NCBI GenBank assembly: GCA_965222115.1
Contig: CBDCTJ010000007.1
Coordinates: 2,464,001 to 2,528,000, forward strand
Direction: 5' to 3'
DNA: 64,000 nt
Origin: Planctomycetota bacterium
GTDB taxonomy: Bacteria; Planctomycetota; PLA2; JAEUHO01
Each line of letters starts with the position of its first letter. The first letter of the stretch is position 1. Made by a program: the position numbers and the translations under genes. Under the pieces are notes generated by a model, which was not told where the DNA came from, searched no databases, and worked only from the letters and a program-made list of their open reading frames with translations. Below, piece after piece: positions 1 to 64,000 of the stretch.

Positions 1-2201
1 TCACTTGGAAGCTTGGGAACGTCTTTCCCATCCTCGAACTGCCAATGCGGAAACTTGGTCTGAAGTAGTGTTTCAAGCACCGTCGGTTTGATGAGCTTGT
101 CCGCATCACGAAATCCGATCTGCAAGTGCCATCCGCCATCGACCGCCGCGAGCGCAGGGTCGGCGCCGGCAGCGTCTTCATCGGCGGCCTTGGGGTGTTC
201 GTATTTGGTGGGGGCCTCGAGAGACGAGTTCGGCATGAGGCGATCGTGGAGCACGCCCTCGATGTACTTCATGAACGCGCGCGACTGGAGCTCCTCGCTC
301 AACTCGCTTTGCTTCTCATCGAACAGGCGCTGCACCTTAATTTCCGTGGAGCGCCCTTCGGTGCCCACGGCAAGAACTTGGGCACTTGGAAAGGGCCCAA
401 CATTCAGTGTGACGGGGCGCAGCTTGTCTTCGCCCTTCTCGTCTTTGTACTCCTCCTGAATCGTGACTTCGCGGGCCTCGGAGAGCGCCTGCTTTACATC
501 GTCGACGGATGTTGTCTTGTGAAATGCGGCCTGCGCCTTGTAGCCACCCGTGAAGTCAACGTCATACAGCGTGTACTTATCGGTCCCGGCAAAGATAACC
601 AACCCGGTAACCACAGCGGCTACGGAGATAGGCAGGAACAGTCGACGAAGCCCAATCCAGTTGGTGCGCGGTGGCACACCGGTGCCGAGCATGCCGAGCT
701 TCTTGAGCCAACCCTTGTGCAACATCCACTCAACGATGGTACGCGTTACGAAGATGGCCGTGAACATAGAGACCATCAGGCCGATGGCCAGCGTGATTGC
801 GAATCCACGCACGGGACCCGAACCAAATTTGAACAGGAAGATGGCCGTAATGATGGACGTTACGTTGGCGTCGATGATGGCGCTCAGTGCGCGGTCATAG
901 CCTTCGGACACCGCGCGGCGCAGGCTCCGGCCGCCGCGTAACTCCTCACGAATACGCTCGTTAATCAGAATATTCGCGTCCACCGCCATACCCACGGTCA
1001 ACACAATGCCGGCGATACCCGGCAGTGTGAGGACTGCCTGGAAGAACGCCAAAAAGCCCACCAGCAACACAAGGTTGAGCAGCAGCGCGATGTTGGCCAC
1101 CATGCCTGTGGCGCGGTAGTAGATGAACATGAACACAAGCACGAGCAGGAAAGCCACGATGATCGAAAGCAGGCCGCGATTTCGCGACTCACCCGCAAGC
1201 GAGGCGCCGATTCGCGTCTGCGCTTCCAGCGTGGGCTGTACTTTCAGCGAACCGGTTTGAAGCACTGTAGCAAGCTGCTCGGCTTCCTCCTGTGTCGACC
1301 GGCCAAGCGTGATTTGCACGTTGTCTCGTAGCGTTTCCTGAATCGTGGGTGCGGAGAAGTACTCCTTGTTCAGGATGATGGCCATGGGGAGCTTCTTGTT
1401 CCGACCCGTCCACTCGGCAAACACATTTTGATATTCGTTCTTGACGTTGTAGAGCACGACCCAGCCGGGATTGCTCATATCGGCTGAAGGCGCCGCAACT
1501 GGATTGACCAGGATACGGCCATCAAAGAAATAGCGGTCGCCAGGCCCGCCGGTTTCTTCAAGTACGTGAAACTCGTTGACGTTTGATCCTGGTGCCCCTT
1601 TGGACTTGACGACTCGAAAGCGTTTGTCGGACGGCTTGTATTCGATGCCCTTGTCGCGCGCTGCCTGCCAGAGTTCGACTTCCTTCTTCTTGAATGCCTC
1701 GAATCTTCGTTCGGCGGCTTCGTCTGATTCCGTGGGCGAGAGTTTCGGCCAGACTCCTTTACGCTCGGGGATTTGATCTTCCCTATTTCCGGCTCTCGCG
1801 AGGTACGTGCTGTCCGGCAATACCTCGATTTGAAACCGCAGGTCACCGAGTTGCGTAACGAGGCCCGCAATGTAGTCGGCTCGTGACGCCGCGCCCGACG
1901 GCAGTGAAATCTCGAACTTGTTGTCACCCAGCGGCGTGATGTTGGTCTCCGCCAACCCGGATGCGTTGATACGTTGGTCGATGACCTTGATCGTATCCGT
2001 GACGACCTTGACCGGATCGGTCGTAGGTTCAATATCTCCACGCGCAATCGCGCGTTCCAAATCGAGTGAAAATCGTAGGGTCGTTCCACCCTCCAAGTCT
2101 TGCCCGAGTTTGATTCCCGAGGCCAGGAAGGCCCAAATCAAGATGCCGGTGACCGCGAGGATGACCCAGAACCGGCCCTTTAGATCGGATTGTTCAATCA
2201 T
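1..2201 (-). CDS. secDF: Protein translocase SecD-SecF fusion (runs off the left edge of the window)
   Basis: Manually translated from ATG 2201 (GGAG upstream): MIEQSDLKGRFWVILAVTGILIWAFLASGIKLGQDLEGGT. In-frame SecD motifs GMAVDANILINERIREEL and GSGPVRGFAITL, then SecF start DVDFTGG. Confidence 0.93.
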   Translation of the reverse strand, partial: MIEQSDLKGRFWVILAVTGILIWAFLASGIKLGQDLEGGTTLRFSLDLERAIARGDIEPTTDPVKVVTDTIKVIDQRINASGLAETNITPLGDNKFEISLPSGAASRADYIAGLVTQLGDLRFQIEVLPDSTYLARAGNREDQIPERKGVWPKLSPTESDEAAERRFEAFKKKEVELWQAARDKGIEYKPSDKRFRVVKSKGAPGSNVNEFHVLEETGGPGDRYFFDGRILVNPVAAPSADMSNPGWVVLYNVKNEYQNVFAEWTGRNKKLPMAIILNKEYFSAPTIQETLRDNVQITLGRSTQEEAEQLATVLQTGSLKVQPTLEAQTRIGASLAGESRNRGLLSIIVAFLLVLVFMFIYYRATGMVANIALLLNLVLLVGFLAFFQAVLTLPGIAGIVLTVGMAVDANILINERIREELRGGRSLRRAVSEGYDRALSAIIDANVTSIITAIFLFKFGSGPVRGFAITLAIGLMVSMFTAIFVTRTIVEWMLHKGWLKKLGMLGTGVPPRTNWIGLRRLFLPISVAAVVTGLVIFAGTDKYTLYDVDFTGGYKAQAAFHKTTSVDDVKQALSEAREVTIQEEYKDEKGEDKLRPVTLNVGPFPSAQVLAVGTEGRSTEIKVQRLFDEKQSELSEELQSRAFMKYIEGVLHDRLMPNSSLEAPTKYEHPKAADEDAAGADPALAAVDGGWHLQIGFRDADKLIKPTVLETLLQTKFPHWQFEDGKDVPKLPS

Positions 2202-2436
2202 GATGAAACTCCATCTGCCGCTTCCGTGCGTGCAGACCATGGACGGCGGGCCGAAGCCCGACTTCGAAAGAAAGCTCTCGTAGGTTCACTGAACGACGTT
2301 CAGATTGAGATCACGCTTACGAGAATGCGCCCAACGCACACACAGCATTCGTGCATGCGGTTCGAGTCTGCCTTGGCTAGCGCGACGTGCCGCGTCGAGG
2401 CAGTTGGGGACGGGCTAAGCCCCCAATGCATGTGGA

Positions 2437-2859
2437 TCAACAGTGCAAGACGATCGACGCGAGCCGTTCAAGGTCGGTTTGGCAGCGAGAGTCAAAGCTG
2501 TCGCGCGTGGTACGCGCCGCGAGACGTGAGCCATCCAGCGCGCTCAAAGCGGCAGGCCGTTGACCAAAGAAGAATGCGTACACGCTGCTGCCGGTGAGTT
2601 CGGCTCGTACAACGGAACACGTAATGAGGCCGTCGGTAGGTTTGTCGGTACCCAGTTTGGCACTGGCCATCGCCAGCGCCGCATTGACATTCGTAATTGC
2701 CGAGGCTTCGCGCGCGCTGCTTTCACCATCATCGTTTGCTTGTGCCGGTGATAAGCCAAAGCACACGGGGCTCACGAGTGACAACATGAGGATGGAAACG
2801 AGTCCCATGCGACGCAACCATGTCTCGCGATTCGACATACGTGGTTCGGTAGTTCGCAT
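2437..2859 (-). CDS. Small secreted hypothetical protein between yajC and secDF (candidate secretion-monitor uORF)
   Basis: Signal peptide (RRMGLVSILMLSLVSPVCFGLSPAQA). ATG lies 2 nt after the yajC stop; alternative start at 2838. Confidence 0.6.
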   Translation of the reverse strand: MRTTEPRMSNRETWLRRMGLVSILMLSLVSPVCFGLSPAQANDDGESSAREASAITNVNAALAMASAKLGTDKPTDGLITCSVVRAELTGSSVYAFFFGQRPAALSALDGSRLAARTTRDSFDSRCQTDLERLASIVLHC

Positions 2860-2861
2860 CG

Positions 2862-3269
2862 TTAGGAGGTCGCCCCTTCGGTGCTTCCGCTCGTTGGGGC
2901 GGACTTTCCTGAGGTTTTACTCTCGGACCCATCCAAGACTTGCCAGATGGCGCCTTTGGTAAAGCGCATACGCACACCGCGCTTTTCATCGACCAACAAC
3001 GTCACCGAGTCATTGTCCGAGGAAACGACGGTTCCATGAATGCCCGCATTGGTAATGACCTTGGTGTGTTTCTTGATGGAAGCGACTTTGGCCTCGCGAT
3101 CCTTCTTTTCTCGAATCCCTGGGCGAATCACCAGGAAGTAGAAGATCATGAATACGATTAAGAGGGGGGCAAGTGCACCGAGAATGCCGCCGCCGGGTGC
3201 TGCGGAATCAGCCGCCATCCAGCTACCCAGGGATGCCGTTACCTTGGCTGTGGCTTGAACGCAGTGCAA
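2862..3269 (-). CDS. yajC: Preprotein translocase subunit YajC
   Basis: IFYFLVIRP...KVITNAGIHGTVV motif, AGGAG before the TTG start, adjacent to secDF. Confidence 0.92.
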   Translation of the reverse strand: MHCVQATAKVTASLGSWMAADSAAPGGGILGALAPLLIVFMIFYFLVIRPGIREKKDREAKVASIKKHTKVITNAGIHGTVVSSDNDSVTLLVDEKRGVRMRFTKGAIWQVLDGSESKTSGKSAPTSGSTEGATS

Positions 3270-3418
3270 CGCGAAACTCCTGATACGAGCCCGTCATCCT
3301 AGGTAGACAGCACCCGAATCAGTCGAAATTGCTGCCCGCCGTGCGACGATGATCGCGCGGCGAGTCCTTCATTGCATTCACCATCTTTCGCTGCCAGATG
3401 GTCAGGGATCCAGAATCG

Positions 3419-4510
3419 ATGCGCCTGCTTGCCGCCCTCTCCGGAGGGGTTGACAGTGCTGTTGCCGCCGCGCGCGCCATTCAATCGGGCGCCGACGTTG
3501 TGGCTGTACACCTACGAACCGGCGTTGAGCAGGATGGCGCAGCGGCCGGCGGAGCCCGAAGTTGCTGCGGTGCGGACGATGCCCGCGACGCCCGGGCCAT
3601 CGCCAGCACGTTGTCGATCCCGTTCTATGTCGTGGACGTTCGCCAATCGTTTGGTCGCGTCATCGATGCCTTTGAACGCGACTATGTGGCGGGTCGCACG
3701 CCGAGCCCGTGCGTGTTGTGCAACCAGTGGGTCAAATTCGGGCGCCTGGTTGAGATTGCCCATGAACTCGGCGCGAGCGCTGTCGTTACAGGTCACTATG
3801 CGCGTACCGAAACCACGACCGACGGACGCATCCGCTTGTTGCGTGGGCGTGATCCGCGTAAGGACCAGAGTTATATGCTCTGCCGACTGAACCAAGATCA
3901 ATTGCGGGCCGCACGGTTTCCGTTGGGTGACACAATCAAAGACGACGTTCGCGACGAAGCTCGTGAGCTTGGCCTTGGCGTTGCCGACAAGCCCGACAGT
4001 CAAGAGCTCTGTTTTCTTCCCGCGGGCGGCGCCCGTGAGTACTTGGCAAAGAAGCGCGCAAACGACAATCGTCCCGGTGTGTTTGTTGACGAGCACGGGA
4101 ACGAAGTCGCGTCACACGATGGCGCGCTGGGTTACACCATGGGTCAACGTAAGGGACTGCCCGCGGTTGGAACGCCACGCTACGTAAAGGATGTGTCACC
4201 CAGCACCGGCGTCATTCGCATGGCGCCGCGGGAACACCTCATGCACAGTGAAGTCGCCGGTAGCGACGTCAACTGGATTGACTGCGATGCGCCGAAGAGC
4301 GGGTCGATCTTGCATGGGCTTCACGCACGGATTCGCCATGCCTCGCCACCGCAAGCGGGGACGCTTCACATCCAAGGCAACACTGTCACGTTTCGATTTG
4401 ACGACCCGGTGTTTGCACCAACGCCCGGACAGGTGCTCGTCGTCTATCGCGAAGACGCCGTAGTGTGTGGCGCCACGATTGAGCCGTCCGCGGTTGATAC
4501 GCAGGGCTAG
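3419..4510 (+). CDS. mnmA: tRNA-specific 2-thiouridylase MnmA
   Basis: ALSGGVDS, TPSPCVLCN, TGHYAR, KDQSY, DSQELCF, YTMGQRKGL, PGQ motifs. Confidence 0.96.
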   Translation: MRLLAALSGGVDSAVAAARAIQSGADVVAVHLRTGVEQDGAAAGGARSCCGADDARDARAIASTLSIPFYVVDVRQSFGRVIDAFERDYVAGRTPSPCVLCNQWVKFGRLVEIAHELGASAVVTGHYARTETTTDGRIRLLRGRDPRKDQSYMLCRLNQDQLRAARFPLGDTIKDDVRDEARELGLGVADKPDSQELCFLPAGGAREYLAKKRANDNRPGVFVDEHGNEVASHDGALGYTMGQRKGLPAVGTPRYVKDVSPSTGVIRMAPREHLMHSEVAGSDVNWIDCDAPKSGSILHGLHARIRHASPPQAGTLHIQGNTVTFRFDDPVFAPTPGQVLVVYREDAVVCGATIEPSAVDTQG

Positions 4511-4677
4511 GCACGCGCGTGGTTGTGACGAACACCATGACAACGTCGGCTCTCCATCGGGCGTATAGCTGTGATGCAGGGGAACGCGCCACCATGAATG
4601 AGGCGCCTCGTGTCACTACCCCGTCTCGTTGGACGCCCGACTGTCACGCGCGTGACGAATCAATTGCCATACGCGCA

Positions 4678-4714
4678 CGAACGAAAGAACCCTCCGGCGC
4701 ACCGCGCCGGAGGG
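4678..4714 (-). terminator. Intrinsic terminator of hup
   Basis: 11-bp stem CCCTCCGGCGC-acc-GCGCCGGAGGG (4690-4714) followed on the minus strand by TTCTTTCGTTCG. Confidence 0.75.
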
Positions 4715-4796
4715 CTCGGGAAACTCAGTCCGAAACAACTCGGTCAGAAACAACATGGTCTACCCAGTTGCGGAAAGGCTATGCGTTGTGGAAAGG

Positions 4797-5072
4797 CTAC
4801 GGCTTGAGCTTTTCCTTGAGGGCTTTCCCCGCCCGGAACGTAACGCCCACGGACGCAGGGATTTGGATGCGCGCCCCGGTTTGGGGATTCGTACCCATTC
4901 GCGCTTTACGCTCGGAGCGGCGGAACGTTCCGAAGCCAAGAATGGCAACATCCCCTCCGCTCACGAGGCCGTGGGTGACGGACTCGACAAATGCGTTGAG
5001 CGCGCGCTCGGCTTCGGCCTTGCTTGAGCCCAAGCGACCTGCCATCGCCTCTATTACTTCGGCTTTGTTCAT
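4797..5072 (-). CDS. hup: HU family DNA-binding protein
   Basis: MNKAEVIEAMA...GFGTF...RKARMGTNPQTG...FRAGKALK; GGAGG RBS before ATG 5072. Confidence 0.95.
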   Translation of the reverse strand: MNKAEVIEAMAGRLGSSKAEAERALNAFVESVTHGLVSGGDVAILGFGTFRRSERKARMGTNPQTGARIQIPASVGVTFRAGKALKEKLKP

Positions 5073-5180
5073 GGATCCTCCAGCGGCGCGACCCCGGTGG
5101 GGCTCGCGTGACAACCCGAATCCTAGCCAACACTTGGGCCGCGGAGCACCGGAATTCGAGACTGCCCTGAGGTCGCAGGC

Positions 5181-7493
5181 GTGAAGCAATGGACGCTGCG
5201 GGCCGGCATCCTCCTCTGTGTGGGCCTCGCCCTGGCCGATTTGCAACCAATTCCCATCGGTGACCCACCGCCTCCCAGGCTGATTCTTGACGTTTCCGCA
5301 AGCATGGGTCCCGCCGCTCAAGAGCATCCGGATGACATAAAATACGGTTATCCAGTAACTTATGTCGCATCCAGGGCGGCGGATATGCGCCTAGGGCAAG
5401 CCCCGCCCCAAGTAGGAACGGGCGCGACGCGGCTCGGAGAGGCCATTCGAAGGGCGCCCGAGGGTACAACCTTGATTTTGGTGAGCGACGGATTGGATAC
5501 CGATGGCGATGCCATCATGGCGTCCCGTGACCACCACCAAAAAGGCGGTCGCGTCTTCACACATCCGCCCAAATCCAGCGTTGCAGACGTGGGTTTGACC
5601 TCGCTGCGGGTGATTTCCGAGCGGCCTCGGGCCACATTCGAAGCCGAGCTTCATGCGACGACTTCCGGCGAAGCCCGACTGACACTTCAGCGTGAAGACC
5701 GAATTGCATTGGAGCGGACCCTCTCATTCGTGGCGGGCGAGACGAGGACCGTTGAGTTGGTGGATACCGTGCCCGTTGCCCGGGATGCGCCGCGAGCGCG
5801 CTACCGCGTTCGTCTAACGGTTGGCGCTGAGACGCCCAATGACATCGCCGAAAACGACGAGCTTAACGTTGTGCTTCAAGCCGGGACGCGACGCGCCCTG
5901 TGGTGGGGCGATCCCAATCTCGATCGCGATGCGTTGGCCCAGCGATCGGATGTCGCCATTCAGGTGGTCGACGTGTTGCGAGCCGCCGAAGTACGCGCCG
6001 CCGATGTTCTCGTAGTCTCGAACATCCCCTACTACGAGATTCGAGGACACACCGACGTCATCGAGTCATTTGTGGCGCGCGGCGGAAGCCTGCTCATGCT
6101 TGGAGGGCCCGACGCTTATGCAGGAGGTGGTTGGGGAGGGACGCACCTCGAGGAGCGTCTGTCGGCGCTGCAATCCAAGCGATCCGATCGAACCGCATTG
6201 GCACTCGTTCTTGCGCTTGATCACAGCGGGAGTATGGCGGGTGGCGCACTCCAGCGATTACGCGAATCGGTGCGGACCGCGGTTGCAGGGCTCGCACCCG
6301 ATGAACGGCTTGCGGTCTTGCCTTTCTCTTCCGGTCGCGATGCCACCCTGTTGACGCCGGGGTTCGTTTCGCGCGACGACACGGCGGCGGTTGAAACGTT
6401 GCTGCATGCGCTAGATGGATTGGAGGCGCGAGGGAGCACGCAGTTACTTCGTGCCATACAAGCGTCGGCGGCTCACCTGCGAGATGTGGATGCACGCGAG
6501 CGACGGGTGGTACTGCTCAGCGATGGCGATCCCGACCACGAGTTGAGTGAATCGGAACTCGAAGCCACACGGAAGATCTTGGTTGAAGAGCAAATCGGGT
6601 TCGGCGCACTTGTCGTGGGCATGAAACGCGTGGCCGATCGCCTTGTGACGTTGTCGTCCAATCCCAAGGATGTGGTGTTGCTGCGCCAGCCCGGCGCCTT
6701 TCCCGATTCGCTCCGACGACAGTTGCAACGTCGTCGTCGCAGTAAGGAACGTGTCAATCCTCCCATCACGCTAGTGATCGATGACGCTACTCGTTGTCCC
6801 ATCGATGCGAAGCTTACGATTCACTTTGCACATCGTCTGAGCGTCCATCCACAAGCCATTCGCATTGCACGGTTGACCGCCGGCCGCGGTCGAGAGTTGC
6901 TTCCCTTTGCCGCAGAGCGGCGGGTGGGGGCGGGCACCGTCGTGTCGGTGGCCTGGGGCCCTGAAGGTGAGCGCTCCATAGACCACGCACGCGCCACGGA
7001 CGCGTTGCTGCCGCTGGTCGTTCGCCTTGCCGCGCGCTCGGATCGCGGTCTCGCGGCCGAGATCAATGGAAACGAACTCATGGTTGTGGCGCCATTTGCA
7101 GCGAGCCTCGGTGTCTTGTCGCTGCTAGATGGCGAAGAACGGCCTGTGGGCGAGCTAATTGAACGTGAACCTGGCATGTTTGTTGGACCCATCCCGCTCG
7201 CCGACGGACTGTCGATTCGCCATGGGGACGCCCGGCACACACTGCGTCTGCCGGCGCGGCCCGCGCCCGAATTTCGTCGCATTGGCACCGACGAGATATC
7301 GCTCATGCGCATTGCGGATGCCGGTGGCGGGCGCCTACTGCAACGTGGGCAGTCGCCGCCACGCGCCGAGACGTTTCGCGGTTCCTCGTGGGCGCCGTGG
7401 TTTCTTCTCGCGGCGCTATTGCTCTTCGTGTGGGAACGTCACGAGTCAAACACCGCCAAACGTATGGCGCTTGGTGATGCGCTTGCCGGATGA
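5181..7493 (+). CDS. VWA-domain membrane/secreted protein
   Basis: Two MIDAS-like motifs (LDVSASM, LDHSGSM) with LVSDG/LLSDG, a GATase-like segment (GGSLLMLGGP) and a C-terminal TM (WAPWFLLAALLLFVWE). Confidence 0.8.
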   Translation: MKQWTLRAGILLCVGLALADLQPIPIGDPPPPRLILDVSASMGPAAQEHPDDIKYGYPVTYVASRAADMRLGQAPPQVGTGATRLGEAIRRAPEGTTLILVSDGLDTDGDAIMASRDHHQKGGRVFTHPPKSSVADVGLTSLRVISERPRATFEAELHATTSGEARLTLQREDRIALERTLSFVAGETRTVELVDTVPVARDAPRARYRVRLTVGAETPNDIAENDELNVVLQAGTRRALWWGDPNLDRDALAQRSDVAIQVVDVLRAAEVRAADVLVVSNIPYYEIRGHTDVIESFVARGGSLLMLGGPDAYAGGGWGGTHLEERLSALQSKRSDRTALALVLALDHSGSMAGGALQRLRESVRTAVAGLAPDERLAVLPFSSGRDATLLTPGFVSRDDTAAVETLLHALDGLEARGSTQLLRAIQASAAHLRDVDARERRVVLLSDGDPDHELSESELEATRKILVEEQIGFGALVVGMKRVADRLVTLSSNPKDVVLLRQPGAFPDSLRRQLQRRRRSKERVNPPITLVIDDATRCPIDAKLTIHFAHRLSVHPQAIRIARLTAGRGRELLPFAAERRVGAGTVVSVAWGPEGERSIDHARATDALLPLVVRLAARSDRGLAAEINGNELMVVAPFAASLGVLSLLDGEERPVGELIEREPGMFVGPIPLADGLSIRHGDARHTLRLPARPAPEFRRIGTDEISLMRIADAGGGRLLQRGQSPPRAETFRGSSWAPWFLLAALLLFVWERHESNTAKRMALGDALAG

Positions 7494-7494
7494 A

Positions 7495-8352
7495 ATGATG
7501 GCGAGCGATATGCCACTTCGCGTTCCCACCATCCGCGCGCTCGCGTTCTCGGTTCCAATCGCACTTTTGTTCGTGCTGGCCGGTTGCCAATCGGGCTCTG
7601 TGGCGGGCAAGGCGGATGGGGAGCTTGAGCGCAAGCCCTCCGATCGCAAGCTGGCAAAGCGCAAGGCTGCGAAGTCGCGATCGTTCTACTTGGGCTCAAA
7701 GGAGACCCAGGCATCGATCGCCCGCGACATTGAAGCGCTCGCCACCGCCTCGCCCGATCAGCATGCGACGATTCACCGTCGGCTTGTGGGTCGGGGGGAA
7801 GCATCCGTGCCCAAGCTCATGAAGGCGCTGACGCACCAAAGTCCACGTATCCGTATGCGCGCAGCGTACTCACTCGGCAGGTTGAACGACGTACGATCAT
7901 TCGATGCATTGGCAGCCGCGCAGCGGGATACCGATCCCGCCGTGGCGTTTGAGGCCGCAACGGCATTGGCTCGCTGCAAAGACGACCGCGGGTTGCCGCT
8001 GTTGATTCGCGGGCTGTCCCATGCGAAGGCCACAACGCGTGCTAGGTGTATGCAAGTACTCAATGAATGCACGGGTGAGACGTTCGGCTTTGTTGCCAAC
8101 GACCGCTTGGAGGATCGGGAAGCAGCGATTGCGCGTTGGCAAGGGTGGCTCGACCGACGCCGCTACGAACTCTACGACCACCATCGTGAAGAAAGTGAGT
8201 CGTCACGCGCCAAGCCGGGTGCTTCAGCGAGCGCGGACGCGGATTCAGATGGCCTGGGTCTCCCCATTGCACCGCGTAAAGGTCCATCGAACCAACCTGT
8301 CGATGAGCCGCCGCCCGTTGTTGGCTACGGCAGCCCGGATGGGGACGGGTAG
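7495..8352 (+). CDS. HEAT-repeat lipoprotein
   Basis: Lipobox LAGC; HEAT-like repeats (RIRMRAAYSLGRL, VAFEAATALA). Confidence 0.75.
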   Translation: MMASDMPLRVPTIRALAFSVPIALLFVLAGCQSGSVAGKADGELERKPSDRKLAKRKAAKSRSFYLGSKETQASIARDIEALATASPDQHATIHRRLVGRGEASVPKLMKALTHQSPRIRMRAAYSLGRLNDVRSFDALAAAQRDTDPAVAFEAATALARCKDDRGLPLLIRGLSHAKATTRARCMQVLNECTGETFGFVANDRLEDREAAIARWQGWLDRRRYELYDHHREESESSRAKPGASASADADSDGLGLPIAPRKGPSNQPVDEPPPVVGYGSPDGDG

Positions 8353-8357
8353 GTCCT

Positions 8358-8894
8358 ATGCAATCTCGCGAGCTTGCCATCGTCGTCTGTTTTGTGTTGG
8401 CCTTGTGCATTTCGGCATGCGGTGCAAAGCAAACCGGGCCCAAAAAGTCGCCCGCCGAATGGGTGGAACTCGCCGATCGTTATATGACGGCTAAGTCATG
8501 GCGCGAGGCGGGCAATGCGTATGTCTATGCGTTTCGACTAATCGATCCGGTACCGAGTGCATTGCAAGAAAGAGCGCTGCTTGCATTTCGGGCTGGCATG
8601 TCATTTGGCCGCGAAGCGCGTCACACAGACCCAAAGCTCGCGTTTACTTATGCGCGCGCAGCGTCGTTTTGGTTGACGCATACGTTGCGACTGCAGCCCA
8701 AGATGCGTCAAGCGCTCTATGAACGAGCGTTGTTGTACGAAACAAAGCTTGAAGGCATCGAAAATGTCGATCACGCCAAGCGCGACTACAAGGCGTATGT
8801 AGAGGCTACGGAGGCGTTGGGTGATGAACTTCCCGAGTCGGAACGTGGTCGAGTGAACCATGCAAGGGAACGGTTGGTGGCGCTGGGGAGGTAG
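8358..8894 (+). CDS. Helical (TPR-like) lipoprotein
   Basis: Lipobox ISAC, helical TPR-like pattern, 5 nt after the previous stop. Confidence 0.65.
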   Translation: MQSRELAIVVCFVLALCISACGAKQTGPKKSPAEWVELADRYMTAKSWREAGNAYVYAFRLIDPVPSALQERALLAFRAGMSFGREARHTDPKLAFTYARAASFWLTHTLRLQPKMRQALYERALLYETKLEGIENVDHAKRDYKAYVEATEALGDELPESERGRVNHARERLVALGR

Positions 8895-8930
8895 GCCGCT
8901 GGACGCGGCCTGAGATGGGGACGCTGCATT

Positions 8931-9232
8931 GGGAAGAAGCCTCTCACCAAGGGCAACCGTGGAATGGGGAGCACCCTGTGTAGTCGGTTCTTGGCCGCGC
9001 GCAGAGGCGCAGAGGGCGCAAGCGTTGGGGAGTGCAATTGGCGAGTGCGGATGTTCTTCGATGGCGGGGTATTGGCTGGAGAAAAGGAAGAAGAAGCTCA
9101 CACGAAGAACGCTAAGGAACGAAGCGCAGGCGCCGCAGACTAAACATTGAGCGTGCGTGGAATTGCGTTGTAGCGTGCCGCGGCTTGAAGAAGAAGGGTC
9201 TCACCAAGGGCACCAAGTTCACCAAGCGCACT
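8931..9232. repeat. REP-like composite repeat module, left copy
   Basis: Contains GCAGAGGCGCAGAG, CACCAAGGGCACCAAG and CACGAAGAACGCTAAG short tandem motifs; inverted counterpart at 10818-11070. Confidence 0.8.
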
Positions 9233-9481
9233 CGTTGAAAGGGGCGCTACGTTCCAAGTCGGTCCGATGTAGGAAAATGGCTCCAACGGGGCCAACGTTG
9301 ATAGCCCAGGATGCACATCGAGCGCAGCGAGATGAAATCCAGGGTTAATGGCCAAACAAGAAATTCGGCGCCCTGCAGGGGCGCAAGTGGGCTTGAAGCA
9401 ACAGACTTGGTGGAATGAGACGCTACGCAGTAGTGTATGGACTGACGTTGAGATTGACTCAACACTATCTAGTCGAGGCCC

Positions 9482-10786
9482 TTGCGCAAAATGTGGCGAC
9501 CTAAATGGCCCACCGTTTCCAAATGTGTCAAAGCGGCCTTTGGTGCATTACTTGTGCTGTTCATCGCGTCGTCCTCGGCTTGTGGCGATTGCAAGAACAC
9601 CGAGACAGTTGTCGAATTAGAGAGGCACGCGGCGGGCGGCGACTGTTCCTCTGCGTATCAACTCGGTCGCGTTGTGCCTCACGTGGCGATGCGTCTATTG
9701 CGAAATGCCACCGACAGTTCGATACGACGCACGCTCTTGGAAGGACTTGTTGCCAGCCGCTTCTCGAAACCTGATGGGTACATTCAGTTGCTAGATGAAC
9801 TGCTTGACCATGAGGACATTGAGACCACACATGCCGCGTTGCGGGCACTAGCCGTGGCGGGGTACCAACATACGACGGCGCTGGTCGCGGTGACTCGTGT
9901 TGCAGAGAGCGAGACGTATTCTATTTCGTTTCGTATCCGCGCCATTGAGTGGCTAGCGAGGCATGGCAAGCGAGCATCGAGTTTTCATCCGAAGCCCGAG
10001 GTGATCTTCTCAACGAAGCATCCGTACATTGTGCGTGCCTATGCGAAATTGGTTCGTTGGTCTGTCATTGATCACTTGACTCTCGGGAGCGCTTTCGCTG
10101 AGTGGCTCTCACGAAATCCAACTAGTGGCGCCAATCCAACATCACTATTTTTTGAGCACTTGCCTGACAATTCAAACTCAAGGCTTGTCGAGTTGGCGCT
10201 TGACTACTTGTCGCGAGGACATCCCGTGGATGTTGTTGCAGCCTTGTACTTCGCGCGACGATCCCGGGTATTGCGACGAAAGGCAAAGCGTCAGATAGAA
10301 CTAAAGATGGATGGCGGGGACGCACTTGCATTGGCTGCTGCGGAAGCAAGTGCGGACTTCGATCGTCCGCGGGCGCTAAAATTCTTGAAAGACGTAGTGC
10401 GCGTAGACAAGCAACTGCCCCCGGGCTACGTCGTGGATGCGATCGGACAACTGACTCGATTGTTGGAGCCCAGCGAGTTGGCCGAGTTCCTTGAAACGGT
10501 CACAAGTCCCAGCCCGTGGGTACGAATCAGGATTGCGGTTGCGCTGGCGAATGCGGGCTCGACGCCTGCGTCATCTGCAATAAACGCGCTCGTCGGGGAG
10601 ATTCTGAAGCCCGCCCCCAGGAGAACGCCGTTTAACGCTAGTCAAGCGGGGCTCGTTCTAGAGTGCCTGGCATTGACGAATCTTCAGTCAACGGATCTCG
10701 TACCACTCATCAAGCTCCGTTGCAAAGTCGATCCGTATGTCAGAGAAGCCATTACTGAGCTAGTCATCGACGTGGCGCATCGGTAG
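9482..10786 (+). CDS. Orphan helical-repeat (HEAT-like) secreted protein
   Basis: 434-aa ORF with an N-terminal hydrophobic segment, HEAT-like SPWVRIRIAVALA, and visibly A/T-richer codons than its neighbours. Confidence 0.6.
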   Translation: MRKMWRPKWPTVSKCVKAAFGALLVLFIASSSACGDCKNTETVVELERHAAGGDCSSAYQLGRVVPHVAMRLLRNATDSSIRRTLLEGLVASRFSKPDGYIQLLDELLDHEDIETTHAALRALAVAGYQHTTALVAVTRVAESETYSISFRIRAIEWLARHGKRASSFHPKPEVIFSTKHPYIVRAYAKLVRWSVIDHLTLGSAFAEWLSRNPTSGANPTSLFFEHLPDNSNSRLVELALDYLSRGHPVDVVAALYFARRSRVLRRKAKRQIELKMDGGDALALAAAEASADFDRPRALKFLKDVVRVDKQLPPGYVVDAIGQLTRLLEPSELAEFLETVTSPSPWVRIRIAVALANAGSTPASSAINALVGEILKPAPRRTPFNASQAGLVLECLALTNLQSTDLVPLIKLRCKVDPYVREAITELVIDVAHR

Positions 10787-10817
10787 CGTCCAGACCTCCG
10801 CTCGTTTCGGCCCGCTA

Positions 10818-11070
10818 CGCCTGCGCTTCGTTTCTTAGCGTTCTTAGTGTGAGCTATTTCTTCAAGCACCGTTCCGCCACCTCCAAACACCCGCATTCAC
10901 CGACTGCCATCCCAAACGCTTGCGCCCCTCTGCGCCTCTGCGGTCTCTGCGCGCGGCTAAAACCGACTAAACAAGAAACTCCTCGTTCTCCGGTTGCGCT
11001 TGGTGATCTTGGTGTCCTTCGTGAGAACCTTCTTCTTCAAACGGCGCCACACAACCAATCACGTACGCTC
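10818..11070. repeat. REP-like composite repeat module, right (inverted) copy
   Basis: 10818-10855 is the reverse complement of 9095-9132 (36/38); 10995-11040 is the reverse complement of 9185-9230 (42/46). Confidence 0.8.
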
Positions 11071-11116
11071 CCGCCAAACAACGCACCCCAACGCTTGCGC
11101 TCCTCTGTTTGGCGCA

Positions 11117-11152
11117 CAAAGAAACCCGGCCTCCCCAACGGGAAGACCGGGT
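11117..11152 (-). terminator. Probable intrinsic terminator of the DUF533 gene
   Basis: ACCCGG...CCC-caac-GGG...CCGGGT hairpin followed on the minus strand by TTCTTTGT. Confidence 0.55.
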
Positions 11153-11198
11153 GCGGTTCGATTCACACTGCGCGAGCGCAGCGACGAAACTGTGTCAA

Positions 11199-11780
11199 CT
11201 AAAAGATGCGCGGGGCATTGCACTGTTCGTGAATGCTGTTGCACACTTCCGGTTGTAGGCGCAGGCCGTGGGCGAGTTGCTTGAGGTACTGCGCTTCTTT
11301 GTTCTGATCGAGGTCCAGAGTCAGTAGCGAGAAACCGTAGACCTGCTGCTCAAGTCCAAGCGGGATTTCCCAGGCGAACTCTTTGACGTCGAGCGGGCGA
11401 GCGAATTCTTCGCGCAGGAACTGCACTTCGGCTTCGGTGACGTCACCGAGTTGCTTCAGAATCGCGGTCTGCTCATTGTCGTCGAGCTTGCCATCGGACT
11501 TGGCGGCGTTCACCATGGCGCGCACAAGAATTTTGGCCTGTGCGTTATCAAGCTCGCTCTTTGGGTGTGCGGGTGCCTGAGGTGCGCCACGGCTTTGCTC
11601 GTAGCGCGAATACGCGTCACGGGCCACACGACCAAAGTCGTCGCGTTGACGCGGCTGTGCCGGAGGAGCCGCCGCTGCTTTCTTATCGCCGCCCAAAAGG
11701 CCTTCGAGGATCTTTCCAATGCCGCCGCCGGATTGGGACTTCTTCTTGAGAAGACCACCGAGAATTTCTGCCATATCCAT
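11199..11780 (-). CDS. DUF533/YebE-like (TerB-fold) protein
   Basis: LVRAMVNAAKSDGKLD..E..AI, E..YL.QLA.GL.L motifs; Gly-rich N-terminus. Confidence 0.85.
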   Translation of the reverse strand: MDMAEILGGLLKKKSQSGGGIGKILEGLLGGDKKAAAAPPAQPRQRDDFGRVARDAYSRYEQSRGAPQAPAHPKSELDNAQAKILVRAMVNAAKSDGKLDDNEQTAILKQLGDVTEAEVQFLREEFARPLDVKEFAWEIPLGLEQQVYGFSLLTLDLDQNKEAQYLKQLAHGLRLQPEVCNSIHEQCNAPRIF

Positions 11781-11922
11781 TTCGTACGTACTCCAATGAC
11801 GTTCAGGTCCGTCGCGCAGATTCGCGTGACGTGCTCGTTACTGTATGTCCGCTCCGGGTCCGGGGTGGGATTTGTGCATTTCTCATTTTCTAGGGCAAGT
11901 GCTTGTTCGCCGGGCGTGGGTC

Positions 11923-12182
11923 ACCTCACGCAGAGGCGCTATGTGGCAAAGGCGCAAGGGGAAATCGGTGCCGTCTCCTACGTGGCCAGGTTTGAGGGGC
12001 CCAACTCCGCAAAGAACGAGATCCACACTCGTGACTACCGTCATCTTCGGAGGCTGAGCAACCGGGTCGGGCAATGGATCGGGCGACAGATTAAGAATCA
12101 GCAAAACGTCCAGTTGAGCATCGCTTCGCTCCACTACATGCATCGCTCTGCGCCTCTGCAACGCGGCGTCTCCGCGTGAGGT
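11923..12182. repeat. Small REPIN-like element with inverted ends of the GCAGAGGCGC family
   Basis: ACCTCACGCAGAGGCGC (11923-11939) versus GCGTCTCCGCGTGAGGT (12166-12182); CTCTGCGCCTCTGC at ~12146. Confidence 0.55.
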
Positions 12183-12222
12183 AAATCGCGTCCAACGACC
12201 GCACTTCCCTCGCAAGCCGAAC

Positions 12223-13392
12223 CTATGAGGAACCGCCGTCCTCAACCGTTTCATAGATCCGGTACCGCTTCGTGATCATGCCACCGATGGCCTCAATCCC
12301 GGCGCGCATCTTCGCATTGTCTTCCAGCACCCAGCCACACTCGGCGCCAACGACCTTAGAGGCGCGACCACCGAGGAGGCCGCGCGTGATGAGGGCCTCA
12401 GCAATCGCGGAACCGCGGGCCTCCGGAACGACGCCGAGAAGTACGCAGCGCGTTCGACGAACGTTTTTGAGCCCGCGCAAGAGCTTGAACCACATGACCG
12501 GGAGCATGCGACCTCGGCCGCGATGAAGAATTCGATTGATGTCGCGCAGGAACACGCTGAAGCCCACCGGGACGCCCTTGCGCTCGGCGACGCCGGACAT
12601 GTTGGGGTCGATCAGCATCTTGAGATCCTTGGCGGCATGATCGAATTCCGCATCGGTCGTCGGGACGAAGCCCCAGTTCTTTTCCCAAGAACGATTGTAG
12701 AGACTTCGAATGATCTTGATTTCGCTGTCGAAATTGTCGGTGTCAATGGCGCGAATCACTATGCCTTTGCGAACAAGCTGGCGATCGATGACGCGTTTGA
12801 AGCGAGGTGGCAGAGGGAGCGACGTGGGGCACCAGTAACTTATGAGGTCCTTCACACCCACGAGGCCGGCACCCGTAACCAGCAAGTCGTAGTCCGGTCG
12901 ATTGTAGGGCATCAGAATGGCCGGCGGCTCGCCGAACCCCTGAACGAGGATGCCGCAACTGTCATTCGTCGAGTAGTTGACCGGTCCGCGCATGGGCGAG
13001 AGGCCGCGTGCGTCGCACCACGCCTTGGCCGCATTGAGCAAAGCCTTTGCGGTTTCTACGTCTTCGTACGCCGCTACGTCAAAGAACCCGAAGAAGCCAA
13101 TGCGATCTTCGTGGATTTCATTGTGACGTCGATTTTCGATCGCAGCAATGCGCCCGACGATCTCATTGCCGCGCCACGCAAGAAAGTGCTGTGCGTCGGC
13201 GTGCAAGAAGAAGGGGTTCTTTTTCTGGTCCATGAGCGCGGCTTCGACCATCCGGAGCGGCGGTACATAGTCGGGCCACTTCGCATTGATCTTGTAGGTA
13301 AAGTCGATGAATGCCTTGCGCTCACGACGCCCCTGCTCGGGACGTACGACAACGGGCGTGGTGGACGGAGCATCCATGGAAGAGTCGCTCAC
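12223..13392 (-). CDS. GNAT-like N-acyltransferase (YghO-like), probable bacterial ceramide synthase bCerS
   Basis: VPPL...KKNPFF.HA, VGRIAAI.N..HN..H, GFFGFF, MPYN, WEKNWGFVP, GWVLEDN motifs; directly downstream of spt. Confidence 0.8.
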   Translation of the reverse strand: MSDSSMDAPSTTPVVVRPEQGRRERKAFIDFTYKINAKWPDYVPPLRMVEAALMDQKKNPFFLHADAQHFLAWRGNEIVGRIAAIENRRHNEIHEDRIGFFGFFDVAAYEDVETAKALLNAAKAWCDARGLSPMRGPVNYSTNDSCGILVQGFGEPPAILMPYNRPDYDLLVTGAGLVGVKDLISYWCPTSLPLPPRFKRVIDRQLVRKGIVIRAIDTDNFDSEIKIIRSLYNRSWEKNWGFVPTTDAEFDHAAKDLKMLIDPNMSGVAERKGVPVGFSVFLRDINRILHRGRGRMLPVMWFKLLRGLKNVRRTRCVLLGVVPEARGSAIAEALITRGLLGGRASKVVGAECGWVLEDNAKMRAGIEAIGGMITKRYRIYETVEDGGSS

Positions 13393-13435
13393 GAGTCGCT
13401 CACAAATCGCTCACATGGAAATGGGATGCCGGTCG

Positions 13436-14638
13436 CTACGCCTTGACCAGTTGAAATTGCTGCGCGACGCTCCTGAACGCCTGAAGCACGAGGTCCAAAT
13501 CCTCGTCGGTGTGCGTGGCCATGTACGACGTGCGCAGGAGACTTTGGCCGGGAGGTACGGCCGGGGGCAACACCGGATTGACGAATACGCCCTGCTCAAA
13601 GAGCGCGCGGTTGAACTTGAGAGTGGGTTCTTCTTCGCCAATCACCACACTCAGAATCGGGCTGCCGCCGTCGTGAATCACGTCAAGGCCCATGGCTTCA
13701 AAGCCTGCCTTCATCTTGGCCACGTTCTTCCACAGGGCTTTGCGCCGTTCAGGTTCGTCGCGAATGACGTGCAGGCACGCAAGCACGGTCGCCACACTCG
13801 ACGGCGTCATGCTTGCTGAAAAAATGATCGATCGGCTGACGTGCTTGAGGAAGTGAATGACATCGGCAGGGCCGGCGATGAATCCGCCAAGGCACGCAAA
13901 GGACTTGCTAAACGTGCCAACGACGATGTCTACGTCGTCCATGACACCAAAGTGTTCGGCGGTGCCACGGCCATGTTCACCGAGGACGCCCAGAGCATGG
14001 GCATCGTCGACAATGACGCGCGCTGGGTACTGTTTCGCCAAGCGAACGATTTCAGGTAGCGGCGCGAGATCGCCCAGCATGGAAAACACACCATCCGTAA
14101 TGATGATGCGACCGCCGCATTCGGGGATTTCGGTAATCGCCAGCACGCGCTCCAGGTCATCCACGTCGTTGTGTCGATATTTCAAGAGCTTGGCGAATGA
14201 CAGCCGGCAACCATCGATGATGGATGCGTGATTGTCTCGGTCGCCAAAGATGATGTCGTCACGACTGGCAATGGCAGAGATGAGGCCGAGATTGGTTTGA
14301 AAGCCCGTGCCCGATGTAATGCACGCCTCTTTGCCAAGAAAGCGCGCGAGTTCCTCTTCCATTTCTTCATGGAGACTTAATGTGCCGTTGAGGAAGCGGC
14401 TTCCGGTGCACCCCGAACCAAACTTTGAGATGGCTTCACGGGCCGCTTCCAACACACGCGGTTCGTGCGTGAGACCGAGGTAGTTATTGGAGCCGGCCAT
14501 GACGAGTTCGCGCCCGTCGATGTTGACACGCGTACCGCGTCTACTTTCCGAGATGGCCCGGAAGTAGGGGTAGATGCCCGCGGCCTGCAGGTCTTTCGCC
14601 CGCGCGTAGCGTTCGGCCTTCTCAAACGGGTCTAGCAC
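13436..14638 (-). CDS. spt: Alpha-oxoamine synthase, probable serine palmitoyltransferase
   Basis: GIYPYFRAI, GSNNYLGL, GSRFLNGT, DDAH, PLP lysine motif GTFSKS (SPT-type rather than BioF GTLSKA or KBL GTLGKA). Confidence 0.85.
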   Translation of the reverse strand: MLDPFEKAERYARAKDLQAAGIYPYFRAISESRRGTRVNIDGRELVMAGSNNYLGLTHEPRVLEAAREAISKFGSGCTGSRFLNGTLSLHEEMEEELARFLGKEACITSGTGFQTNLGLISAIASRDDIIFGDRDNHASIIDGCRLSFAKLLKYRHNDVDDLERVLAITEIPECGGRIIITDGVFSMLGDLAPLPEIVRLAKQYPARVIVDDAHALGVLGEHGRGTAEHFGVMDDVDIVVGTFSKSFACLGGFIAGPADVIHFLKHVSRSIIFSASMTPSSVATVLACLHVIRDEPERRKALWKNVAKMKAGFEAMGLDVIHDGGSPILSVVIGEEEPTLKFNRALFEQGVFVNPVLPPAVPPGQSLLRTSYMATHTDEDLDLVLQAFRSVAQQFQLVKA

Positions 14639-14857
14639 AGGCGTCCTCGCGCGGCGGTTTCATCGAATCGCCCGGCTGCGCTCGATGGAAGGGGCATACT
14701 TGGATCTAGCGAGACGTGGGACCTTCGCCCAGCCCCGCCACGGGCTCGGTAAGTCTACCGATGCCGGGAGACCATGACGGCAGGCGTGCGACCCGGCGGC
14801 GCGAATTCTGTCCGACGTCCATTGGGGACAAGCCCACCTCGGCGCGATAGTCCCTCC

Positions 14858-15847
14858 ATGCGCGTACTTGTCACCGGTGGACATGGATTCGTGGGTCAGC
14901 ACCTCGTTCGCTCTCTGTTGGGGGCGGGGCATGCGGTTTCCATCCTCTACCGGCACAGCGGTCGGCCTGCCAGTCTCGACGGGCTCGACGTCGAGGTCGT
15001 CCATGGCGATTTGAACGACGGGCGAGGATTGGATGCGGCCGTCGCGGACCGAAAACGCATCTTTCATCTCGCCGGTCTGACCCGCAGCGTCACGCGCAGC
15101 CAAATGCTGCGCACAAACGTGGATGGAACGGCGCGGCTCCTCGCGGCGGCGCGCCGATCCGGATTTCGAGGGCGATTCGTATTCTGCAGTTCGCTGGCTG
15201 CGTGTTCGCCCAGTTTGGACGGCACGCCGTTGACTGAGCTGACCGCAACCATGGCGCCGCTCACGTGGTACGGCGAAAGCAAGCGCAAGGCCGAGTCACT
15301 TGTACGTCGGTGTGTCGGCGAATTCGACACATCCATCGTTCGCCCACCCGCCGTGTACGGCCCCGGTGATCGCGATTTTTTGACCTTCTTCGACAGCGTT
15401 GCTAAGGGCGTGGCGCTCGTTCCTGGCCGTCGCACGACCGCGCTGTGCAGTTTGATCTTCGCGCCGGATCTTGCCGAGGCTTTGATGGCAGTGGGGGACT
15501 CGCCGGCCACGATCGGCAAGACCTACTTCGCCGCCCATCCGGAGATTGTGTCGGTAGACGACATGATTCGTGCCGCTGAGGCGTCTATGGGTCGTAGATC
15601 CAGGCGACTGCGACTGCCCACCTCCCTTCTCAGACTCACGGGGAAGGTTACGGATCTCGTGACACAGATTACGGGTCGTGCCTCGCTCCTCGGAAGCCAG
15701 CGAATTCGAGAGGTCGCCAGTGCACATTGGGTGTGCAGCCCGGAACGCGTTCAGCGCGACACGAGTTGGCGCGCATCCACGCCGATTGCCCGTGGCTTCC
15801 CGGAGACTGTTGCGGTGTACCGCGCGCGCGGGCAGCTCAAAATTTGA
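14858..15847 (+). CDS. NAD-dependent epimerase/dehydratase, probable ceramide reductase CerR-like
   Basis: VLVTGGHGFVG, SSLAA, YGESK, RPPAVYGPGD; divergent from spt. Confidence 0.8.
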   Translation: MRVLVTGGHGFVGQHLVRSLLGAGHAVSILYRHSGRPASLDGLDVEVVHGDLNDGRGLDAAVADRKRIFHLAGLTRSVTRSQMLRTNVDGTARLLAAARRSGFRGRFVFCSSLAACSPSLDGTPLTELTATMAPLTWYGESKRKAESLVRRCVGEFDTSIVRPPAVYGPGDRDFLTFFDSVAKGVALVPGRRTTALCSLIFAPDLAEALMAVGDSPATIGKTYFAAHPEIVSVDDMIRAAEASMGRRSRRLRLPTSLLRLTGKVTDLVTQITGRASLLGSQRIREVASAHWVCSPERVQRDTSWRASTPIARGFPETVAVYRARGQLKI

Positions 15848-15948
15848 GTTTCGCCGGATGATTCGTGCGCCAACGCTGAGATCGTCCTTCCGGAACCGAT
15901 TTGGACGTCGTGTTTGACCTTGCTTGGGTCCGCCCCGAGAATGCGACG

Positions 15949-16428
15949 GTGCTACCGAATGCTCGACCCCCTCGCCGCGGACTGACGCGCTTGCGCAAAC
16001 TCGCTTGCGGGCCGCTGCTGTTGCTGATCCTTTGTGTATTGGGGGGGTGTCAGAGTGAAGAAGCATTTGCGCCGCGGCCTTTGGATCAAGCGATCAAGCA
16101 TCCCAGTCCCGGCGTTCGCGTGGCCGCGGTGCAGCGTGCGATACAGTCCGGTGACACAAGCGAGGTGCCGGAACTTATAGAAATGCTCGACGATGAGGAC
16201 CCAACAGTGCGGATGCTTGCATCGTCATCGCTCAAGCGCATCACGGGTCGAGACACCGGCTATCTGCCGTATGCATCCCCAGAAGTTAGGCGTTCGCAGC
16301 GGGATGCGTGGCGTTTGTGGTGGGCGTCACAACAGCAAATCGGTGACTCGGCGAGTTCGCCTCCCCTGTATCCAGTCTCAAAGCCAATGACCATGGATTC
16401 GCCACATGGGGAGGGCATGGGTGAGTGA
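15949..16428 (+). CDS. HEAT-repeat lipoprotein
   Basis: Lipobox LGGC; LIEMLDDEDPTVRMLASSSLKRITG. Start uncertain. Confidence 0.75.
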   Translation: MLPNARPPRRGLTRLRKLACGPLLLLILCVLGGCQSEEAFAPRPLDQAIKHPSPGVRVAAVQRAIQSGDTSEVPELIEMLDDEDPTVRMLASSSLKRITGRDTGYLPYASPEVRRSQRDAWRLWWASQQQIGDSASSPPLYPVSKPMTMDSPHGEGMGE

Positions 16429-16858
16429 GCCGCAACAAATCCAGACAGAGCGGCTTGAGACTTCTCTCACCTCCAATCCACGGTGGCTTCCCGTCGTGCG
16501 TGGCATAGTGAGCGAAGCCGCCGGCGTGGTGGGACTCGATCGCGAGGCACAAGAGTCAATCGCTTTGGCGGTCAATGAAGCGTGGACCAACGTGATTCGA
16601 CACGTGTACGGCGGGCGCGAAGACGCACGCATTGACCTGGCAATTGAACTGCACCCCGACCGCCTCGCGACGTATATTACCGACTACGGCACGTTTGTGG
16701 ATCCCGGAACCATTCGGTCACGGAGGCTCGAGGACGTACGCCCCGGCGGCATTGGTGTTCACCTTATCAAGACCACCATGGACGACGTGGAGTACAAGTT
16801 GAACGAGCACGGGGGAACAACATTGTCCATGGTTCGCTATCTCGAATCGCATGCGTAG
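16421..16858 (+). CDS. RsbW/SpoIIAB-type anti-sigma factor kinase (HATPase_c)
   Basis: LAVNEAWTNVIRH, ITDYG, PGGIGVHLI...MD; GGAGGG RBS before GTG. Confidence 0.9.
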   Translation: MSEPQQIQTERLETSLTSNPRWLPVVRGIVSEAAGVVGLDREAQESIALAVNEAWTNVIRHVYGGREDARIDLAIELHPDRLATYITDYGTFVDPGTIRSRRLEDVRPGGIGVHLIKTTMDDVEYKLNEHGGTTLSMVRYLESHA

Positions 16859-16915
16859 CAATTCGGCTACGTAGCGAATCGGTTGGCGCACGCCACATGC
16901 TATGAAGGAAACCCC

Positions 16916-17257
16916 ATGAAAGTCACCAGCGAATCCCACGGGAACGGATCCGTATTTGTCGTTGAAGGTCACTTGGACATGGGGTCTACCTCAACGCTGC
17001 GCAATGAGTTGCGCGGCGCGCTCAAGCGCAAAAGCACACCGTTGGTCGTGGATCTCACGGATGTCGCGTTTATTGATTCAAGCGGCCTCGCCACGTTGAT
17101 TGAGGCGCTGCAGTCGGTCTCGCACTATGGGGGTCGCATGTGCCTGTGTGGTTTGCGGCCTGAAGTCAAGCGCCTATTTGAACTTGCCCATCTCGGAAGC
17201 ATTTTCGAGGTAAAGGAAACCCGCGACCAAGCGCTTGGTCTCACGGGCCCCGCGTAG
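16916..17257 (+). CDS. STAS anti-anti-sigma factor (RsbV/MlaB-like)
   Basis: VVDLTDVAFIDSSGLATL with the phospho-acceptor Ser. Confidence 0.9.
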   Translation: MKVTSESHGNGSVFVVEGHLDMGSTSTLRNELRGALKRKSTPLVVDLTDVAFIDSSGLATLIEALQSVSHYGGRMCLCGLRPEVKRLFELAHLGSIFEVKETRDQALGLTGPA

Positions 17258-17375
17258 CCATTTTCAAAATCGATTTAGATCAGGGGCAGAGAGAAACCGC
17301 CGAGTGAACTTGTGTAAGGAGTAGCGTTTTGCCGCACGGTCGCTCGCGCGTTCCGCTCGGGAAGGGACCACACTC

Positions 17376-18188
17376 GTGGCGGTCGTAGGCGGCATAGGGC
17401 GGTGGATTGAGGCCCTTGGTGGAACGGTTCTAGGGACGGTCCAGTTCCTTGGCGGCCTCGGGCTGATGGTGCGCCAGAGTGTGGGCCATCTTGTGTTGGG
17501 TCCCTTTCGCGGCCAAGGTGTACCGCGTCGCGCGTTCATGACGCAGGCTGTGCGCGCCGGCCCCAAGTCGTTGTTCATCGTATGCATCATTAACTTCTTC
17601 GTCGGCGTGATTCTCGCGTTGATCGGTGGCGACATTCTCAATCTGCTCGGATTCAAAGAGTATGTGGGCGACCTCATCGGCGTGGGAATCGTCATGGAAC
17701 TCGGCCCGCTGCTAACAGGCATCATTATGACCGGCTACATCGGGGCGGCGTTCGCTGCCGAGATTGGGACCATGGTGGTGTCGGAGGAGATTGTCGCCTT
17801 GCGCACCATGGCGCTCAATCCCGTGCGTGTCATCGTTGCGCCACGCATGTTGGCCGTGCTCTTTATGGTTCCCTGCGTGACGATTATCGGAAATGCCGTG
17901 GGCATTCTCGGCGGCGCAAGCGTGGCTCATTCCGTGTTGGATGTATCCCCCAATACGTTTTGGGAGCATGTGTGGGCCACGTTGGCGCCGCGTCAAGTTT
18001 GGCGTGGACTCGCCAAGAGCGTGGTATTTGCGCTTCTCATCGGCGCCATTGGTTGTTTTAAGGGCTTCCGGGTGTCGGGCGGTGCGGAGGGCGTGGGCCG
18101 GGCCACCACCAGCGCGGTGGTGACTACCATTATCAGCATTGTGATCAGCGATGGGATCCTAAACTATTTGCTGCTCTATCGTTTGTAG
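17376..18188 (+). CDS. mlaE: MlaE family ABC permease
   Basis: ELGPLLTGI, AAEIGTMVVSEEI.AL, GAEGVGRATTSAVV. Confidence 0.92.
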   Translation: MAVVGGIGRWIEALGGTVLGTVQFLGGLGLMVRQSVGHLVLGPFRGQGVPRRAFMTQAVRAGPKSLFIVCIINFFVGVILALIGGDILNLLGFKEYVGDLIGVGIVMELGPLLTGIIMTGYIGAAFAAEIGTMVVSEEIVALRTMALNPVRVIVAPRMLAVLFMVPCVTIIGNAVGILGGASVAHSVLDVSPNTFWEHVWATLAPRQVWRGLAKSVVFALLIGAIGCFKGFRVSGGAEGVGRATTSAVVTTIISIVISDGILNYLLLYRL

Positions 18189-18206
18189 GGCACGCGGAGC
18201 ACAACC

Positions 18207-19646
18207 GTGTCGATGTACACAAAGAACGCCGAGTTCAAGGCCGGGGTCGTGGTCCTGCTTGCCATTCTTGGGTTCTTGGCCTTCCTGTACTTCGCCGGTG
18301 GATCCGAGAGCCCGTGGCGCGACTACCGCTATGTGCAGTTGCGCTTTCAACCGGGTTTCCTCGCACCCCGTCCTGGCGATCCCGTTCAAATGAATGGCGT
18401 TACGGTGGGGCGCGTTCACCATGTGAAGCAGCGGGAAGAGGTCCGTCGCAATGAGCAGTTGACGGTTGCCGATCGACGCAAGTTGGGCTTGAGGGCGGAT
18501 GAGCCGGGCGAAGTGCGCGAAATGTATGTGCTGGCGACCGTAAAGATGCCCGCCGATCAGGTAATACCGCAGGGCTCGGCGGCACTGATCGATCAGAACA
18601 TTGCGGGTGTGCGTCAACTGTCCCTTTTGCCGGGTGCCTCCACGGAAAACCTCACCGACGAACAGACCGCGTCGTCGCCGCTTCCGGCCAGCGAAGCGCC
18701 AGGCATCAAAGACGTCACCACCAATCTCAATGAACTGGTTGGCAAGTTGGACACGTTGGTGGTGAGTGCCGACGAAGTGTTGGTGGAGGCGCGCGACCTC
18801 ATCGCGACCGTGCAGGAAAAGGTGGACGCGCTCGACACCGCCACAGTCAACGATGAAGTGAAGGTCATCGCCAAGGCGGTGCGCGAAGCCATTGAGTCGT
18901 TGAAGGCTCGATTGGAGAGAATCGGTGCCAACATCGAAGAGGCGTCCGTTGATGCCAAGGCGATGACCAAGTCGGGCGTCGAGACGGTGGACGCCATTCG
19001 CGATGGGTTGGACAAGAATCTCGCTTCCCTCGAAGGCGTTATCACTCGACTCGACAAGATTATTGCCAAGGCCGAACCGCAGGTCGATAGCTTTCTTGTG
19101 AGCATGAACAACATGTCGCGCGACATGGAATCGGCCGCTAAGAACTTCAAATCTTTGTCCACCGAGTTTGCTGGAATCGGGCCCGACGCGAGGCGCATAC
19201 TCAATGATCTCGGCGTCGAGTTTGACGATGTAGTCAATACGTTGGGTGACATGGCGCGCAATCTGCTCGACGCCTCCGAGGATTTACGCGCCCGGCCCTG
19301 GCTGCTCACCAATAAGCCCGATCCGGGCGAGATCGCGTTCGACAACTTGCGCGCGGCGTCTCGCAACTACATGAAGGCGATGGCCGGTGCGCAACGTGCC
19401 ATGGTCAAACTGAGTCAGTTGCTGGCGCGCCCCGATGTCCACGATCCGCGTGTGCGCGCCATGATTCACGCCGCCATGCAGAACTACCAGGCATCCCTGG
19501 AGAAGTACCGCCGCGACGAAGCGCGCTGGACTCGCCTTTTTGAGACGGCGCCCAAGGGCGAGGGTGCCCGTGTCCCCCCACGCAATCCGGCACGCAGTGC
19601 ACACCCCGGAAATGCAAACCCCGGGAATGGCCAGCCGGGACGTTGA
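18207..19646 (+). CDS. mlaD: MlaD/MCE family protein with long coiled coil
   Basis: N-terminal TM (EFKAGVVVLLA), GDPVQMNGVTVGRV MCE motif, helical tail with RARPWLL. Confidence 0.85.
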   Translation: MSMYTKNAEFKAGVVVLLAILGFLAFLYFAGGSESPWRDYRYVQLRFQPGFLAPRPGDPVQMNGVTVGRVHHVKQREEVRRNEQLTVADRRKLGLRADEPGEVREMYVLATVKMPADQVIPQGSAALIDQNIAGVRQLSLLPGASTENLTDEQTASSPLPASEAPGIKDVTTNLNELVGKLDTLVVSADEVLVEARDLIATVQEKVDALDTATVNDEVKVIAKAVREAIESLKARLERIGANIEEASVDAKAMTKSGVETVDAIRDGLDKNLASLEGVITRLDKIIAKAEPQVDSFLVSMNNMSRDMESAAKNFKSLSTEFAGIGPDARRILNDLGVEFDDVVNTLGDMARNLLDASEDLRARPWLLTNKPDPGEIAFDNLRAASRNYMKAMAGAQRAMVKLSQLLARPDVHDPRVRAMIHAAMQNYQASLEKYRRDEARWTRLFETAPKGEGARVPPRNPARSAHPGNANPGNGQPGR

Positions 19647-19825
19647 CTCGGATTCTCCCGAATCAGAACCATCGGACCCGAGACATCAGGACGCGGCATC
19701 GATGATCGATTCGGCCGTGGTATCGGCGAGACGATTGTTGTGCATCTCGTACGGGGTTCTATGCTCCCAAGCCGATGAACGCCCTCACGAGGGTGCATCG
19801 ATCCAACATCAACAAGGAGAGCGCA

Positions 19826-20758
19826 ATGCGCAAGGTAGGCATGATCGGCGGTGGCAATGTAGGTGCCACATGCGCGTATCAAATCGCATCCGCCGGAATG
19901 GCCGACGTGGCGATTTACGACATTTTGGAAGGCGTCCCCGCTGGCAAAGCGCTGGACATGTCGCAAGTTGGTCCGGTCTTCGGATTTGACGGCGCGATCA
20001 CCGGAAGCCACGACGTGTCCATCATTGAGGGCTCCGAAGTTGTGGTGGTAACGGCAGGCTTTCCTCGCAAGGCCGGCATGGATCGTATGGACCTCCTGCG
20101 AAAAAACGTCGCGATTGCGCGCGCGAGCGGTGAAGCACTCAAGAAGTACGCACCCAACGCTGTGGTGATCGTGGTCACCAATCCACTTGATGTCATGACG
20201 TGGGTCATTCAGCAGTCCAGCGGTTTTCCGGCCGAGCGTGTCATCGGCATGGCGGGCGTGCTCGATTCTTCCCGATTCTCAACATTCATTCGCATGGAAC
20301 TTGGCGTGACGCCTAAGGATGTGAAAGCGATGGTGCTTGGTGGGCACGGCGACAGCATGGTTCCGCTTCCGCGGTTTAGTACCGTGAACGGTGTTCCGAT
20401 CACCGAACTCATGTCGGCCGAGCGCATTGAGGCGCTTAGCGACCGCACGCGTAAGGGCGGCGCCGAGATCGTGAAGCTACTTGGTACGGGAAGTGCGTTT
20501 TATGCGCCTGGTGCCAGCGCGGCCATCATGGCCGAGGCCGTACTCAATGACAGCAAGCGCTTGCTTCCCTGCAGTTGTTGGCTCAGCGGTCAGTACGGCA
20601 TCAACGACGTCTACCTCGGCGTGCCTGCCAAGCTCGGCAAGGGCGGCGTCGAGGAGATCATCGAACTCGACCTTCGTGACGACGAACTGAAGGCGCTCAA
20701 AGCATCGGCGGCAACAGTGGCCAAGGGCATTTCCGACGTTCAATCGTTGGATGCGTAG
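19826..20758 (+). CDS. mdh: LDH-like malate dehydrogenase
   Basis: IGGGNVG, TAGFPRKAGMDRMDL, VTNPLD, GGHGD; AGGAG RBS. Confidence 0.95.
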   Translation: MRKVGMIGGGNVGATCAYQIASAGMADVAIYDILEGVPAGKALDMSQVGPVFGFDGAITGSHDVSIIEGSEVVVVTAGFPRKAGMDRMDLLRKNVAIARASGEALKKYAPNAVVIVVTNPLDVMTWVIQQSSGFPAERVIGMAGVLDSSRFSTFIRMELGVTPKDVKAMVLGGHGDSMVPLPRFSTVNGVPITELMSAERIEALSDRTRKGGAEIVKLLGTGSAFYAPGASAAIMAEAVLNDSKRLLPCSCWLSGQYGINDVYLGVPAKLGKGGVEEIIELDLRDDELKALKASAATVAKGISDVQSLDA

Positions 20759-20774
20759 CGAGAGTTTCTGAATC

Positions 20775-21800
20775 ATGATTCGTGCCGTCATTCTCGGTGG
20801 GACCGGCTATGGCGGCATGGAACTGCTGCGCTACTTGCTGGGTCACGCAGACGTGGAGGTTGTGGCGCTCACGAGCCGAACCGACGAGCGTCCGGTCGGT
20901 GAGCGCTACCCACATTTGCGTGGGCTGACGGATCTTCACTTTACGAAGGAATCCGAAGGCGCACTTGAGACGTTGGCGGACGCATGCGACGTCGTGTTTT
21001 CGGCCAAGCCACACGGCGTTGGTTGCCATGAATTGCCGGCGCTCTTAGCCGCAGCACCCGAAGTGCGCGTGATCGACCTCTCAGGCGACTTTCGACTTCG
21101 AGACGCGGCGCTGTATCCAACGTGGTACGACTACGAGCATCCGTACCCCGCATGGTTGAGCAAGTCGGTGTATGGCCTCGCCGAGTGTGGACTGCGCGAC
21201 GCGATTTCGCGCGCGCGACTGGTCGCCAATCCCGGGTGCCACGCAAGCGCAACGGTGTTGGCGCTTTGGCCCGCGGTGGACGCCGGGCTGGTGAAGGGGC
21301 GCGTATCGGTTGTGAGTGTGACAGGATCGTCCGGTTCGGGGAGTTCCCCCAAAGCGGGCACGCACCATCCCGAGCGGTTTTCCAACTTTAAGGCGTATCG
21401 TCCGCTCAAACATCAACACCTGCCCGAAGTCGTTCAAGCGTTGGGTGGCGATACTCCCGTTGACTTCGTTCCCCACTCGGCGCCGGTTGCGCGGGGCATA
21501 CATGTGACGGCCTTTTTGCCGGTGGACAACGCGAATCTAGAGACCGTCATGTCGGCGTACGACGACCGCTACGCCGAGGAACCGTTCATGCGTTTACGTG
21601 AAGGCACGGTTGAGTTGCGCGCCTCCATGGGTACAAACTTCGTGGACATTGGCGTTACCGTGGCAGATGGCATTGCGGTGATTGCACTCGCGCAGGACAA
21701 TCTCGGCAAGGGGATGGCCGGTTCAGCCGTGCAAAATATGAACATTATGTTCGGCCTTCCTGAAATGAGCGGCCTGGATCGCGGAGGACCTGGACTTTGA
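20775..21800 (+). CDS. argC: N-acyl-gamma-glutamyl-phosphate reductase
   Basis: GGTGYGG, IDLSGDFR, ANPGC, DNLGKGMAG.AVQNMN. Confidence 0.92.
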   Translation: MIRAVILGGTGYGGMELLRYLLGHADVEVVALTSRTDERPVGERYPHLRGLTDLHFTKESEGALETLADACDVVFSAKPHGVGCHELPALLAAAPEVRVIDLSGDFRLRDAALYPTWYDYEHPYPAWLSKSVYGLAECGLRDAISRARLVANPGCHASATVLALWPAVDAGLVKGRVSVVSVTGSSGSGSSPKAGTHHPERFSNFKAYRPLKHQHLPEVVQALGGDTPVDFVPHSAPVARGIHVTAFLPVDNANLETVMSAYDDRYAEEPFMRLREGTVELRASMGTNFVDIGVTVADGIAVIALAQDNLGKGMAGSAVQNMNIMFGLPEMSGLDRGGPGL

Positions 21801-23059
21801 CCGCGAAGACCAATGAACCGTTGAATCCAAACGAGTCTCTGGATCCAAGAGGGGCGCGCCAACAGTTGGAAGGCGCCATTGGCGCCCTTCCACAAGAAAC
21901 GCCGGCCGTCACCGCCTTGGAAGATCGCTATCAAATAAAGACCTACGCCAAGTGGGGCTTGGCGCTTGCCGCAGGCAAAGGTGCGTGGGTGGAAGACGTC
22001 ACAGGGCGACGATTCCTGGACTTGTACGGCGGGCACTGCGTGGCCCTCGTGGGGCATTGCCATCCCACCCTTGTTACCGCGGTGCAGGCCCAGTGCGAGC
22101 GGTTGATGTTTTATAGCAATGCGGTCTACAGCGATGTGCGCGCGGTTGCAGTGGAGCGACTCTGCCAGTTGGCACCGGAACCACTGCAGTCGGTGTTTCT
22201 TTGCAACTCAGGTGCCGAAGCCAATGAGACCGCCCTCAAGATGGCGCGTAAGTTTACGGGGCGCCGCAACGTCGTTTCCATGAACGAGAGCTTCCATGGA
22301 CGCACGCTCGGGTGCCTTGGCGCTACCGGAATTGCCAAGTATCGCGATGCCGCGTACCCGATTCCGACCGAACATCGCTACATACCGCACGGCGACATGG
22401 ACGCGGCCAAAGCGGCGGTGGGCAACGACACGGCGGCAGTCATACTCGAACCGATTCCCTCCATGGGTGGCATTCAGTGCGCGCCCGATGGCTACCTGCC
22501 GGCCCTTCGTGCGCATTGCGATGCCGTCGGCGCGCTGCTGATCTTCGATGAAGTGCAAACGGGCTTTGGGCGCACCGGAACGATATTCTTTGGCGAACAC
22601 GAGCACGTCGTGCCGGATCTGATTACGGGCGCCAAAGGACTTGCCGGTGGATTCCCGGCGGGCGTTACGTTTGTGCACGAACGCATCGCTCGCACAGTGA
22701 AGAACGGCGACCAGGGAACGACATTTGGTGGGGGCCCGCTTGCGAGTGCCGCGATCGCGGCTACCGCCACTTTGATTCGCACGTTGGATCTACCCAAGAA
22801 TGCCGCACACGTTGGCAAACTCCTGTCCCGCGAGCTCAGCGCACTTGAGGGCGTTCAAGCCGTAACGGGTCGCGGTCTTCTGATCGGCATCGATTTGAAT
22901 CGGCCGGCCAAGGCCATCGCGTCGGCTCTCTTCGATGCGGGCATTCTTGTTGGCACGGCGGGAGGGCGTCTCAACCAACTGCGTCTCTTGCCTCCACTGA
23001 CCCTGACAGAAGGCGAAGCCTCAATGTTGATTCCCGCACTTCGTGACGCCTTGGCGTAG
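21797..23059 (+). CDS. argD: Acyl-ornithine aminotransferase (class III)
   Basis: CNSGAEANE, SFHGRT, IFDEVQTGFGRTG, AKGLAGG, TTFGGGPL. Confidence 0.9.
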   Translation: MTAKTNEPLNPNESLDPRGARQQLEGAIGALPQETPAVTALEDRYQIKTYAKWGLALAAGKGAWVEDVTGRRFLDLYGGHCVALVGHCHPTLVTAVQAQCERLMFYSNAVYSDVRAVAVERLCQLAPEPLQSVFLCNSGAEANETALKMARKFTGRRNVVSMNESFHGRTLGCLGATGIAKYRDAAYPIPTEHRYIPHGDMDAAKAAVGNDTAAVILEPIPSMGGIQCAPDGYLPALRAHCDAVGALLIFDEVQTGFGRTGTIFFGEHEHVVPDLITGAKGLAGGFPAGVTFVHERIARTVKNGDQGTTFGGGPLASAAIAATATLIRTLDLPKNAAHVGKLLSRELSALEGVQAVTGRGLLIGIDLNRPAKAIASALFDAGILVGTAGGRLNQLRLLPPLTLTEGEASMLIPALRDALA

Positions 23060-23068
23060 AGTTTCGCC

Positions 23069-23107
23069 ATGAGCTACCGTGCACACCGACGACGACACAG
23101 GCGCTAA
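23069..23107 (+). CDS. Arg-rich leader peptide MSYRAHRRRHRR
   Basis: ATG AGC TAC CGT GCA CAC CGA CGA CGA CAC AGG CGC TAA in the argD-argF' gap; 6 of 12 codons are Arg. Confidence 0.75.
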   Translation: MSYRAHRRRHRR

Positions 23108-23151
23108 GCCACTATTTTTTTCCGTCCTGTCGTCGAATCTCCTTTGGTGTG
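23082..23151 (+). promoter_or_regulatory. Attenuator-like hairpin pairing leader Arg codons with the argF' initiation region
   Basis: CACACCGA(23082-89) pairs with TTGGTGTG(23144-51); CGACGACA(23090-97) pairs with TGTCGTCG(23128-35); T7 tract at 23115-21. Confidence 0.65.
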
Positions 23152-23155
23152 AATC

Positions 23156-24199
23156 ATGAAGCCCGCTCCTGCCACGCTCCGGCACGTCCTAAACCTCTAT
23201 GATATGGATTCAGCGCGCTGGAATCGCCTACTTGATCTCTCTGAGTGCATGGCGGGTCCACTGGGTCGCGTCCATCACTTGCGCGGTAAACGTGTAGCGA
23301 TGGTCTTTTTCAATGCGTCGCTACGAACGCGGACCGCACTGGAAGTTGCGTGCTTTGATTTAGGCGCGCACGCCATCAATCTCAACGTGGGCGGTGGTTT
23401 GTGGAGCCTCGAGCATCGCGATGACGTCGAGATGGATGGGCCGCACGCGGAGCATGTGCGTGAAGGTTTTGGTGTGCTTGGTTGCATGACGGATGCCGTG
23501 GGCGTGCGCGTGTTCGCCTCGTTGACGGATGCCACGGAAGACGTGCGCGATCCCGCACTGAATGCCATTGCAGGCGCGTCCCCGGTACCCGTGCTCAATC
23601 TCGAGTCGGCCATGACCCATCCGCATCAGGGCTTGGCGGATGCGCTTACGGTGCGTCGCCGCTATCCCGGTGAACGTGTTCGTATCGCTCTCACGTGGGC
23701 ACCTCACATCAAGCCACTCCCACTCGCTGTGGCTCAGTCTGCGCTCATGGCATTTGCTCGTGAAGGTCACGAGGTGGTAGTGGCTCATCCCAAAGGCTAT
23801 GACCTCGCATCGAGCGCTGTGGAACACGCCAAGCGAATTGCAATGTCGTCGGGCGGAAGTGTGGCGGTTACGCATCAGCAAGACGAAGCATTGAACGGTG
23901 CGCGCGTGGTCTATGCCAAGAGTTGGGGGTCGCCGCAGTTCTACGGCGACGTGGACGCTTCGAAGGCTTCGTTGAGATCGCACGCCGATTGGAAGGTGAA
24001 TCGTTCCAAGATAGCACGGGGCCAAGATGCGGTATTCATGCACTGTCTACCCGTTCGCCGTGGCGTCGTTGTGGATGCCGATGTGCTCGATAGCGAAGCG
24101 AGTGTTGTTTTGGCGCAAGCCGAAGCACGTTTGCATGTTCAGAAAGCAACCCTCATGGACATCTTTGGTGTGGACGTGGGTCGAGGCCAAACGATATGA
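23156..24199 (+). CDS. argF: N-acetyl/N-succinyl-ornithine carbamoyltransferase (ArgF')
   Basis: FFNASLRTR, HPHQGLAD, TWAPHIKPLP Pro-rich loop and HCLPVRR, typical of AOTCase/SOTCase. Confidence 0.88.
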   Translation: MKPAPATLRHVLNLYDMDSARWNRLLDLSECMAGPLGRVHHLRGKRVAMVFFNASLRTRTALEVACFDLGAHAINLNVGGGLWSLEHRDDVEMDGPHAEHVREGFGVLGCMTDAVGVRVFASLTDATEDVRDPALNAIAGASPVPVLNLESAMTHPHQGLADALTVRRRYPGERVRIALTWAPHIKPLPLAVAQSALMAFAREGHEVVVAHPKGYDLASSAVEHAKRIAMSSGGSVAVTHQQDEALNGARVVYAKSWGSPQFYGDVDASKASLRSHADWKVNRSKIARGQDAVFMHCLPVRRGVVVDADVLDSEASVVLAQAEARLHVQKATLMDIFGVDVGRGQTI

Positions 24200-25116
24200 A
24201 AGACATTGGTATTCTTCGCGAAGCGCTGCCTTACTTGCGCCGCCACCGACGTCAGACCGTCGTTGTCAAGCTCGGCGGTGAAATAGCGGCCAATCCGCAA
24301 GCCTTGGACATGTTGGCCAAGAGCATTTCGTTGCTCACGCATGTCAACATTCGCATCATTACCGTGCATGGCGGTGGTCCGCAGGCCACCAAGCTTTCGG
24401 AGAAGCTCGGGCTCGAAACCAAGATGGTGCAGGGGCGTCGAATCACGGACGCAGCCACACTCGAGGTAGCCAAGATGGCATTTGCGGGGCAGATCAATGT
24501 GGACATTCTCGGTGCCCTGCGCGTTGCTGGCGTGCGCGCCGTGGGCCTGTCGGGGATCGACGCCGACATACTCATGGCCAGGCGCCGTCCACCTTCCGAG
24601 GTGCAAGACGTGGCTACGGGGCGTAAGGAGATTGTGGACTTTGGGCACGTGGGCGACATTGTGGAGGTGAACACCGAGTTGCTTTCCCTGTTGGTGGAGC
24701 ACGGCTATGTCCCGGTGATTTCGTCGCTGGGTTGTGATGACGATGGCAACGCGCTGAACGTAAACGCCGATACCGTTGCAATGGAGATCGCGCGGGACCT
24801 GCGAGCAAGCAAGCTGATTTCGCTTACAGGCGTCCCTGGGCTCCTGAAAGACAAAGACGATCCCACCAGCGTGATTTCACGATTGAGTCTGAGTGAGGCA
24901 CGCACGGCGCTCAGCGATGGAACGATCCAAGGCGGAATGATTCCCAAGGTGAAGACACTGATTGACGCCGTTGAAGGCGGCGTTCGCGCTGGCATCATAT
25001 TGTCGGGCCTCGATCACGACGCGCTCCTCGCCGAACTGTTTACGGACCGTGGTGTGGGCACGTTGATCGAGCGAGATGTTGATGAGAAGTCCGCGAGCCT
25101 CGGAGCCCCCGCGTGA
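24196..25116 (+). CDS. argB: Acylglutamate kinase
   Basis: VVKLGG, VHGGGPQ, GRRITD, NVNADT, GGMIPKV. Confidence 0.93.
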   Translation: MKDIGILREALPYLRRHRRQTVVVKLGGEIAANPQALDMLAKSISLLTHVNIRIITVHGGGPQATKLSEKLGLETKMVQGRRITDAATLEVAKMAFAGQINVDILGALRVAGVRAVGLSGIDADILMARRRPPSEVQDVATGRKEIVDFGHVGDIVEVNTELLSLLVEHGYVPVISSLGCDDDGNALNVNADTVAMEIARDLRASKLISLTGVPGLLKDKDDPTSVISRLSLSEARTALSDGTIQGGMIPKVKTLIDAVEGGVRAGIILSGLDHDALLAELFTDRGVGTLIERDVDEKSASLGAPA

Positions 25117-26183
25117 AGAACGTGACGGAACTACTTCAGGCGATCGTACGCATTCCCTCCGTTTCTGGGGAAGAGCACGCGTGCCGCGACTTTCTCGTTG
25201 ACTGGCTAAAAGACCAGGGCGTCAAGGCGTGGTCGTCGGGGCGTAATGTCTTGGCGACCGTGGAGGGCAAGCCATCCGCCCGTGATCGTGGCCTTCTATT
25301 GCTTACCCACATCGACGTGGTTCCTGTGGGGGATGGGTGGACACGAGATCCATGGGATGGCGCGCTTGAGGACGGATTCGTGTTCGGTCGTGGTTCCAAC
25401 GACGCCAAGTCAAGCGCTGCGTCGATGGCGTGGGTCGCGGCTCATGTCGACCCGGCACACATTGAGGGCCGCTTGGTTGTTGCGCTGGTTTGCGATGAGG
25501 AAACGGGCGGCGAAGGCATTGAAGTGTGTCGCGACGAGTTGCCTGCGTTCCAAGCGAGTGTGGTGGGGGAACCTACGGAACTCGATGTATGTCCGGGGCA
25601 ACGTGGTTTGTTTCGCGCAACGATTGTTGAACGCGGCAAACAGTGTCATGCAAGTCGGCCTTGGGAGGGCGCCAACGCAATTGACATGGCTGCTCGCGAT
25701 ATTGCCGCCATACACGAAATGGACTTGGGTGCCGCCGACGATCTGTTGGGTCCGGCAACGCTTCAAGTGACGGTGATCCAAGGTGGTACGCGACCCAATG
25801 TGTTGCCGGGAGAATGCACATTGGAACTCGACGGTCGCCCGTCGCCCACGTTTGACAATCAGGCGATGGAGCGTGCATTGAACGAAATCGCGAAGGGTGA
25901 CGTGACCATTCGCAGCAATCGCTTTTTTCCGGTGCGTACGGCCAATGATGAGGAAATCGTTCGTATTGCTGTTGAGTCAAGTCCCACGGGTAACGTCCGT
26001 GGGTTCGGCGGCGTGTCGGATCTCTTTCATGTGAGCCATCATCCCGGTGTCGTCATGGGCCCCGGCACCAGTGCGGCGAGTCATGCTGCCGATGAGTCGG
26101 TCGCCGTAGAACAGCTCGATAAGGCTGTCGTCGCATACGAAAGCATCGTTCGTGCATACTTGGCCCCGGGAGGGCGCGCATAG
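25113..26183 (+). CDS. argE: M20 deacylase (ArgE-like)
   Basis: THIDVVP, GRGSNDAK, DEE, GEPT, HAADE; lies within the arg operon. Confidence 0.8.
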   Translation: MKNVTELLQAIVRIPSVSGEEHACRDFLVDWLKDQGVKAWSSGRNVLATVEGKPSARDRGLLLLTHIDVVPVGDGWTRDPWDGALEDGFVFGRGSNDAKSSAASMAWVAAHVDPAHIEGRLVVALVCDEETGGEGIEVCRDELPAFQASVVGEPTELDVCPGQRGLFRATIVERGKQCHASRPWEGANAIDMAARDIAAIHEMDLGAADDLLGPATLQVTVIQGGTRPNVLPGECTLELDGRPSPTFDNQAMERALNEIAKGDVTIRSNRFFPVRTANDEEIVRIAVESSPTGNVRGFGGVSDLFHVSHHPGVVMGPGTSAASHAADESVAVEQLDKAVVAYESIVRAYLAPGGRA

Positions 26184-27610
26184 TGGCTGTCGAGCGATCA
26201 AAGAAACGATCAAAGAAACGATCGACGAAGAAGGGCGATCCCTTGCGAGGACGGTTTTCTGAACACACGGCCGAGGCGCTCGATCGCATCAATCGGTCCT
26301 ACCCCATCGATCGTCGCCTCTGGCGCGAAGACATTGAGGGCTCGCTCGCTCATGCGCGCATGCTGGGTGCAAAGGGCATTTTGAGTCAGGCATCGGTGAA
26401 ACGCATCGTGAAAGGCCTCCTAACGATTCACGGGGAGTTTGAAGCCCGTACGTTCAAGGCGTGTGCAACCGACGAGGACATTCACATGGCCGTCGAACGT
26501 CGCCTCGTCGAGTTGATTGGCGACGACGGTGCACGTCTCCATACGGGTCGCAGCCGCAACGATCAAGTGGCGACGGATTTGGAATTGTACTGCGCGCGGG
26601 CTGCCAAGCGTATTCAGGACGGGATTCGCGACGTGCAGGCGGCATTGGTTTCCGCCGCGACGGACGTGGATGACGCACTGGTGCCGTTCTATACCCATAT
26701 GCAACGTGCCCAGCCCATCGTCATGGCTCACGTGTTGCTTGCCTACGTAGAAATGCTTCAGCGTGATACGGACGCGTGTGCGTATGACCTCAATGCGTGC
26801 CCACTCGGGTCCGGCGCCGGGGCGGGCACAACCTATCCAATCGACCGCGCCATGACCGCCAAAGCGCTCGGTTTCCGTGGACCGTCTCGCAACAGTCTTG
26901 TTGGCGTGTCGTCGCGGCAAAATCTTGCCCGGCTACTATCAGGCTTTGCCGCGACCGCTACGACGCTGTCGCGCCTGGGTGGCGACATCATTTTATGGAC
27001 GACGCGCGAGTTCGGTTTTGCTCGTCTTGGTGACGATGTGTCAACGGGCTCAAGCATCATGCCGCAAAAGCGCAATCCCGATGGCGCGGAGCTTCTGCGA
27101 GGCAAGGCATCGCGAGTGATTGGCGCACTTCAGCGCGTGTTTGAGATTCAACGCGGGTTGCCGATGGGGTACTTCAAAGATCTCCAAGAAGACAAAGCGG
27201 CGCTCTTTGATGCTGAAGACACATTGCTCGACATGTTGGCCGTGGCATCCGCGATGATGCGCAGCATCGACTTTGATCGAGTGCGCATGGAGGCCGCGGT
27301 AGCGGAACCATCGGGGTATCTCATGGCGACGGAAGCCGCGGACTACCTTGTGTCTCGCGGTGTGTCCTTTCGCGAAGCCCATGAAGCGGTTGGCGCCCTC
27401 GTTCGTCTGGCCGAGACTCGGGACGTAGGGCTGGAAGCGCTCGACATCGACGACTTTAGGCGGCTGCATAGGAAGTTTGATGACGAGGTATTCACGGTAT
27501 TGGATCCCTTGACCGCCGTTAGACGTCGTCGAGCGATTGGGGGACCCTCCCCAGCCAACGTGCGTCGCGAACTTGCTCGTTGGCGCAAACGAATTGCCTC
27601 CTCCCACTAA
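26183..27610 (+). CDS. argH: Argininosuccinate lyase
   Basis: EDIHMAVE, HTGRSRNDQ, TGSSIMPQKRNPD, KDLQEDK. Confidence 0.96.
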   Translation: MAVERSKKRSKKRSTKKGDPLRGRFSEHTAEALDRINRSYPIDRRLWREDIEGSLAHARMLGAKGILSQASVKRIVKGLLTIHGEFEARTFKACATDEDIHMAVERRLVELIGDDGARLHTGRSRNDQVATDLELYCARAAKRIQDGIRDVQAALVSAATDVDDALVPFYTHMQRAQPIVMAHVLLAYVEMLQRDTDACAYDLNACPLGSGAGAGTTYPIDRAMTAKALGFRGPSRNSLVGVSSRQNLARLLSGFAATATTLSRLGGDIILWTTREFGFARLGDDVSTGSSIMPQKRNPDGAELLRGKASRVIGALQRVFEIQRGLPMGYFKDLQEDKAALFDAEDTLLDMLAVASAMMRSIDFDRVRMEAAVAEPSGYLMATEAADYLVSRGVSFREAHEAVGALVRLAETRDVGLEALDIDDFRRLHRKFDDEVFTVLDPLTAVRRRRAIGGPSPANVRRELARWRKRIASSH

Positions 27611-27731
27611 GCAGGGCCCTTGGACTCATCGACGCGCAATCGATAGGTCCTCGACGCGGACTCGACAATGACGGAGACGCCCTTCACCTCGTGCATCTTG
27701 GCGTACACTGGGGACTGGAGACGACGTCCCG

Positions 27732-29276
27732 ATGCGATCCACACAATCCTCATCCCCTGCCATTCGTAGCGGGCGCCTCTTGCTGGTGTCGCTTCAGGTG
27801 GTTTTGGCGGCAACCCTCGCTGCCTGCGGTGGCGGAGGTGGTGGGAGCGCAGATGTCATCACCTTCTACTTGGCCGACACCACGCCTCGTGATGGCCACG
27901 TCAATGTACCGACCAATCAGATCATTAGTTTGGTCTTCAACAAAGACGTTGATCCGCTGACGGTTACTCCCTCGTCACTGTCTATCGTTGCCAACGATGC
28001 CGGGGCGATTCAGGGAACGCTAACGCAGTCACAGACTCGGCCCCGAGAACTGCGGTGGGTGCCGTCCGAACTCATGGTGGCAGGGGAACGTCACTTTTGC
28101 ACCGTGTCGAGCGGGTTACGTTCCGTCGATGGCGAGGCGCTTTCCGGTGCCACGCAGTTTGAGTTCCATACCATTGGCGGTTCGACCGGCCCCCCGATCC
28201 CCGATCCAACGCGGCTTCGGCGAACCATTGGATCGATGAACGAAGGCCGGCAGTCACACCGCGCCACGCTACTAACTGATGGCCGCGTTTTGGTTACGGG
28301 TGGTTTCGATAGCGGATCGCACGCAACCGATACGGCCGAGTTGTATCTGCCGTTCAACGACACGTTTATCAATACGTCCAACGAGATGCTGACTGAACGC
28401 GCGAGCCATGCATCCGTACGACTTGCAAATGGACATGTGCTCATTTGCGGTGGATTCCGTCAGCAGAGTGGAAGTACGTTGACCGCCCTGGCGACGGCCG
28501 AGGTATACAATCCTGCGTCCAACACGTTTGCGCCGGTGGGCGACATGGCGGTGGAACGCGCCAACCACACGGCAACACTGTTGGACGATGGGCGCGTGCT
28601 GATCGCCGGCGGAAGCACCTACGTGTCGGGCTCGTTGACCGACCACATTACTGCCGAGATCTACGATCCCGGAACGTCAACATTTGCGCTCTTATCCGAA
28701 GACATGCTGCACACACGCAGCAGCCATGTGGCGCTGAAACGATCCGACGGTGACGTTGCACTCTTTGGCGGAAGCCAAGGCGACCTGCGCGTGGGTGTCT
28801 TTGATCCCACCACCGATTCGTTTACCAGCTTGGGAATTCCACCATCGGCGTCGGCACAGTTTGGTGCCGCGGCAGCCCTGTTCCCGAGCGGCGGTATTTC
28901 CGTTGCAGGTGGCAGCGTGCGCGGCGATGTCTTTCATTTGCGTGACGGTGAGACCTTTGTCTTCAATACCGGTAGCCCGCTGTGGCGTGCACGCTCGTAT
29001 GCGACGTCCAGTGTGATTGCACCCGACACGCTCATGGTTGTGGGTGGCATCGACTTTTCACGCGGTGGTTTGATTGAGTCGTCGGTAGATATCATTGTTG
29101 AAGGCGGCGTTGGCGGTAGTCGCACCTACGCCACGAGTATGCGTTTCCCAACAGGCATGGCGGCACATACGGCGACGAAACTGGCGAATGGTGATGTGCT
29201 TTTCTGTGGCGGACTCGATCCAGCGGGCGTGGCAAGTTACAACGCCGCATATATTTACGAAGTGCCAACCGAGTAG
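27732..29276 (+). CDS. Lipoprotein with Ig-like (Big_5-type) domain and kelch repeats
   Basis: Lipobox LAAC; repeated HxATLLxDGRVLxxGG...AExYxP kelch units. Confidence 0.88.
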   Translation: MRSTQSSSPAIRSGRLLLVSLQVVLAATLAACGGGGGGSADVITFYLADTTPRDGHVNVPTNQIISLVFNKDVDPLTVTPSSLSIVANDAGAIQGTLTQSQTRPRELRWVPSELMVAGERHFCTVSSGLRSVDGEALSGATQFEFHTIGGSTGPPIPDPTRLRRTIGSMNEGRQSHRATLLTDGRVLVTGGFDSGSHATDTAELYLPFNDTFINTSNEMLTERASHASVRLANGHVLICGGFRQQSGSTLTALATAEVYNPASNTFAPVGDMAVERANHTATLLDDGRVLIAGGSTYVSGSLTDHITAEIYDPGTSTFALLSEDMLHTRSSHVALKRSDGDVALFGGSQGDLRVGVFDPTTDSFTSLGIPPSASAQFGAAAALFPSGGISVAGGSVRGDVFHLRDGETFVFNTGSPLWRARSYATSSVIAPDTLMVVGGIDFSRGGLIESSVDIIVEGGVGGSRTYATSMRFPTGMAAHTATKLANGDVLFCGGLDPAGVASYNAAYIYEVPTE

Positions 29277-29478
29277 GCCGTCTCTGCACCTTCCCGTATC
29301 CGTCTCTGAATCTTAATCTGTAGCCTGACCCTTTCCTTCTCCCGCAGCGATCGCGTACGCCGATGGGTCCGGCGCAAGGTCAGGAGAAAGAATCAGTGGC
29401 AGAATAGGAACAGGCTGCCGTAGCGCGCGGCTCCAGCTTGCGTGATGAATGTTGACGAGTCGAGAGTAGGATCCTCGC

Positions 29479-31656
29479 ATGCGGCGCCAAAAGACCCTCA
29501 CCGTCATGTTCACCGATATCTCGGGGTTTACGAAGCACACCGAGACCGTTACGCGCGATGAATTGATGGCGCGGCTCGACGAGCACAACGCCCTACTCAT
29601 GCCCATTGTGCGCCACTTTGAAGGTCGTATTGTGAAGTCCATTGGCGATGCGCTCATGATCGTCTTCGAAAGTCCAACGAACGCCGTGCAATGTGGGATG
29701 TTGATGCAACATCGATTGGCGCGCCACAACCGTGGCAGGGTTGAATTCGAACAGATACACATCAAGGTTTCGCTCAACGCTGGCGAAGTCACAGTAACCG
29801 AGAACGATGTCTTTGGCGATTGCGTCAATGTGGCGGCAAAGATTGAGAAGGCCACACGGCCCGACGAAATCTACTTCACGGAATCGGTCTTCCTCGCCAT
29901 GAACAAAGCGGAGGTGCCCAACGTCTTCGTAAAGAACTTTCGACCTAAGGGTGAACAGAGCCATGAGATCAAGCTCTACAAGGTCATCCAAGATGTAACC
30001 AACGAACAGTACGCACGTCTTATCCGCGATACGGACATTAAGGACGACGATCCATCCGACGCGCTTGAGCTATCGGATCTTGCAGGCAGCGATCTTCCTA
30101 GCGGCCACGACTCCTTGGCGGAACTCATTGCCGACGAACGGGCACGTTCGCGAAAGAACCTTTTGCTGGCAACGGCCTTAGGCGCCTTGTTGCTCGGCGG
30201 GCTCGTCGTAGGGGGACTGGCGCTGTTTAGTGGCAGCAAAGGCCCCACCGCTGCCGATCGTACGACCGACGCCGTTCGTGCCTACTTGGCCAAAGGCAAT
30301 GTGGAGGGCGCCCGATCCGCGATCGCCAATTTTGGAGCCGACGGCGGGAGTCAAGAACGCATTGCGCAGTTGCAGCGCGAGATTCACGCCTATCAGGGTG
30401 GTGAATCGGTAAAGCGCATCAAGGCGCTACTTGCCGACGACAACGTGGACGATGCCCGTTCACTTGTCGGTAGCAATCGCGAGTTCATTCCGACCGCGTT
30501 GCTGACTCACATCGATGCGCTAGCGGCGGCGGAACAGGCGCTACGCGACGGCGACGCGGAGGCGGCGCGTAAGGGCTTGCAGGGTGCGGACCCGACGTTC
30601 ACTCCGAGGAACGCCTACGCGGCGTGCAAGAAGCGAATCGAGGCCATCGATACCGCGTGGCACGTGCATGAACACTCGGAATCGGTCGATGACGCAGAGC
30701 GAGCAATCGAGGTCCTGTCGGGGGCATTCGGAGACGACACCCATCATCCTGTGGCCACGCGTATTTTGGGCGACATGATCATTCGTTCTGTTGGCATGAC
30801 AGCTCGGACGAGTGGGCGCAAGGCGATCCGCGAGCACTTTGACGCGCTCATGAAACGCTTTCCAGGTATCAAAGATCGCACGCGTATTCGCCGCGAAGTG
30901 CAGCTCCACGCGCTGTGGTTTTACACGAGTGACTACGAGGCTCGACGTCGCTGGCGCGGTCGATTTGACAGCCAGAGTCAACGGGAGATTGCTACGCTTC
31001 GCGAGCTGGGCAAAGGCGATGCCGACTTTTTGTTTCGACTTGGCGTCACGCGCCACCGGATTTCGCGAAAGAACGGACTCGGCATATCGGATGGCGCGCA
31101 AGACATTGAGAGCGCCATGAAGTTGGATCCGCGCCTCATTGAAACGCGTGCCGACGAGTTGTACCCGATTGCGATCGATTGGCTACGTTGGGTGTCGTCT
31201 CCCGATTCACTGGCCCACAAGCTCGTTACGGGCCCCTTCAAAGAGCGTGCGCGCGAGCATCTTTTTGCCCGTGCCTTTGCTCCCTACGGTGGCAAGCGCG
31301 ACGACGCACCGCGGCCTGAAGAACGCGCCAATGCTGTTGCGGCGTTGGTTGCCATGAATGCACCGATCGAAACCGAACAAGCCGTGGAGTTTGTGACCAA
31401 CAACTGGAAGACCGTGCTCACGGGTCGCAATCCGATCATTTCCATCGATGTCTTTGCTGCTCTCTTTGCCCGCAAGGACATGGCCTACGAGTACTTCGAA
31501 CGCTTGGCAGGCGACATCAAACGGATCCAAACCGAACTGGGCGCCAAGCGAGGCAAGTTCAGCGCCTACAAGCACGCCCGCGATCGCATCCTCGCTCTCC
31601 GCCGCACCCTCATCGACGCCCACCCCGCTCACGCCAAACGCTTCGCCGCAAACTAG
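29479..31656 (+). CDS. Class III adenylate/guanylate cyclase with TM helix and helical extracytoplasmic domain
   Basis: VMFTDISGFT, VKSIGDA, DVFGDCVNVAAKIE, TM LLLATALGALLLGGLVVGGLALF. Confidence 0.88.
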   Translation: MRRQKTLTVMFTDISGFTKHTETVTRDELMARLDEHNALLMPIVRHFEGRIVKSIGDALMIVFESPTNAVQCGMLMQHRLARHNRGRVEFEQIHIKVSLNAGEVTVTENDVFGDCVNVAAKIEKATRPDEIYFTESVFLAMNKAEVPNVFVKNFRPKGEQSHEIKLYKVIQDVTNEQYARLIRDTDIKDDDPSDALELSDLAGSDLPSGHDSLAELIADERARSRKNLLLATALGALLLGGLVVGGLALFSGSKGPTAADRTTDAVRAYLAKGNVEGARSAIANFGADGGSQERIAQLQREIHAYQGGESVKRIKALLADDNVDDARSLVGSNREFIPTALLTHIDALAAAEQALRDGDAEAARKGLQGADPTFTPRNAYAACKKRIEAIDTAWHVHEHSESVDDAERAIEVLSGAFGDDTHHPVATRILGDMIIRSVGMTARTSGRKAIREHFDALMKRFPGIKDRTRIRREVQLHALWFYTSDYEARRRWRGRFDSQSQREIATLRELGKGDADFLFRLGVTRHRISRKNGLGISDGAQDIESAMKLDPRLIETRADELYPIAIDWLRWVSSPDSLAHKLVTGPFKERAREHLFARAFAPYGGKRDDAPRPEERANAVAALVAMNAPIETEQAVEFVTNNWKTVLTGRNPIISIDVFAALFARKDMAYEYFERLAGDIKRIQTELGAKRGKFSAYKHARDRILALRRTLIDAHPAHAKRFAAN

Positions 31657-31848
31657 GCTCTGTCTGAAAGCTCCTCTACTGCGCAATCCGATCCTCTCGC
31701 TGCGAGTCGCGTCCCTTCGAAATTGCCGTCCTCGACGTGAACAGACCACGCCTGCGGGCCAATTTCTTGGTCCATCGACTCTCGCATCGGTCTCCCGCGT
31801 TTATTGAAGAGACACGGGCTCGTCACGAGGCTTTTCAGGCAGGGCCTA
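31654..31848. mobile_element. MITE-like non-autonomous element, copy 1
   Basis: Imperfect TIRs TAGGCTCTGTCTGAAA / TTTCAGGCAGGGCCTA; first 141 nt match 63835-63975 with 2 mismatches. Confidence 0.82.
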
Positions 31849-32030
31849 ATGCGCCACAAATACCAGGTATAGTTGGCGCACGGGCCCGTAGACGCCCATT
31901 CGTTGGGCTCGCCCCGGCGCGCGATACTCGTCGTGCGCCACAGAAACCAGGTATTTTTGGCGCATGCCGATAGGCGAGCGCGCTACGCGACATGGCGGTG
32001 CGCCAGAAAAACCAGGTATTTTTGGCGCAC
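31849..32030. repeat. Three 33-bp palindromic repeats with unique spacers (REP-like or degenerate CRISPR-like)
   Basis: Consensus RTGCGCCAnAnAnACCAGGTATnnTTGGCGCAY at 31849-31881, 31933-31965 and 31998-32030; spacers of 51 and 32 nt. Confidence 0.75.
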
Positions 32031-32033
32031 GGA

Positions 32034-33443
32034 TTAGGGGTTGAGAATGTGGATGGCTTTGCCGTGAACGGCTTCGGCGGCTTCCATGAGGGATTCGGGC
32101 CAGGTGGGGTGGGCGTGGACCGTGAGGGCAATGTCTTCGCTAGTGGCGCCCATTTCGATGGCGAGCGCGGCTTCGGCGATGAGGTCGGAAGCTTGGTAGC
32201 CAACGCCGGACACGCCCAGTACTTCATCGGTTTCGGGATCCGCAATGATCTTTACGAATCCGTCGGTGGCACTCACGGAGAGCGCGCGACCCAAGGCTGT
32301 GAACGGGAACTTGCCCACCTTTACGTTACGCCCCGCTTCTTTGGCCTCGTGTTCCTGTAGTCCTACGGTTGCGACTTCGGGATGGGTGAACGTTGCGGCG
32401 GGCATGGCACGCACGTCGTAGACGCTACTCGTGTTCCCGGCCGCGTGCTCGGCTGCCACAATGCCTTCCTTGCTTGCCTTGTGGGCCAGCCACGGCAATC
32501 CGGCGACGTCACCAATCGCGTAGATGTGTGGCACATTGGTCTGTCGGCTTTCGTTTACGGCGAAGTGACCCGTGTCGTCGATTTGTAAGCCGGCCGCATC
32601 GCGACCCACGCGATCGGAATTGGGTTTGAAGCCAATCGCACACAGGACGACTTCGGAGGGTATCGACAGTTCTTTCCCCTTCTTATCCTTTGCTTTCACG
32701 ATGAGGTTTTTGCCGGTGCCTTCGATGGCTGTGGCACCGGTTTCCTTATGAATCTTCCCCTTGAGTTTCTTGATCGACTTCTCGACCACCTTTACGAGGT
32801 CGGGATCCGTACCGGGAAGGAGCGACTTGGTCAGCTCAATCACGGTCAACTTGGAACCCAAGCGCTGGAAGACAGTCCCTAGCTCTAGGCCAATCACGCC
32901 GCCGCCAATTACCGTGAACGAATCCGGCACCCAATCGATGTCGAGCGCCTCGCGATAGGTCATGACATTGCCGCCGATGGGCAGAAACGGCAGGGTGGCC
33001 GCACGTGCTCCGGTAGCCACAATGCACTTGTCAAATGATACCGCCTGCGTCTTGCCGTCGCTGTCCTTCACAGCGAGAGCCTTCGGCGACGTGAACTCGG
33101 CATGTCCGTGAATCGTGGTCACGCCGTTCTTACTAAGCAAGAAACCAACACCTGTTGTGAGGCGATTGACGATGCCCGACTTCCACTCCTGGAGCTTCTT
33201 CCCGTCTACCTCGACATCACCAACGACAACGCCCATGGCATCGGCCTTGCGAATCTTGTCCACCAAGCCACTTGCGTAGATCAAGCTCTTTGAGGGAATG
33301 CAACCCACATTGAGACACACGCCACCAATCTTGTCCTCTTCGATGACGGCAGTCTTGAGTCCGAGTTGACCTGCACGAATGGCGGCCACATAGCCGCCCG
33401 GCCCAGATCCAATCACGACAAGATCAAAGTGTTGATCAGCCAT
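32034..33443 (-). CDS. lpdA: Dihydrolipoamide dehydrogenase (E3)
   Basis: GSGPGGYVAA, GGVCLNVGCIPSK, HAHPTWPE. Confidence 0.96.
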   Translation of the reverse strand: MADQHFDLVVIGSGPGGYVAAIRAGQLGLKTAVIEEDKIGGVCLNVGCIPSKSLIYASGLVDKIRKADAMGVVVGDVEVDGKKLQEWKSGIVNRLTTGVGFLLSKNGVTTIHGHAEFTSPKALAVKDSDGKTQAVSFDKCIVATGARAATLPFLPIGGNVMTYREALDIDWVPDSFTVIGGGVIGLELGTVFQRLGSKLTVIELTKSLLPGTDPDLVKVVEKSIKKLKGKIHKETGATAIEGTGKNLIVKAKDKKGKELSIPSEVVLCAIGFKPNSDRVGRDAAGLQIDDTGHFAVNESRQTNVPHIYAIGDVAGLPWLAHKASKEGIVAAEHAAGNTSSVYDVRAMPAATFTHPEVATVGLQEHEAKEAGRNVKVGKFPFTALGRALSVSATDGFVKIIADPETDEVLGVSGVGYQASDLIAEAALAIEMGATSEDIALTVHAHPTWPESLMEAAEAVHGKAIHILNP

Positions 33444-33497
33444 TGAGAACTCCTCACGCGACGCGCGTAGCGCCTCGTGCATGAAAGAACAGATTCG

Positions 33498-34700
33498 TTA
33501 GACCGGAAGATCGCCCGCCAAACGCTCTTCTTGATCGCGAAGTTGCGCCGGTTTTTCGTGCCATACATCGGTGAAGAGTGTGGCGGGAGAAACGGCACTC
33601 GCGGCCTCCACCTGGGCAATGGTCTCACTGATGGTCTTGCCCGACGCGGCGAGAAAGTCTTCTTCGCGCCCTGCGTCCCACTCACCCTTGCTCTCGAGCC
33701 ATGTGCGAAGACGCAGTAGGGGATCACGTTTGATCCACATCGCGGCTTCACGTTCATCGCGATACTTGGTGGGGTCATCGGAAGAACTGTGACCGCCCAA
33801 TCGGTAGGTCAAACACTCAATAAATGTTGGGCCTTCACCATTTCGCGCGCGATCGACGGCCGCCTTGGTGGCGATGTAGCACGCGAGTGCATCGTTGCCG
33901 TCCACACGAATGCCAGGCATCCCGTAGGCGCGTGCCTTGATGGCCAGTGTTTCGCTCGCCGTTTGCATCGAAAGCGGAACTGAGATGGCCCACTGGTTGT
34001 TTTGGCACACAAACACAACCGGCGCCTTCCACACGCCGGCGAAATTGAGCCCGGCATGGAAGTCGTTCTCGGATGTGGCCCCGTCACCCAGATAACCGCC
34101 AACAACGCGATCGGTTTCGCCTCGAACTTGCATGGCACGCGCAGCACCGACGGCCTGCGAAACCTGCGTAGCAATGGGCGAGCTGAGCGTGACGAAGTGA
34201 TTGGCCGGATCTGAGTAGTGACATGGCATTTGCCGGCCTTTGGTGGGATCGGCATCGTTGGCAAAGCACTGGGCGATGTAGTCGGCCAAGGGCATGCCGC
34301 GCCAAAGCGCTATCGCGCCTTCGCGAAGGGCGGGGAAGAGCCAGTCGTCGGCTTCAAACGCTGCACCCGAACCAAGTGCTGCGCCCTCTTGTCCCTTGGC
34401 GGTTCCGTAGAAACCGATTCGACCCTGCCGCTGCAGGTTCAGCATGCGCTGATCGAGCGCTCGTTGAAACAACATGGCCTCAAGCAAGCGTGCGGCGAGT
34501 CCCTTTGGCAAGGACGGGAGCGTGCCTACTTCCTTGCCGTTTTCATCCACAAGCTGATAGAGCCCGAGCGGTCCGACCTCGTAAGGATCGAGCGCGCCAC
34601 GCGGCGCCTTCTTGCTTGCGCGTTTTTTTGCAGGGGTTCGCTTCTTGGCGGCCATAGCATCCGACTTCTTGGTGGTGGATCCGGTGGACTCTGGCGTCAC
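33498..34700 (-). CDS. 2-oxoacid dehydrogenase E1 alpha, second paralogue
   Basis: LQRQGRIGFY, KGRQMPCH, GDGATSENDFH...NN, HSSSDDP. Confidence 0.92.
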   Translation of the reverse strand: MTPESTGSTTKKSDAMAAKKRTPAKKRASKKAPRGALDPYEVGPLGLYQLVDENGKEVGTLPSLPKGLAARLLEAMLFQRALDQRMLNLQRQGRIGFYGTAKGQEGAALGSGAAFEADDWLFPALREGAIALWRGMPLADYIAQCFANDADPTKGRQMPCHYSDPANHFVTLSSPIATQVSQAVGAARAMQVRGETDRVVGGYLGDGATSENDFHAGLNFAGVWKAPVVFVCQNNQWAISVPLSMQTASETLAIKARAYGMPGIRVDGNDALACYIATKAAVDRARNGEGPTFIECLTYRLGGHSSSDDPTKYRDEREAAMWIKRDPLLRLRTWLESKGEWDAGREEDFLAASGKTISETIAQVEAASAVSPATLFTDVWHEKPAQLRDQEERLAGDLPV

Positions 34701-34703
34701 GAG

Positions 34704-36011
34704 CTACACGCCTTCTATCAGCATCAAACCGGGTTGCTCAAGCAAACGAATGAGCTCATTCATGAACCGAGCGGCTGTAGCGCCGTCCACGATTCGGTGA
34801 TCAAGTGTGATGGAAAGATTGCACATCTTCCGAATCACAATCTCACCGTCGCGCACGACCGGTGTGTCGGCAATCTTATACACACCAAGAATACCTACTT
34901 CGGGGTAGTTGAGAATTGGCGTGGCCAAGATGCCACCGATGCTTCCCGCACTTGTAATCGTAAACGTGCTACCTTTGAGATCTTCGACCGCAATCTTCTT
35001 GTTACGTGCAGCCTCGGTCACGCGCTGAAGCTCGGAAGCAATCTGCAAGATGCTGAGGCGATCGACTTCCTTGATGACGGGTACCGTGAGGCCCAAGGGG
35101 GTATCCGTGGCAATGCCTATGTTGTAGTCGCCCTTCACGATGTAGCTGTTGTTGTTGTCGTCTACCAATGCATTGACGGTGGGGAACTTACGGAAGCACG
35201 AAACCAATGCCTTGATGATGAACGGCAGGTAGGTGAGCTTGACGCCTTCCGCAGCTGCGGCGGCCTTGGCTTCCTTGCGGAGCTTAGCCAAGTTGGTCAT
35301 GTCGCATTCGTCGGCGAACGTGAAGTGCGGCGAGAACTGTTTCGAGCGCACCATTTGTTCGGCAATCTTTCCGCGCAAACCTCGCAGTGGAACCACCTGG
35401 TCTTCGCGACGCGCGGCGACAGGCGGAAGTTCGACCCGTGCGCGAGGTGCACTCGCCGCAACGGGCGCGGGCACAACCCCTGGTGCACCGCCGCCGCGAT
35501 AGTTTTCCACGTCCTTGCGTGTCACCCGGCCACGTTCGCCGGTTGCGGGAATCGCGTTCAGATCATAGCCACGCTCGCGGGCGAGTTTGCGTACGGCGGG
35601 CGCCGCCAGAGTGCGTTCGCGAAGCACCGAAGTCGTGGATCCGTTCGAGGAAGAGATCGGCGCGGCCGCAACGGGAGTTGGTGCCGCCTTGGGTACGCTC
35701 GCGGTAGGTGTCTGCGTTGATGCTGGAGCCGGCGCTTCGGCTTTCGTGTCGCCGCCGCCTGCAGTTCCGCCACCCTTCCCGTTGTCGATCACAACCATGA
35801 TCGATCCTACAGGAATGGTCTCGCCTTCCTGCGCCTTGATGCTCTTGATGGTGCCCGCGCACGGTGAGGTGATCTCAACCGTCGCTTTGTCCGTCATGAC
35901 TTCAACCATCGGCTGATCGTCTTTGACGACGTCACCTTCTTTGACGAGCCACGTAACGACTTCGCCTTCAGTCAGTCCTTCGCCAATGTCGGGGAGCTTG
36001 AATTCGTACAT
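34704..36011 (-). CDS. Dihydrolipoamide acyltransferase (E2), single lipoyl domain
   Basis: LPDIGEGLTEGE, MTDKA, AAPAVRKLARE, DHRIVDG. Confidence 0.95.
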   Translation of the reverse strand: MYEFKLPDIGEGLTEGEVVTWLVKEGDVVKDDQPMVEVMTDKATVEITSPCAGTIKSIKAQEGETIPVGSIMVVIDNGKGGGTAGGGDTKAEAPAPASTQTPTASVPKAAPTPVAAAPISSSNGSTTSVLRERTLAAPAVRKLARERGYDLNAIPATGERGRVTRKDVENYRGGGAPGVVPAPVAASAPRARVELPPVAARREDQVVPLRGLRGKIAEQMVRSKQFSPHFTFADECDMTNLAKLRKEAKAAAAAEGVKLTYLPFIIKALVSCFRKFPTVNALVDDNNNSYIVKGDYNIGIATDTPLGLTVPVIKEVDRLSILQIASELQRVTEAARNKKIAVEDLKGSTFTITSAGSIGGILATPILNYPEVGILGVYKIADTPVVRDGEIVIRKMCNLSITLDHRIVDGATAARFMNELIRLLEQPGLMLIEGV

Positions 36012-36070
36012 AGAGTCTCTCGTGTCGATTCGAATGGTGTGTTTGCAGGATGGGGGCGCCTCGTGATTGG

Positions 36071-37048
36071 CTATTCCCAGCGCGCCGTGTACTCAATGGC
36101 ATTGAGTACACGTGCCTTGTCGGGCTTGTACACATGCTCAAGCGCATAGGGGAAGGGCGTGTCGAATCCTGCAACACGAGCGATGGGCGCTTCGAGATAC
36201 TCGATGGCTTTCTCGGCAACTGTTGCAGACACTTCGGAAGCGAAACCACACGTGCGTGGTGCTTCCTGAACGGCCACACAACGCCCGGTCTTCTTTACGC
36301 TTTCAACTACTGACGCAGCGTCCCACGGAAGCAAGCTGCGAAGATCAATGATCTCAGCGTCGATGCCCTTTTCTGCGGCCTCCGCCGCCGCAGCCTCAAC
36401 GATGGGCACCATAGCGCCCCACGTGACAACCGTGATGTCGTTGCCGCTGCGCACCGTGCGTGCCTTGTCGAGCTCAACGGTGAAGTAGCCCTCGTCCACG
36501 TCTTGTTTGCCATGGCGATAAAGTGCTTTGGGCTCTAAGAACAGCACCGGGTCATCGCAAAAGATGGATGAGAGCAACATGCCCTTCGCGTCAGACGGTG
36601 TGCTTGGCATGACCACGCGCAAGCCGGGTGTGTGGGCAAAGTAGGCCTCACTTGACTGCGAGTGATAGTGACCGCCGCGAATGCCTCCACCGGACGGCGA
36701 ACGAATCACCATGGGGCAGGTGAAGTGACCGCCGGAGCGATAGCGCATTTTCGCGGCCTCGGAAACGATTTGGTCAAAGCCGGGATAGATAAAATCTAAG
36801 AATTGAATCTCTGGCACCGGTCGCAACCCGTAGAGCGCCATGCCAATGGCTGTGCCCATGATGCCGCACTCTGAAAGCGGCGTATCCATCACGCGCAGGT
36901 CGCCGTACTTGTTGTGAAGTCCGTCGGTGGCGCCAAATACGCCACCTTTCTTGCCGATATCTTCACCCAACATCACAACGTCGCCATCGCGATCCATCGC
37001 GAGATGCAGGGCGTCGTTGATGGCTTGCAGCATGGTCATCTGAGGCAT
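36071..37048 (-). CDS. 2-oxoacid dehydrogenase E1 beta
   Basis: GEDIGKKGGVF, DTPLSE, EIQFLDF, HSQS.EA. Confidence 0.95.
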   Translation of the reverse strand: MPQMTMLQAINDALHLAMDRDGDVVMLGEDIGKKGGVFGATDGLHNKYGDLRVMDTPLSECGIMGTAIGMALYGLRPVPEIQFLDFIYPGFDQIVSEAAKMRYRSGGHFTCPMVIRSPSGGGIRGGHYHSQSSEAYFAHTPGLRVVMPSTPSDAKGMLLSSIFCDDPVLFLEPKALYRHGKQDVDEGYFTVELDKARTVRSGNDITVVTWGAMVPIVEAAAAEAAEKGIDAEIIDLRSLLPWDAASVVESVKKTGRCVAVQEAPRTCGFASEVSATVAEKAIEYLEAPIARVAGFDTPFPYALEHVYKPDKARVLNAIEYTARWE

Positions 37049-37120
37049 GAGCTGATTCCTGAATGCGTGTCGAATGGGATTCGACGAAATACGGGTATTG
37101 AAACGAAGGCGAGCGAACGT

Positions 37121-38245
37121 TTAGAGCGGGAACGCGCCGCCCGTGTCTTCAATGTCGCCGCTGCGCTTGATCTGATCCATCAACGCGTCGCGCTGCTCAC
37201 GGAGCTGGGCGGGCATCTCGTGCCACACGTCATCAAAGAGCGTCTCTACCGCCGGCTGGGGCGTGCTCTCAGCGGCTTCGACCGCCGCGGCGATGTCGGC
37301 CTGGATCGTTTCGGTAAGCTCCTTCTCCCAAGCCTCTGTCCAGAGCTTCTTCGTCTTGAGCCACGCACGGAAACGATCAATTGGGTCCTTCTTCTGCCAG
37401 GATTCGAATAGTTCTTTGGCTTGATAGCGGGACGGATCGTCACTTGACGAGTGGGGACCCATGCGGAAGGTCACCGTTTCGATCAGCGTGGGACCTTCTC
37501 CCTTTACTGCGCGTTCGCGAGCTTCCTTCGCGGCTTCGTACACTGCGAGCACGTCATTGCCATCGACACGCACGCCGCGCATGCCGTAGGCGATGGCCTT
37601 GTCGGCAAACGTTGTGGACGCGGTCTGTTGTTCCTGGGGAACTGAGATCGCCCAGTGGTTGTTCTCACACATGAACACGCACGGCGATTTCCATACACCC
37701 GCGAAATTGAGCCCCGCATGGAAGTCGTTGGATGACGTTCCACCATCGCCAAACCATGCCCACACGACTTTCTTGTCGCCGCGAATCTGTGCCGCACGCG
37801 CTGCACCTGCGGCCTGGCTAATCTGCGTGCCGATGGGCGAACTGATGCTTACCCAGTTGATATCGGGTATCGCAAAGTGGTTGGGCATCTGGCGACCCTT
37901 GACGAGGTCGGTGGCATTGCCCCAAAGTTGGTCGTAGAGCACCTTAAGTGGCACGTTCTTGAGCAGTGCGATCGAATGCGTGCGATACGACGGGAAGAGT
38001 ACGTCCTCATCGCCAAATGCATAGGCGGCACCAATCTGGCTCGCTTCCTGGCCTTTCGAGGGCACGAAAAATCCGATTCTGCCCTGACGCTGAAGGTTCA
38101 TGCCCCGCTGATCAAAGAGGCGCGTCATCAGCATGGCGCGAAAGAGGGACTTGAAATCCTCGTCCTTGAGGCCCGCAGGCGCGCGGCCCTTGGCCTTTCC
38201 CTTCGCTTCCATGACCGAGTGCATAGGTGGGGGTGCCGTGGTCAT
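37121..38245 (-). CDS. 2-oxoacid dehydrogenase E1 alpha, first paralogue
   Basis: LQRQGRIGFF, KGRQMPNH, GDGGTSSNDFH...NN, HSSSDDP; GAGGAG RBS before ATG 38245. Confidence 0.93.
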   Translation of the reverse strand: MTTAPPPMHSVMEAKGKAKGRAPAGLKDEDFKSLFRAMLMTRLFDQRGMNLQRQGRIGFFVPSKGQEASQIGAAYAFGDEDVLFPSYRTHSIALLKNVPLKVLYDQLWGNATDLVKGRQMPNHFAIPDINWVSISSPIGTQISQAAGAARAAQIRGDKKVVWAWFGDGGTSSNDFHAGLNFAGVWKSPCVFMCENNHWAISVPQEQQTASTTFADKAIAYGMRGVRVDGNDVLAVYEAAKEARERAVKGEGPTLIETVTFRMGPHSSSDDPSRYQAKELFESWQKKDPIDRFRAWLKTKKLWTEAWEKELTETIQADIAAAVEAAESTPQPAVETLFDDVWHEMPAQLREQRDALMDQIKRSGDIEDTGGAFPL

Positions 38246-38558
38246 GAAAACTCCTCTTTCGTGTGTCTCCGTCGCAACGAACAACCCGAGAGACGCCAAG
38301 CGAACGCGAAGGATACGCCGTCTCGAACTCGCCTCCAAGCGGCGTAGGTAGACCTACTCGCATTTGATTGCTATATGCAAATAAATCGATCAAAGTGTAC
38401 TTGTCTGTTGCCCAGCAAGGCACCACGCGCCGTACAGACAGCCCAAAAAATGGGGAGATGCGTGCATTCGATGGCGCTTTGAGGGTCGTCCGTGCGTACT
38501 ACGATGCCGACGTCTTTTTGGAGTCTACACCTTGCCGTCACCATACTTACAGCGGTTC

Positions 38559-39050
38559 GTGCACGCTCAACGCACCCGCCTGGCAATGAGCTGCTTCCTG
38601 GCCCTATTGCTTGTGGCTTGCGGCGGGAATGACACGTCCCTTTCCCGCGAAACAAGCAAATCGATGTCGGGCACCAAGACACCCGCACAGGTGCTAACGC
38701 GCCTCCGCACGGTCCTGAAGGACGGCCAAGGGCTGGCCAACGCGAATTGGCAGGAAGACATCGAAGCGGTAGTCAATGCCCTATGGCCCGATGCGCCCAC
38801 CTCCGAGCCCGCCATGCTGCACCGTCGATTGAGCATGATTACGGCCGACACAGCGCGCTGGCTTGCCCGCGGCAATGACGCGCGCATTGAATGGGAATTG
38901 AGATACCCGCTCGACGTCGCCATTCACGATGGATATCTGAAAGCGACCGGCATGGGCCCGGATGCGTACAAGGCGTGGTGCACCAGTGAAGGTGCCATGC
39001 TGCTCGACAAGAAGATTCGCGAGCAGATGCGCGAAGCCAAGAATCGATAG
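38559..39050 (+). CDS. Hypothetical lipoprotein
   Basis: Lipobox LVAC; start uncertain (38532/38559/38586). Confidence 0.6.
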   Translation: MHAQRTRLAMSCFLALLLVACGGNDTSLSRETSKSMSGTKTPAQVLTRLRTVLKDGQGLANANWQEDIEAVVNALWPDAPTSEPAMLHRRLSMITADTARWLARGNDARIEWELRYPLDVAIHDGYLKATGMGPDAYKAWCTSEGAMLLDKKIREQMREAKNR

Positions 39051-39091
39051 ACTCGGTTTGCCAATCTTAGTCATGTCTGGCGGGGGCAATC

Positions 39092-39637
39092 ATGTTTGAA
39101 GCATTTCGAGAAGACGAATGGGCGAACGCGCTTTCGTGGTACGACTATCTGAAGACGGTTAAGACGAAAGAAGACATTTGGGCGAGCTATGAGAAGCGCG
39201 CACGTGTGTCAGAACTAGCAGCATCACGATTGAAGGCACTGCCCGGGAGACGTAGGGCGCTGGTGTTGACCGAAGATTGGTGCGGCGACGCAGCGCGTTC
39301 CGTGCCACAGCTTCAAGCCATCTTTGATGCGACGGATCTCGTTGAGGCGCGGTACTTGTTGTCGGACGATCATCCAGATGTACTTTCGCGCTACACGTCG
39401 CACGGCGGTCGTGCTATTCCGATGTGCATCATTCAAGACGAGAAGAACAACGTGTTGGGTGTGTGGGGGCCACGACCGGCAGCGTTGCAGACAGTCATGC
39501 GGGCACGCAAAGTTGAGTTGGGGCCTTCGACGAAGGAGAATTTGGCCGAGTGGTACTCGCCTATTCTGGCGTGGTATGCGAAAGACAAGGGCGAGGCGGT
39601 GACGGATGAGATTCTGTTGGTTTTGGAGCGGGGGTAA
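39092..39637 (+). CDS. Thioredoxin-like protein (WCGD type)
   Basis: LVLTEDWCGDA, GGRAIP, WGPRP motifs. Confidence 0.88.
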   Translation: MFEAFREDEWANALSWYDYLKTVKTKEDIWASYEKRARVSELAASRLKALPGRRRALVLTEDWCGDAARSVPQLQAIFDATDLVEARYLLSDDHPDVLSRYTSHGGRAIPMCIIQDEKNNVLGVWGPRPAALQTVMRARKVELGPSTKENLAEWYSPILAWYAKDKGEAVTDEILLVLERG

Positions 39638-39727
39638 TGGTTGATTGATGATCCCGCAAGTTCTATCGTCGAGACGGACTCCTACTCGTGCTACTGGTTC
39701 GAGCGAACAAGTGCCGAGCATCAATCT

Positions 39728-41137
39728 CTAGTCGATAATCTCAAGTCGGACAAGAGCCTCTGCTTCGCCGCCCGCTCTATTCAGAATGAGATCTGCACGA
39801 CCCACTGGCACACCTGGCATCGGAGGAATAGTGAATGTGGCTCGCGTGGGCGAATGGACCGTGAGCACATAGTCGCGAGCCTCCCCACTGTCTGGGTGGC
39901 TACTGTCGAATGGGAATAGCACTGCGACATTGACGGTTGTGTCGAACTTGAAACCCTCGAGGCTTACAACCGCTCCCGCTGCGCGGCTCACGGCACGTGG
40001 CGAGATGCTGGTAATCGACACTCCACGTGGTTTGACATCGATCCTGTCCTGGATGTCCTTGGAGCCAGAAATGCAAAGGGCGAGAGTCTGGCCGAACTGG
40101 AATGGCGTGCTCGACTTCAAAGTGGATTCAGTCTGTCCAGCTACGTGAGAGTCCGATGCAAGGTTCGTTATTTTGTCACCTTGTGCGTTCATGCTCCAGA
40201 GTTCGAACGATGTCGAAGGTGGGCCGACGATTCTGATCGTGGTCTCGCCCACAAGGGCAGGCCATATGAAATAAGGAGACGCCTCATCGGACTCGAGCAC
40301 ATCATTCCTCACTGTCTGTTGCTCATCCGCACGCCCATCGCCATCCGTGTCGCGAACACGCAAGTCTTCGAAGACTGTACCTACCATCGCGGGGTCATCA
40401 CGATAGAGGCAAAGGCACTTGTCCGCCGTGTTGAACTCGATGACTCTGGTCTCCTTAAGCTCGTGCGTCTTTGTTGAGTCGAGAAAAACTGTCGCTGACA
40501 GGGCGTCGGGAACCCTGTCACCATTCCTGTCTGTCACGCGGCGAATTTCGTAGTTGCGCGTGTCGAACACGTAGCACTCCCCTGAGATAGTAGGAGCCAC
40601 GCTTGTCCAGCGTGCTCCTCCTGCAGGCGGGCTCGGATCCTCAATCGTAGCAACCAACTCATTTGCGGTGAAATGTCCGTCGTCGTTGGCGTCCCTGTAG
40701 TATTCAAGTCGGCCCTGGATGACTCCCACGATCTCAACATCGCCAACGATGCCGAGCAACAATCGGTCATCCGTCGATCGGTTGTACACGACGAATTCGT
40801 GAATCAGCGTGTAGTCAGTGGCAAGGGACGTTGGATTCTGTGGAGGCAACGAATGGGGTGCGCATTCGATCGTTGATGCACCTACTAGAAAATAATCCGC
40901 CTCAACTGCGGCACCGTGTGGATCTAGGATGCCAAACTGCATACCAAGGAGCGGAATTACGACTTCTGATGAGGTTGGCGGCAATGCTGCCTGGGCATTG
41001 AACGGCACCCACGGCGTATACACATCTGTTTCGTCTAGATGCGGATCATCGGCTGAGGATCCGCAGGAGACGAGCATGATCGCGCATACCAGGCCGACAG
41101 CCAGTCGGTACGCGTACGAGATTAGGGACTTAGACAT
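39728..41137 (-). CDS. Hypothetical lipoprotein with DxDxDG motifs and C-terminal IPT/TIG-like domain
   Basis: Lipobox LVSC; DANDDG, DRNGD, DTDGDGRAD; ITSISP...VSLEG..F. Start uncertain (ORF extends to 41227). Confidence 0.65.
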   Translation of the reverse strand: MSKSLISYAYRLAVGLVCAIMLVSCGSSADDPHLDETDVYTPWVPFNAQAALPPTSSEVVIPLLGMQFGILDPHGAAVEADYFLVGASTIECAPHSLPPQNPTSLATDYTLIHEFVVYNRSTDDRLLLGIVGDVEIVGVIQGRLEYYRDANDDGHFTANELVATIEDPSPPAGGARWTSVAPTISGECYVFDTRNYEIRRVTDRNGDRVPDALSATVFLDSTKTHELKETRVIEFNTADKCLCLYRDDPAMVGTVFEDLRVRDTDGDGRADEQQTVRNDVLESDEASPYFIWPALVGETTIRIVGPPSTSFELWSMNAQGDKITNLASDSHVAGQTESTLKSSTPFQFGQTLALCISGSKDIQDRIDVKPRGVSITSISPRAVSRAAGAVVSLEGFKFDTTVNVAVLFPFDSSHPDSGEARDYVLTVHSPTRATFTIPPMPGVPVGRADLILNRAGGEAEALVRLEIID

Positions 41138-41386
41138 ACCGCGCTTCATCGTATCAATCGGAGAGGCGATGTACGGATCGATTGTGAATCTCGCGGGCGA
41201 CAAATTGGCGGACTGATGTTCGACCATGAACGAATAGGGTCAGGCAACAGATTAGGATTCGGATTCAGACGCGGAAAGAGTTTGTGGTCACATTGTCTCC
41301 TTCCTGCACAATCTCCTTCGAAGTGATTCAGCACGCAATCATTCGCGTCGAGTTACGGTGTAGATGACTCATCGTAGGAGCAGGGT

Positions 41387-42349
41387 ATGCACCGACTCAT
41401 AACCTTCGTCCGCGCGAGCCTAGATCTCTTCGTCAAGACCCTCGCGATCTTCGCATTGGCGAACGTGTTGATCGCGGCCGTAGCGCCGTCCTACGCCTGC
41501 AACTGGTTGTGGATTCAGGGATCGCCGGTGCCGTCGGGTCTGGTGACGCTCATTCTGATTGGCTTCGGCCTGAGTACTTTGTTGAGAACAAAGGCCGCGC
41601 GAGGGTTTACGTTCGCAGTTGCGGGGATCTGCTTGCTGGATGCAATCTCGTATTGGTCATTGCTTGACCGCGGCGAGATCCAATCGTCCGTCGGCGTGCC
41701 CATGAGTGCTGGTATTGCGGCGCTCCTGCTGGGAGGTGTCGTCTTTCCGCGCATGGTCATACGAGGGCGTGCGCGTCGGTGGCTGGGGCGGGTTGCGGTT
41801 GTCGCCGCGGTGTCGATGATGCTGGTCAGTTGCGTGTGGGTGCATTTGACCTGCTTTGGTGAAAGTAACTACCGACGCGAGGCCGACGCCGCGGTGGTGT
41901 TTGGGTGCAAGGTGAATGTCGATGGACGGCCAAGCGGCGCGCTGCTCGATCGCACGCGCACTGCCTGCGATCTATACAACCGAGGACTTGTTTCGCAGTT
42001 GGTGTTTTCCGGTGGACACACGCCCGGCACGGCGTTGAGTGAACCCGAGTGCATGAAACGCATCGCGGTGCGTGCCGGCGTACCGGAGCATGCAATTGTG
42101 CTCGACCTCAAAGGCGCAACCACGAGGGATACGCTGGATGAAGTCGCGCGCCTGTCCAAGCACAACGATTGGACGCGCGTTCTCATGGTGAGCCACGACT
42201 ATCACTTGGCGCGCATCAAGCTCGCTTGCAAACGACGTGGGATCGCTGGCTATACCGTTCCCGCAGTCGAAACGGTTCCGTGGCCCGGTAAGCCCTTGGC
42301 CGTCATGCGTGAGATTACCGCGTTCGGGTGGTACGTAATTAAGGCGTAG
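41387..42349 (+). CDS. YdcF/SanA/ElyC (DUF218) family membrane protein
   Basis: Five N-terminal hydrophobic segments then DAAVVFG, LVFSGG, SE..CM, VSHDYHLAR. Confidence 0.88.
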   Translation: MHRLITFVRASLDLFVKTLAIFALANVLIAAVAPSYACNWLWIQGSPVPSGLVTLILIGFGLSTLLRTKAARGFTFAVAGICLLDAISYWSLLDRGEIQSSVGVPMSAGIAALLLGGVVFPRMVIRGRARRWLGRVAVVAAVSMMLVSCVWVHLTCFGESNYRREADAAVVFGCKVNVDGRPSGALLDRTRTACDLYNRGLVSQLVFSGGHTPGTALSEPECMKRIAVRAGVPEHAIVLDLKGATTRDTLDEVARLSKHNDWTRVLMVSHDYHLARIKLACKRRGIAGYTVPAVETVPWPGKPLAVMREITAFGWYVIKA

Positions 42350-43466
42350 TCTCAAGTCTGCGCGACACGTGTGCACGCATGGCTTTGTGGGCATCGGCGA
42401 GCGAAAACTGTTCTACCAGTCGATCGAATAGCGCTTGTCCCAACGCCGCATGGGCTCCAGGGGCTTGACTGAGCACTAGCATGAGACGATTTCGAAGTGC
42501 TTGCATGTCGCCCGCTGGAACGGTGTTGCCTAGATCACCCAAGACTTCGGGTATTCCGCCGGCATTCGAGGCGACGATTGGTCGCTTTGCGGCCATGGCC
42601 TCCAAGAGCACCATGCCAAAACCCTCCTCGTGGCTGGGATGCACAAACACGTCAAAGGCGCGCATGAACTTGTGCGCCTCGGGGATGTGTCCCATCCACG
42701 TTACGCGGTTGGCAATGCCGAGCCGCCCTGCTTGGGCCTCAAGCGCTTCGCGTTCTGGGCCGTCTCCCAGGATGACCAACTGCGACTCTCGAAATTCGTC
42801 GCTGCTCAAGGCGTCGAGCAACGTGTGGATGCCCTTGCCGGGAACGAGGCGTGACACTACGCCCAGTATGCGCCCATCAAACTCGTCAATTCCCAGTGCC
42901 GCGCGAGCTTCTTCGCGATCGAGCTGCGCGTTTCGAATGGCTTCTACATCCAACGCGTTGGGAATGATCTCGATTCGATCCTTGTCGATGCCGTGTTCGA
43001 TGAGATCGGTTTGCACGGCGTTGGAAATGGCCACGAATGACCAGCGATCATCGAGAAACTTGCGAACGCGTGTCTTTCTACGACGTTTGCGCATGGTCCC
43101 ACGACCATGCACGACGACGATGCCGGTCTTGTACTCACTAGCCAGCGCGCGACTCGCGAGAATGGCGCCACGCATGCGATGGGCAATTATGCAATCGAAC
43201 GGTTGCTTATTCGTATGTACCTCAAGGGCCTCGCGCATGGCGCGTTCGAGCACAGTCCGCCGCGATCCCTTGAGGTTCGCTTTCTGCGCATTCAGGCAGA
43301 TGCCTTCCCTTTGCGCACCTTTGCCTTCCTGATGGGGGGCGAGCAAGTAAAGCGGGAGCGAGGCGTATTCTGGCGGCGCGAACGCATCGAGCAGTCGATA
43401 CGCCAAGTTGTTTACATCGGGATCGTACCGAAACGAAATGTGCAGGATGTGGGGTGGCTTAGACAC
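42339..43466 (-). CDS. Glycosyltransferase family 4
   Basis: FVHPSHEEGFGMVLLEAMAAKRPIVASNAGGIPE; GTG start overlaps the upstream stop. Confidence 0.92.
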   Translation of the reverse strand: MSKPPHILHISFRYDPDVNNLAYRLLDAFAPPEYASLPLYLLAPHQEGKGAQREGICLNAQKANLKGSRRTVLERAMREALEVHTNKQPFDCIIAHRMRGAILASRALASEYKTGIVVVHGRGTMRKRRRKTRVRKFLDDRWSFVAISNAVQTDLIEHGIDKDRIEIIPNALDVEAIRNAQLDREEARAALGIDEFDGRILGVVSRLVPGKGIHTLLDALSSDEFRESQLVILGDGPEREALEAQAGRLGIANRVTWMGHIPEAHKFMRAFDVFVHPSHEEGFGMVLLEAMAAKRPIVASNAGGIPEVLGDLGNTVPAGDMQALRNRLMLVLSQAPGAHAALGQALFDRLVEQFSLADAHKAMRAHVSRRLETTP

Positions 43467-44349
43467 GGTGCAGCAATCGGTGGAGTGCTCTGTGAACGCG
43501 CAAGGCACTCAGGTTGAACTTCCATTGCTTCACACCCATGCGTGTGGGCAGTGAAAAGCGCGGCGCCACGACTTCACCCGGTGCAAAGGCGGGTCGCCAA
43601 TAGCACGCACTGCTCTGTTTTCGGAAGATCGAGAGCGTGGGGGTCCCCAGCGCGGAGGCAAGGTGACCCACGCCTGAGTCGACGGCGACGAGTGCGCGAA
43701 CTGACGCGAGAACGCGTGCGAGATCCATGAGCGTAGGCGTGGGTGCGACGTTGATGTCGGCTCCGAGCGCAGATTTCAATGCGTCAACCTGTTCGTGCGC
43801 CGCGATCCACTCGACATCGAAGCCATCGTCGGCTAGTCGATTACTCAATCGACGATAGCCGGTCATGCGCCAGTCCTTTACCTTGTGGGCGCTCATGGGA
43901 TGGATCGCAATCACATTTGCGCGTCGCGTATCCCAATTGGGTGGTGCATTGATGCCGGACGTGTAGGGCTCTTCGAGCCCAAACCCCCAAGCCTGGATCA
44001 TGCGCGCGCTGAGGCTTGCCAAGTGATGCACGGTTCGATTGCCGTAGCGCTTGCGATAAAGAATGCGCTGATCGTTCGGTGGTAGATCCGCCTCCGCAGA
44101 AACGTAGCTCTTGCTGCCCACGAATACGCGTCCAGATGAATGGACGATGGCTTGCAGGGATTCGCCGAGGGGCGTGGGCTCAATCGTGTGGTTCGGGTAG
44201 AGTGCCGCGGTAGGCAGGAGTGCGTTTGAGTAGACCACCGACGCATGGCCGAGGTCGCGCGCACGTTCGGCCATCGCCATGGTGAGCACTGCGTCGCCCA
44301 GCCCCTGCGCGCAGAGAAATTGAATCGGAGGCGACGATTCGTTCGTCAT
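43459..44349 (-). CDS. Glycosyltransferase family 9 (heptosyltransferase-like)
   Basis: GLGDAVL, IHPMSA..KDW, VDSGVGHLASALGTPTLSIF. Confidence 0.88.
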   Translation of the reverse strand: MTNESSPPIQFLCAQGLGDAVLTMAMAERARDLGHASVVYSNALLPTAALYPNHTIEPTPLGESLQAIVHSSGRVFVGSKSYVSAEADLPPNDQRILYRKRYGNRTVHHLASLSARMIQAWGFGLEEPYTSGINAPPNWDTRRANVIAIHPMSAHKVKDWRMTGYRRLSNRLADDGFDVEWIAAHEQVDALKSALGADINVAPTPTLMDLARVLASVRALVAVDSGVGHLASALGTPTLSIFRKQSSACYWRPAFAPGEVVAPRFSLPTRMGVKQWKFNLSALRVHRALHRLLHRV

Positions 44350-44449
44350 GGCACACGCCGATGAGCACGCGACGCCTCAAAGGCGGGCGTCGCGAAACTC
44401 AAGATCAAGCGCTGAGCGGCAGTGTTGAGGTGCGGGTTGAGGTGCTGAG

Positions 44450-44677
44450 TTAGCGACCGCGCGGGCGACACACGCGGCGCTCGGTCTCGTTGCAACCGGG
44501 CCAGTTGGTCGTGTAGGTGCCGTCGAGAATGTCGCACTCTTTGTAGTAGCCCCAGCCGTCTTCACAGCGCGCGCAACATCCGGTCATCGCACCGCCGAGC
44601 AGCGCGAGAACGAGAACGCAGACTGTCTTGCCAATGAATGCTCTGCCTAGGAATGCTTGGTTGAACATGGACCGCAT
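44450..44677 (-). CDS. Small Cys-rich lipoprotein (75 aa)
   Basis: GGAGGAGG RBS, signal ending MTGC, mature CCARCEDGWGYYKECDILDGTYTTNWPGCNETERRVCRPRGR. Confidence 0.7.
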   Translation of the reverse strand: MRSMFNQAFLGRAFIGKTVCVLVLALLGGAMTGCCARCEDGWGYYKECDILDGTYTTNWPGCNETERRVCRPRGR

Positions 44678-44815
44678 CGGTGCCTCCTCCGAAGTAGGCC
44701 TGCAGCAATGAAACCGCCGCCTATCTATGCCCTTCGGCTGGATTTGGTCCCGACCAAAGCCCGTTTGCCCATTGCCAGCGTCCATTTCCCCATTATTGGG
44801 GTGTCTTGAGGCTAC

Positions 44816-45124
44816 CTACGCCTTTTCCATGGACGCCACGAGTGGAAATCCACGGGGTCGGGCCAGCGAGCGAACTTGCTCCACATAGAGCTCGGCGCGC
44901 TCAAAATTCGTAACCACGATCAGCGCCGACCCGGTGTGATGAATCTCATAGGTGAGCCGCACGGCCTCGGCCTGGGCTTTGTGGAAGATCTTCTTGAGCA
45001 AGGAAATGACGAACTCGATCGTGGTCACGTCGTCGTCGTGGAGCAAGACCTTCCACTGTGGCGCAAGAGCGGTTTTCTCTTCCGTTTCCGACTCGGGGAC
45101 CAGGACCGGGGCTTCAGTACTCAC
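44816..45124 (-). CDS. clpS: Clp protease adaptor ClpS
   Basis: WKVLLHDDDVTTIEFV, EIHHTG, GFPL...E. Confidence 0.93.
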   Translation of the reverse strand: MSTEAPVLVPESETEEKTALAPQWKVLLHDDDVTTIEFVISLLKKIFHKAQAEAVRLTYEIHHTGSALIVVTNFERAELYVEQVRSLARPRGFPLVASMEKA

Positions 45125-45163
45125 GCCACCGACTATAGCGGATTGGGGGCCCTGGTGGGGAAA

Positions 45164-47524
45164 TCACATGTCAATCTCTACGCCCACCACGATGTTGCGG
45201 CCGGGTTCGTTCTGGCCCGAGCCGTGAACGCGGTAGTACTCGTCGAGGATGTTCTCGACGCCCGCCGTGATGTAGAGGTTGTCCTGTACGCGATAGCCAG
45301 CGCGCAAATTGAGGATATTCCAGCTCGGCGTGCCGCCGGGAGGGATGCGGCGTGTGTCGGCTCTGTCGCGAAGCGACAGGCGGTCTTCCTTCGCAGAGGC
45401 AAACCACTCTAGCTGCGCGAAGAGGTCGCCGTTCTTGTAGGGGTCGTAGCGCAACGCCACCATGCCGCTGAGCGGTTTCATACGGCTGAGGGGACTGTCT
45501 ACGAGATCCCCGGAGGCGGCGTCAAACTCCTGCACCTCAGCATCCATGTACGAGACGTGACCGAAGAGCGTGAATGCGGGATGAAAGCGCCACGCGGCCT
45601 CGACATCGATGCCATACGCCCATCCGTCTCCGATGTTGTCCTTGCGGACTTCCGGGACGCCGTCAATGAGTGCACCGGTGGGGGAGCGGATGATCGTGTT
45701 GTCCAAACCGGTATACCAAAGCGCCGTTCGTAGACGCGCATTGTCCGTCGTTACTCGATGCCCCAACTCAACTGACCACATATCCTCTGCGTCAAGATCC
45801 GGAGCGGGCGTCTCTACCACGCTGCTGCTTTCTAACGACGTCAAGTCGTGCAGGGAAGGTGGGCGAAAGCCCGTGGATGCGCGCGCATAGAATTCACGGC
45901 CACAGCCGAGGTTGTAGTCCACACCCAGCGAGCCGGTCAGCTGCGACCATGACCCATCGACGGAAATGATGTTGCCCGGTGTAAGCGGATCGGCTCCGGC
46001 CACGGCCGGATTATCTACGCGATCGGCGTTGGCGGAGGCATACGTAAAGCGAAGTCCGCCAATGAACGTCCAGCGACCGTAGGGAATCTTTTGCTCGACA
46101 AACGCGGCAAGTAGGTCGTAACTTGCGTCGTCACCCATCGGACCCTGAACATTGCGAGCGGGGGCGCTGCCCGGCCGGAAGTCGGTACGAAACGTGTCGG
46201 CATCATCGTGGTAATACGACAAGCCATACGTCAGCGGGCCGATGCCGGTACGCTGTGTGACGTAGGTTTCCAATCCAATCTGTTGCAGTGTAAAACTCGA
46301 GAGATCACGTCGTCCGCCCGTACGAAGTCGATCTCGTTCTTCCTCGTGGTGGTGAAAACTCAGGCGAATGTCGGCCTCTTGAATGAACCCTCGTGTTGAT
46401 GGTGCTTCGTAGTGAGCCGACGTATACGCCAGGATGCGCCGTTGGTCGTGATCGCGCTTGAGTTCGGATCCGACCGATGTGCCTTTGAACGAAATCGCAT
46501 CGACTGTGCGTTCCGTGCGCGGCGCGTCGGTTTGATTGAGGTACTGAAAGCCTGCCGCGACATGCCATCCGCCGCCAATGAGCCCGTCAACTCGAAAGTC
46601 GGCGGCGTGTTCATCGGCCCCACCGGTACCCGGCAATCGAGTGTCATCGCCTGCGACGATATCCCCATACACCTTGCGTGTGTAGCCAGCAAACCAACCG
46701 AAGTTGCCACAGTTGCCCTCGCGCTCCATGCGGTCATAGAACGCGCGTTCCGCGGACGCGTATCGCATGATATTTCGCGTGTTCGTGTGGCGACCGGGTT
46801 CGAAACTACGGCGCTGTTTGGGCGTGACGCGAATCGTGCCGCCCCAGGCGTCACTTCCGTAACGCACGGAATGGGGTCCGCGGTCGATGTCGATGCGCTC
46901 AATGCTGTAGGGATCGATGGTGCTCCAGTACTGCACGGGGCCGGCTCGAAATGCGCTGTTGTTTAGACGCAGGCCGTCTATCAACATCACGTTCTTGTAG
47001 CCTGTGAAGCCACGAACGAAAGGCGAGGCCTGGAGGGGTGCTGTTTTTTGAATCAACACGCCTGGTACGCGGGAAAGAGCGTCGGGGACCGAGCGCACCA
47101 TGACCTCGCGCGTGAGCACTTGTTCCGACATCGCGTCAACAAGTGCCGGTGATGGAGTACTCGTGGCAGGAGCCGGTTGGGGCGCGGGTGTAGTGGGCGC
47201 TGCGAGAGGCGTGGGCTGTGCAGGTGCCGGAGACGCTTGGGGTTCCACATAGGGCCCTGGTGGCAAGGCGTAGGGTGTGGTCGGCGACGGCCCGATGGTG
47301 GTGGGCGGTATGCGCGGCGCCTCGATTTCGATGGGATCCAACTCTTGAGGGGCGAAATCTTGAGAAGCCAAATCTTGAGAATGCTGTGTCGGCGCAGATT
47401 CCGACGTCGTCTCGTCGCCATATCCGGTCGACCCAAAGGAACCAAGCACCAGAATCGCGAAGCATGCGCACCGGAGGCGAAATCCACATCTCGGGTACGA
47501 TTGCTCGCCGTAGTCTCGCAGCAC
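45164..47524 (-). CDS. TonB-dependent outer-membrane receptor
   Basis: Plug VPDALSRVPGV..Q, SPFVRG, IDGLRLN, SVRYGSDAWGG; C-terminal ENILDEYY...PGRN. Start uncertain (47524 GTG or 47560). Confidence 0.92.
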   Translation of the reverse strand: MLRDYGEQSYPRCGFRLRCACFAILVLGSFGSTGYGDETTSESAPTQHSQDLASQDFAPQELDPIEIEAPRIPPTTIGPSPTTPYALPPGPYVEPQASPAPAQPTPLAAPTTPAPQPAPATSTPSPALVDAMSEQVLTREVMVRSVPDALSRVPGVLIQKTAPLQASPFVRGFTGYKNVMLIDGLRLNNSAFRAGPVQYWSTIDPYSIERIDIDRGPHSVRYGSDAWGGTIRVTPKQRRSFEPGRHTNTRNIMRYASAERAFYDRMEREGNCGNFGWFAGYTRKVYGDIVAGDDTRLPGTGGADEHAADFRVDGLIGGGWHVAAGFQYLNQTDAPRTERTVDAISFKGTSVGSELKRDHDQRRILAYTSAHYEAPSTRGFIQEADIRLSFHHHEEERDRLRTGGRRDLSSFTLQQIGLETYVTQRTGIGPLTYGLSYYHDDADTFRTDFRPGSAPARNVQGPMGDDASYDLLAAFVEQKIPYGRWTFIGGLRFTYASANADRVDNPAVAGADPLTPGNIISVDGSWSQLTGSLGVDYNLGCGREFYARASTGFRPPSLHDLTSLESSSVVETPAPDLDAEDMWSVELGHRVTTDNARLRTALWYTGLDNTIIRSPTGALIDGVPEVRKDNIGDGWAYGIDVEAAWRFHPAFTLFGHVSYMDAEVQEFDAASGDLVDSPLSRMKPLSGMVALRYDPYKNGDLFAQLEWFASAKEDRLSLRDRADTRRIPPGGTPSWNILNLRAGYRVQDNLYITAGVENILDEYYRVHGSGQNEPGRNIVVGVEIDM

Positions 47525-47611
47525 CTGCTGTCCCTCCCGGACGGTTGCTTGTGTACGCAATTATTGCGCATACGCGCAACGTAACGAAGATCCTAATTGG
47601 GGGTTCGCAAC

Positions 47612-47962
47612 GTGACTCACCCCGACACGATTCTTGAGCCCATCCGTGTCCACCGCGATGGCGTGGATACAGGCGCATTGGCAGCCGGCACACCCGGCAT
47701 GCCGAGGCGCTTTCATTGGCGAAATCAAACGTACGACGTTGTTGAAGTGGGTCAGGCGGGCAAGACCACGGGTCCCTGTCGGAATGGAAGCGCTGAGCGT
47801 TACGTGCGACGACATTGGGCAGTTGTTCGTGTGAACTCGGGTGACGTCATGCGATTGACTGCCGAGCGCGGTGGGCGTCGCGGGTCGTCTCGCTGGTGGA
47901 TTACGCATCGGTGGCCTGCGGGTACCAACGAATCCCTGCGTGGCCTCGAGGCTACGAGGTAG
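47612..47962 (+). CDS. DUF6504-like small protein
   Basis: EPIRV...PRRFHWR...V.EV...RHW.V...RWW pattern. Confidence 0.65.
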   Translation: MTHPDTILEPIRVHRDGVDTGALAAGTPGMPRRFHWRNQTYDVVEVGQAGKTTGPCRNGSAERYVRRHWAVVRVNSGDVMRLTAERGGRRGSSRWWITHRWPAGTNESLRGLEATR

Positions 47963-48048
47963 TAGCCGCCTGTTAATTGCTGGTTTCGTTCGGTCGATAG
48001 GGGGCGCGAACCTCTGCGGAAGAACCGCGATTTCGTGCGGAGTCCCCC

Positions 48049-48969
48049 ATGTCGATTGTGTTTCGTGTAACTACGGGTCTCGCGGCGGTCCTGTTTTTCG
48101 GAACGTCGGTGTATGCCAAGTCATTTGACGTCGACGACGCGGGCGTCAAATTCAATCTACCTCTTGGATACTCATTCGCACAGTGCACAACGGGTGGCGG
48201 TACCTGAGGACGCTCCTCCACCCGTTCGTTGAACGGATTGAAGGTAGAGGGCCAGCCTTCCGTATACATCTACACCGGACCGAATGATTCGGGGTTTGTC
48301 TTGATCAAGGCCGATCTTGACTCGGGTGACGATGGTCCGAGTCGCGACCAGTTTCGAACCAAGCTGGAACAGGGTGCGAAGAAGGCAGAAGATAGCGGTC
48401 AACTTGCGGATGTGCGGGTCGTATCTCGCACGATCAAGGGTGCCGGTGGCCCCGCATTTGAAGTTGTTGGGACCGGCGAGCAACTCGGCGAAACGATGAC
48501 ACTTCGGACGTTGGCCGTGCTCTCAAACGACCGGGCCTACGTGTTCATTGCGACGGGCGACTCCGACACGAGCCTGGTTGCTGAACACGAATGGAGTTCG
48601 TTTCTCGCGAGTCTTGAAGTGAACACCGACAGCGGCATCCTTCCCCCGTGGGCACTCTACGGATTGGGCGGACTCGCCCTGCTTGGATTGTTGCTCTTGC
48701 TGCAAGGCAAAGGCTCGCCCTCGACGCGTCCCTACGTCGCTTCTCGGGCTTCATCGGCGGTTTCCAATGGGGGCGCCCGATCGCGCGCGACGGATGGATT
48801 GCCGAGGTACGACGGAGGCCCCTTGCAACGTCCCCATCTAGATTCACATCCGAGTGCGTTGCCTACACAGCGTCCGCTTGGGGTTGCGCGCACGTTACCG
48901 CCCCTCAAGCCATCGCGTCCGACGCCCCCTGGACTCTCGCGCACCATTCCCAGCCAAGACGGTCCATAG
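48049..48969 (+). CDS. Secreted, C-terminally anchored PsbP/DcrB-like protein with in-frame TGA at codon 53 (candidate selenoprotein or pseudogene)
   Basis: GGAG RBS, ATG 48049, signal peptide ending VYA. TGA at 48205-07 is in frame with ORF 48229-48969, which carries a TM (PPWALYGLGGLALLGLLLLL). Confidence 0.7.
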
Positions 48970-49043
48970 TTCCCAACGAAGCAACACCATCGAGGATCCC
49001 CAAGACCGCGGTACCATGTCGTTATCGAACTGGAGGTGTCCTC

Positions 49044-49520
49044 ATGGCCCGTCATCCGTGGATCTTGTTACTCGTCGCCTGTTTCTTCGTGCCTCAACTT
49101 GCGGGTTGCGGTAGTGACGAGGCGAGTGCCTACACCGAAGCCGAGCAACAGGCGATTCGTGAGGCCGATGCGAAGCGCGATATCGGATTGCCCGTGTGGT
49201 GCAAGGTTCGTAAGAAGGGTTGGGTCGATGGCGAGCCTGCCCAGTGCCCAGCGTGTGTTCAACAGGCGCTCAAGGAACTCTCCGACAAGAAAGACGCCGC
49301 GAAGATTGCCTCCAAGGCTGCGGAAGAAGCGCGTGGCCCGAAGTGCAGTTGCGAGAGTTGCGAATCGGGTAAGACGAATCCGGAAACGCATGCGAAACAA
49401 GAGTTCTACGATGGGTTCAGGATCCCCACGACTGAGGATGCCAAGACCGACACGCAAGCGGAACCCAAGAACAAGGCCGAATCCAAGAACAAGGACGATG
49501 CGTCCTCGGTTGACGAGTAG
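49044..49520 (+). CDS. Cys-rich lipoprotein
   Basis: GGAGG RBS, lipobox LAGC, motifs WC...GW.DG...CPAC and CSCESC. Confidence 0.75.
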   Translation: MARHPWILLLVACFFVPQLAGCGSDEASAYTEAEQQAIREADAKRDIGLPVWCKVRKKGWVDGEPAQCPACVQQALKELSDKKDAAKIASKAAEEARGPKCSCESCESGKTNPETHAKQEFYDGFRIPTTEDAKTDTQAEPKNKAESKNKDDASSVDE

Positions 49521-49549
49521 GGCGTGACGAGACTGCACGCATTTCATCG

Positions 49550-50497
49550 ATGAGCGGCGGCCCGCCCGAACCTTCGTGGTTTCGCACCCAGTTCGCCGAT
49601 GTCATAAAAGCGGCGGAAGCAGCCGGGTGGACGATTCAAGAGAATCGATCAATCGCCTACGGTCGCCTTACGCGCTGGATTGACCCCGGTGGAGGCAAGG
49701 CCACCCTCGCGTGCTACTTCGGCAAGAAGGGGTTTCGCGCGGTTCCGGGCGGCGCCCAGGGGAACACGCTCGCTGCCGTTCTTGAACTCGACGGAGCTAA
49801 GCCCAAGAGTGCGTCAACCAAGCGCAGGGTTGAATCTGAGACCGATCCCTTCGACGCGGGCTTCCCGCGTATCGGTGCCGATGAATCGGGCAAAGGCGAC
49901 TACTTCGGTCCGTTGGTTGTGGCGTCCTTCTATTTGGAAGCACACGTTGTTCCCGAACTTGCCAAACTTGGGGTGACCGACAGCAAGGCGCTCTCGGATC
50001 GACGAATACAAAGCATCGCAGGCGTGCTGGAACGCATAGGGGCTTGTGAAGTTCGCGTGCTGCAACCGGTGGAGTACAACCCGGCCTATGACGACATTCG
50101 AAACATCAATACGCTGCTGAGTCAGGAGCACGGCGCGTGCATCTCTGCGCTTGCAAAGCAAGCAAACGTGCGTCCTGCGTCGATCGTGGTGGACCGCTAC
50201 AGTGTGAAAACGAAGCCCCTGGAGTCCGCGATCCAACTTCCCGGCGCGACGTCATGGCCTCGCCTCATCACAGAACCTAAGGGCGAGCGGGATCCAGCCG
50301 TTGCGGCGGCGAGCATCTTGGCCCGCGCAGCATTCTTAGATGGCCTGAGCGACCTCAACAACGAGTACGGCGTCACGTTTCCTCCCGGCGCCGGCGCTCC
50401 CGTCCTCAAAGCGGGGAAGGCTTTCGTGCGCGACTTCGGACGCGAGCGATTGCATGGTGTGGCGAAAGTTCATTTCAAAACGACGCAGCAATTGTAG
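49550..50497 (+). CDS. rnhC: Ribonuclease HIII
   Basis: IGADESGKGDYFGPLVVA, GVTDSK, VAAASILAR, AKVHFKT. Confidence 0.92.
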   Translation: MSGGPPEPSWFRTQFADVIKAAEAAGWTIQENRSIAYGRLTRWIDPGGGKATLACYFGKKGFRAVPGGAQGNTLAAVLELDGAKPKSASTKRRVESETDPFDAGFPRIGADESGKGDYFGPLVVASFYLEAHVVPELAKLGVTDSKALSDRRIQSIAGVLERIGACEVRVLQPVEYNPAYDDIRNINTLLSQEHGACISALAKQANVRPASIVVDRYSVKTKPLESAIQLPGATSWPRLITEPKGERDPAVAAASILARAAFLDGLSDLNNEYGVTFPPGAGAPVLKAGKAFVRDFGRERLHGVAKVHFKTTQQL

Positions 50498-50511
50498 GTA
50501 TCCGTTCAACG

Positions 50512-51141
50512 CTACGTATTCGTTGCGCGTTCAATCAACTTTGCGAGGCGGTGCTCCTTGGTGTGGGCGTAGAGATCGAACGCGATCTTGATCAGTACGA
50601 GTATGACCAAAACGCCTGACGCGCCGCCGACGGTCATCACAAAGAATCCACCGAAAATGAGCGCGACGTGCATGGCAACTACGCGCAGGTAGGCCCTCGT
50701 CATCACATCGAACGTGGACAGGTTTTGAGCTTCCTTGCCTCGTAAGAAATTGAGCACGAACGATATGCCATGACTGGCAAACATGGCGCCGAGTACGAAG
50801 GACCAATGCGGTTTGAGGGCGCCCAATTGCTTTGGTATGACATCCCATGGCGCGAAGGTCATGCCCTCCTCTGAGGTAAACTGCCCCAGAAAGGCGGCGT
50901 GGACGAACATGAACAGGCCAAAGTGCACGCAGAAGAATGGTATGAGCGCGATGGACGACCAGCCCGCGACGAATGGCAGTTTGAGTATGGCGTAAAACCC
51001 AATGATGACGGTTTCTGCCCAGTACAGATGCAGCACCATTCCGATGTCCCACCCTTGAAACAGCACGCCGTAGATCGGTATGAGATTGACTAGAATGAGC
51101 GAGAGAATGGCGAACGGGTGAGAGCCACGCGCATTGGGCAT
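50512..51141 (-). CDS. DUF6498-like membrane protein
   Basis: NLIPIYGVLF.GW, YWAE..IIG, FFCVHFG.F..VH, Y.RVVAMH motifs. Confidence 0.75.
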   Translation of the reverse strand: MPNARGSHPFAILSLILVNLIPIYGVLFQGWDIGMVLHLYWAETVIIGFYAILKLPFVAGWSSIALIPFFCVHFGLFMFVHAAFLGQFTSEEGMTFAPWDVIPKQLGALKPHWSFVLGAMFASHGISFVLNFLRGKEAQNLSTFDVMTRAYLRVVAMHVALIFGGFFVMTVGGASGVLVILVLIKIAFDLYAHTKEHRLAKLIERATNT

Positions 51142-51160
51142 GAGGAGTTCCAGAAATTCG

Positions 51161-52939
51161 CTAAGCGGCGTACTCGCTATACAGGCGGCAGTATACACCT
51201 TGTTTCGCCAACAATTCGCTGTGTGTGCCGCGTTCCACAATGCGACCGGATTCCATGACCAGAATCTGATCCGCCTCTTTGATGGTAGAGAGCCGGTGGG
51301 CAATGACCACGGTCGTTTGCTGCGCCGCGAGCTTCTTCATGGCTTCGAGTATGGTGGCCTCCGTTCGCGTATCGACCGCACTGGTAGCTTCGTCAAAGAT
51401 GAGCAGCGAGGGTCGCGCAAGCAGTGCGCGCACGAAACACACGATCTGTCGCTCACCCTCGGAGAGATTCGCGCCGCGTTCTCCAACATCGGTCGCCAGT
51501 CCCTTCACAAAGCGGTCGAGCACATGGCGGCATCCGAGTTGTTCGAATCCTTCAAGCGCCTCAGCCTCTGATAGGTCCGGCGCGACGAAGCGCAGGTTTT
51601 CGAGCACCGTGCCCGCGAACAGGAAGTTGGACTGCAACACGATACCGGTTTGGCGATGCAACGCTTCCAAGGTGATGTCCTGAATGTCGCTGCCGTCGAG
51701 CAAGACCTGCCCTTTGGATGTTTCGTAAAAGCGTGCCAACAGGTTGATCACGGACGTCTTGCCCGCGCCGGTATGGCCCACCAACGCAACGGTCTTGCCG
51801 GGCTCCACGACGAAGTTGACGTCTTCCAACTGCCAGCCGTCCTTTCCTTCCGGGTCGTAGCTGAAGAAGACGTCGCGGAATTCAATATGCCCGCGCAGGC
51901 GTCCGGGATCAGTAGCCGTGTCGCGATCGGCGACTTCCGGGTCGGTATCCAACAGTAAGAAAATGCGCTCCGCGGCCGCACCGGCCACCAGACACTCGTT
52001 GTAGAGACCGCCCAGTCCCTCAATGGGGCCAAGCACAAAGCCCAACAAGAGTATGAACTCAAGGAGTCCGCCAATGCTGAGGGCCCCGGAAGCAACTTCT
52101 CCGCTGCCGACCCAAAGAACAATGACCAGCACCATGTGATAGGCGATGCCGAGACTCGGCCAGTACATGCCCGACACGCGCGCGCCACGCATGACTTCCT
52201 TGCGATAGCTCTGTTGGAGTCCCCCGAGTTTCTCTCGCTCGCGATCCTCTGCGCGGAATGCCTGGATCACGCGTACCCCGGTAATGGACTCCGCCACATG
52301 GGCGGTGATCGCCGACTGCGCCTCGCGGATGCGACGGTACGCCGGAAACGCGAGATGATGAAATACACGCGTGATCACGAAGACAAGTGGCAGCGCGGCC
52401 ACCAACCAAAGCGCAAGGCCAGCATTGAGCGAGATCAATCGGGCGATTGCCACCGTCAAACTCACAATCGCCATGGACACGATGATTGGACCCCAGAACA
52501 AAAGTTGTTCTAGGGAATCCACATCGCGGTCGGCGCGCGCAATGATGCGCCCTTGTTTGGTGCGATCGAAGTAACGCATGCTAAGGCGTTGCACATGATC
52601 GAATACATCGCGTCGGACGTCGTGGAGCACGTTTACGCCGAGGGCGGTGGACGCGCGCAACTCAATGCGTGTATTGAATGAGCGGAAGCCCAAGTTGAGG
52701 AGAATAGCGCCCACGTAGAGCGCCACGCCACCAAAGTTGCCCTCACGAATCGGGCCATCCACCGCATGGTGCACAAGCACCGCGTCGAGCACCATGCTCA
52801 GGACCCATACGACTTCCAGCAGTACTGCCTTAGCAACAAGACCCTTGTAGGGTTTGATGTAGCTCATGATCCGACCGAACGTGGCCCGTTTTAGACTCGT
52901 CTTGGCGAATTCTTCTTCGAGGTCGATGGCATGTGTCAT
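51161..52939 (-). CDS. ABC exporter subunit (TMD+NBD), consensus-site partner
   Basis: GHTGAGKT, LSEGERQ, IFDEATS, IAHRLS. Confidence 0.93.
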   Translation of the reverse strand: MTHAIDLEEEFAKTSLKRATFGRIMSYIKPYKGLVAKAVLLEVVWVLSMVLDAVLVHHAVDGPIREGNFGGVALYVGAILLNLGFRSFNTRIELRASTALGVNVLHDVRRDVFDHVQRLSMRYFDRTKQGRIIARADRDVDSLEQLLFWGPIIVSMAIVSLTVAIARLISLNAGLALWLVAALPLVFVITRVFHHLAFPAYRRIREAQSAITAHVAESITGVRVIQAFRAEDREREKLGGLQQSYRKEVMRGARVSGMYWPSLGIAYHMVLVIVLWVGSGEVASGALSIGGLLEFILLLGFVLGPIEGLGGLYNECLVAGAAAERIFLLLDTDPEVADRDTATDPGRLRGHIEFRDVFFSYDPEGKDGWQLEDVNFVVEPGKTVALVGHTGAGKTSVINLLARFYETSKGQVLLDGSDIQDITLEALHRQTGIVLQSNFLFAGTVLENLRFVAPDLSEAEALEGFEQLGCRHVLDRFVKGLATDVGERGANLSEGERQIVCFVRALLARPSLLIFDEATSAVDTRTEATILEAMKKLAAQQTTVVIAHRLSTIKEADQILVMESGRIVERGTHSELLAKQGVYCRLYSEYAA

Positions 52940-54738
52940 GAGCCCACCTCCCCGAGTTGCTGATGGCGAGCGATCTCTGCGTACAGCGGAGACGACTGCA
53001 TCAATGTGTCATGCGTGCCTTGGGCGACGAGCACGCCGTCGTCCAGGACGACAATGCGATCGCACCAACGCACAGACGGTACGCGCTGACTGATCACAAG
53101 CGTGGTGCGGCCCTCAGACGCCTTGCGAATTCCATCAAAGAGTTGCTTCTCGGTCGCCGCATCGACACTTGCCGTGGCGTCGTCGAAAATGAGCACGCGC
53201 GGGTTCATGACCAACGCGCGGGCAATCGTCAATCGTTGGCGTTGGCCGCCCGATAGACTCACGCCGCGCTCGCCAACCATGGTCTCGTACCCGTCTGGTA
53301 GCGCTTCGACAAAGTTCTTGGCCGCCGACAGTTCAATGCAGTTGGAAACATCCTCTTGGGTGGCCGCGGGGCGTCCGTAAGCAACGTTGCCTTTGACCGT
53401 ATCGGAGAAGAGAAACGCTTCTTGGAACACGAGACCTACCGCCGCACGCAATTCGTCGATCGCAAGTTCCGGTAACGGATGGCCGTCGATTCGAATCTCA
53501 CCCTTTGTCGGTTCGTAGTAGCGCGGAACGAGCCCTACGAGCGTGCTCTTGCCTGCTCCGGTGGTACCTATGATGCCGACGGACTCGCCGGGAGTGATGT
53601 CGAGCGATACGCCGCGAAGCACGGGCGGTCCTTCGGGATACGCGAAATGCACGTTGTCAAACGTCAAGCGTCCGCCCTGTTTCGGAAGGGTGGCAGGCGT
53701 GATTGGATCTTCGATGTGATCGTTGACATCAAGTACGTCAAAAACGCGCGCCGCACTCGCAACGGCCTTTTGTCCCACGATAACCATGCGCGTGAGTGGG
53801 CGCATCTGATGATGGAGAATGCGGACGTAGAGCAATGCGGCGACCAACTCGCCCACGCTTGCGTGGCCCGCCGAAATGCGCCAACCGGCCAACAGCAAGA
53901 CGAAGGGTACGCACAGCGAAAAGCACAGCCCATTGATGAGCGGCATGACGCCCGTCCAATAGCGCTCCAGTTTGCGCCATGTCGACGTAAACGAGGTCAT
54001 CTCACCGCCGAACTTCGATGACTCGCTGCGTTCACGACCAAAGGCGCGAACCACGCGTGCGCCCGCGACATTCTCCTGAAGCACGGTAGTGACATCGTCG
54101 TAGACATCGCACACGTCTTTGTCGAGCCGTGCGATTTTTCGACCGGTGCGAATGCAGGCGAAGATGCCAACCGCATAGACGGCCAGCGTCACCAGCCCGT
54201 ACGACCAGTGCACGATGAACAGCATGACTTGGATCACGAGAAACAAGGCCGCGATCTGCGCGTAGCCGAACCACACCTCGCGAAAGAAGCGTTTGACTTG
54301 ATCCATGTCGCGTAGGGAGCGGGCGATGGTCTTGCCACTTCGATTCTTGTCGTGGTACCGAAACCGCAAGTGCATCACATGATCAAACAACCGCGTGCGC
54401 ATGTTGTTCTCGAGGTCTTGCCCCACACTCGCAGCGGCCACCGTAGAGAAATAGAACGCGAGATGCTTGCCCAGCAAAACGCCCGCCAACGCCAACAACA
54501 CGCCGTAAACCGGACCAAAGTCAAATCCGCGGGCATGTTCTGGCGTGGGCAGCATCTCCACAACGCGGCTCACGAGCAGCGGGTACACGGAGTCGAATGC
54601 GGTGCGCAAGAGAATGAGGGCAATGACACCGAGCGCGGCGCCTAGCACGGGGCGAAAGCACGCGATCAATCGACGCAGTGTCTCTACGGACGCGGTCGAA
54701 TCCGGTTCGGTTGAGGGTGTAGGTAACGTGGAGTTCAT
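52936..54738 (-). CDS. ABC exporter subunit (TMD+NBD), degenerate-site partner of a heterodimer
   Basis: GTTGAGKS, LSGGQRQ, Walker B FDDAT and switch ISQR (degenerate); 4-nt overlap with its partner. Confidence 0.93.
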   Translation of the reverse strand: MNSTLPTPSTEPDSTASVETLRRLIACFRPVLGAALGVIALILLRTAFDSVYPLLVSRVVEMLPTPEHARGFDFGPVYGVLLALAGVLLGKHLAFYFSTVAAASVGQDLENNMRTRLFDHVMHLRFRYHDKNRSGKTIARSLRDMDQVKRFFREVWFGYAQIAALFLVIQVMLFIVHWSYGLVTLAVYAVGIFACIRTGRKIARLDKDVCDVYDDVTTVLQENVAGARVVRAFGRERSESSKFGGEMTSFTSTWRKLERYWTGVMPLINGLCFSLCVPFVLLLAGWRISAGHASVGELVAALLYVRILHHQMRPLTRMVIVGQKAVASAARVFDVLDVNDHIEDPITPATLPKQGGRLTFDNVHFAYPEGPPVLRGVSLDITPGESVGIIGTTGAGKSTLVGLVPRYYEPTKGEIRIDGHPLPELAIDELRAAVGLVFQEAFLFSDTVKGNVAYGRPAATQEDVSNCIELSAAKNFVEALPDGYETMVGERGVSLSGGQRQRLTIARALVMNPRVLIFDDATASVDAATEKQLFDGIRKASEGRTTLVISQRVPSVRWCDRIVVLDDGVLVAQGTHDTLMQSSPLYAEIARHQQLGEVGS

Positions 54739-54947
54739 AATGATCGTGGGGGTTCAAAATTAGGAAGCTGAAGAAGGACTTAGCGAAAGCGCGTGTGATG
54801 GGGGACATCACGCGAGATGCTGGACGACCGCAACGGGACTGACGTCCACGAGATGGGCCAACACAAGGGGGCGCTCGCTCAGGCGGCGCGCCAGGCCAGA
54901 AAGGCCGGATGGTCGTACGTTGATGCTTTCGCCGACCGGCGAAAGAG

Positions 54948-55178
54948 TCACGCAATCGCGTGGGTAGGCATCTGTGGCGAAGGGGCCACGACTGAACACG
55001 CGGCTCGTGATGCATAGCGAATTACGAAATCGCAATACTCGTATTCGCCGGAGGCACCATTGCCTTTCGTTCGCTCCGAGACACCGACCGAGACACCGAA
55101 GCAAGGCCTGATGCCAAACACATCACCGGCGACGATCTGTGCGACGTTTTTGCTGGTGGTGATGGTTGTATGGGTCAT
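54948..55178 (-). CDS. Putative leader ORF (76 aa) upstream of the ABC exporter
   Basis: GAGGTG RBS before ATG 55178; an 8-bp hairpin (54926-54945) follows 2 nt after its stop. Confidence 0.45.
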   Translation of the reverse strand: MTHTTITTSKNVAQIVAGDVFGIRPCFGVSVGVSERTKGNGASGEYEYCDFVIRYASRAACSVVAPSPQMPTHAIA

Positions 55179-55355
55179 AGCACACCTCGGATTTCGGCGT
55201 TTGGCGGCTATCGCACGCACCCAAATGCAGGTCGTTGAAGCGCGGCGATGAACCGTAGGTTCGTTTCGTGGCCCAAGAACGTAGGCTGAGGCCGCCCCAT
55301 TCGCAAGGTTCGTTTCTTGGTGTGGGGCTTTGGACCTTGCGAGGCGCCACTCCCA

Positions 55356-56027
55356 ATGACCACATCGTTTTCCCGTAGCACGTTTCCATGGCGTAATACC
55401 CCACAGGTGATCGCGGACCTCCTTCAGGAGGGCATTGCAATTTCGCCCAGCAAGAGCGGACGCGCCTTTGTCGGCGATACGGGCGAGGGCATCATTCGCT
55501 TGGAGCCCCCCGCACTCATTCCACTCGATGGACCGGATGAACAGGTCGAGGCCTACCTATCCCGTTTTCCGATCGAGCTCGGACTTCAGTATGTGCTACT
55601 GATGCAAGCCGGCGCCGCTGCGATGGGACTCTGGCGCGAGAACGAGCTCATCCGCCACAAGTGCATCACGAAATACGTCGTTCGGGGTAAGGGACGCGCG
55701 CAGCCGCTGTATTCAAAGACGAAGGGAAAGTCGCGCTACGGTTCGCGGCTGCGACTTCAGAACGCCAAAGCGCTACTTGTTGAAACAAATGAAAAGATGC
55801 TCCAGTGGTGGGAGGAGGAAGGAGCTTTTGATTCCATCTATTTCAATTGCCCGCAGCGTCTATGGCCCGAGCTCTTTTTGGTCAAACCCGCGCCGCCCTA
55901 TCCTCAGCGCGACGTGCCCAAGCGCTTGCCCTATGACGTACACGAGCCGCGTTTTGACGAACTCAAGCGCATTCGCCGCAAGATGCTGCGGGGCGCGTTA
56001 CTTCGCCCCATTTCGACGAAGCAATAA
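55356..56027 (+). CDS. VLRF1 (Vms1/ANKZF1-like) release-factor homologue, bVLRF1-like
   Basis: LMQAGAAAMG...HKCITKYVVRGKGRAQ...KTKGKSRYGSRLR matches the recalled bVLRF1 pattern. Confidence 0.72.
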   Translation: MTTSFSRSTFPWRNTPQVIADLLQEGIAISPSKSGRAFVGDTGEGIIRLEPPALIPLDGPDEQVEAYLSRFPIELGLQYVLLMQAGAAAMGLWRENELIRHKCITKYVVRGKGRAQPLYSKTKGKSRYGSRLRLQNAKALLVETNEKMLQWWEEEGAFDSIYFNCPQRLWPELFLVKPAPPYPQRDVPKRLPYDVHEPRFDELKRIRRKMLRGALLRPISTKQ

Positions 56028-56040
56028 CAGGCACATCAAT

Positions 56041-58947
56041 CTACGCGTCATACGCCTCAAGGGGTGGACATGAGCAAATAAGATTGCGATCCCCGTAGAC
56101 GTTGTCGGCGCGCTTGACAGGAGGCCAGAACTTATGGCTTCGTGACCACGCGCTTGGAAATACGGCTTCCTCGCGGGTGTAGGGATGGGGCCAGGCATCC
56201 ACGGCGATTTCCTCTGCCGTGTGGGGCGCATTCTTTAGCGGATTGTCGTCGCGAGGCCACGCGCCGTCGGCGACTTCTTTGGCCTCATCGTGAATGGCAA
56301 TCAGGGCATCGCAGAGACGATCGCACTCTTCTTTGCTCTCACTCTCGGTGGGTTCGATCATCATCGTGCCCGCGACGGGCCAACTGATGGTGGGGGCGTG
56401 GAAGCCGTAGTCCATGAGGCGCTTGGCAACGTCTTCAACTTCCACGTCGGCGGATTGTTTAAGTGGGCGCATATCCAAAATGAACTCGTGGGCGACGAGT
56501 CCATCCGGGCCGCGATAGAGAATGTCATAGTGTGACTCAAGTCGTTTGGCCATGTAGTTGGCGTTGAGGATGGCAACCTGCGATGCCCGCTTGATGCCCT
56601 CTGCGCCCAACATCGCGATAAATGCGTAACTGATTGGCAAGATACTTGGGCTACCCCAAGGTGCTGCGGCGACCGGCCCCATTGCTTGTTCTCCACCGCA
56701 AGCGACCAGAGGGTGGCCCGGGAGAAACGGTGCTAAGTGCTCTGCCACGCCAATGGGACCCATACCGGGTCCACCACCGCCATGCGGAATGCAAAACGTC
56801 TTGTGCAAGTTGAGATGGCAGACATCGGCCCCGTAGTCGCCCGGTCGCGCTAGACCCATCTGTGCATTGAGGTTGGCGCCATCGAGGTAGACCTGCCCGC
56901 CGTGATCGTGCACAATCTTGCAGACTTCGCGAATCGTTGACTCAAACACGCCGTGCGTGGACGGATAGGTAACCATGATGGCCGCGAGGTTGTCGGCGTG
57001 CTTTTCGGCCTTTGCGGCCAGATCGGCAAGATCAATATTGCCCTGGTCATCGCACTTGGTGACCACGACCTTCATGCCGGCCATGACGGCGCTGGCAGGA
57101 TTTGTACCGTGCGCCGAACTGGGAATGAGGCACACGTGGCGATGCCCTTCGCCGCGTGACGCGTGATAGGCGCGAATCACCAGCATACCGGAGTACTCAC
57201 CCTGCGAACCGGCATTGGGTTGCAACGAGTAGGCATGAAAACCGGTGATCTCCGCCAGCTGCGCTTCGAGTGCTTCGAAGAGGGCCTGGTAGCCCTGGGC
57301 TTGATCAAGCGGCGCAAAGGGATGCATTCGTCCAAACTCGGGCCACGTCACGGGAATCATCTCGGTGGTGGCGTTGAGCTTCATCGTGCAACTGCCGAGC
57401 GGAATCATGCTCGTGGTGAGGCTCAAATCCTTGGCCTGGAGTCGATGGATGTAGCGCAGCATTTCGGTTTCGGAGTGGTAGCTATGAAAGACGGGATTTG
57501 TGAGGTACTCGCTAGTGCGCGCAAGTTCCGCAGGCAGAGCCTCGTTCACATCCGCAATCAGATCGTTGGCAGAAAAGTCTTTGAGTTTGCCTTCTGCAAA
57601 CACCGTTAGCAGCAGTTCGACATCGTCAATCGCTGTCGTCTCGTCAATCGCGACGCCCAACGAATCTTCGAGGTCGCGACGCAAATTGATGCCCGCCCGA
57701 TCAGCCGCCGCAAGAACATCATCTCGCGACGACCCTTCGGTGGGCACTCGCACGGTGTCAAAGAACACGGCGTCGCCCAGGTCATAGCCCAAGCGTCGAA
57801 GTCCGTCGGCCAGCAGTAGCGCGTGAAAGCGTATGCGGCGGGCGATCTTCTTTAGCCCATCGGGACCGTGATAAACGGCATACATCGAGGCCATGATGGC
57901 CAGGAGCACCTGCGCGGTGCAGATATTGCTCGTGGCCTTCTCGCGGCGGATGTGCTGTTCGCGCGTCTGAAGCGCGAGGCGTAGGGCGCGCTTGCCATCA
58001 ACGGTCTTCGTGATGCCTACAATGCGACCCGGAAGCTGGCGTTTGTAGGTGTCGCGGGTGGCAATAAACGCGGCATGGGGACCGCCGTACCCCATCGGAA
58101 CCCCGAGGCGCTGTGCGCTACCAATCACAACATCGGCACCGGCATCACCCGGAGGCGTCAGAAGCGTAAGTGCCATCAAGTCGGAAGCCACAACCACGAG
58201 TGCACCCGCTGTGTGGGCGCGTTCGATAAACGATTTGGGATCCCATACGCGACCATGGGTATCGGGAATCTGCACCAGGGCACCGCACACCGGTTGCTTG
58301 AAGTCAAACCCGGCCTCGTCGCCGACGACGAGTTCAATACCAACGGCCTCGGCGCGCGTCTTCATGACCGCCAACGTTTGCGGATGGCAGCGCGCCGACA
58401 CAAAGAAGCGGGCGTCTTTGACTTTGCGGTTGACTGCATGGCACAGCGTCATGGCCTCTGCGGCGGCTGTGCCCTCATCGAGCAGGCTTGAGTTGGCCAT
58501 GTCAAGGCCCGTAAGATCGCAAATGAGCGTCTGAAAGTTGAGCAGCGCCTCCAGGCGACCCTGTGCGATCTCCGCTTGGTACGGCGTGTATTGGGTATAC
58601 CAGCCGGGATTCTCCAGCACATTGCGAAGGATGACCGGGGGCGTAATCGTGTCGTAGTAGCCCATGCCAATGTAGCTCTTGCGAATTACATTTTTGTCTG
58701 CAAGTTCGCGGAGCGTGGACAGCATGTCGTACTCAGACATGGGCTCACCGAGGGCCAACGCCTTCTTCATGCGAATACTCGGCGGCACCGCCGCGTCGGC
58801 CAGTGCATCCAGGTCGGCGTAGCCCAGGCTCTTAAGCATGGCCTCAAGCTCGTCGTGACTCGGCCCTAGATGGCGGTAAGCAAACCCATCGGGGTGTTCT
58901 AGGCACTCGTGTTGGCTTTGGCCCAGGATAGAAGGCGTGGTCGGCAT
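56041..58947 (-). CDS. gcvP: Glycine dehydrogenase (decarboxylating), P protein
   Basis: [51 protein letters not shown]. Confidence 0.97.
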
Positions 58948-59178
58948 CGTGCTCTCCGCGGCGTGCGTCCGTGGCGGTACGCAATCGCATGCGTATTGAA
59001 CCGGAGGGCACCGAAAAGACACGAATTCGGCCCGCCCGGCAGGGCAATTTGAAGCCAATCGACCGGAAGGATTCGATGTGCGATCGGCGGGGATTCGGGG
59101 ATGAAGCCGAATGCTCCTGCGTATTCTCCTACGCTGCCCACGGGTGGGGGCGGTTGCGCCCAAGTACGACGGATCGGC

Positions 59179-59212
59179 CTAGCCCGGATTATTCATGAGT
59201 AGTTCGGGCTAG
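59179..59212 (+). promoter_or_regulatory. 34-nt palindrome/hairpin in the divergent gcvP-ccs region
   Basis: CTAGCCCGGATTATTCATGAGTAGTTCGGGCTAG; every deviation from perfect symmetry is a G-U pair on the + strand. Confidence 0.45.
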
Positions 59213-59245
59213 ATAGCAAGTCACACCTTCCAAGGAACACGAACT

Positions 59246-60472
59246 GTGAGATCGATCTCATTTACCGGCAGTTTGACGGAACGCGTCACTGCCCTGTTTG
59301 CTGTGATGTGCCTCGCACTCGGCGCGTCAGGGTGTGGGGGAGGCGGGCCCACGGAGTTGACCGTTGCCCCGCACCGCACATTTACCAAGGGATACGACAA
59401 GTCTGTATGGACCGGGCCCCCGCCTACGAGTGACCAGCGCTACCCGAAGACGGCTGACGTGAAGATCACCAACCCGCTTGATCTCTTTCGTTACGAACTA
59501 CCCGAGGGCTGGACGGCCAAGCCCGGCACGTCGCGAATCGTCTCGGCGATGTTCATTCCACCTCAAGCGAAATCGCCGGACGCAACGGACATGTCCGCGA
59601 CAAAACTACGAGCCACGTTATCGATGGCCGGTGGGAGTCCACTTGAGAACCTCAATCGGTGGCGCAAACAGCTCGGGCTGAAGGACGTCGACAAATCGGG
59701 ACTGTCAAAACTCCCGAAGGTCAAGTTCTTAAGCGACGACGCCTTCTTCGTTGATCTCGAAGGCGAGACGTTTCGAGGCATGGGCCATGCAGGTGAAATC
59801 AAGGACGCGCGGATGCTCGCGTTGATGCGGCCGGCCCAAACCGGGCGCATGATTTTTCTCAAAATGGTCGGCACGCAGAGCGCGATGGCCCCACTCAAGG
59901 ACGACTTTCTCGCACTGGCAAAGTCAATCGATGTAAAGCCCCACGCGGGTGGGCCCCATGGGGGCGGTCACGGTCATCCACCAACGAAGCGTAGCGATGC
60001 GCCGGCCGACGGCAAGCCCAATGCGCCGATGGAGCCCCCCTACCGTTGGTCGGCGCCGGCGTCATGGAAGAAACTCAAACCCGCTGCATTTTCGCTCGCG
60101 ACGTATGCACCTACGGGCAAGTCCATGGATGCCATGTGCAGCATCTCTCACTTTGGGAATGACGTGGGTGGGCTGAAGGCCAACATTGCACGCTGGTGCA
60201 GGCAAGTAGGTGTGGAGCCCCTCGATGCCAAGGCGATCGCGGCGCTTCCCACATTGCCGGTCTTGGGTCGCGCCGCGCCTTACCTCACACTCAAAGGCAC
60301 CTACAAAGCGGACGGCAGCGGTGGAGAGGCGAAGGGTGCTATGATGCTCGTCGTGTATTGCGATCTCGGCGGCCCTACATTGGTCGTGAAATTGGTTGGC
60401 CAAGAGAAACACGTTCAAGTCCACGTCGATGCGTTTGAAGAACTTGTTACCTCCATTGAGGAAAACAAATGA
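59246..60472 (+). CDS. Lipoprotein with two duplicated PsbP-like domains and His-rich linker
   Basis: Lipobox ASGC; repeated (Y/W)xxPxxW...NxxRWxxQxG...KxVG units; PHAGGPHGGGHGHP linker. Confidence 0.75.
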   Translation: MRSISFTGSLTERVTALFAVMCLALGASGCGGGGPTELTVAPHRTFTKGYDKSVWTGPPPTSDQRYPKTADVKITNPLDLFRYELPEGWTAKPGTSRIVSAMFIPPQAKSPDATDMSATKLRATLSMAGGSPLENLNRWRKQLGLKDVDKSGLSKLPKVKFLSDDAFFVDLEGETFRGMGHAGEIKDARMLALMRPAQTGRMIFLKMVGTQSAMAPLKDDFLALAKSIDVKPHAGGPHGGGHGHPPTKRSDAPADGKPNAPMEPPYRWSAPASWKKLKPAAFSLATYAPTGKSMDAMCSISHFGNDVGGLKANIARWCRQVGVEPLDAKAIAALPTLPVLGRAAPYLTLKGTYKADGSGGEAKGAMMLVVYCDLGGPTLVVKLVGQEKHVQVHVDAFEELVTSIEENK

Positions 60473-61755
60473 CGGACGGCGACAACCAACAGGGCGTGTT
60501 CGCCTGGGGCGCCAAGGCGCTTCGATTTCTGGGCTCGTACGGTTTGGCATGCGTGATCTTACTTCTGCTAACACTGCTCACATTCATGGGCACGCTGGAG
60601 CAAGCCGACACGGCGCTGTTCGATGTCCAGCGCGACTACTTTGAGTCCGTCTTCCTTGTGAGCGACGTGCTTGATTTTCCGGTCCCCATGCCAGGTGCCT
60701 ATTTGCTCCTCGCACTACTGTTTGTGAACCTTATTGTGGGCGGCATGCTTCGCTTAAAGCGCACATGGAGCCGCGCAGGTATTTTTGTTATTCACCTTGG
60801 CGTAGCGCTGTTGCTCATCGGTGGCTTTGTTGAGTTCACCACTTCCATCAAGGGCTATTTGCCGGTGTATGAAGGCGAACCCTTTACCGATCGCGATAAC
60901 AACGGCGTGTATGACGAGGGCGAACCATTCGCCGATGTGGATCGCAACGGCGTGCGCATGGAGCCACGCGCAGGCAAACGCTTTCTCAGTCATGAAAGCC
61001 GCGATTTGGTCGTGCGCATGAGGCCGGACGGCACGACCGTTCGCGAGTGGCGTATTCCAACCGATCGCCTCAAGGCAGCAACAAGTCAGCGAGTGACCAT
61101 CTCACTTGACGGCGGCCCCACGTTTGAAGTGTACGGATACCGTCGCAATGCCGCGATTCGCAAGGGTAGGGGCGAGGGCAGCATTGACGGGCGCGTGCTG
61201 ATGGCTTTGGATGATGATCCGAAGCAAGCCGAGAGAAACATGCCCGCATGTTTCGTTTCCATCCAGCGTGGCAGTGACGAACCCATGGTTGGACTGGTTT
61301 CTGCCGAGCAAGAGGCGCCGTTTGTGGTGGGGGATGGCAAGGAGCGTATTGCGTTTGACTTGCTCAAGCGCGGATGGGAGCTTCCGTTCTCCGTCGTGCT
61401 TCGCCGTGGCGTGGAAAAGAAGTACCCCGGCACCAATATGCCCAGTGAATACTCAAGCTACATCACCATGATCGAAGATGGTGTGCGCGAGCCCATGCAC
61501 ATCACCATGAACGAGCCGCTGCGCCATAAGGGGTATACGCTCTATCAATCGGGCATGAACGTGATTACGAAGACGCGACATGGGCCATTGATGCAGTCCG
61601 TATTCTCGGTGGTCAAGAACCCGGCCGACTCGATTCCGCTCGTTGCGTGCGTCATTATTCTGATTGGCATGTTGATTCAGTTCGGAATGAAACTGATTCG
61701 CTACATTCAACGTGAACTCCGGCGCGACGAGCGACCGAAGGAGGCCGCCGCATGA
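60469..61755 (+). CDS. Cytochrome c biogenesis ResB/CcsB-like protein
   Basis: N-terminal TMs with IHLG, YPGT..P..YSS, ITMNEPLRHKGYTLYQS, C-terminal TM. Confidence 0.82.
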   Translation: MTDGDNQQGVFAWGAKALRFLGSYGLACVILLLLTLLTFMGTLEQADTALFDVQRDYFESVFLVSDVLDFPVPMPGAYLLLALLFVNLIVGGMLRLKRTWSRAGIFVIHLGVALLLIGGFVEFTTSIKGYLPVYEGEPFTDRDNNGVYDEGEPFADVDRNGVRMEPRAGKRFLSHESRDLVVRMRPDGTTVREWRIPTDRLKAATSQRVTISLDGGPTFEVYGYRRNAAIRKGRGEGSIDGRVLMALDDDPKQAERNMPACFVSIQRGSDEPMVGLVSAEQEAPFVVGDGKERIAFDLLKRGWELPFSVVLRRGVEKKYPGTNMPSEYSSYITMIEDGVREPMHITMNEPLRHKGYTLYQSGMNVITKTRHGPLMQSVFSVVKNPADSIPLVACVIILIGMLIQFGMKLIRYIQRELRRDERPKEAAA

Positions 61756-63809
61756 ATCGCCTTCTGCAATGCTCAAGCTGTGTGACACGTGGTTGCGCAT
61801 GGTTCGCCGTCGCTGCGTTCATTGTGCTGCTGGCCGCGCCCTGCTCCTTCGCGACCGACCAGGAGCCGCCCCGACCCACGCAATGGAATGAGGACGATGT
61901 TGAGCGGTTTGCTCGCATACCCATTCAGCACGATGGTCGCATCAAGCCCATGCTTACGTTTGCGCGGTTCACGCTCCTGACCATGAGCGGTCGCAGCAGT
62001 GTGCGCTATGACGTGGACGGAGAAACCATCAAACGCGGGCCCGTCGAATGGTTGATGGACACGCTCTTCACCGAGGATGTGGCCAAAACGCAGCCCATCT
62101 TTTTGGTGGAAGACTGGCAAGTGCTCGAAGCGATTGGCATCAAGGGCAAGATCGAAAAGAAGCGCGATCGATACTCGTGGCTCGACCTGCGACCCGCGCG
62201 CAGTGAGCTTATGCGGCAGGGCCAGGCGCTCAGCAAGGCGGAGCGCGATGGGAAGAAGCTCTCGCGTATTCCGCGCCAAGTGCTAAATCTCGCCGAAAGC
62301 GTAAACAAATTTGAGCGCTTGCTGGATGCGATGGCGTTCGCTACTGCGTCCATCGACGTTCGAAATCTTGCCAAACACTTTGACGCCTTCAAGGAAAAGA
62401 CGTCAATCGATGCCATGGCGTTTCTTCCGCATGTGGCGAAACTTGCTTCCGTGGTTGCTAAGGCGGACCCCAAAGCGCTTGAGGCCATTGCACGTGGTAC
62501 GTCGCTGCCCGACGGCTTGAGTGCAGAGGCGACGGCGGCCGCCGAGGCGCTTCGAAGCTACGACCGGGCCCTGTTAGGCGCCGATATGTTGGCGGTTGTT
62601 CCACCACCCACGAATCCGGAAGTCCACGATGAGTGGCTGACGCTGGATGAAGGCGCTCAGTACGCGGTCTCCACGTTTCTATCAAGCGCCGACGCAGCAA
62701 CGCAAGCGATTAGCAAGACAGATGCCGTTGACTTGGTGCGCGCCTGGAGTGCCATGGGCCAAGCCGCAGGTACACCGGAAACAATCGGCAGCCATATCGA
62801 GAAGGCCCACACGCTTGCCAGTCGTTTGGCAGGCGCCCGGGGTGAGATCGACAACGTTGAGCTTGAGGCGCGCTACTATCGTCTCGATCCGCTCTTCAAA
62901 TCCCATATGCTCTATATCGTTGCATTCGTGCTCTTTGCCTTGACGTGGTTCGCGCCACGTTCCAAGTGGCTCTTCCGCATTGCGGTTGCCTGCGTGAGCG
63001 CCGCGCTGATTCTGCACATCTTCGGCATTGTGATTCGCTCTATCATTCGCGGTCGGCCCCCGGTGAGCACGCTTTACGAAACGGTCCTCTTTGTTTCGGC
63101 CGGCGCCGCCCTTACGCTGCTGGTCATTGAGTTTCTCAACCGCAAGCGCATTGCGGTGGTTTTGGCGTCGTTACTCGGCGCTGCCGGACTCTGGCTGGCC
63201 AGTGGTTATGAGGAACTCGTCAAGACCGACACCATGCCGCAACTCGTGGCGGTACTCAACACCAACTTTTGGCTCGCCGTTCATGTGACTACCGTCACGT
63301 TTGGGTATGCGGCTGGTTTGATGGCGGCATGCGTGGCTCACGTGCATGTGCTGGGCCGCATATTCGGCTTTAAAAAGCACGATCCCGGGTTTTACCGCGA
63401 TCTCAACCGCATGACGTATGGCCTGATCTGCTTCGGTTTGCTCTTTAGTATCTTCGGCACTATGACCGGCGGCATTTGGGCCAACGATTCGTGGGGTCGC
63501 TTCTGGGGTTGGGATCCCAAGGAAAACGGCGCATTGATGATCTGCCTTGTCGAACTCGCCATTCTTCACGGTCGCATGGGGGGCTATATCAAGCAGTTTG
63601 GCATTGCCATGAGTTCCATCGTATTGGGCGTGATCGTGGCCTTTAGCTGGTGGCACGTCAACCAACTCGACTACGGCTTGCATAGCTACGGACGCACCGA
63701 GGGCATCATGAGCGCGCTCAAAATCTTCTACATCGTGGAGACGGCAATCTTGAGTGGCGGCGTCGTTTGGTGGCTTCAGCAGCGCGGCGCAAAAGCACTT
63801 GAGGCATAA
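61752..63809 (+). CDS. ccsA: Cytochrome c biogenesis CcsA/ResC
   Basis: GRPPVSTLYE, WLAVHV, WWD domain GGIWANDSWGRFWGWDPKE, GLHSY. Confidence 0.92.
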   Translation: MNRLLQCSSCVTRGCAWFAVAAFIVLLAAPCSFATDQEPPRPTQWNEDDVERFARIPIQHDGRIKPMLTFARFTLLTMSGRSSVRYDVDGETIKRGPVEWLMDTLFTEDVAKTQPIFLVEDWQVLEAIGIKGKIEKKRDRYSWLDLRPARSELMRQGQALSKAERDGKKLSRIPRQVLNLAESVNKFERLLDAMAFATASIDVRNLAKHFDAFKEKTSIDAMAFLPHVAKLASVVAKADPKALEAIARGTSLPDGLSAEATAAAEALRSYDRALLGADMLAVVPPPTNPEVHDEWLTLDEGAQYAVSTFLSSADAATQAISKTDAVDLVRAWSAMGQAAGTPETIGSHIEKAHTLASRLAGARGEIDNVELEARYYRLDPLFKSHMLYIVAFVLFALTWFAPRSKWLFRIAVACVSAALILHIFGIVIRSIIRGRPPVSTLYETVLFVSAGAALTLLVIEFLNRKRIAVVLASLLGAAGLWLASGYEELVKTDTMPQLVAVLNTNFWLAVHVTTVTFGYAAGLMAACVAHVHVLGRIFGFKKHDPGFYRDLNRMTYGLICFGLLFSIFGTMTGGIWANDSWGRFWGWDPKENGALMICLVELAILHGRMGGYIKQFGIAMSSIVLGVIVAFSWWHVNQLDYGLHSYGRTEGIMSALKIFYIVETAILSGGVVWWLQQRGAKALEA

Positions 63810-63834
63810 CCGGTTCGTTAGCTTTGGCCCGGGC

Positions 63835-64000
63835 TAGGCTCTGTCTGAAAACTCCTCTACTACGCAATCCGATCCTCTCGCTGCGAGTCGCGTCCCTTCG
63901 AAATTGCCGTCCTCGACGTGAACAGACCACGCCTGCGGGCCAATTTCTTGGTCCATCGACTCTCGCATCGGTCTCGAATCGCTCGTCACGAGGCTTTTCA
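63835..64000. mobile_element. MITE-like element, copy 2 (truncated by window end)
   Basis: Near-identical to 31654-31794, then rejoins the shared CTCGTCACGAGGCTTTTCA end segment. Confidence 0.8.

Follow-up and report, generated by a model that had tools for sequence, protein, structure and literature searches.

A possible arginine-sensing, leaderless short-ORF attenuator between argD and argF' in a planctomycete arginine gene cluster

The argD-argF' gap and its Arg-rich short ORF

The window analysed here is a 64,000-nucleotide stretch of a Planctomycetota genome assembly (GCA_965222115.1, contig CBDCTJ010000007.1, positions 2,464,001 to 2,528,000 of the forward strand). It carries a cluster of arginine-biosynthesis genes, with the following order and assignments.

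19775-20758, mdh, the first gene of the order mdh-argC-argD-gap-argF' in the window (from the ORF list)
20775-21800, plus strand, argC, an upstream gene of the cluster (NCBIfam TIGR01850, 322 bits)
21797-23059, plus strand, argD (the best argD-family NCBIfam models score 353-357 bits, under their own cut-offs)
23156-24199, plus strand, argF', N-acetylornithine carbamoyltransferase (NCBIfam NF003384, 354.8 bits, cut-off 288)
24196-25116, plus strand, argB (NCBIfam and ORF coordinates)
25113-26183, plus strand, gene for an ArgE/DapE-family deacylase (NCBIfam and ORF coordinates)
26183-27610, plus strand, argH (NCBIfam and ORF coordinates)

From argF' through argB and the ArgE/DapE-family deacylase gene to argH, neighbouring ends overlap by 1-4 nt, leaving the argD-argF' gap as the one spacer of appreciable length in the cluster. 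It comprises 96 nt (23060-23155), bounded by the argD stop codon TAG at 23057-59 and the argF' ATG at 23156. All four genes downstream of it belong to arginine metabolism, matching the amino acid proposed below to be sensed. A contig from a second sample (X3, record 14) is identical to the window over 22985-23582, the gap included, indicating that the gap sequence is not an assembly artefact, and no variants occur in the gap among the DNA contigs that cover the argD-argF' stretch. A repeat or mobile element is ruled out, the gap being single-copy in the host genome, which is 59% GC and 90% complete.

Within the gap lies the short ORF that is the subject of this analysis.

23069-23107, plus strand, short ORF MSYRAHRRRHRR followed by TAA (ATG AGC TAC CGT GCA CAC CGA CGA CGA CAC AGG CGC TAA), the proposed sensor

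An earlier sequence-only reading of this DNA had described the 96-nt gap as holding a 12-codon ORF with six Arg codons, among them three CGA in a row and an AGG, and the sequence bears this out. Arginine occupies positions 4, 7, 8, 9, 11 and 12 (CGT, CGA, CGA, CGA, AGG and CGC), so that the ORF contains a run of consecutive codons for the amino acid in question, CGA CGA CGA, together with three further Arg codons. The ORF and argF' share a reading frame, with two stop codons between them. On a read-through mRNA, the short-ORF ATG lies 9 nt past the argD stop.

To judge how unusual such an ORF is, we surveyed the host genome. Under a strict Arg filter, 110 of 32216 ATG mini-ORFs genome-wide are Arg-rich, and 116 of 5039 intergenic ATG mini-ORFs on a home-made gene map of 3374 genes contain at least four Arg and an RRR run; an Arg-rich mini-ORF alone is therefore not very surprising in this genome. 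When any start codon is allowed, 478 kb of sense-strand upstream sequence holds 17 Arg-run mini-ORFs, only one of which, MSYRAHRRRHRR, precedes an arginine gene, the genes behind the others having been checked by Pfam and NCBIfam. One arginine-gene case among 17 has a chance of roughly 3-5%, a value that, like all p-values given here, is post hoc, is based on the home-made gene map and concerns a candidate chosen from a very large scan. CGA makes up 16% of the Arg codons in the genome, and three in a row are unusual. CGACGACGAC is a low-complexity triplet repeat that slippage could produce.

We found no comparable short-ORF sensor before argG in the host genome. The gene sits elsewhere, with a GTAAGAT box and a GAGGAG Shine-Dalgarno sequence of its own; an Arg-rich frame near it begins inside that GTAAGAT box. 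A small GNAT gene behind the mini-ORF MRVSRRRIS was considered as an N-acetylglutamate synthase and rejected, scoring 30 bits against a cut-off of 280.

A promoter-like box in the host and its relatives

Immediately upstream of the short ORF, we found a promoter-like element, and a weaker candidate lies within the gap.

23051-23068, plus strand, promoter-like element TTGGCG-TAGAGT-TTCGCC, with the -10-like TAGAGT at 23057-62, a G at 23056 and 6 nt to the ATG
23113-18, plus strand, TATTTT, a weaker alternative -10 candidate with a poor fit to the hexamer preferences of the genome

The argD stop codon TAG forms the first half of the -10-like hexamer. Across 2263 upstream regions of the host genome, a TANNNT hexamer stops precisely 6 nt short of the start codon in 106 cases, with 49, 29 and 25 cases at 7, 8 and 9 nt and about 6-12 at spacings outside the peak. 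The base directly before the hexamer is G in 103 of 192 cases, and upstream of position -2 these regions carry no signal of a -35 element. In the same genome GGAG or AGGA peaks 6-8 nt before starts (232 versus about 24), and GGTG shows no enrichment at Shine-Dalgarno distance. Together, the TANNNT peak at 6 nt and the GGAG/AGGA peak indicate that the host uses many leaderless mRNAs beside Shine-Dalgarno-led ones. The G-TAGAGT-N6-ATG arrangement of the short ORF is the modal leaderless configuration of the genome. It is rare before mini-ORFs, where TANNNT-N6 precedes 9 of 3238 intergenic sense-strand ATG mini-ORFs and GTANNNT-N6 precedes 2 of 2856. A consensus scan found no sigma-70-type promoter in the gap; the scan demands a -35 element, which is absent from the leaderless promoters of the host.

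Among the intergenic TANNNT-N6 or GTANNNT-N6 mini-ORFs of the host genome, no other amino-acid-biased ORF stood before a matching pathway, and no broader group of leaderless sensors was apparent. A second ORF combining an Arg run with TANNNT-N6 spacing, MGRRRLTGGTTRA, precedes a TPR/NsdA-like gene and not an arginine gene, and it was set aside.

We surveyed conservation in 40 relatives, the whole 29-genome family, metagenome contigs and species-representative genomes. Among named genome records, Planctomycetota MAGs supply all of the nearest argF' loci. The collection has no other species from the genus of the host, and argF' identity peaks at 64% in the 29-genome family and at 62% in metagenome contigs. 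The adjacency of argD and argF' is conserved, and at most loci of the family and the order the two genes overlap by 4 nt or are separated by fewer than 20 nt. The design of short ORF and hairpin is absent from all 25 family loci, and an Arg-rich mini-ORF directly next to argF' is missing from all 155 wider argF' loci; three of the 155 have an Arg-rich mini-ORF within 250 nt of argF', in each case ending 109 nt or more upstream. The earlier expectation of a conserved mini-ORF in relatives thus failed in both sets of loci. Since the collections searched hold no closer relative, this missing conservation is weak evidence against the attenuator and no refutation.

The box gave a different picture. 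A single GTANNNT occurs within 110 nt upstream of argF' in 10 of the 25 family loci, namely in those with a gap of at least 49 nt or without argD directly upstream, and by eye L008 and L030 also have one. No such box was found in the 12 family loci in which argD and argF' overlap or lie about 20 nt apart or less, and L018 has a 139-nt gap, yet no GTANNNT box. In L007, L009 and L013, the box lies 8-9 nt from the argF' start, and argF' looks leaderless in these loci by its spacing. The two closest relatives have the box 37-39 nt upstream of argF'. An alignment (A1) reveals a shared CGC..GTAnnGTT(T)CGC in the host box and the argF' box of the relatives, and the two appear to be homologous. No short ORF follows the box in the family loci that have gaps. 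The simplest history would be that an internal argF' promoter is conserved and that in the host it has come to be followed first by the 12-codon ORF, and by argF' 87 nt later. A mini-ORF with an Arg run at L021 (MISLTRPSLRSRRRR) was considered as a second case and rejected; it lies upstream of the L021 box, and its pairing is local and does not involve the start region.

We place the predicted transcription start at or beside A23069, the first letter of the short-ORF ATG. Because of the exact leaderless spacing and the homology of the box to the argF' box of the relatives, the short ORF is most likely the 5'-terminal, leaderless ORF of a transcript from an internal promoter. The sequence-only reading had taken it for an operon-internal frame on the read-through mRNA, which, given a homologous box at leaderless spacing, it probably is not. 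The TATTTT candidate bears on this assignment. It lies 37 nt before argF', the box distance of the two closest relatives, and transcription from it could yield an RNA lacking both the short ORF and the 5' arm of the hairpin described below, a prospect that counts against the attenuator.

Pairing of the short ORF with the argF' start region

Minimum-free-energy and centroid folds of the leader both give a hairpin that joins the Arg codons of the short ORF to the start of argF'.

23078-23097, plus strand, 5' arm of the hairpin, formed by short-ORF codons 4-10 (minimum-free-energy and centroid folds)
23128-23158, plus strand, 3' arm of the hairpin, made up of 23128-35, 23144-51 (with GGTG at 23146-49) and 23155-58 (CAUG, with the argF' start codon)
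23115-23121, plus strand, T7 run in a pyrimidine-rich loop (sequence and fold)

The two helices proposed from the letters alone, 23082-89 with 23144-51 and 23090-97 with 23128-35, are present in both folds, as is the placement of the T7 run in the loop at 23115-23121. The folds add a pairing of 23078-81 with 23155-58 that had gone unnoticed. The codon tract thus pairs with the argF' initiation region, the AUG itself included, and CGA CGA CGA pairs with GUCGUCG. The GGTG before the argF' ATG, also singled out earlier, is indeed covered by the pairing; it is not a typical Shine-Dalgarno sequence in this genome, where GGTG lacks enrichment in that position. In the folding model, the hairpin conceals the AUG and, with it, an AU-rich start region that is weak or lacks a Shine-Dalgarno sequence.

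The strength of the pairing depends on the null against which it is set. By dinucleotide shuffling of the whole fragment, the signal is modest, with a z of -1.75 and 11 of 200 shuffles folding equally well. A sharper null fixes the peptide and draws synonymous codons from genome usage. Against 1000 such recodings, which average -22.6 +/- 3.7 kcal/mol, the native leader folds at -33.9 kcal/mol, an energy reached by one recoding in 1000. The probability that 23144-58 pairs with the short ORF is 0.78 in the native leader versus a recoded mean of 0.32, and again one of the 1000 recodings reaches the native value. The native ORF-to-start-region pairing is matched in 1% of cases when random intergenic 36-mers replace the ORF (600 trials) and in no case among 400 codon-order shuffles. 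The pairing between the ORF and the argF' start region is thus significant at roughly 1% or below.

We then folded the leader with a ribosome modelled as a 28-nt mask and followed the mean unpaired probability of the start region, defined as argF' -14 to +5. This probability is 0.35 in the free RNA. It rises to 0.57 with the A site on codon 4, to 0.53-0.56 on codons 7-9 and to 0.52 on codon 11, and it stands at 0.44 on codon 12 and 0.36 with the ribosome at the stop codon. Folding with ribosome-masked codons, the check suggested with the original reading, thus came out in its favour: masks on Arg codons free the start region, and a mask on the stop codon does not.

The supply of tRNA gives these codons a common dependence. 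The genome has tRNA-Arg genes with the anticodons ACG, CCG, CCT and TCT and none with TCG. Five of the six Arg codons of the short ORF therefore depend on the single ACG gene, and with ACG read as ICG and no TCG, CGA is readable only by inosine wobble. Decoding of CGA by inosine wobble is slow.

A candidate attenuator, its rivals and its known counterparts

Regulators that might account for arginine control by other means were sought. The ArgR domains PF02863 and PF01316 have no match in the host genome (90% complete), with matches in 8 and 9 of 14 control genomes. Among Rfam families, including T-box and leader families, the only match in 19000-28000 at E<=5 is a chance one to a miRNA. No terminator-like site lies in 23060-23155, and the T7 run sits in the loop and not after a stem, unlike the U-run of an intrinsic terminator. 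ArgJ was not found in the host genome. In the full-text literature searched, with subscription journals and supplements outside, we found no arginine-biosynthesis operon under a leader-peptide attenuator; on planctomycete leaderless transcription, the search, again with subscription journals outside, returned no relevant paper.

We propose that the gap encodes a translational attenuator in which a leaderless short ORF senses arginine, the counterpart for this amino acid of the mycobacterial poly-Cys type, and put the probability of this reading at slightly under one half (about 0.47). From the sequence, the pairing, its statistics and the genomic context, we infer where transcription starts, that the ORF is translated, and how the predicted attenuator stalls ribosomes and responds to arginine, as follows. 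An internal promoter, whose -10 box TAGAGT at 23057-62 overlaps the argD stop, would start a transcript at or beside A23069, and a 70S ribosome would translate the 5'-terminal ATG at 23069 without a leader. With Arg-tRNA plentiful, the ribosome would pass the six Arg codons to the TAA; codons 4-10 (23078-97) would then pair with 23128-58, burying the weak, SD-poor argF' start and its AUG, and argF' would be translated poorly. The genes argB, argE and argH would probably track argF' by translational coupling, given their overlaps. With charged tRNA-Arg scarce, the ribosome would stall on CGU, CGA-CGA-CGA or AGG, the tRNA mainly concerned being the single ACG (ICG) isoacceptor, which would read CGA by wobble. 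The stalled ribosome would cover the 5' arm and leave the 3' arm single-stranded, and argF' would be translated.

The core of the sequence-only reading, that a ribosome stalled on Arg codons opens the hairpin, fits the mask folding, the pairing nulls and the absence of ArgR, T-box and terminator signals. Other parts of that reading have changed or fallen away: the ORF is probably leaderless instead of operon-internal, GGTG is not a usual Shine-Dalgarno sequence in this genome, and conservation is lacking. The attenuator gains a strong new argument from its promoter-like box and leaderless spacing. The attenuator reading is weakened because the element is an orphan in one genome, because the whole-fragment shuffle gives a z of only -1.75, because GGTG is not enriched, and because no wider class of such short ORFs emerged.

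A less probable explanation, though one that deserves some weight, is that the conserved argF' promoter fires and merely places an extra 87 nt before argF', the Arg codons and hairpin having no role in arginine control. The 5'-terminal ATG may still be translated, and the stem-loop may at most stabilise the 5' end or set a constitutively low level of translation. It suits this explanation that the box is the conserved part of the locus, present in 10 of 25 family loci and followed by a short ORF in none, that Arg-run mini-ORFs are frequent by chance at 59% GC (116/5039; 110/32216), and that CGACGACGAC is a simple repeat in an element unique to one genome. Three independent coincidences would nevertheless have to meet in an arginine operon, namely six Arg among 12 codons, a pairing at the ~1% level or lower, and an opening on stalling only. 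With a 5'-terminal ATG in a leaderless-rich genome, moreover, ribosomes would affect the helix with or without selection. It is distinctly improbable that there is no promoter and no translated ORF at all, and that box, ORF and hairpin arose by chance in a spacer on a read-through mdh-argC-argD-argF' mRNA. The consensus scan without a sigma-70-type promoter, the whole-fragment z of -1.75 and the missing conservation speak for such a spacer, but that scan requires the -35 element that the leaderless promoters of the host lack. Against it stand also the rarity of GTANNNT-N6-ATG among intergenic mini-ORFs (2/2856), the alignment of the box with that of the relatives at the orthologous place, and the pairing nulls from recodings, random 36-mers and codon-order shuffles.

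A sensor that is real and acts through another output seems improbable to a slightly greater degree still; here stalling would govern Rho access to 23108-23143, mRNA decay, or re-initiation at argF' after the ORF stop. The stretch 23108-23143 is C/U-rich and G-poor, argF' is without the usual Shine-Dalgarno sequence, and the distance of 9 nt from the argD stop to the ORF ATG would allow coupling on a read-through mRNA. The C/U-rich stretch is short, however, and unmasking explains the pairing of Arg codons with the AUG region more simply.

The proposed attenuator can be set beside several known systems. In trpL, hisL, leuL, thrL, pheL and ilvL, codons for the amino acid of the pathway in a short ORF sense charged tRNA through the position of the ribosome, and classical leader-peptide attenuators work by alternative antiterminator and terminator hairpins with a U-run. 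The pathway-codon-rich short ORF is common to these and to the candidate, which differs in that its gap is without a terminator-like site or an Rfam leader match. In the ermCL/ermC and cat leaders, the trigger is an antibiotic together with the nascent peptide in the exit tunnel, and not a shortage of charged tRNA, and the leaders have Shine-Dalgarno sites. What the candidate would share with them, as they are portrayed in a preprint on mycobacterial leaders, is a ribosome that, arrested on the leader ORF, remodels a hairpin and frees the next start (10.1101/834739).

In the mycobacterial Ms5788A class, which is the subject of that preprint, a ribosome stalled at a Cys tract blocks a duplex that sequesters the downstream RBS, as silent and compensatory mutants show (Canestrari et al., bioRxiv 10.1101/834739). 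The authors suggest that leaderless short ORFs can readily emerge at any transcription start that turns into RUG (10.1101/834739). The likeness is close. In both cases a leaderless short ORF, here predicted, heads the transcript, and a run of codons for the end product pairs with the ribosome-binding region of the next gene; in both, a stalled ribosome relieves repression, here as proposed, by a translational route without a terminator in a leaderless-rich host. The differences lie in the amino acid and phylum (Cys and Actinomycetota there, arginine and Planctomycetota here), in scale (a multi-locus 'ribulon' there, a single unconserved candidate locus here), and in the position of the promoter, which here lies inside a gene cluster and overlaps the stop codon of the upstream gene. 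In S. aureus, the leader peptide rbfL is a sensor of arginine shortage that works through Arg codons, and its effect is on how the following gene starts translation (Kohl et al., Nat Commun 2026, PMC13009471). Its sign is opposite, the paused ribosome occluding the rbf start site, and it uses two rare AGA/AGG codons, targets a biofilm regulator and has an ORF that is not leaderless (PMC13009471).

We tentatively suggest, at slightly below even odds, that this is the first arginine-biosynthesis operon under a leaderless short-ORF translational attenuator, and that the attenuator arose de novo in one apparently ArgR-lacking planctomycete lineage when ~87 nt came to separate a conserved leaderless argF' promoter from argF'. 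To our knowledge, leaderless sensors read by the ribosome have so far been demonstrated only for cysteine in mycobacteria, and we know of almost nothing on the regulation of amino-acid synthesis in Planctomycetota. At about 100 nt, the locus is compact and comes with clear mutant predictions, making it an easy test case. For annotation of this lineage, the analysis points to about a hundred or more genes with TANNNT 6 nt before the start and no visible -35. If the proposed attenuator is real, ribosome-read leaderless sensors would evolve independently in distant leaderless-rich phyla and for further amino acids, and translational short-ORF attenuation would be a general solution, open to local invention by leaderless-rich bacteria.

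Arginine-rich frames at other arg loci

Arginine-rich reading frames occur at the argD-argF' gaps of two relatives, where argF' encodes N-acetylornithine carbamoyltransferase. In locus L021 of genome G001, the mini-ORF MISLTRPSLRSRRRR, with codons CGA CGA CGA CGG, directly follows argD, its ATG overlapping the argD stop codon (ATGA). This mini-ORF lies upstream of the locus's -10-like box and its pairing is local; it is either a coincidence or an independent case that is wired differently. In locus L007 of genome G009, the 95-nt gap is taken up by a 28-codon GTG frame that has eight arginines, an RRR run among them, and terminates as GTGA on the argF' start, an arrangement that may be due to chance given the approximately 70% GC sequence.

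A further such frame precedes argG in the planctomycete's own genome (G000):

L215 about 2704-2770, minus strand (G000:C7): region upstream of argG

Here argG has its own GTAAGAT box approximately 60 nt upstream, together with a GAGGAG Shine-Dalgarno sequence. The frame, MRRAARAHSWFRCARRSSIDT, contains 6 arginines among 21 residues. It begins within the GTAAGAT box and extends slightly into argG, so that it overlaps the TTG start region of that gene; the transcript probably does not include this frame.

Metagenome depth within argD and tRNA genes

In three runs, metagenome contig depth within argD rises 20- to 60-fold over 80 nt (window 22529-22609), and loose ends are numerous there. The jump most likely reflects a conserved aminotransferase motif common to many other organisms in the samples, and most likely is no feature of the G000 genome itself. 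An ARAGORN scan of the whole genome called two tRNA-His genes with anticodon GTG and one with the unusual anticodon ATG, as well as a tRNA-Sec.

Promoter-like boxes ahead of argF' and across the genome

One box, GCG(C)GTATCGT(T)CG or GGTAAGGT, is conserved in the argD-argF' gaps of eight family loci (L002, L021, L012, L020, L022, L006, L007 and L016), lying 8-39 nt before argF' wherever argD and argF' do not overlap. Two genera, whose argF' proteins are each only approximately 64% identical to that of the window, have 17 identical nt here. The box is probably an internal promoter and, in some family members, probably a leaderless one.

A TANNNT box also lies 9 nt before the ATG of mdh, the gene with which the cluster begins:

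window 19761-19777: TATGCT-N9-ATG before mdh

Across the whole G000 genome, approximately 100 start codons have TANNNT ending exactly 6 nt before them, the hexamer usually being preceded by G, with smaller excesses at spacings of 7-9 nt and no -35 signal detectable with these boxes. Leaderless mRNAs appear to be in widespread use in this planctomycete.
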